From positions 15,635 to 79,634 of the forward strand of contig NW_005434478.1 of the NCBI RefSeq assembly GCF_000315625.1: a stretch of 64,000 nt of DNA. The letters run 5' to 3'. A program made the translations under genes and the position numbers. How positions within the stretch are numbered: the stretch's first letter is position 1; every line of letters starts with the position of its first letter. Origin of the DNA: Guillardia theta CCMP2712. Taxonomy: Eukaryota; Protista; Cryptophyta. Below the pieces are notes generated by a model. The model saw only the letters and a list, made by a program, of their open reading frames with translations, was not told where the DNA came from and searched no databases. This document shows, piece after piece, positions 1 to 64,000 of this stretch.

Positions 1-681
1 GTCAGGAGGCGTCGCGACTCCGGGTCTCCGGCTCGTTGCTTGCAGAGGCGACGGGTGCTGCCGAGTAGAGGTGGAGCACGATGGGACGTGGGGTACGGTG
101 TGCGACGACTCCTTCTCAGACGCCGACGCTCAAGTCGTGTGCCGACACGTCGGATGCCCGACGGGAGGAGCAAGGCAGATACAGGCTTTCGGAGGAGGGA
201 GCGGGCCAATCTGGATGGACCAGGTGAGCTGCAGCGGAAGCGAGGCCAGCCTGCCGACATGTCACTTCGACGGCTGGGCCCACCACGACTGCTCGCACGG
301 AGAGGACGTGGGCGTGTGCTGTCAAGGCGGCTGCACGTCGGGAGGCGGGTCAGGAGGCGTCGCGACTCCGGGTCTTCGGCTCGTTGCTTGCAGAGGCGAC
401 GGGTGCTGCCGAGTAGAGGTGGAGCACGATGGGACGTGGGGTACGGTGTGCGACGACTCCTTCTCAGACGCCGACGCTCAAGTCGTGTGCCGACACGTCG
501 GATGCCCGACGGGAGGAGCAAGGCAGATACAGGCTTTCGGAGGAGGGAGCGGGCCAATCTGGATGGACCAGGTGAGCTGCAGCGGAAGCGAGGCCAGCCT
601 GCCGACATGTCACTTCGACGGCTGGGCCCACCACGACTGCTCGCACGGAGAGGACGTGGGCGTGTGCTGTCAAGGCGGCTG
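1..681 (+). repeat. 348-bp tandem duplication, one SRCR domain per unit
   Basis: 1-333 matches 349-681; the only difference seen is C28/T376 (synonymous Leu). Confidence 0.95.
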
Positions 682-751
682 TTCTGGGTTAGAAAGCGTT
701 GGTCAACCTGCTGTTCTTCATTCAAAGATTGTCAGTTTGCTCCACAAGTAA
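2..751 (+). CDS. Scavenger receptor cysteine-rich (SRCR) repeat protein, 3' part (5' end outside window)
   Basis: Two SRCR domains: RVEVEHDGTWGTVCDDSFSDADAQVVCRHVGC...FGGGSGPIWMDQVSCSGSEASLPTC...W..HDCSHGEDVGVCC. A possible terminal intron 748-790 would move the stop to 845. Confidence 0.9.
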   Translation, partial: SGGVATPGLRLVACRGDGCCRVEVEHDGTWGTVCDDSFSDADAQVVCRHVGCPTGGARQIQAFGGGSGPIWMDQVSCSGSEASLPTCHFDGWAHHDCSHGEDVGVCCQGGCTSGGGSGGVATPGLRLVACRGDGCCRVEVEHDGTWGTVCDDSFSDADAQVVCRHVGCPTGGARQIQAFGGGSGPIWMDQVSCSGSEASLPTCHFDGWAHHDCSHGEDVGVCCQGGCSGLESVGQPAVLHSKIVSLLHK

Positions 752-1297
752 CTTGTCGTATCTTTCTACTCTTTTCTCATTCATTTGCAGGCAACGTTCC
801 CTGAAAGAAGGATTTCAGAATAGCAAGTTGCCGGTCTTTTTTTAGTCTTTGTTCAGATTGTTCTTTTTATTATCTTTTCAGATCCACGGTTGGCATCCGC
901 GAAGACCTGGTGCATCGCGGCGACGCTTTATAAGTTAAAGCTTTATAGTAGCCTTTGATTCTTTTACTTTCAAGTTTGAAAGAAGTTTTTGTTTTCGGAG
1001 TGGTTGACTCAACCGTCTTGCCTAGTACCGTCAAGCGTGCTCGCATGGCCTCACACCACACTCAGGCCGCTCCATTAGCGCCATACAGCCGCTGAGTGGA
1101 GCCTCGGAGCCCGGCAATGGGCCGGGCCACGCGGTGACCTCAGAGGCTCCTGCAGCAGCTCCTGCAGCAGCTCCGGCAGCTCAGGGCACTGCTCCACCAG
1201 GCACTGCTCAGGGCAGGGCTGACTGTGCGGGGAGGAGGGCCGCAAGTCGGGGTAAGCGGGGGGAAGAGGCAGTTGGTTATTTTCGGAGTGTGGCAAC

Positions 1298-2137
1298 GAT
1301 GGGCGGAGGGAAGTTCGCAGGACCATCCGCAGCGGCCGTCATGGCAGCCGTCATGGCCGGTAGAATCATACTAGATTGACTAGATAGTGTACACCGATGT
1401 CTCGGCGTGCTCATGTGCCTGTTTTGTTGGCAGGTTTGGCTCTGATACTCGCTTGTTCGCATTCGTGGAGTGGCAGTAGGAGCAGCGGCTTGTTAGAAGG
1501 AGGGGGGTTTCTCGGTGACTTGCCGTGAGTGAACAGTGTAATATTTGTGTTACTCAAGCTCTGACATGCTATTGTAGAAAAGGTGGGGAGACGGGAAGAC
1601 AGACTGTCAAGGAAATGAAGGCATTGCTCAAGGACACAGCCAATAAGAAACAGCTGCAGAACAAACTCGCAACAAAACTGCTGGGCAGAGCTGCACAACA
1701 TGTGCATAATGCAAAGGCAAGAGCAGCGGCGGCGGCGGCAGCTGCCGAAATTGAGAAGATTCTTGACGTACCAAGCGCGAGAGACATCGTAGAAGGACAT
1801 TCCAGGGACCACTCACAGACATCGGATGTGAAGGTAAAGCCATCTCACAAGCTCAAGCTGGCAACATGGCTCAAGACCCCCAAAGGAAAGTTACCTGTAC
1901 GTGCTGCGTGTACAGTCTGACATGCTCGCAGATGAAGGCAAATTCAGTTACTCTAAGAAGCAGCTCGAACGAACATCGAGTCCTTGTGCCACACGACATG
2001 ATTATGAATGCAACGAGATGGACGCAGCGTCACAAGCACATGGCTGGTCTGACACTCCAGATAGAAGGTGTAAACTGTATTTCGAACCCTTGGTTGCTGA
2101 TAACGATCTGCAGTGTGATGGGCGCGTCGAATTATGA
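1298..2137 (+). CDS. Hypothetical protein, probably spliced
   Basis: Coding-like ORF pieces (1525-1920 helical Lys/Ala-rich; 1901-2137) downstream of a GC-rich stretch; no recognisable domain. Confidence 0.25.
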
Positions 2138-2623
2138 TTCACAATATTAGAACTGTCGAGATGATACCATGCTCTGTTGCTGGTGAAAAATCCGTGCACG
2201 GCTAGAAAGAAATCCTTGTGTTTGAACTCTTAACTCAAATGCTCAGCCTAGAAAGTGTAAAATGCAATGAGTAAATGCAAAAGAAAATTGATTCACTTCT
2301 TGTCAAGTATCTGCCTTTGAGATCAAGTTCACAGCTTGTCAAGTTCTAGTTAGCATCGTCTCGGGTTCCATGACAGATTCACAACTGACGTCTGGGCTCA
2401 CACGGCTGACTGTAGCTGTTCACGCACCGTACGGGGTCGGACGGCTGGCTTCTTTTTGTGCACAGATCTGCCCCAGAATAAGATTAAGACAAGAGAAGAG
2501 GCAGCGAAAGACTCCTAGATCAATTTTATTAAGAGCAATTTTGGCCACCGCATGCAAGGTACCTCTGCTCTGAGGCAGCCCCACAAGGGCGTGAAAACTG
2601 TGAAGGCGGGAAAGCAGCGGCTC

Positions 2624-5600
2624 ATGCCTCGGTTCGTGGGGTTGCATCAGGGGGATGAGGAGGATGGACAGGAGGAGCACGAGTCTCTTGAACTTCAGGT
2701 CTCCTCTCCTCTCCTTCTCTTTTCCTTCTCCAATGTTGTCCTCTATCTCCTTGTCATCGTCTTTCCTTTTCCCTTTTCCACTTTCGTTCGATTCTCACCT
2801 CGCCCCTGTTCTTCGAAAACACGTTCTTCTCGCTCGCCCTGATGCCGGTCTAGGAAGCACGCGTTCGACGTGCATATCAGCGGGGACTTCAACTCCTAGC
2901 AGAAAGCAAAGTTGAGGAAGCAGAGCGGGAACTCCAGGGGACCTTGAAAGATCAAGCTTTTGCCAGGGATGTTTGCTCCAATTCGAAGTACAACACTCTC
3001 AGACAGGTTCGATATCTCTGCCTCAAGAATCTTTCAAAGATAGCAGAAGATAGAAAGGACGTAGAGACGGTAAAGTTAAAGACGCTCGTTCATTCCTGAC
3101 AATCTCCGTAGGCGATGAAGCAACTGGGCGAAGCCCTCGCGCTTGACGACAGGGACATTGTAGTATGGATAAAGTTGGGGGGGCTGGCGATGGAGATTAG
3201 GAAGTACAATGTTGCTCGCTATGCTTATGAGCAAGGGCTCAAGCTGAGGCCAAATCACCCAATCTGCCTCGAGAAGCTCTGTGAGGTTGCTTTTGTCCTC
3301 GGTGATATATCAACCTGTCAGACGTCCATTTGTCAGCTTGAAGCGCATTTTCCCTTCCATCCCCGGGCAAAGAGATTGAGAGATCTGTGTGATGAGGGAC
3401 ATTTGAGGACAAGCTATGATACCTCAGAACATGACGATCACCTTAACATGTTGAAAGACCTGCGGAACAAACGCCCGCGTGTCGAAACTCAAGCACCAGT
3501 GTGTGTAACCTTGGTAGTCAAGGAATGTTCGTGGTTCAGTTTTCTTGTTACATTGACAGAAGTTTTGGATTCAGATGTATTTCGAAAACATCCATGTTCT
3601 AACGCTAGAATCGTTATACACGAACAAGAGATCTGTGATCTTCCCTCAACGAATTCGTTTTCAGTGAAATCAATTGATATCCTCTTTGACTCCGATGAAA
3701 GGAAGCAAGCTGAATCATATCTCCCAGAGAAATCACTTTGCCTTCGATGCGGAGGAGACGATGAGACAGGAGATCGCCTCGTCTTATGTGAGAATTACGA
3801 CACATGCGGAGGAGCTTATCATTTGGCGTGTCTTGATACCCCTCTGCGGCAGATACCTTCTGGAGACTGGTTTTGTCCAACTTGTCTTCAGAAGATTACA
3901 ACTTCGGATGATTCAAGTAGACCCGATGTCGTGTCAGACAGCCAACAACCTCGGTCTTTGAATTCACTGCAACAGGTTGACGTTTTACATGCGGATGGAT
4001 CCAGGGACTCGATAGCGAACAGTTCTCCTGGCAAAAGTCCGAGAGGTCGTAGGAAAGGCAGGATTTCAGAAAATTCCTTACAACCTAGAAAGACCCTGCG
4101 GCGAAATTGTGTTCTCAACAAGCCTGTTGCAGCTGAAAGTTTGCAAAAATTGCTCGATCTCGTTGCACATTCTGATTCTCTTGGGGATGTTGTTGAAACT
4201 CAAGCTAGCTCTGAATCAGCACAGAATGAATCACGTGTTGAACTGAATCCGGTGGAAACCAAACAGAGCAAGCAATATCCTATTTCGCTAAGCCGTGTTG
4301 ATATGTTACATCATGTAAAGGACATTCATGGAGTCCAAAAAGATGAGTTTTTGTCATTTGTGGAAGGATTACCGAAGACTTGTTGCATCTGGGAGCTAGT
4401 TCATAGAGTTGTGAACCATCTTGCCATCATGTCAAGCAAGTATAGGGTGGGTTTGGCTTTGAGCTCTTTCCAGACTGATTTGTGATATTTTTGCAGATCC
4501 GAGGCAAGCTGCTAGAATGTCTCATGGGAATGGTCAAACGGGTATGGCACACAATTAAACTTGAACCTTGTGCCATCCTTAGCTTGTCAGAGATATGGTA
4601 TGACGTGGAATCGAAAATGAATGCTGCACACATGTCGTCCAATGAGACAGATGACAAGTACGAAATGGAGGTTCCATATGAGAATTTGCAGGAAACAGAT
4701 TTTAGATTTTTGTATGAATATCTTTATGAGATTGATTTCAAAGGCATTGAGGAAAAGGTGAGACGGCTCTGGCTTCTTGCAAGGATTTTTTCCAGACGCC
4801 AAGAAAAGCAATCGACGTTGGATGCTCTGAAGCAGATATACAATCTCCTACCTGAGGATTTTCCACCTATCTGTTTACCAAGCTGTGTCTTTGAAAATAT
4901 TATTAGCAGAGAGATGATTGCTGACGGCATTGCAATCGAAGAGGAATTTCTCAGAGACCAAACTCTTGAAAGAAAAATACAAGGGCTTGGACTAGAGTTG
5001 TCTAGATCAACTTCAGATACTCTCAGTATTCAAGAAACTGCGTCCAAGACTATCTCAGAGCTGCAACCATTCCTCATACCACCACATGCGGAAAGCTCTG
5101 GATGGTTGATACGTCAAGTTCAATGTATCGATTCATCCTTCAATCGCAGGTTGCATCAAGTAAAGCAATTCTGCAAAGCTTGTTCTCAGCTTCCGGATAA
5201 ACTGAGGGAGCATATCTACGTCCTTAACATGGTACTTGCAGAGGCATTGCAAGTCAAAGATATCTTCAATGAAAGCTCTGATGATACGCTGTAAATCATC
5301 ACTTTTGAAGTCTAGATATCTGAAATATGTGTGCAGGTATCAAGAACTGCACGGAGAATGGAGTGAGAGAATAGAAGTGTTGCTAGAACTACTGTCAAAC
5401 TTCGTCGATGCAATGGATAACGCGACTGAAGATATGAAGAAATCTTTGCAATCGATGCTTCATCAGCTGGAAGTCCAAATAGCAAGGTTAACGTACAAGC
5501 TTGGCTGTTCTAGAACTTTTGTTGACCAATTTCATTCAATTTGTGTAACTTTCTACAATTTTTTCTGCAAATCTAAGCAGGACTTGGATTTTTCCAAAGA

Positions 5601-8600
5601 ACAAGAAGTGCTGTCATGGATTTTGGACGAGTTTCTCCGACGAAATATTCTTCAATCGTATGCATACGATGTTCCCAAGTTATATCTGGCAAAGCTTCAT
5701 GACTGGTATTATCGCCTACAAATGAACAGGCAGAAGGCAAACAAAAGTGAAGAGGAATCCAGCTCCGAAGAGCAGGAGGATGGTTTGGAGCATTTATACG
5801 AGGAGCTGGCAAAATGCTATTTCGTGATATTCCGTGTGAAGATAAGTAAGTCCCAGCGTATTCGGTCGATATACGATGACGTGGATGCCTTGTATAATTC
5901 GTTCTATGAAACACCTTTTACCAAAAAAAAATCGATTCCCAAAGGCTCAATTCAGGATGTCCAAGCGGAAAATTTGAGCCGACATGACTGTGTCAAGTTC
6001 TGGAAGTTTTTAGATTCCAAATTTCAACTTTCGCACGAAGCGAAACCTCGTTCGGATCTTAGGGAAGCTCTCTTGGCAGTAATTTCTATAATTGGTGAAC
6101 CTCCAGAAAGTCTGTTTCGGGGCAAGGACATTGTTACAAACTATTTCAATGAGACTCCTTTCGTTGACAAGTGTCCAGATGCTGAAGCTTTGGTTCCAGA
6201 CTTCTCTAAGGTTATCTCAAAATGGAAAGAAATCACATCAGGGGTTAATGATACTGAAGAATATGATGACGCTTTCAAAATCTATAGAGATATCTATTTT
6301 CACCTTGCTTTGTGCCTGAACAAAGCAGACAAACAAAAAGCAATAGAATTCTTCCTTAGAGATTTGTGGATATGTCCACTTAGAAAGGAAAGTTGGTCTA
6401 GACTTGCAGATTTGTATGAAGACATGATGTTCTCCCATGAAGAATATGGCATAAGGTATCTATCCCTTCGAATAATTCTTTCCTCACACCTGTATTCCTA
6501 ACATTTCTTTTCAGGTGCTCCCTAACCCTTCATTACTCAATCCAGAGCCAGCAATGTCTCTGCAATGCTCTGCTTGCGAATGCGGCTGTTATTGCTCTTG
6601 AGCCGGATAACAAAGACTCGAGGAAGGGAATCGGTGTTTTGCTTTACTTGATCACCCAGGGCTCAGCCAAGCCCCCCTTTTCTCGTCCAACTGAATGGAT
6701 TCACAAGATCAGAGTGCGTGCTTATGAGGAATTCTTGATTGCGCAGAAAAATAATCGAGAAAATGATTGGACTTGTGCTTACTACTGTGGAAAGCTCTCT
6801 TGGAAGCTTGGAAAAGTAGATGTTTGTCTAGAGCATCTGTTCCTTGCGGCTTGTGCGAATTCTGAAGATGAAACTTTGGGCGTGGAGCCGCTTTACAAAC
6901 TTCATTCAACTCGAAGCAAGTTATCACTGAGCAAAGGGTGTGATCTGGATCTGCTAAGGAAGTATTCCTTGGAAATTTGCATGTCAAGAAATCTCAATGA
7001 GGGAATTAGTCGAAAATTTGGCATTGAAAAGCCCTGTGTTGATGTATCTAAACAATATGCAAAGGCATGCAAGGAGCAAGATGAATTTCAAAATTCTGTT
7101 GGTTCTAACAAAAATTCTTCTTTGACCGATAATCAATTGTTAGTGCTAAGGGATGCTATGATTGCTATGCGAATCGCGATAAATACAAACAAGAAATATT
7201 GTTGCTCAAGATACAGGTATCGATTGGCGTGGCTTATGAAGCAATTCATTCAAGATGACAAGCAAGAATCTGCCAATAAAGAGCTGGCAGACAACCTGAA
7301 CCCAATATTCTTTAGCGATAAAGGTGACCTGCATGCAGCTGGTAATATTGAACGTAGATTGAGCAACTATTTGAAAGACAGTGATGAAGAAAGTGTTGCG
7401 AGCTGGAGCAATTTGCACACACACATTCGACAAAAGAACAAATTAATCACGTTCCTGGGCCGTGTTTTGCGATATTCTTCTTTCTGGACTGTGGCAATTG
7501 ACAAGATTGATAAACTTTTGGATTCTTTACTAAAGGAGGAGAGGATCAGATCTAAGTATGACAACAGTGTCCAAAAATCACATTCTGTCATGGACTCAAT
7601 CCAAAATCTTGTGCAGAATATGTATGATATGATTGTGCAAATTTCCCTCCAAAATGATACTGAATCGTTGAACGTTTCATTTATGAAAGCTGGCAAATTG
7701 AGAGAGCTGCTTTACAACGCGGACAGAGAGATATATTCTCGTCTTCAAATAGATGTCAGTCTACAGGTTTCGAGTGCAGACAAGGCCAAGCCAGTGTTCA
7801 TAGAGAGCATCGATTGCCCTGTCACCGAACTTTTCGGTTGGACCTGTAAACGTTTCTGCGAAAGCACGAATACGCCCTACAATGAAACCGGCACCAGTTC
7901 CGGAAAAGGCGTCCTATGCACAGCTGTGGGAATCTGGAAGGGGAAAAGTTATGAGAAAAGAATCAGACCTCCGCAATCTCAGAAAGTGCAGGAACCATCA
8001 CACGCCATTCACACTGTGGAGAATAAGGAGGACCACGACACAACGAAGGGAAAAGATGCAAACTCTACAATAACCTTGATTGAGCTGTCTGCAAGTATGG
8101 ATGATTCCAAGAATTCCCCTTCGGACAAAGATGTCAGTCATGCTGACGTTGAACTAGATTCAGAATCAAATCGTGACAAGACCAACATAAAAGACCGTAG
8201 AATGCTTGCGATCCAAGATGACAGCTCGATGCGACCAAACGCAGAGGCTAGCGGGAAAGGATGCAACGATAACTTCGAGACACAAGACACCAATGCGATG
8301 ATGGATGTTTCTGAAACGGAAAACGCAATGAATCGTTCCTTCATGGAGGAAGATTCTTCTGTTGGCCACCAAATCGACTCAGGTCAAGTGGAGGAGAAAA
8401 ACATGCACGACAGTCATGTGGATTCTGAAGCCCAAGACCATGACGAGGCATCCAGAGAGAAGGCGATCAGGGAGACTGATGCTGATGAAACGATCGTCAT
8501 AGACGACGGCCCCGTCGACGAGGCCAACGACAAGGAGACTGAGAGTGCGGTAGATGGGTCATTGAACAAAGACTTGGAAATCTTGCCCGACCAAGCAGGT

Positions 8601-8771
8601 GTGGAAGGCCGAACAGGAGAAGTACATGATGAATCCTTGACTCGATTGTCACTTCCTCAAGACGCGGAAGACTTGACTTCGATGTTCGTGCTTGCCGATG
8701 ATGTGCTGTGCGAAGTTTCCATACCTTCAGGTGCATGCGGCGGAGACCAGCTAGAATTGGAAGATTTTTGA
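2624..8771 (+). CDS. CABIN1: CABIN1/Hir3-like TPR subunit of the HIRA histone chaperone complex, with an internal PHD finger
   Basis: Spliced N-terminus (exons 2624-2698, 2854-3069, 3112 onward) reads MPRFVGLHQ...[75 protein letters not shown], matching the CABIN1 N-terminal TPR. Later pieces [12 protein letters not shown] and [10 protein letters not shown]...[13 protein letters not shown] fit too. Introns near 4448-4497, 5291-5337, 6455-6514. Confidence 0.85.
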
Positions 8772-8810
8772 ACATGATAAACGAAAATCCCTCTTCAACA
8801 ATGTAGATCT

Positions 8811-10734
<1,924 letters not shown>

Positions 10735-10856
10735 TTCGGAGCCACAAACTTTTGTTGTACCCTACCTCTGTGGAATACCGATGGTACCACCCCACGTTTC
10801 TACAAGGAAAGGACCCCCTCCCCCTATATGGTGCGCATACGAGATGTTTTAAGATC

Positions 10857-10915
10857 TTACTCAAAGTTAAGTTAAAAATCAGTACAAGGACAATCAGGAG
10901 AGTAGAGGCTTTGAC
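10857..10915 (-). repeat. Dispersed ~60-bp element, copy A
   Basis: Reverse complement GTCAAAGCCTCTACTCTCCTGATTGTCCTTGTACTGATTTTTAACTTAACTTTGAGTAA; matches copies at 25844 and 36296. Confidence 0.85.
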
Positions 10916-13284
10916 GTTCATTCGTTGCTGTTTTTGTCGAGTATGAGCTCTGATCGTGGTAGAAAAACAACAAATTTCAGCATTTTGACTGAGTTTTGGC
11001 AATCCAACAAGCACTTGCACGCATTGGAACTGAACCGTATTCACGTTGGCGCACAAGCATTGACGTACGCCACAAACAAATGTGCAGCAAATTTCGCGAC
11101 GTATAGGAGATTCACTGTCAATACACGTCAGATCAAGCATATTAGGCTATGGGGCGATACAAATCATGTTTTCTCAGACAAAAAGAACGACGGAATGTTC
11201 GATATCAGAACAATGATCAATGGGTGGAAATTCAAATCGAAACGCAAATATTAGAAACAAACTGTTTTGGATTTCATCAATTACCATAGAATCATCCTCG
11301 GACTACAAGGTACAAATGACATGGTCACTTGGTCACGTGAACGATTGAGTATGAACTCAACAGTCACAAAGGAAACAGACGAAAGGACTTTGCGATGATC
11401 GATAACCACATGGTGCGGGCAACGTTATACACCAACATTATATGCTTTTGTTTTTTTAACACAAGGATGGTGGACACAAAAGAGACAGTTTGGCTCCGAT
11501 CAATAGTATACGTCGTCAGTTCGTCACAATTGACATCCACGTACTGTACGGTATGATGCGTGACGGGATGATTATTCAAGAATCATGGGACCTATTCCAC
11601 TTCAATGTAGAAATAAGTGACGGATCTTCATGAGATTCCGAAAGGCCAGTGAAACAACAAGGACAATCTCGAACAATCGAGCAGGTAGAGACTCAGACAG
11701 TGATTGCTTTATATCGATTGATCCAGGGCGAATCGTTTTGAAATGCGGGGTCGAGGTTGCCGATTGACAAGAAAAGAGTCAGATAAAGAGATATCGTTTT
11801 ACTCGCAAACAATACTACCATGAGTCGCATATTTCACTGAACCAGAAGAAGATTGAAGCTGAACTTCCCCGGTTGACACAAACGGCACTCCCCTCCCGCA
11901 CCGTTCGAGCCCGATGAGCAATGGGTATACGTTGTTGTCCCGATCTATCAGAGCTCATAGGATAGCGAGCCCAACACAGGAGTGGTCAACACTCGAAATG
12001 TGGACAGCACACAAGGATAGCCTCTACAACTATCCAGACGAAAGACAGTGATTCTCTAACGGCTACTTTGGTTCAGAAGTCGGACCCCTCCGGGACGGTT
12101 TCCCTATCAAGCACCGGTGGAGCTCTCCTTTCTGGTAGAAACAAGAACAGGAGCAGCGCATGGACCAAAGGGGCCATAGCGACGGCACGAGGCAGGAAGA
12201 CTCGTGCAAGCGAGGACCACTACCCCTGGGACTCCCACAGGGCTATAAAAGGATCAAGATCTTCATCTCTAGGTGGTCTGTCTTCCCTCCCTCTGTGTAC
12301 CACGCATTTCACTGTGTTGGTGTGGTTGCTGCAATAAAGCTTGATAATACTGTCTAGCACCATCTGTGTGATCCAGCGGAGGTTCTTTGAGCATTCGCTT
12401 GGCTAGTGTGCAACCCGTAAAGCTTCGGGGTGTAACATAAATTGGTAGCGAAGGTTGGTTGGAGCAGGTTGGAGCAGGTCAGGTGTGCCGTCTCCATCGG
12501 AGTCCACCTTGCGGGGGCTCACGGACCATTTCTTGGATAGGTAGAGATTCACAGACACAAGATCTGCTGGATATACCCCTCGAAGAGGCTCCCGACCTCT
12601 AGATAGCCATCCCCCGTGGAGGCTGCCTGGGAGAGCTGGGTGCCATCCCCGGGCTTCCTGTCCACATACACCGTGCTGTACCCCAGTAAATCCCTGTACC
12701 CGCAGATGATCTGGTGGTTTGCCGTGAACTTCCGTTACAGCAAGAGGAAATGCCAACACGACACTGAGTGACCGTTCATACCGGCTAATTTCGATGGCCT
12801 ATACTTCTATCACAGCAAGAGGAAATGGGGGATGGCAAGGATGACTACATTCACAAGAGGCAGGCTGTCGACCATTTCTTTGAAAAAATGAAGCGAAGAA
12901 GGAAGGGTTTGTCTGAACCAATAATCGCATACGGGGGGCATCTTTCAGTGCTAGTGGAAGGAATGAAAAGGCCGTACCTGTCAAATGGATCAAACAACGT
13001 TGCCGCAAAACTTTGAAGCGAGTTTTTGATGTTGATGAGAGACATACGACAGCAAACTGTCATCGATGTGGTACAAAACTACAAGATTTCAGACGCGTCC
13101 CGGTCCTCTGGGGTGGTGTATTTCATCTCAAGAGACGGGCCAGGTGAGAGGGTTGAAATGATGTGAGTCCACCAAATGTTTCAAAACTCGCTTTGTATCT
13201 CGTGACATCAATGCTGCACTGAATATTCTTTCTCGATACCAAGGGACAGAGAAAGAGACTTTCATGTGTGGACATCGTCACTGA
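10911..13284 (+). pseudogene. Fanzor1 (eukaryotic TnpB/Cas12-like RuvC nuclease) relic; frameshifted, N-terminally truncated, interrupted by an ~830-bp insertion
   Basis: Joined frames give ...AQALTYATNKCAANFATY...RQIKHIRLW...MINGW...DFINYHRIILGL; SLAPINSIRRQFVTIDIHVLYGMM...EISDG; FISIDPGR (RuvC-I D, 11720-22)...YRFTRKQYYHES; [insert]; KRKWGMARM/YIHKRQAVDHFF..PIIAYG/ASFSASGRNEKAVPVKWIKQRC..VFDVDERHTTANCHRCG (RuvC-II E, 13037-39); VRGLK*CESTKC..FVSRDINAALNI (RuvC-III D, 13204-06). Confidence 0.88.
11933..12758 (+). mobile_element. Insertion splitting the Fanzor relic; first half LTR-like
   Basis: Fanzor similarity stops near 11860-11930 and resumes near 12780. The segment begins TGTTG, ends CAACA, and contains TATAAAA (~12244) followed by AATAAA (~12333). 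No clear target-site duplication. Confidence 0.45.
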
Positions 13285-39199: not shown

Positions 39200-40592
39200 G
39201 TCGGCAACAGGTCTCAGTGAGATACGTAACAGATGCAAGAATCACTATGTCGAATACCTCTGAGCTGTCCATGAGCAGCTTCTGTCCTAACTCTTTGTTT
39301 TGCATGCGCCAATCTGATCACAGAGCATCACAGACCTCCTGCATTGAACTTCCCGACCATATTTCAAGCTCAACCTACCGTCAGAGTATCGTCGTCTTCG
39401 GCTGTTTCCGAGTTCAGAATGAGCTATCCCATGAATCGAGTCAGTACAAGCACATAAGGTGATAATTGCATCTCCATTTGATGGTAAAACACGTCCCATA
39501 AGAACTGGACGAACCTGTGGCCTGCTTCTTCTTTTGCTCGTTTCGGACTTGCATGTTCTTGAGTTCATCGTTCAGAAGACCTTTCTTGGCTTCTTCACTC
39601 AGCTCTGTTCCAAGAAATCGTTATTGAAACTTGATGAGGCATTGAGTATCACCTAATGGGGCGACTTCTGTCTCAGGCGGTGCCTGTTTCTCTTGCCATT
39701 GCTGAATTTTATCCAACCTTTTCTGGACGGTTTCTCTTTCAAACTTGAGCTCCACCATCTGCCGTCATGCATTTGTCATTCGATAGAACTGATGAAGATC
39801 ATATATTGCCTGGGAAAGAAATGCTTTCTTCTTCGCCTCCGTATCCGTCTTCTTGGATTTGCTTTCTGGGAGGCTGTGCATTTCGTTGTTGAGATCCTTA
39901 ATCCTCTTGTCATAATCTATCTTTTGCAAGATCAGTCTGCTCGAACATCAGTGAATATGAAAGTTCGAACAAGACTATGACCGGTCAATCTCCTTTCCAA
40001 CGTCACCATGGCAAACCGGTACTACTTCATCCTTCTTGAAAGTTAGCTCTATGGGGATACTCTCGTTCTTCTTGCTCCTTTGTTTCTTGTTTTTGCTTCT
40101 TGACTTTACACCCTTTTGCTTCATTTCACTCTCCGTGATGAAATCACGTGAATTTGCTGATATTGTAGTAGTCTTTGATATGTCTGAGTCAGATTTGATA
40201 CGTTCGTCCCCCTCGTGCGGCAAGTGAGGCCAAGTCGATGCTTGTTCGAATCCTGGTTGGAACATGTTTCCCAGCGGCTCTCCCTGCAATCTCCATCCCT
40301 CAGGTATTTGGGAGATAGAGACAATCTCCTTCCAAAGATCAGATAGGAACCAAGAGCTCTGACGTTCATTGCCAACGGATTCGTCGGAATCGATCCTACA
40401 TGCCGAGTGATTCTGCAGACGATCGGAATGTTGTGGGATCCAGGCATCTCTTCGATGAGCAAGGAGCGATGTGTCGTATGAGTACGCACCACTGCCCACG
40501 TGCTTGGCTACTCTTGTCCTATGTACTCCCGCCTCATCCTCTTCCTCTTCCTTCGCTTTCCTTTCGTCGCACCAACACGCGCCTCCCTGCAT
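39200..40592 (-). CDS. Hypothetical spliced protein
   Basis: Chain of coding-like ORF pieces (39975-40592, 40121-40492, 39287-39568) with Lys-rich stretches; no family recognised; ends approximate. Confidence 0.4.
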
Positions 40593-42040
40593 GGATTCGA
40601 GTCAACTACTGGAGGTTGTAAACCAGGATGACCCCTACCCGCAATCCTGGCATGCCGTTGACTACCCTACCCTGCTACATTCCAGCAACATGACCCCGGG
40701 GATCAGGGTTCAACGGTCCTCGTGAGCTTCTACTACCCCCCAGTAGGACTCCCAGGGGGTCAGTGCTGCTGGATCACTCAGATCACTTCAATCGGATAAC
40801 AGAGTGACGCTGTAACTTTGAATTCTTGTCTCAGTATTTCAAATTTAGCCAAGATCCAGGTATCACTAAATTGAAATGCTTGTTATAGGACTCTGGTCAG
40901 GGTGGTACAGAAACGGATTTTTTCAACTGGAGGGGTCACTGGCCCCTACGTAAATGGGGACCAGACTGGGTGGGGTGGACAAACGATTCAGTCATGTAGG
41001 GGGTCGCTTCCACTGATATGGGGTACTCAAAAAAAAACCTGGAACAAAAGTAAAAAAGCCCTAGAAGTTGACGAGCAAGGGGTCCTTCCTCCAATGGAAC
41101 GCTGGGGTTTGGAGGGGTACAGGTCGTGTTAAGGAGGGTTGCCGCGACTCTGGGGAACAGCAGCATTCTTGGCAAGTTGTACCCCCTTCAAACAGGTCGA
41201 AAGTACCGGTGTGTTTGCAAGACAAGCCCTTCGGTCCACAAAGAGCCAGAGAGCCGTTACGCAGTTCCACCCAGGACTAGGGTGGGGTACTTCATTCTAG
41301 AAGGAGGGGGTATAGGAGGAGGAGCTCTAGAGGGGGTGCTACCGGTCAAAATGGGGGTATTCGTTTACATAGGGGTACAGAAGGGAGACAAGAGGGGTAG
41401 TGGAGGAGTAAATCGGGGGTAGTACAAGAATGCAAAATGAGACTACTCGTATCCTGCGCTACATGGGAGGAGGGGCAGAAGGAGAGCAGAAAGAAATGCC
41501 GAAAGAGGGTGTACTAGAAGAGGAGAAATGCCTTGGAAAGCGACGGATGAAATGAGAGGAGAGCGAGAACAACAGTAGAAGGGCACTGAACCTGGAGGAA
41601 CCAGGTTCGACAGCAGTGGTCAAAGAGAGGTTAAAGGCGGAGAGGTCAAATGGAGCAAGATGAGAGATAGAGAGCTGGTAACGATTCAAGTAGATACGGG
41701 TCAAAGTGGGTGTGGAGGAAAGAGCCAAGACGGCAGTTGTAAAATTTACAATAAAGGAGCATCCAACAACGGGGGGAGGTCAGGGGAGGTCAAAGTGAAG
41801 TACCTGAGGTTATGGGCGATCCCTTAACAAGGATGACTAGAAAGGACAAAAAGACGCATTGCAGAAAATGCTCAGAGCCGGTCTCGCCTGCACAACAGTG
41901 AGCAGGCAAGAGAATAACAGGACAGAGGACAAGTGACATGAGAACAAGGTGTGTTGTTCACAAGACGACAACCAAGCCAGAGAAGTCAAGTGAAGATTGA
42001 AAAACTTGTCCTGTAATTCTTGAAGCTGCACAGAGAAATC

Positions 42041-42736
42041 ATGATGGGGTTCTGGTACTGGATCATTAGTATCATGCGGAATCTGGCAGTGAGGCTGGCG
42101 GCTGCTCTGTATGCACTCACATGGAAGCTTGATCATGATGTAAACGAAGTTTTCGAGGACACTGACACGGAGGACGAAAAGTCACCATTGAAGATCAAAG
42201 TATACATGTCTCCCAGAAGATCAAAAAGCACCATCACTGTCAAGGTGGAGCATAGCAATGTCTTGAGAAGAACTTCTCCTAAACCCGTATGTTCTGCACC
42301 TGCTGTGCCCAAAAGGTTTTCCGACCCTGAATTGATCAAATGCAGCCCCAAGAATTCGAGTGGGAGCAGGTTTTATGCGAGTGTTGTCAGGCAGGAACAG
42401 GAGCTGATGCTGTCTCGAACATCTTCTGTGAGTGAGTCTCCCAACGCGTCCATATGCTCTCGGTTGGACGAAAGTTTCTCCAGATGCACTTCAGTCGCTA
42501 CCTCGTTTCCTTCATCCGAGTCCTCTCCCTCCAGGGAAAGCACAGTCGAATCTCCCGTCCTATCTATTCGCAGTGCTGCGCATACTTCTATCGCTCGCAC
42601 ATCTTCTGCTCCTGACCTCACGGAAATGAAGTTTTTGAGCGCCTCTTCTCCTCCCAGGATTGGGTCAGCTAAGAACACCTACTCTACATCATGTGGCTCG
42701 AAGTTCTATGCCCATGTGCTCAGCACAAGAAGATGA
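42041..42736 (+). CDS. Ser-rich hypothetical protein
   Basis: 231-codon ORF; hydrophobic N-terminus; internal repeat SGSRFYASV / CGSKFYAHV. Confidence 0.6.
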   Translation: MMGFWYWIISIMRNLAVRLAAALYALTWKLDHDVNEVFEDTDTEDEKSPLKIKVYMSPRRSKSTITVKVEHSNVLRRTSPKPVCSAPAVPKRFSDPELIKCSPKNSSGSRFYASVVRQEQELMLSRTSSVSESPNASICSRLDESFSRCTSVATSFPSSESSPSRESTVESPVLSIRSAAHTSIARTSSAPDLTEMKFLSASSPPRIGSAKNTYSTSCGSKFYAHVLSTRR

Positions 42737-43285
42737 ATCCTCTCTGTGCTGTTTCTCCATTGAGAATGACAAAAAAAACTTGAACTGAAGGGTCTTAGTC
42801 AAACGTTTGCACGATAAGACCCTTGCAGACAAGATCTGCTGTGTTTGTGTAATGAAAGGTTTTGTTTCCCATGACTTGTCTGCATCTCTCCCCTTCCCTT
42901 TCCTTCCCTGTCTGAATCATTTTCTACTCAGTCCGGTGAGAGGTAGAGAGGCCCTGATGAGCGGTAACATGAATCGGCCGGATGTGCACAGCCAAAATCC
43001 TTCTTAGAAAAAAGTTCTCACCAAGATCTTAAGTGACAAACGATATTTGTTGATGCAAACGATGTTTCTCGATGTTCTCCCCGCTAATTTTCTTCCCCTC
43101 TGCTACTTCTCTTTCTTCTTTGGAGAGGTATTCGTTGCCACGTGCATTGAAAACGAAAAGAGGCATTGAGTGCACGAGCAAGCAATTGTTGTGTCTACAG
43201 CCCTAGCAGATGCAAGACTAGGGTTGGAGAAAGCTTCTGGTCGTACTGGCAGACGGGGAGTGAGCAGTTTATTACACGTCTCCTG

Positions 43286-44038
43286 TCAGTTCTGACCAGA
43301 GTCTTGCTGCATTCCACCAAGCTTTTGCTTCAGAGTTTGTTGAAACCAAGCTACAGGATCCGCGCTTGCCGGCATCGTAGAATTCCCCTCGTTAACAGCA
43401 TCCTCGGCTAGAGCTTGGATTGCTTTCCTCAGTTCAATGTTTCTTTTCTTCTCCTGTAGAAACCTCTCCAGCCGATCGTTTTCCGACTGCATTCGCTCAA
43501 GCTCTTCTTCTGACGGGACAGGATTCCTGAAATCGAAGACACTGGAGCTCGACACGACATTTTTCTGTTGTGTACTGGAAGACTTGGCTGGAGCTGTGTC
43601 CTTTGTAATCGACGCGTCATTGTCTGCCTTCACTGATTTGTCAAGTTTTTGTGTCTCTCCAACGTCAGGAGGGAGTTCCTTTCTCTTAATGCTGGTCAAG
43701 TCATCCACCAATTTTTCATCCCCTGTCATGATTTCTCCGCTTCGCTCCTCGTCCGTCTTGAGCCTCGGCAAAAATTCTTGAATGTTCCATCCCCCCCTCA
43801 TCCTGATCACAGGAAGCATCGATCCTGAACTGATCTGGTGCCTGTGCAGCCAACACGGGCAGCCATGAGATCGGGTGGAGCAAGAAGAGGAAAGGCTGGA
43901 AGAAGGGGACGAGACGAGGGATGGCGCAGGAAGAAGACATGATGATGATGACGAACATGATGATGACATTGTGTTGATGACCAGCAGCGCAACCACCATG
44001 CTCGCCATCATCCCTCCTTTCGACCTCTGAGCCGCCAT
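43286..44038 (-). CDS. Signal-peptide protein with RMRGG motif and C-terminal coiled coil
   Basis: MMASMVVALLVINT leader, Ser-rich linker, IRMRGG, EEELERMQSENDRLERFLQEKK. Confidence 0.7.
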   Translation of the reverse strand: MAAQRSKGGMMASMVVALLVINTMSSSCSSSSSCLLPAPSLVSSPSSSLSSSCSTRSHGCPCWLHRHQISSGSMLPVIRMRGGWNIQEFLPRLKTDEERSGEIMTGDEKLVDDLTSIKRKELPPDVGETQKLDKSVKADNDASITKDTAPAKSSSTQQKNVVSSSSVFDFRNPVPSEEELERMQSENDRLERFLQEKKRNIELRKAIQALAEDAVNEGNSTMPASADPVAWFQQTLKQKLGGMQQDSGQN

Positions 44039-44649
44039 TGTAAGCAAGGTTCGTCGTACAAGAATCCTACAACAAAGTTTAGTTAAGACAAAGTAACTAA
44101 ACCCATGGAGGTGGATCGGATCCGATGATCCGAACGGTCGGACTCCGGCGGCGCGAGCCGCCTCCGAGTGGCGCGGCGCCCGCGCGGCGGCCCGGACTCC
44201 CCGAGCCCGGGCCCGGAGCGGGCCCAGTCAGGCCGCCGCTGCAAGGCCGGGCAGCCGGGCGGTCATACGGACGGTCGGGCGGCCGCCGGGCCCTGCCGCG
44301 CGGCGGGGCGCGCCGGGCCGCTCAGTAGACGGACACTGACAGGTCACCGGGTTCCATGCCGCTACCACACTGAGGCTGAATTGTCGGAAACGACGTCGGT
44401 GAAGGTTCGGTGGACCCGTTGGCTGTTCAACGGTTCAACGGTTCCTCACTAAGCACATTCAGAGCACATTCCGACAGTACTGATGTGAATACGTTTATTT
44501 CATACGAAAAGGAGACAGTCGGCAAAACTTGAAAGAACAGAAAATTGATTTTGCAAAGAAAGCTAGACAGAAGAAAACAAGTATACACTGGCAGTCAAGT
44601 CGCGGGAAGAGATTTAGAAGCACATGTGAACAAAACATCCTCAGTCGGA

Positions 44650-45928
44650 TCAATGCATGCTGTTAGGGTTCATCATCTGCGCTTGCATGAAGCCATTCCG
44701 AACTTGCTGCTCCATGTCCCCAACAGCGGAAGGCCCGTGAGGAACGACCATCGTTGCCCGCCCTTCATGAAGATGTCAGTTTACATGCATGATACACTAT
44801 CCATATCCCTTCCCCCTTTTCTTCCTCTAACGCGAACAAGGATATCATACAAATGCCAATACAGTAAATAACATGTCATCGAATAACAAGCATTGCGATT
44901 CGACAATGACTACCTGAATGTGCGAACTCCTTCAACACATCCAAGTACTGCGTCACAAGCATCATGTGCACCACCTCTCGTGGCTCAAGCCCGCACCTGC
45001 CACGCTCCTCAGCTCCTGTGTCACACACCCCGCCCCCTGCCCCATGCCCTCTCGCCCTTCCTCTTCCCCTTGGCTTTCTCTCTCACTTGCCAGCTCCCCC
45101 CCCCCCCCTCCCCCCTTCATCTCGACCCGCTCTCCTCTCGTCTACTCACGATTCCTGCATCGACTCGATGCTGTTCTTGAAGCCATCCGTGATCGCCTGC
45201 CTCATCATCGCAGTACCCTTGCCTGACAGATGCTTCGCCTCCGCGTCCGCCTCTGCTGCTCGCACTTGCAGGATCTTCTCTGCCTCTGCCTTCTCGATCG
45301 CAGCCTCTCGGTTCCTCCTAGCCGCGTTGATCTGGTTCATGGCCTTCATCACCGTGGAGTCTGGCTGCATGTTGGTGATGAGCGCTTGGTGCACTTCGAT
45401 GCCATACGGCTTCATGGAAGACGCGACTTGCGCCTTCACCGCGTTCGCCATCGACTCCTTGGCCTCGAAAGACTCGTCTAGCGTCATCGTCGGGATCTGA
45501 GAGCGGATGCAGTCATCGACGTAGGCTGTGATCTGCATGTGCGGGTTGTGGAGCTTGAAGTAGTACTGGTCGCACTCCAACGGGTTCACCGAGTACTGGA
45601 TCGCGCACGTCACAGTCACCGTCACGTTGTCCTTGGTCTTGGTGTTGGTGTTGACGTCGATCTGCGTCACCTGGCACAGACCACGCCCGTCACTTCCCCG
45701 CCCTCCATCGCCAGAGCACACACAAAGTGCTCTACCCTCGACCAGCAAGCATGCACGCACGCAGCACAAGTTGCAGCAAGGACGTACCTTGATGCTGACT
45801 CCGTCGACAGTCTGGATGGGCCACAGGATGATGCTACATCCCGGGTCGAGGATGTGAGAGAACTTGCCGCAGGACTGGACGATACCTCTCTGACTTTGAT
45901 CTATGCAGGCACAGCACAGGAACGACAT
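44650..45928 (-). CDS. Band 7/SPFH protein, hypersensitive-induced response (HIR)-like, copy 1
   Basis: MSFLCCACIDQS..GKFSHILDPG..TKTKDNVTV..QITAYVDDCIRSQIP..LDESFEAK..AMNQINAARR..EKAEAEKILQVRAAEADAEAKHLSGKG..VVPHGPSAV; 3 introns. Confidence 0.92.
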
Positions 45929-47160
45929 TGATCTGCAAAATCTCCAATGAGCGCACAACCAATTTTTCGAACAGTTTGCGAACGGAAAACAAAAAAAGAG
46001 ATATCTTACGATACTTCTTCTGGGTTTCTTGCTGATTCCTATTGAGTACAGTCATCTACCGTCATCACACATATTATCTCGCTTCCTGCCTCCCTCATTA
46101 TCCTATCTGATGCCCAGTCAACACCAAAATGTTCTATCCATGGTCGCAACCTTTGATCACTTCCCATTTTGAAGGTACCAAGAATTCTGTTCCGCCTAAA
46201 TTACCATAGGGTGCTTCGATCCTTAGTGTGGCCTTAGGGAGGTCCTAGTCTCGGTCCCAGTCATACCCCGGCAACAGATGGATGAGGGCCTAAAGCCTCA
46301 GTAAAACGGAGATTCCGAGGGGGGTAGGGTTGTAGGATTTCAGTGGGTAGGGTTATGATACTTGGGGGTAGTGGGAGAGACATCGGAGGGGGTACTTGGC
46401 AAGGCTGTGTGTCCATTTTCTAGTTTTGGAAGGAGGCTCACAAAAGATTTAAAAGGTGGGCAATGGAGGGGTGGGGTAGAGAAAGAGGAAGCGATAGAAC
46501 CGGGTCTATTATCGGTCAGATAAAGGGGTCCAATTTCAACTTCTGTACGGGGTCGCAATCTGCGACAGGGTGGGTCTTGTTTTGAAATTTCTTCTATTGA
46601 ATGGGGTGGGTCCATTTGCGATGGGGCGTAAGGGGTAGTCAGGCGCTAAAGTATGAGGTGGGTTGAAATAAGGGAAGGTTTCGGAGTGAGGCCTATTCGG
46701 ATAGGGTATACAATGCTGAAATCGGAGGTGGGGTATTGGAATGAGGGGTGGGTTGTGCTCAAATTTATGGACTTTTTCCGAGCGGGTAGGGTGGTGGTTA
46801 CAATTTCAGATACGAGGGGTGGTTCTGGAGGGGGTAGTGAGGAAATTTTTGAGGGATGTAGAAAAATGCTCAAGGAGAGGGAGAGGAATGCGTTTGATAG
46901 AGGCGAGATGAGTGTTTGATGTTGATGGAACAGAGTACGCTCCAACACTGAATGATTGATAGAACGAAAAAGCGAAAATTGGCCCGAAAAAACCTAGGAA
47001 CTTCTGTGAACTGTCGATCCCTACTATGCTTAATAATTGCGCTTGGACCTGCCTCATTAATGAAATGTCAATTGAGCAATGGAAGCTTCTTTCAAAGCAT
47101 GATGATAAAAAAACAGCTTGATATTTGATATAGAAAACTCACACGAGATTTTGCAGATCA

Positions 47161-48457
47161 ATGTCGTTCCTGTGCTGTGCCTGCATAGATCAAAGTGAGA
47201 GAGGTATCGTCCAGTCCTGCGGCAAGTTCTCTCACATCCTCGACCCGGGATGTAGCATCATCCTGTGGCCCATCCAGACTGTCGACGGAGTCAGCATCAA
47301 GGTATGTCCTTGCTGCAACTTGTGCTGCGTGCGTGCATGCTTGCTGGTCGAGGGTAGAGCACTTTGTGCTCTGGCGATGGAGGGCGGGGAAGTGACGGGC
47401 GTGGTCCGTGCCAGGTGACGCAGATCGACGTCAACACCAACACCAAGACCAAGGACAACGTGACGGTGACTGTGACGTGCGCGATCCAGTACTCGGTGAA
47501 CCCGTTGGAGTGCGACCAGTACTACTTCAAGCTCCACAACCCGCACATGCAGATCACAGCCTACGTTGATGACTGCATCCGCTCTCAGATCCCGACGATG
47601 ACGCTAGACGAGTCTTTCGAGGCCAAGGAGTCGATGGCGAACGCGGTGAAGGCGCAAGTCGCGTCTTCCATGAAGCCGTATGGCATCGAAGTGCACCAAG
47701 CGCTCATCACCAACATGCAGCCAGACTCCACGGTGATGCAAGCCATGAATCAGATCAACGCGGCTAGGAGGAACCGAGAGGCTGCGATCGAGAAGGCAGA
47801 GGCAGAGAAGATCCTGCAAGTGCGAGCAGCAGAGGCGGACGCGGAGGCGAAGCATCTGTCAGGCAAGGGTACTGCGATGATGAGGCAGGCGATCACGGAT
47901 GGCTTCAAGAACAGCATCGAGTCGATGAAGGAATCGTGAGTAGACGAGAGGAGAGCGGGTCGAGATGAAGGGGGAGGGGCGGGGGATGTGACACAGGAGC
48001 TGAGGAGCGTGGCAGGTGCGGGCTTGAGCCACGAGAGGTGGTGCACATGATGCTTGTGACGCAGTACTTGGATGTGTTGAAGGAGTTCGCACAGTCTGGT
48101 ATGTATATGATCAAAGCATGCTGTGTGTTATTTTGTTTGAATATTGTTGTATGCTCCATTCCCTTTAGATTGGTTTTTTCTGTTGGATTTAGTGTTAGTT
48201 GCCGTGAGTGGAAGCAGGTTCCGAGGTACAGTGATGATAGAAAAAGAATGGTGTCATGTGCTAACCTATTTAGATTTTTGTCTTACTCCGACCTGCATGT
48301 TTCTGTTGCGAAAGGTTATGAAGTCTTGACGTGCTGTGTTTCAGGGCGGGCTACGATGGTCGTTCCCCATGGACCTTCGGCTGTTGGCGACATCGAGCAG
48401 CAAGTTCGGAATGGCTTCATGCAAGCACAGATGATGAACCCTAACAGCATGCATTAA
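47161..48457 (+). CDS. Band 7/SPFH protein, HIR-like, copy 2 (inverted duplicate)
   Basis: Near-identical to copy 1; introns ~47302-47415, 47936-48015, 48099-48344. Confidence 0.92.
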
Positions 48458-48734
48458 GCACAAAAATGTCACCGATCGAGTAGAAGCTCATCGATGTCTT
48501 GTATGCTCAGCAGTGTGGATTTAAGTTTGCGTTCGGAAATCATGTCGGTTCCGGATACCTATTTTCTGTGAATGATTTGATGAGATTGTAGTCCTTGAAA
48601 CTTGCTTGTACAGACAGCAAGAAAGTTGTTGTGTTATCCTGATGGTTGTTTCACGATTATTGTAGGCCTCTTAATTTATGACACAGCTCTTAAATATTAT
48701 CGTAACTTGCACATCTCATTCATACTTCTGACCC

Positions 48735-48855
48735 GTCTTACATGTTGTCACAACAATGTCTTACATGTTGTCACAACAATGTCTTACATGTTGTCACAAC
48801 AATGTCTTACATGTTGTCACAACAATGTCTTGTATGTTGTCTCAACAATGTCTTG
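48735..48855. repeat. 23-bp minisatellite with internal palindrome
   Basis: GTCTTACATGTTGTCACAACAAT x4 perfect + 1 degenerate copy; no spacers. Confidence 0.95.
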
Positions 48856-50139
48856 CATCTACAGTTCTTCAATCATAATTATTTCACTCTTCACACAAGG
48901 TTGGTCATTCCACGGGCCTTTTGCACCAGATGCAACGTTTGGTCAGCCGTCAGCACCCTCTTTCCTCTATCGTGTACCTACCCCTCATATTAGAGGTATC
49001 TTGACCGGTTCTCGGGTCCCGGCCTCTGATTCAAACACGAAAACCTCTACTTTGGCACTGCAAAAGAGATGTATTTATAGAATAATTTATAATAGGCACA
49101 ACCTGACTCTTCCCCCAGTATCTGGTACAAATATAAATGGGAAAAGATACATTTTCACTCTCTAACAAGTACTTCTAATCTACAACCGTCCTCCACTCCT
49201 CCCCCACTTCCTCCCCGACTCCTCAAAATGGACTCATCAGTCTCCTGCACTCCTGCCCTGCCCACGCGCGAGACCATTTCCCCTCCTCCTCTCCCCCATC
49301 ATCCTCATCGTCGTACTGTTTTGTCGTGATCTTATGTTCGAAACATTGTTTTCCTGCAATGTCTTTCTTTGTGCTTGCTGTCCTTGCAACTTTTTCGAAG
49401 CAGATTTCACTGGTTTTGAGCAAGAGCAAATTTTCTGTATCGAAAGTTGATCTGCATCTTAGTGATTCATGTTGTTTCTAACGTGATACAATCAGTTGAG
49501 AACTCCTCTGAAAAATTATGTCACCTTGCATTTCTGGATGTGATCACTAACCGTTTCTTGTCAACAGATCGTAACAACGGACAATCGTCAGCTTTGATAT
49601 TTCAATCGATTCTCGAACACCTTTCACCTTCATCGATCATCATGAAGCTCGCAAACAGCTCTACTTGTGGTGTCATCTCAACCATTGGATCAGTGGCCAT
49701 ATCTGCTGCTGCAGTGGCAATTGGCGTCCGCGCTTCGCAACGAAGTAGGTGGATTGGAAAACATTTTCATTTCTGACCCTACTTCTTGGTTTGCAGTCAG
49801 AGCGAAGGAGATTAAGACAGGATCCTCTAGACCAAAGTCTGGGAAGACTGTTGGACAGTACTACGTGTATTGAGAAGCTGCCATCAATGTCTGCAAGCTA
49901 CAGACGAGAGAGTTGCTGCTTTGTGTCTATATGTGTACATTTGTTGCGTGTGAGGTCTGAGTACCTGAAGTTTGACTGCATGTCAAGATAAAAGAAAACT
50001 CCTACGTGTCATGACATATCATGAAAAAAGAGGAGAACCCCACTGTAATATTCCTGAACGACTTGTTCTTTAATACATGGAAGATGAATCTTTCAAGTGT
50101 AGCGATCGGTTCAGTGTATGTGGACGACTTCCTTGGAGG

Positions 50140-52974
50140 TCAAACCTCGTCAGCAGATTCGAACTCATTGAACATGGTCTCATCGGGATACAGCTGATAA
50201 CTCGTCAATCATTGCACCACGCTCTCTCTTCTCTCACCTGCTTGGCGTAGTCGAGCGTCTTCTTAGCGAGCACGCGATTGCTGTATTCCTTCCGCTTGAC
50301 CAACATGATCCGGCAGACGCCCAGCAGAGCCGCCTTGTTCTCACGGTCTAGGAGGAGGACGGAGCTACAGCGTAGCAGGGTCAGGTTGCAACGTCACATC
50401 GCTCCCTCCTACCTGTAGAGCTTGTGTGCGAGCTTCAGCTTCCCCTCCAGCTCGTACAGGAGGCCGAGGCTGATGGAGGTTGCGAGGTGCAGCGGGTCGG
50501 ACAGGTACGCTCTCTTGAGCAGTCGGTAGGCCGCCTTGACGTCGTTCCGATCCATCAGGATCACCTGCGCCAGCTTGCAGAGCGCTGGCGAAGAGCATGG
50601 CCGTAGCTGAACCTGCGGTAACCGTCGCAATGTGAGGGAGGAGCCGAGGAGCGGGTGGGGATGGGAGCAAAGGAGTGAGGGGGGAGGAGGCGAGAGAGAA
50701 CCGCGTGCTTGAGCCATCGCTGTGCAAGTGCGTGCTCCTTCATCTGCAGGAAACCAGTGGAGCAGGAGAAGACGAGGTCGAAGTCATGAGGGTACGAGGC
50801 CGCAAGCTGCTGGAGCTGAATTTTCATTTCCTCCTTCTCCTGGTCACCAGCAAAACGAATGAGACGAGACGTCCGCTCGGCTTCGATTCTCTTGGTCCAT
50901 ATGACGCATCCTTTCGCTGCAGCAAACTCTAACGCGCGATCAAACATCACTTTGATAAGCTCCTGCTCCTCCCCGAACAGCTCAAGGTATCTTTCTCTGC
51001 ACGAGCGAACATCAGCATCTACACAAGCTTCCGCAGTCCCAAGACCTGGGCTTCTCATTCAAAGGATCCATCTCCATCGCTCGTGCAACCGCCTTCACTG
51101 CCTCGTCGTGATTCTTGCCGCACTTGAAAAGCAAGTCGGAGTAGAGGAGGAGGAGGTCTGACCCGCGGCTGGTCAGGAACACACATCTACTGGCTCATCT
51201 TATCTTCACCTGGAGTCTCACAGGAAAGAAGAGCCTTCTGCACCAACGTGATGGCTCCTATCGTGTCTCCCTGCAGGTGAAGGTTCAGGTTGGAAGGGGA
51301 CTAGCACGTCAGACGTCTTGCAGCATGTCGAATGCTGACATTCGAAGAGCCATGGCATTGGACGGTTCGCAGCGCAGGACATGTGCCATCGCCTCCGCTC
51401 TCATGGGATCGGCCTAGTGCACCCGGTCAGCAGCACACGGCAGCCCCAGGGACTCTCGACCCTCTTGGCTTTGAATCGGACAAGGAAGTCGAGGTAGGCG
51501 TAGAAGAACTCTGCCTGCACCTCGCCTGCGCTCCTGGTGACATTGTGGATCTTCTGCAATCCGATGGGTCAACATGGACAAGCGAGGTGGGAGGAGGAGA
51601 ACCTGGAACAGCAAGGAAGCTCGATCAATATCGCACACTCGAGACAACTGGACAAGAAGCAGCTATCAGTCACTCGCAACCATATTGTCAAGGACCAACC
51701 AGTTTCGCGTATCCTATGAGCGCCTCCGTCTGATTCGGATCGACGCTCAAACTTCGGACAAACAGAACCTGCAACATGGCATGCCGACACAGAAAGATGT
51801 GAGGGAGTATCGGCAAGAGGGAGAGCAGGCGAAGGCGGGGCAGCAGGATGAAAGGTGGAGGTGGTGGAGGAGGAGGCTGGAACAATACCTCAGACTCTGT
51901 GACGTTGATGGACTCCTGGAAGAGAACCGTCGCAAGATTGGTCAGAGCCTCAGTCTGCCGTCACAGTCAGCCCGAACAAGGCAGAGAAAGCTGGGGCAGG
52001 CGGACCATGTTGGGCTCGAGGGCGATGGCATTGCGGTAGAGCTCCACGGCTCTCGTGACGTTCTTGATGTCCTCGAGTTTGTACTTCTCGTCTCCGCTGT
52101 AGACGTGCTCCTGTCCCTCAACGCCATGGTACATGAGGGCCGTGGCGAAGTAGATGGAGGCTTCGTTCGGGTAGATCTGGAGAGAAGACGTCAGCGCCGA
52201 GGGACTCGGAGGGGATCGCGTTCAACCCGTTGAAGATCCTCGTAAATCTTGATGGCTCCCTGGAGATCCTTGCAGCCGGCCTGGAGACAGGTAAGCCTTC
52301 CATGGCAGGGATAGCTCTTACATGACGACCTTGAGGAACATGGCGTATGACATCATTATGTCCACCCTCCGCCTCTCCTTCCTGAGGATCCCCTGACTCT
52401 CTTGTCACATGTTGCCGTCAACGTCATTCTGCTGTGGTCACCTCGAAAACCTCCCGAGCAGCATCGACGTCGTCCCGTATGCTCCACAAGAACAGAGCAT
52501 AACTCTCCATCACATCCACGTCCTCGCCATTCGCCTCCAGGTGGTCCATGTACACCTGTAGCAGCAGTCACCGCCGTCCAGCATGGTGGAGGCCCTTACA
52601 AGCTCCGCTGCATCGAAGTCATGCTGCAGGACAAGCCTCTCTACTTCTTCTAGCACGTCGTCACAGCTCCGGGCAAGTTGACCAGCCTGAGCTCCAACGT
52701 CTTCTCCCCTCTGAGGTCTGGCGCGCGACTCCACCTCTCGAAAGGCTGCATCGAACTCGTCGTCAAGCGCATCGACGCCGACGTCGTCCATCTGCGTCAT
52801 GACCATGTCCTTGTCCTCTGTCCTTCCTCCCCGCAGCTTCAGGATCGTGGGCAGGGAGCAAGGGAACCCATGGTGATTCACCAAAGCAACTTCGCATCCA
52901 AGGAGCTCGCTTCTCGTCGCAAGGAGGAGGAGGACAGTCAGTCCTGCATTCATGATACCGCTGCTCTTCTTCAT
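50140..52974 (-). CDS. TPR-repeat protein with signal peptide and LKLRGG motif, many introns
   Basis: Leader AGLTVLLLLATRS, ILKLRGG, TPR-like helices (RSLSVDPNQTEALIGYAK; AAYRLLKRAYLSDPLHLATSISLGLLYELEGKLKLAHKLY). 3' end approximate. Confidence 0.7.
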
Positions 52975-53112
52975 CGTCCTTCTAGTCCACCTTCCTGCAT
53001 TCCTTCCTTCCACTCCCTCCCTCCCCTCCCTCCTCGCGTCTCCACCGCCAGTGCTGTACCAGTTTCCGCATTGGACGCATCAGGCAAGTTCGCCTCAGTA
53101 TGTCACCCATCC

Positions 53113-57976
<4,864 letters not shown>

Positions 57977-58056
57977 ATTATCATAAGGGAGGAAAAGGAT
58001 TATGTCATCAGAAGCACTTGTTCTGTCAAATCTCACACTCATCAACTCCTCCTCCT

Positions 58057-60664
58057 CTACGTCTGCATGCTCTTCCGGATGGTGTCCTCCAGGTGGGGAT
58101 AGTTGGTCAGCACCAGCTGGAGGAGAAGGTGAGGTCGAGCAGGAGAGCGAGAGGGAGGAAGAGGGCGAGAGGGAGGACAACTATGGAGGGCAAAGAGGAC
58201 GAAGGCGAGGAAGGGGACGGAGGGCAAGTTGGAGGAGGAGGTGGAGGAGGAGGAGGAGGAGGAGGAGGAGGACAGAGAGCAAGGAGGAGGGGTGGAGGGG
58301 AAGGAGGAAACAGAAGAGCAGTTGGCGGACCTTGAGCTGCTTGTATGCGTCTTGCAGGTTGTCGTTGGTGANNNNNNNNNNNNNNNNNNNNNNNNNNNNN
58401 NNNNNNNNNNNNNNNNNNNNNNNNNNNNNNNNNNNNNNNNNNNNNNNNNNNNNNNNNNNNNNNNNNNNNNNACATCATAACAAATGCAAGAAAGATGAAC
58501 ATACAAACTGATACAAGTAGAGAGTGAAAAACACACGGAGACCGAAGATCCTAGAAACAGACAAAAGCGCAGACCGAACGAAAGCCAGAGATCAAGAAGG
58601 AGTGATTGGAGTGAGATAGTAAAGGGAGGGAGGGAGGGGGGGAGGGATGGGAGGGAGGGAGGGAGGGAGGGAGGGAGGGAGGGAGGGAGGGAGGGAGGGA
58701 GGGAGGGAGGGAGGGAGGAGGGGAGCAGGAGGGATCAGAAACCTGAGAGCCTCGAGCGAGGGAGGGCTGATCCACACAAAAATCTGGAGGAAAGATTAGC
58801 GACATGGTCGAGGGAGAGGGGGAGGAGGAGGAGGAGGAGGAGGTGGTGGTGGAGGTGGTGGTGGAGGTGGAGGTGGAGGAGGTGGTGGTGGAGGAGGAAC
58901 CGGCTCAAGTTTCGTCTTGCGAATCTGTTCAACTCCGGCCAAGTCGATGTGAAGGATCTGAAAGCCCCTCAGGATGCAAATGAAGGGAGGAGGAGGTGAC
59001 GAAAGGGAAGCAAGGAGAGGAGGTAGCTTGTAAGCCAGAAAGCAGAAGAAGAGGAGGTGGCAAGAACCAGGAGACTGGAACAGCAGAGGAGAGTGGGGGT
59101 GAGGGATGTGGTGGAAAAGAGGCTGAAGGGAGGATGGAAAACAGAGAGCAGCGAGAAACGCAAAGAGGAGAGGAGGAGAGCAGTAAGACTAAGAGATAAG
59201 AAGGAAAGGAAGGAAAGGAAAATTGGCGTACGCAAATCTTTCCAGCATTGATCTGATTCTTAACAATCTTTTGATTTGACAAAGAGGTCAGGTGTGAACA
59301 AACCAGGAAACATGCACCAAATCACCTGCATGGCAGTGCCGTACAAGTCTCCATCGATCTCCGCGACTTCCAGGAACATTCCCTTGATCGACGTCATCTC
59401 AGCGTGTGAAAAGCGGTAGAAACCTTCTTGATTCCATCCTGCATCTCTTCGCGCGAGATGAAGATGTAGTCTTCGCCATCGCACTCGTCCTCGTTCGGCG
59501 TCCTGCCCCTCCCTCACCACCTGCCCCTCGCCTCCTCCTCCTTACCTCGACGTGTGCGCTATGGGAACGCTGAACTCCGACTGGAACTCCTGCCATGTCG
59601 TCACCTCCAGTCACAAGCTCCGACCCCCACCCGGAGGATCATCGAGATGAGTGTCGCCTTGCCTACGCTCGGGGGACCTGAAAAAGGTCAACAAAGGGGC
59701 AGGCAGGCAGGCAGGCAGACTTGTACCTGAGATCACTAGTGGGCTTGGAAACAAACCTTCACGAACACGCGCGAGACCCTGGCAAGCAAGATGAATTTGC
59801 GATGTTCGGATCAAAACTCCTCCTCCTCCTCCTCCCAACCCCCCCCCCTCCTCTCTCTCTCNNNNNNNNNNNNNNNNNNNNNNNNNNNNNNNNNNNNNNN
59901 NNNNNNNNNNNNNNNNNNNNNNNNNNNNNNNNNNNNNNNNNNNNNNNNNNNNNNNNNNNNNNNNNNNNNNNNNNNNNNNNNNNNNNNNNNNNNNNNNNNN
60001 NNNNNNNNNNNNNNNNNNNNNNNNNNNNNNNNNNNNNNNNNNNNNNNNNNNNNNNNNNNNNNNNNNNNNNNNNNNNNNNNNNNNNNNNNNNNNNNNNNNN
60101 NNNNNNNNNNNNNNNNNNNNNNNNNNNNNNNNNNNNNNNNNNNNNNNNNNNNNNNNNNNNNNNNNNNNNNNNNNNNNNNNNNNNNNNNNNNNNNNNNNNN
60201 NNNNNNNNNNNNNNNNNNNNNNNNNNNNNNNNNNNNNNNNNNNNNNNNNNNNNNNNNNNNNNNNNNNNNNNNNNNNNNNNNNNNNNNNNNNNNNNNNNNN
60301 NNNNNNNNNNNNNNNNNNNNNNNNNNNNNNNNNNNNNNNNNNNNNNNNGCTCCTCGATCTCCTGCAGCGAGTCCTTGACACGGGAGACGAGGAGGACGAG
60401 GAAATAAAGAAACAGACAAGGAAGAGAAGGAGGAGGAGGAGGAGTATATTTCCCACCTGTTCGAGCTCTTTTGCCTCATTCTGAAGGCTTTCTCGTTCCT
60501 TATCGCTCGTCAGTCCCTCCTCCTCTCATCTACTTCACGCACCTTCACCAGCTCCTCCAGCGCCTCCTTGGCCGCCTGCGCAATATCGTCAGCTCAGCTT
60601 CGAGCTTCTCCTTGCAAGTGACCTGAGGGTCGCCGTAGTCGCCTCCTCCGAACAAGAACGCCAT
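58057..60664 (-). CDS. Guanylate kinase-like protein, fragmented over small exons and two gaps
   Basis: Exons read GPPSVGKATLI (P-loop), FSVPIAHTSR, ECDGEDYIFISREEM, GMFLEVAEIDGDLYGT, GKIC/ILHIDLAGVEQI, WISPPSLEALR, NDNLQDAYKQLK. Confidence 0.85.
58372..58471. other. Assembly gap (100 N)
   Basis: Run of N. Confidence 1.
59862..60348. other. Assembly gap
   Basis: Run of N. Confidence 1.
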
Positions 60665-61101
60665 CCTATGCCATGCGCTCAGTTCTCCGTGAAGAAGAGG
60701 CCGTCTTCATGGCTCCTGCCTACTTCTCTCCAGCCTCCAGCGTTGCTCCTCATTCGTTTTGACAGACATTCGCCATGAAAACTTCTCTGCTCTCTTAGTT
60801 CTACTCTTCTCCACACACTCTCGCAATCTTGTTCCTCCTAGTTGTTTTCAGACAGAAAGCAGATCTTCATGTTAAGCTCCCCATCCTATTCCAAGTTGCC
60901 CTTCTTTCCCTCCCCCCCCTCCCCCCCCCCCCTTTCCTTTCCTTTCCTTTCCTTTCCTTTCCCTGCTCTGAACACATTCTCTTCTCCTGCCGTCTTCTTT
61001 CCCTCCTCTCCCCTCTCCCCTCCCCTCCTTTTTATCCTCTTCTCCTCCTTTCCAGCACCGCTGCTGCTCTGCAGCATTTCACCCCCCAGCAGGATCCTGG
61101 C

Positions 61102-64000
61102 ATGGCGTCATCTGCAACAGAAATGAAACCGCTGCAACTGACGTAACGAATCGGAGGCTTGCCTGATTGGAATCGATTTGAAACGCCGAGTCAACAACCT
61201 ATCGGATTTGAATCGAATTTTATCAGTCAGGGAGTTCCCATGCCGTCAAAGGCCCACGGTGATGGGCACGGAAGGGAGGGGGAGGGGGAGGAAGGAGAAG
61301 GGGAGGAAGGGGAGGGAGAGGAGAAGCGAATTGCGAGAAGGGAAAACCATGTGCATCTTGCAACAGGACAGGATCATCCTCAAGAGCGAAATAGAAAACT
61401 TTACCAGACTGAAAATGAAAACCACGAGATGTATCCAACAGGGCTTGAAAGTGAAGATAGCGGTGATGAAGAAAGCAGCAACGACGAGGACGAGGACGAG
61501 GACGATGAGGATGACGAAGATGAAGAAATCCGAGAGGACATGCGGGCTAGAGTCGAGAACGGATACCTTCCCTCAATGGAGACTCATATCGTCCTCTGGA
61601 AGTACGGGATCTGCAAATTTCCTGACGATGGTAATCCCTCTCATACATAATACATCCTTGACGACCGACGTGATTGATTGCAGTGACAAGACCGAACCAC
61701 CTTGCTGTGATAGACCTGAGATACAACCTGGTCAGACCATGCAATACATTGACGATTCTGCTGTGAGCAATCTATGGCAGATCCGGGAATTCCCACCTGA
61801 GATGAGGCACATGAAGCGGCTGGTGCACCTGGATCTCACTTCCAATCGCATCGAAACCATCCCTGAGAGGTAGACCAAAATCACAGGACACGATGTACAT
61901 CACGTAACCGAGAGTTCATCTTCAGTAGACGTAATGGGTGCCTTGCAGTCTTCGTTGACCCCTTCTTTCTTCAGCATCTCCCACCTCAAGCGTCTCCGTG
62001 GACTGTTCTTGTCTAACAATACGATCCGAGAGATTCCTGTGGGTCTTTGCTCTCTGGGCAAACTTGAGGTGGTCAAACTCGTCAGCTCATCGACTTTGTC
62101 TTCTCACCTCCTGTGCTTGTCAGATCCTCCGGCTCGATCGCAACCGTCTCCTCCAAGTCCCATGGTTGCGCCTCCTCCCCACCTTCCTCCGATCTCAGCA
62201 GTGAAGCAGGGAGATCGGGCGCTTGAGTCGTCTGGAAACAATGTCGCTCGGTGGGGTAGAACGTTTGTTGGGAGAGAAGCTCATGGTTGGCAGATTGTAA
62301 CAGACTTACTTCTCTACCGCCGGAGATGGCGCTCCTGACCCGGTTGCATACACTGACACTCAAGGTTGAGAAATATCCTGAAGATTGTCATACTGACGAT
62401 GGGACTTCAGGGAAATCCGCTGATCTTGTGTACGTCTTCAAGAGTAAGGTGATAAAGATGACGAGGATGATGGTAGATATTGTGGTGTTGTGCTGTAATG
62501 ATGATGATGATGATGATGATGAGGAGGAGGAGGAGGAGAGAGATGAGAACGAGGATAAGGAGGACGAGGAGGACGAGGTTGACGAGGACGAGGACGATGA
62601 GGAGGAGGACAAAGATGTGGACGGGAGGAAAAAGATGATAGAGAGGGGGAAGATGAGAACGATGAAGCTTGTGGTTATGCTAGGATGATAGTTGTTGGCA
62701 GGGACGTGGCGCCAGCAGCGATCGGGGAGGTGAGGTGTGGGAGGATGAGGAGGTTCTGACCAGCACAAGGCGCCTGTCTCCCTCTTCGACTCCGACGAGC
62801 GCGAGGCAGGTAAGGACGCGGACGAAGAGACAAAAGGAGAGAAGGAAGAAGGAGATACCGGAGGCGGGAATGAGGAGGGGAGGAGGGAGGAGGGAGGAGG
62901 GAGGAGGGAGGGGAGGAGGGGGCAATGATTTCATTGTCTTCCCTCTCAGATGCGGCGCATGCTTCCGGGCGATCAACTTTGCATCGAAAGGGACATGACA
63001 GGTAGGCGGTGATGGAGGGGCAGGGGCAGGGGCAGGGGCAGGGGCAGGTGGTGGTAGAGGAAGAGCAGGGATCGTGTTGAAGAGGAGGGGTGTTGGAAGG
63101 TTTTCCTTCTGTTTGATATCTCTTGTTTTAGTCTGCTTTCCTTCCTAGCGTCTCAGCTTCTGTTTCAAGACCATTCGTACCGTGAGCTCAACAAGGTGAC
63201 GCTACGTTGATCGGCTACTTCCTCTTCTCCCGCTTTCACTTCTCTCCTCTCCCTCCTCCCTCCTCGCCTTCTGCTCCATCTTTCTTCCTCCCCTTCCTCT
63301 TCCTCATAAAGTTGTGCTCAGGTCCCGACTTCAATTTTCCGATCGACGCAGCTTCAGGCTCTTTCACTGCGTCAAAACCTTCTCGAAAGTCTTCCAGAAG
63401 AGCTTGAGGTCTTTCAGATCTTCCGGTTGACATTGTTCTTGACATTGTTCTTGGCTGCCATGTCCTTCCCTCCCGCTCAAACAACAGGGACACACCAATC
63501 TTCGTCTCCTCGACGTGTCGCACAACAGGGTCGAAAAGATCCCACGAGCGTATACGTCTCTTGTGAACCTGCAAGAGCTCAACGTGTCTTTTAATCAGGT
63601 ACAGCTGCTGCAGCTCCTTGCAATCTCCGTTCTCTCACAACTACTTCATCTTTCTGTTGTACCTTCTCGACTGTTACTTTTCCTTCTATCCTCCTTCTTC
63701 ACTGTTTGCTCACAACATAACAATTTCCCTTATCATCAAACAAGTATCTCACAATAGATGCAGATGATCAATACAGCATCTCAAGAGAACAGCTACGAGG
63801 ATCTCTCATTTCCCATTGAGGTTCTTCCTGATCGTCTCAAACTTGTTCTCCTGACCCATCACAGTTGGGTCCTGCCCTTCGGAACCTTGAAACTTTACTC
63901 CTCTCCTCCAATCGTTTCGCCTTTCTCCCTCCTGCCGTGAGACTATCTTGCTCTTTCAGCCTGTCTCGCTTTCACCCTGACCCACAATCCACCTACCTTC
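61102..64000 (+). CDS. Leucine-rich repeat protein with acidic N-terminus; 3' end probably beyond window
   Basis: LxxLxLxxN repeats: LVHLDLTSNRIETIP, LRGLFLSNNTIREIP, LRLDRNRL, LLDVSHNRVEKIP, LQELNVSFNQ. Confidence 0.85.

Follow-up and report, generated by a model that had tools for sequence, protein, structure and literature searches.

Guillardia theta CCMP2712 carries the probable fossil of a compact Fanzor1 mobile unit

The described systems closest to the locus studied here are Fanzor1 nucleases with solved structures: SpuFz1 (8GKH, 9CEU-9CEZ) and PpFz1 (9CF0-9CF3), from Spizellomyces punctatus and Parasitella parasitica, and GtFz1 (9CER-9CET; PMC10432273, PMC11423790), a member of the same Fanzor1 class that comes from the same species and the same genome as our locus. 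SpuFz1 and PpFz1 carry an IDPxR motif in RuvC-I, a DExxT motif in RuvC-II, a CxxC...C zinc finger, and an RD motif with the canonical aspartate in RuvC-III. This is also the domain order of our locus, although the identity at the structure level is only 12-16% and our copy is a pseudogene. In GtFz1, the third catalytic position is an asparagine, N658 (PMC11423790). The TnpB proteins of IS200/IS605 and Cas12f have the RuvC and TNB core (PF07282) in common with these proteins, but they are prokaryotic and of smaller size, and the REC part that is enlarged in Fanzor1 is missing from them.

We put the probability at roughly 95% that positions 10916-13431 of the window (the whole 64 kb stretch of DNA that was analysed) preserve, as a fossil copy, a compact mobile unit of the Fanzor1 type in Guillardia theta CCMP2712. 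The host genome is eukaryotic, and Pfam bears out the AAA ATPase gene that flanks the locus. When the window was searched with a Fanzor1 profile (an HMM of 22 intact relatives), seven colinear pieces on the + strand between 10871 and 13281 matched with E values from 7e-17 to 3.5e-4, while no match was found outside the relic among all 2598 six-frame stop-to-stop segments. The 5' half of the relic covers profile positions 83-183, 188-219, 240-281, 319-354, and 357-387, and the 3' half covers positions 421-443 (weakly), 439-468, 470-521, and 536-570. An initial annotation had read the locus as a Fanzor1/TnpB-type RuvC nuclease and had proposed aligning Fanzor proteins to it; an intact paralogue aligned by tblastn with E values of 1e-14, 4e-10, and, at best, 9e-26. 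That reading is further borne out by the profile itself, which matched SpuFz1 (E 3e-21), PpFz1 (4e-21), and GtFz1 (1e-9) in the PDB. The profile search was needed because single pieces and single paralogues mostly have no PDB match by phmmer; nothing was found with the best piece of the relic or with the open reading frames of the two intact lineages called A and B below. Against PF07282, the relic pieces taken singly scored 23.9 and 13.4 bits, under the Pfam cut-off of 26.3, and intact relatives scored 30.6 and 30.9 bits, so that the family assignment rests on the profile and on fold evidence obtained through the intact relatives. Seen through these relatives, the homology is nearer to the solved Fanzor1 proteins than to Fanzor2, TnpB, or Cas12. 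The identification of the relic as a pseudogene of a Fanzor1/TnpB-type RuvC nuclease is supported.

Every motif that the initial annotation had listed is present on the + strand, with its position and frame correct. From 5' to 3' these are LAPINSIRRQFVTID..LYG (11490-11552), ISDG (about 11613), ISIDPGR with the RuvC-I aspartate codon GAT (11720-11722), FTRKQYYHES (11797-11826), KWGMAR (12819-12836), IIAYG/ASFSASGRNEKAVPVK (12920-12985), VDERHTT with the RuvC-II glutamate codon GAG (13037-13039), the first zinc-finger pair CHRC (13058-13069), VRGLK*CESTKC (13144-13179) with the second pair CESTKC (13162-13179), and SRDINAALNI with the RuvC-III aspartate codon GAC (13204-13206). The proposed D-E-D triad held up: the split RuvC residues occur in the right order, on invariant or near-invariant catalytic columns of the family. 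The first aspartate, in the invariant IDPGR column, aligns to D396 of our alignment A1, D397 of P0002 (the nearest intact relative), and VIDPNK of SpuFz1. The invariant glutamate aligns to E554 of A1 and E574 of P0002 and matches LDEYKTS of SpuFz1. The near-invariant second aspartate aligns to D609 of A1 and D629 of P0002, and matches NRDMLSTCNM of SpuFz1 and NRNVAGAFNI of GtFz1. The zinc finger stood as well; it is a TNB finger of the form CxxC...CxxxxC between RuvC-II and RuvC-III, in which the first pair falls on an invariant cysteine column (PF07282 at a sub-threshold 23.9 bits) and the second corresponds to CsstkC of the profile, again on invariant or near-invariant cysteine columns. By homology, the product of the ancestor would have been an endonuclease for double-strand DNA, guided by omegaRNA and equipped with this zinc finger and the canonical D-E-D triad of RuvC.

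The fold evidence comes from P0002, which is 670 aa long and was found in another sample, and not from the relic itself. A significant match and aligned D, E, and D codons, the two points on which the initial annotation had let its reading depend, were both found: the joined relic, with X at the breaks, matched P0002 by blastp at E 7e-104 (clade support 100/98), and the catalytic columns were aligned. P0002 passes PF07282 with 30.9 bits against the cut-off of 26.3. Its AlphaFold model (pLDDT 81, pTM 0.79) superimposed on SpuFz1 with a TM of 0.66-0.75 and E 4e-22, ahead of PpFz1, GtFz1, Cas12f, and TnpB. In the fold search, Fanzor1 entries took ranks 1-7, Fanzor2 appeared only at E 1.6e-3, and TnpB and Cas12f lay much farther off, with Foldseek E values of 1e-2 to 2e-5 and a TM of 0.2-0.35.

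GtFz1 is, like the relic, a compact locus with no evident transposase, but it is a separate lineage, with a profile E value of 1e-9 and a TM of only 0.51-0.56 to the P0002 model. A reading of the relic as a copy of the characterised GtFz1 lineage was rejected, as GtFz1 has RN where the relic has RD (13201-13206), and the relic and its relatives keep the aspartate. The published start of the GtFz1 omegaRNA, NW_005434667:896451, matches exactly at position 896451 of our contig C7, which identifies the genome as that of G. theta CCMP2712; the start of this scaffold has just two occurrences there, on C7 and C345. Besides GtFz1, the relic subfamily is also distinct from three intact lineages of Fanzor1 that this genome carries: lineage A (640 aa on C72 and 594 aa on C201), lineage B (644 aa, with at least eight near-identical copies), and lineage C (642 or 668 aa, with an intron). 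These share the clade and the motifs of the relic, and each consists of an open reading frame plus a tail of ~150 bases with a sharp right end. Their identity to the relic is 30-34% over the whole composite and ~48% in the best piece, and they are intact, whereas every copy seen of the relic subfamily is broken. The subfamily has at least 12 copies in this genome, mostly broken by private lesions. The transposon family that the initial annotation had foreseen is therefore there as far as copies go; the intact subfamily member was not found in this gapped assembly. The lineage of the relic appears to be extinct in this genome and left only as relics, and others among the G. theta Fanzor1 lineages look recently active, given their near-identical intact copies.

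The relic is an ordinary transposon fossil of a family already known and studied in G. theta, and it leaves the understanding of how Fanzors work unchanged. It matters chiefly to annotation, because gene callers will overlook it: the AAA ATPase gene and the gene downstream are separated here by the remnant of a transposon, which should be masked as such and not taken for regulatory DNA of an intergenic region. Beyond the single characterised GtFz1, G. theta holds several Fanzor1 lineages, which are useful background for Fanzor evolution and for the choice of further orthologues. We consider it improbable that the subfamily is a still undescribed D-E-D Fanzor1 lineage whose ancestor was an active programmable nuclease, or else that its tail is a ghost guide RNA for the intact paralogues. 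If the subfamily were such a lineage, the ancestral protein and its omegaRNA could be inferred and shown to be active with their own TAM.

A conserved 3' noncoding tail of ~147 bases (13285-13431, + strand) runs to the right end of the family and ends ...GTCGATTCAAGGTT. The tail is conserved across the relic copies and at the 3' end of the P0002 contig, and the flanks diverge beyond its sharp right end. SpuFz1 lies in elements with inverted repeats, whereas none was found around the relic family, of which we define only the right end. The tail contains a 9-bp hairpin and the invariant block TTTTCCGAA.AACCC in each of the five sequences compared, and AGTTTTCCGAATAACCC in four of them. It is a plausible candidate for the remnant of an omegaRNA scaffold. 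Ghost omegaRNA loci have been described in Spizellomyces punctatus (PMC10432273), and one could propose that the protein died here while the tail (~13230-13431) is still transcribed as such a ghost, so that an intact Fanzor1 paralogue would load the RNA and the flank past 13431 would serve as the guide. This precedent speaks for the proposal, as do the intact Fanzor1 lineages of the genome and the fact that the tail, its sharp right end, the hairpin, and the invariant block have been kept both in several copies and in P0002, a foreign relative of 67% identity. We nevertheless judge it very unlikely, since RNA depth is 0 to 0.7 over 13200-13407 with no RNA contig, the predicted fold is no better than shuffles (z -1.6), and the consensus fold of the five sequences shows almost no compensatory change. 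In addition, no intact protein of the same subfamily was found, and the other lineages are only ~35-48% identical to the subfamily and have different tails. The relic as a whole is essentially untranscribed: no RNA contig covers it and raw-read depth does not exceed 0.7, in ~6% of the raw RNA run, in which small RNAs are poorly sampled. The RNA data do cover the neighbouring gene, the long terminal repeat (LTR), and the 57-base element described below.

The element runs on beyond the extent proposed at first, 10911-13284, as far as ~13431, and an insertion at 11858-12789 had been missed. Nucleotide homology to the other relic copies runs over a 5' half (10916-11857, + strand), which corresponds to about residues 100-442 of P0002 and spans the helical REC part, the WED strands, and RuvC-I with internal deletions. 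It restarts at 12790 in a 3' half (12790-13284, + strand) containing the RuvC helices, the IAYG strand, RuvC-II, the TNB zinc finger, and RuvC-III. At 13282 comes the stop codon proper to the subfamily, which is common to the copies on C40, C60, C41, and C35. The verdict that this is a dead, intron-less copy without its N-terminus agrees with our analysis: the reading frame is interrupted by four stops, is shifted at least five times, and has several internal deletions. The three stops named earlier are real, and we add a fourth, TGA at 11396-11398, which is followed by a frameshift before 11460. The TAG at 11252-11254 is missing at the same position in the C21 copy; the TGA at 11765-11767 is private, with TCA in the C115 and C40 copies; and the TGA at 13159-13161, shared by the relic and the C62 copy, falls on a conserved tryptophan codon that reads TGG in the P0002 contig and in three other copies, C24, C55, and C71. 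The frameshifts lie between 11396 and 11460, near 11630, and at 12835, 12939, and 13144. About 80-100 N-terminal residues have been lost, along with the remainder of the first ~430 bases of the unit, including the 5' untranslated region; the N-terminal coding sequence is kept in the C115 and C21 copies, and the profile search found it nowhere in the 64 kb window. Misassembly of the locus is argued against by DNA contigs that span 10973-11856 and 12419-13512.

Introns occur in G. theta genes, and one of the intact Fanzor1 lineages here carries a GT..AG intron of 62 bases immediately ahead of RuvC-III, so the locus might be imagined as a live gene whose apparent stops and frameshifts lie within introns. 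This is scarcely credible, as the lesions at 12835, 12939, and 13144 are indels of 1-2 bases inside conserved codons, too tight for an intron, and further copies carry the unshifted sequence. It also sits badly with a TGA in place of the conserved TGG at 13159, an N-terminus missing from the entire window, a retrotransposon LTR in the middle of the gene, and a relic without RNA coverage. Chance likeness in noncoding DNA has a vanishingly small probability: every motif is short and the single pieces stay under the Pfam cut-off, but there are seven significant pieces in the right order on one strand and none elsewhere in 64 kb, 70-90% nucleotide homology to at least 11 other copies, and the E value of 7e-104 between the joined relic and P0002. 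For the fossil copy, the stops, frameshifts, truncation, deletions, and LTR insertion together mean a pseudogene and no working member of Fanzor1, and it has no function today.

An intact unit consists of an intron-less open reading frame of ~650-670 aa with a tail of ~150 bases that would specify the omegaRNA scaffold, ~2.3 kb in total. That the lesions are mostly private to the relic copy implies that the subfamily spread while it was active and that the copies then decayed later, each on its own. On the 5' side the ~430 bases are gone, and a fragment of a young LTR retrotransposon took the place of ~40 codons between RuvC-I and RuvC-II. The insert at 11858-12789 holds an LTR, a primer-binding site, and 330 bases of single-copy filler. 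On the + strand, a unique stretch (11858-11945) without any other match in the genome separates the last clear Fanzor homology from the LTR; a weak resemblance by eye at the residue level suggests that it is possibly badly decayed Fanzor coding sequence. The LTR (11946-12437, + strand) is 492 bases long, is 97-100% identical to at least 13 copies, and belongs to a young retrotransposon family whose LTRs are paired ~5.8 kb apart on C77 and C122. It is followed by a primer-binding-site-like stretch (12438-12459, + strand) of the kind found after the 5' LTRs of that family; other copies of the LTR do not share the match as far as 12459. The filler (12460-12789) matched only itself in the genome, with nothing similar in full elements over the 1.5 kb inward from each LTR, and its open reading frames had no Pfam match. 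Its positions 12728-12752 are a 25-base direct repeat of the Fanzor sequence at 12803-12827.

The truncated 5' edge of the relic now adjoins a dispersed element of ~57 bases, TTACTCAAAGTTAAGTTAAAAATCAGTAC.AGGACAATCAGGAGAGTAGAGG (10856-10915, + strand), which counts at least 256 candidate copies genome-wide and has a DNA word depth of 2294, against ~6 for single-copy sequence. This element is no part of the Fanzor unit. We asked whether it could be a carrier transposon's terminal inverted repeat and decided against this: Fanzor sequence is nearby in only 3 of ~30 loci, the element is missing around the intact copies on C72, C1, and C61, and in the C115 relic the homologous place is taken by coding sequence for the Fanzor N-terminus. 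The element is also about as dense around unrelated LTR loci as around Fanzor loci.

No long ORF is present on the + strand of the gap that separates two minus-strand genes, the AAA ATPase gene (Pfam AAA and AAA_lid_3; start codon at 10734) and the downstream gene, and the initial annotation had described a set of Fanzor-like motifs in this gap. When we translated the three + frames, all of these motifs were found at their reported positions. A tblastn search of 10500-13800 with the intact 640-aa paralogue from contig C72 gave colinear matches to its residues 96-221 (E 1e-14), 366-413 (E 4e-10), and 502-566 plus 569-597 (E 9e-26). An HMM profile made from an alignment of 22 intact relatives (A1) was run against the 2598 six-frame stop-to-stop segments of the entire 64-kb window and returned seven significant pieces (E 7e-17 to 3.5e-4), all on the + strand within 10871-13281 and in the same order as the profile; no other segment of the window, in any of the six frames, scored below E 2. 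Translation, tblastn, and the profile search all confirm the observation.

Single pieces of the relic reached 23.9 bits against Pfam PF07282 (Cas12f1-like TNB domain), below the cut-off of 26.3 that intact relatives passed with 30.6 and 30.9 bits. The A1 profile matched the solved Fanzor1 proteins SpuFz1 (E 3e-21), PpFz1 (4e-21), and GtFz1 (1e-9), and the IDPGR, VDE..TT..C..C, and RD.NAALNI blocks of the family lined up with the equivalent Fanzor blocks. On the + strand of the relic, the catalytic residues fall on an invariant D column (GAT at 11720), an invariant E column (GAG at 13037), and a near-invariant D column at the third position (GAC at 13204), and the zinc-finger pairs CHRC (13058-13069) and CESTKC (13162-13179) fall on conserved cysteine columns. 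The nearest intact relative is P0002, a 670-aa protein encoded on a 2276-base contig from a different sample; the composite of the relic, with X placed at each break, matched it at E 7e-104. The AlphaFold model of P0002 (mean pLDDT 81, pTM 0.79) had SpuFz1 as its top structural match (TM 0.66-0.75, E 4e-22), followed by PpFz1 and GtFz1, with Cas12f, Fanzor2, and TnpB far behind. Because the profile and the fold of P0002 match Fanzor1 and the D/E/D residues align with the family columns, the interpretation as a TnpB/Fanzor RuvC nuclease stands: the relic is an ordinary pseudogene of the known Fanzor1 family and was correctly recognised as such.

The gene had also been described as dead, and the lesions cited for this were found, along with others such as the stop at 11396. 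In-frame stops lie on the + strand at 11252 (TAG), 11396, 11765, and 13159 (all TGA, the last at a conserved TGG), and frameshifts occur between 11396 and 11460, near 11630, and at 12835, 12939, and 13144. Relative to P0002, residues 1 to about 105 and parts of residues 237-262 and 305-375 are missing; the N-terminal coding sequence is still present in the copies on C115 and C21. Homology to the other copies begins at 10916, directly 3' of a 57-base dispersed element (10856-10915). The stop at 13282 is common to other copies and so represents the subfamily's own stop codon. DNA contigs from the probable source sample cover 10973-11856 and 12419-13512, which argues against an obvious misassembly of the locus.

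Homology to the other copies ends at 11857 and restarts at 12790, and the intervening LTR insertion is an addition to the initial account. It contains a 492-base LTR (11946-12437) sharing 97-100% identity with at least 13 copies, a primer-binding stretch (12438-12459) matching the sequence that follows 5' LTRs, and a filler that is single-copy in the genome (12460-12789). On C77 and C122 the LTRs are paired, with about 5.8 kb between them. The high LTR identity shows that the relic is much older than the insertion it carries. The LTR family itself (11946-12459; retrieved loci L034-L044) is a young LTR retrotransposon covered by RNA contigs. A 25-base direct repeat (88% identity) links the filler (12728-12752) to Fanzor coding sequence (12803-12827), possibly as a scar of repair or template switching.

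The subfamily has at least 11 other copies (on C21, C115, C40, C24, C60, C55, C71, C41, C62, C35, and C129), which share 70-90% identity with the one in the window and are all fragmentary with short open frames. They read TCA at 11765 and mostly TGG at 13159, lack the 2-base insertion at 13144, and retain the base missing at 12939. The lesions of the window copy are thus mostly private, which indicates that the subfamily spread while intact and that its copies decayed independently afterwards. A family of copies exists, as proposed; no intact member of the relic's subfamily was seen among the best-scoring candidates in the genome. In the tree, the relic and P0002 form one clade (support 100/98) that is sister to lineage A of the G. 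theta genome. For G. theta CCMP2712, the supplement of PMC10432273 places the GtFz1 omegaRNA scaffold at NW_005434667:896451. The first 32 bases of this scaffold match contig C7 exactly at 896451, which identifies the assembly as that of G. theta CCMP2712; the window is on its contig 196. The third catalytic position of GtFz1 is an asparagine, N658 (PMC11423790), within NRNVAGAFNI, whereas the relic and all close relatives retain RD. We assign the relic to a relic-only subfamily, not to the GtFz1 lineage.

Three other Fanzor1 lineages in the genome are intact. Lineage A has intact ORFs on C72 (639-640 aa, L076:5487-7403) and C201. Among 5.8 billion proteins, the C72 ORF had no identical or close entry, its best match being from Hanusia phi at 44% identity, and public gene sets may lack an annotation for it. 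Lineage B (L051-L060, L077; C1, C26, C30, C78, C14, and C6) consists of intact ORFs of 644 aa, at least eight in number and nearly identical, which carry a canonical D-E-D triad and agree base for base over the 163 bases after the stop, up to a sharp right end ...TTTAGCTAATA; the lineage is distinct from the characterised GtFz1 and appears to have been active recently. Lineage C (L075:5047-7521 on C87; L080:4974-7512 on C61) has an open frame of 642/668 aa, and a 62-base GT..AG intron separates ...GLKFCRSS from the RuvC-III block. IMG/VR giant-virus contigs as long as 344 kb (L082-L092) also carried full-length relatives at 25-30% identity, in keeping with earlier finds of Fanzor1 in algal giant viruses. 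The Hanusia phi and giant-virus relatives agree with published surveys.

Subfamily homology extends 147 bases beyond the stop, to about 13431, where it ends on ...GTCGATT.AAGGTT and the flanks differ; the contig of P0002 ends on the same sequence. A 9-bp hairpin (GGAGGACTT/GAGTTTTCC) and the block TTTTCCGAA.AACCC, read as AGTTTTCCGAATAACCC in four, are retained in all five tail sequences compared, one of them a 67%-identical foreign contig. The Fanzor omegaRNA overlaps the ORF end and extends to the element end (PMC10432273), and the relic tail fits this arrangement, tentatively making it a candidate omegaRNA remnant. The predicted fold of the tail had a z of -1.6, the consensus fold showed almost no compensatory change, and no RNA reads fell on the tail.

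Two assembled RNA data sets held no contig on the relic, and depth was at most 0.7 in the portion read (about 6%) of a raw RNA-seq run; RNA covered the LTR, the 57-base element, and the downstream gene from 13492. The relic locus thus looks silent. The downstream gene (13533-15400, minus strand), earlier designated WD40, is transcribed, with RNA contigs starting at 13492-13512; Pfam gave no match for two of its ORF pieces at E 0.001, although it shows visible WD-like motifs (GSDDHSIKIWD). For a host species in which the Fanzor family has already been studied structurally and biochemically, what is added here is the LTR insertion, the exact boundaries, the lineage assignment, the nearest intact relative, and the absent transcription.

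The dispersed element of about 57 bases (10856-10915) is sharply conserved at its left edge (TTTACTCAAAGTTAAGTT...) and variable on the right, and also occurs at L010-L020, L042, L075:7538-7579, and L078:4938-4982. Its DNA word depth of about 2294, versus about 6 for single-copy DNA, implies several hundred copies. On some contigs the copies lie head to tail with spacers of 2-26 bases, and RNA contigs contain the element at depth 25-56. Two possible identities are a transposon terminus and a transcribed leader-like sequence.
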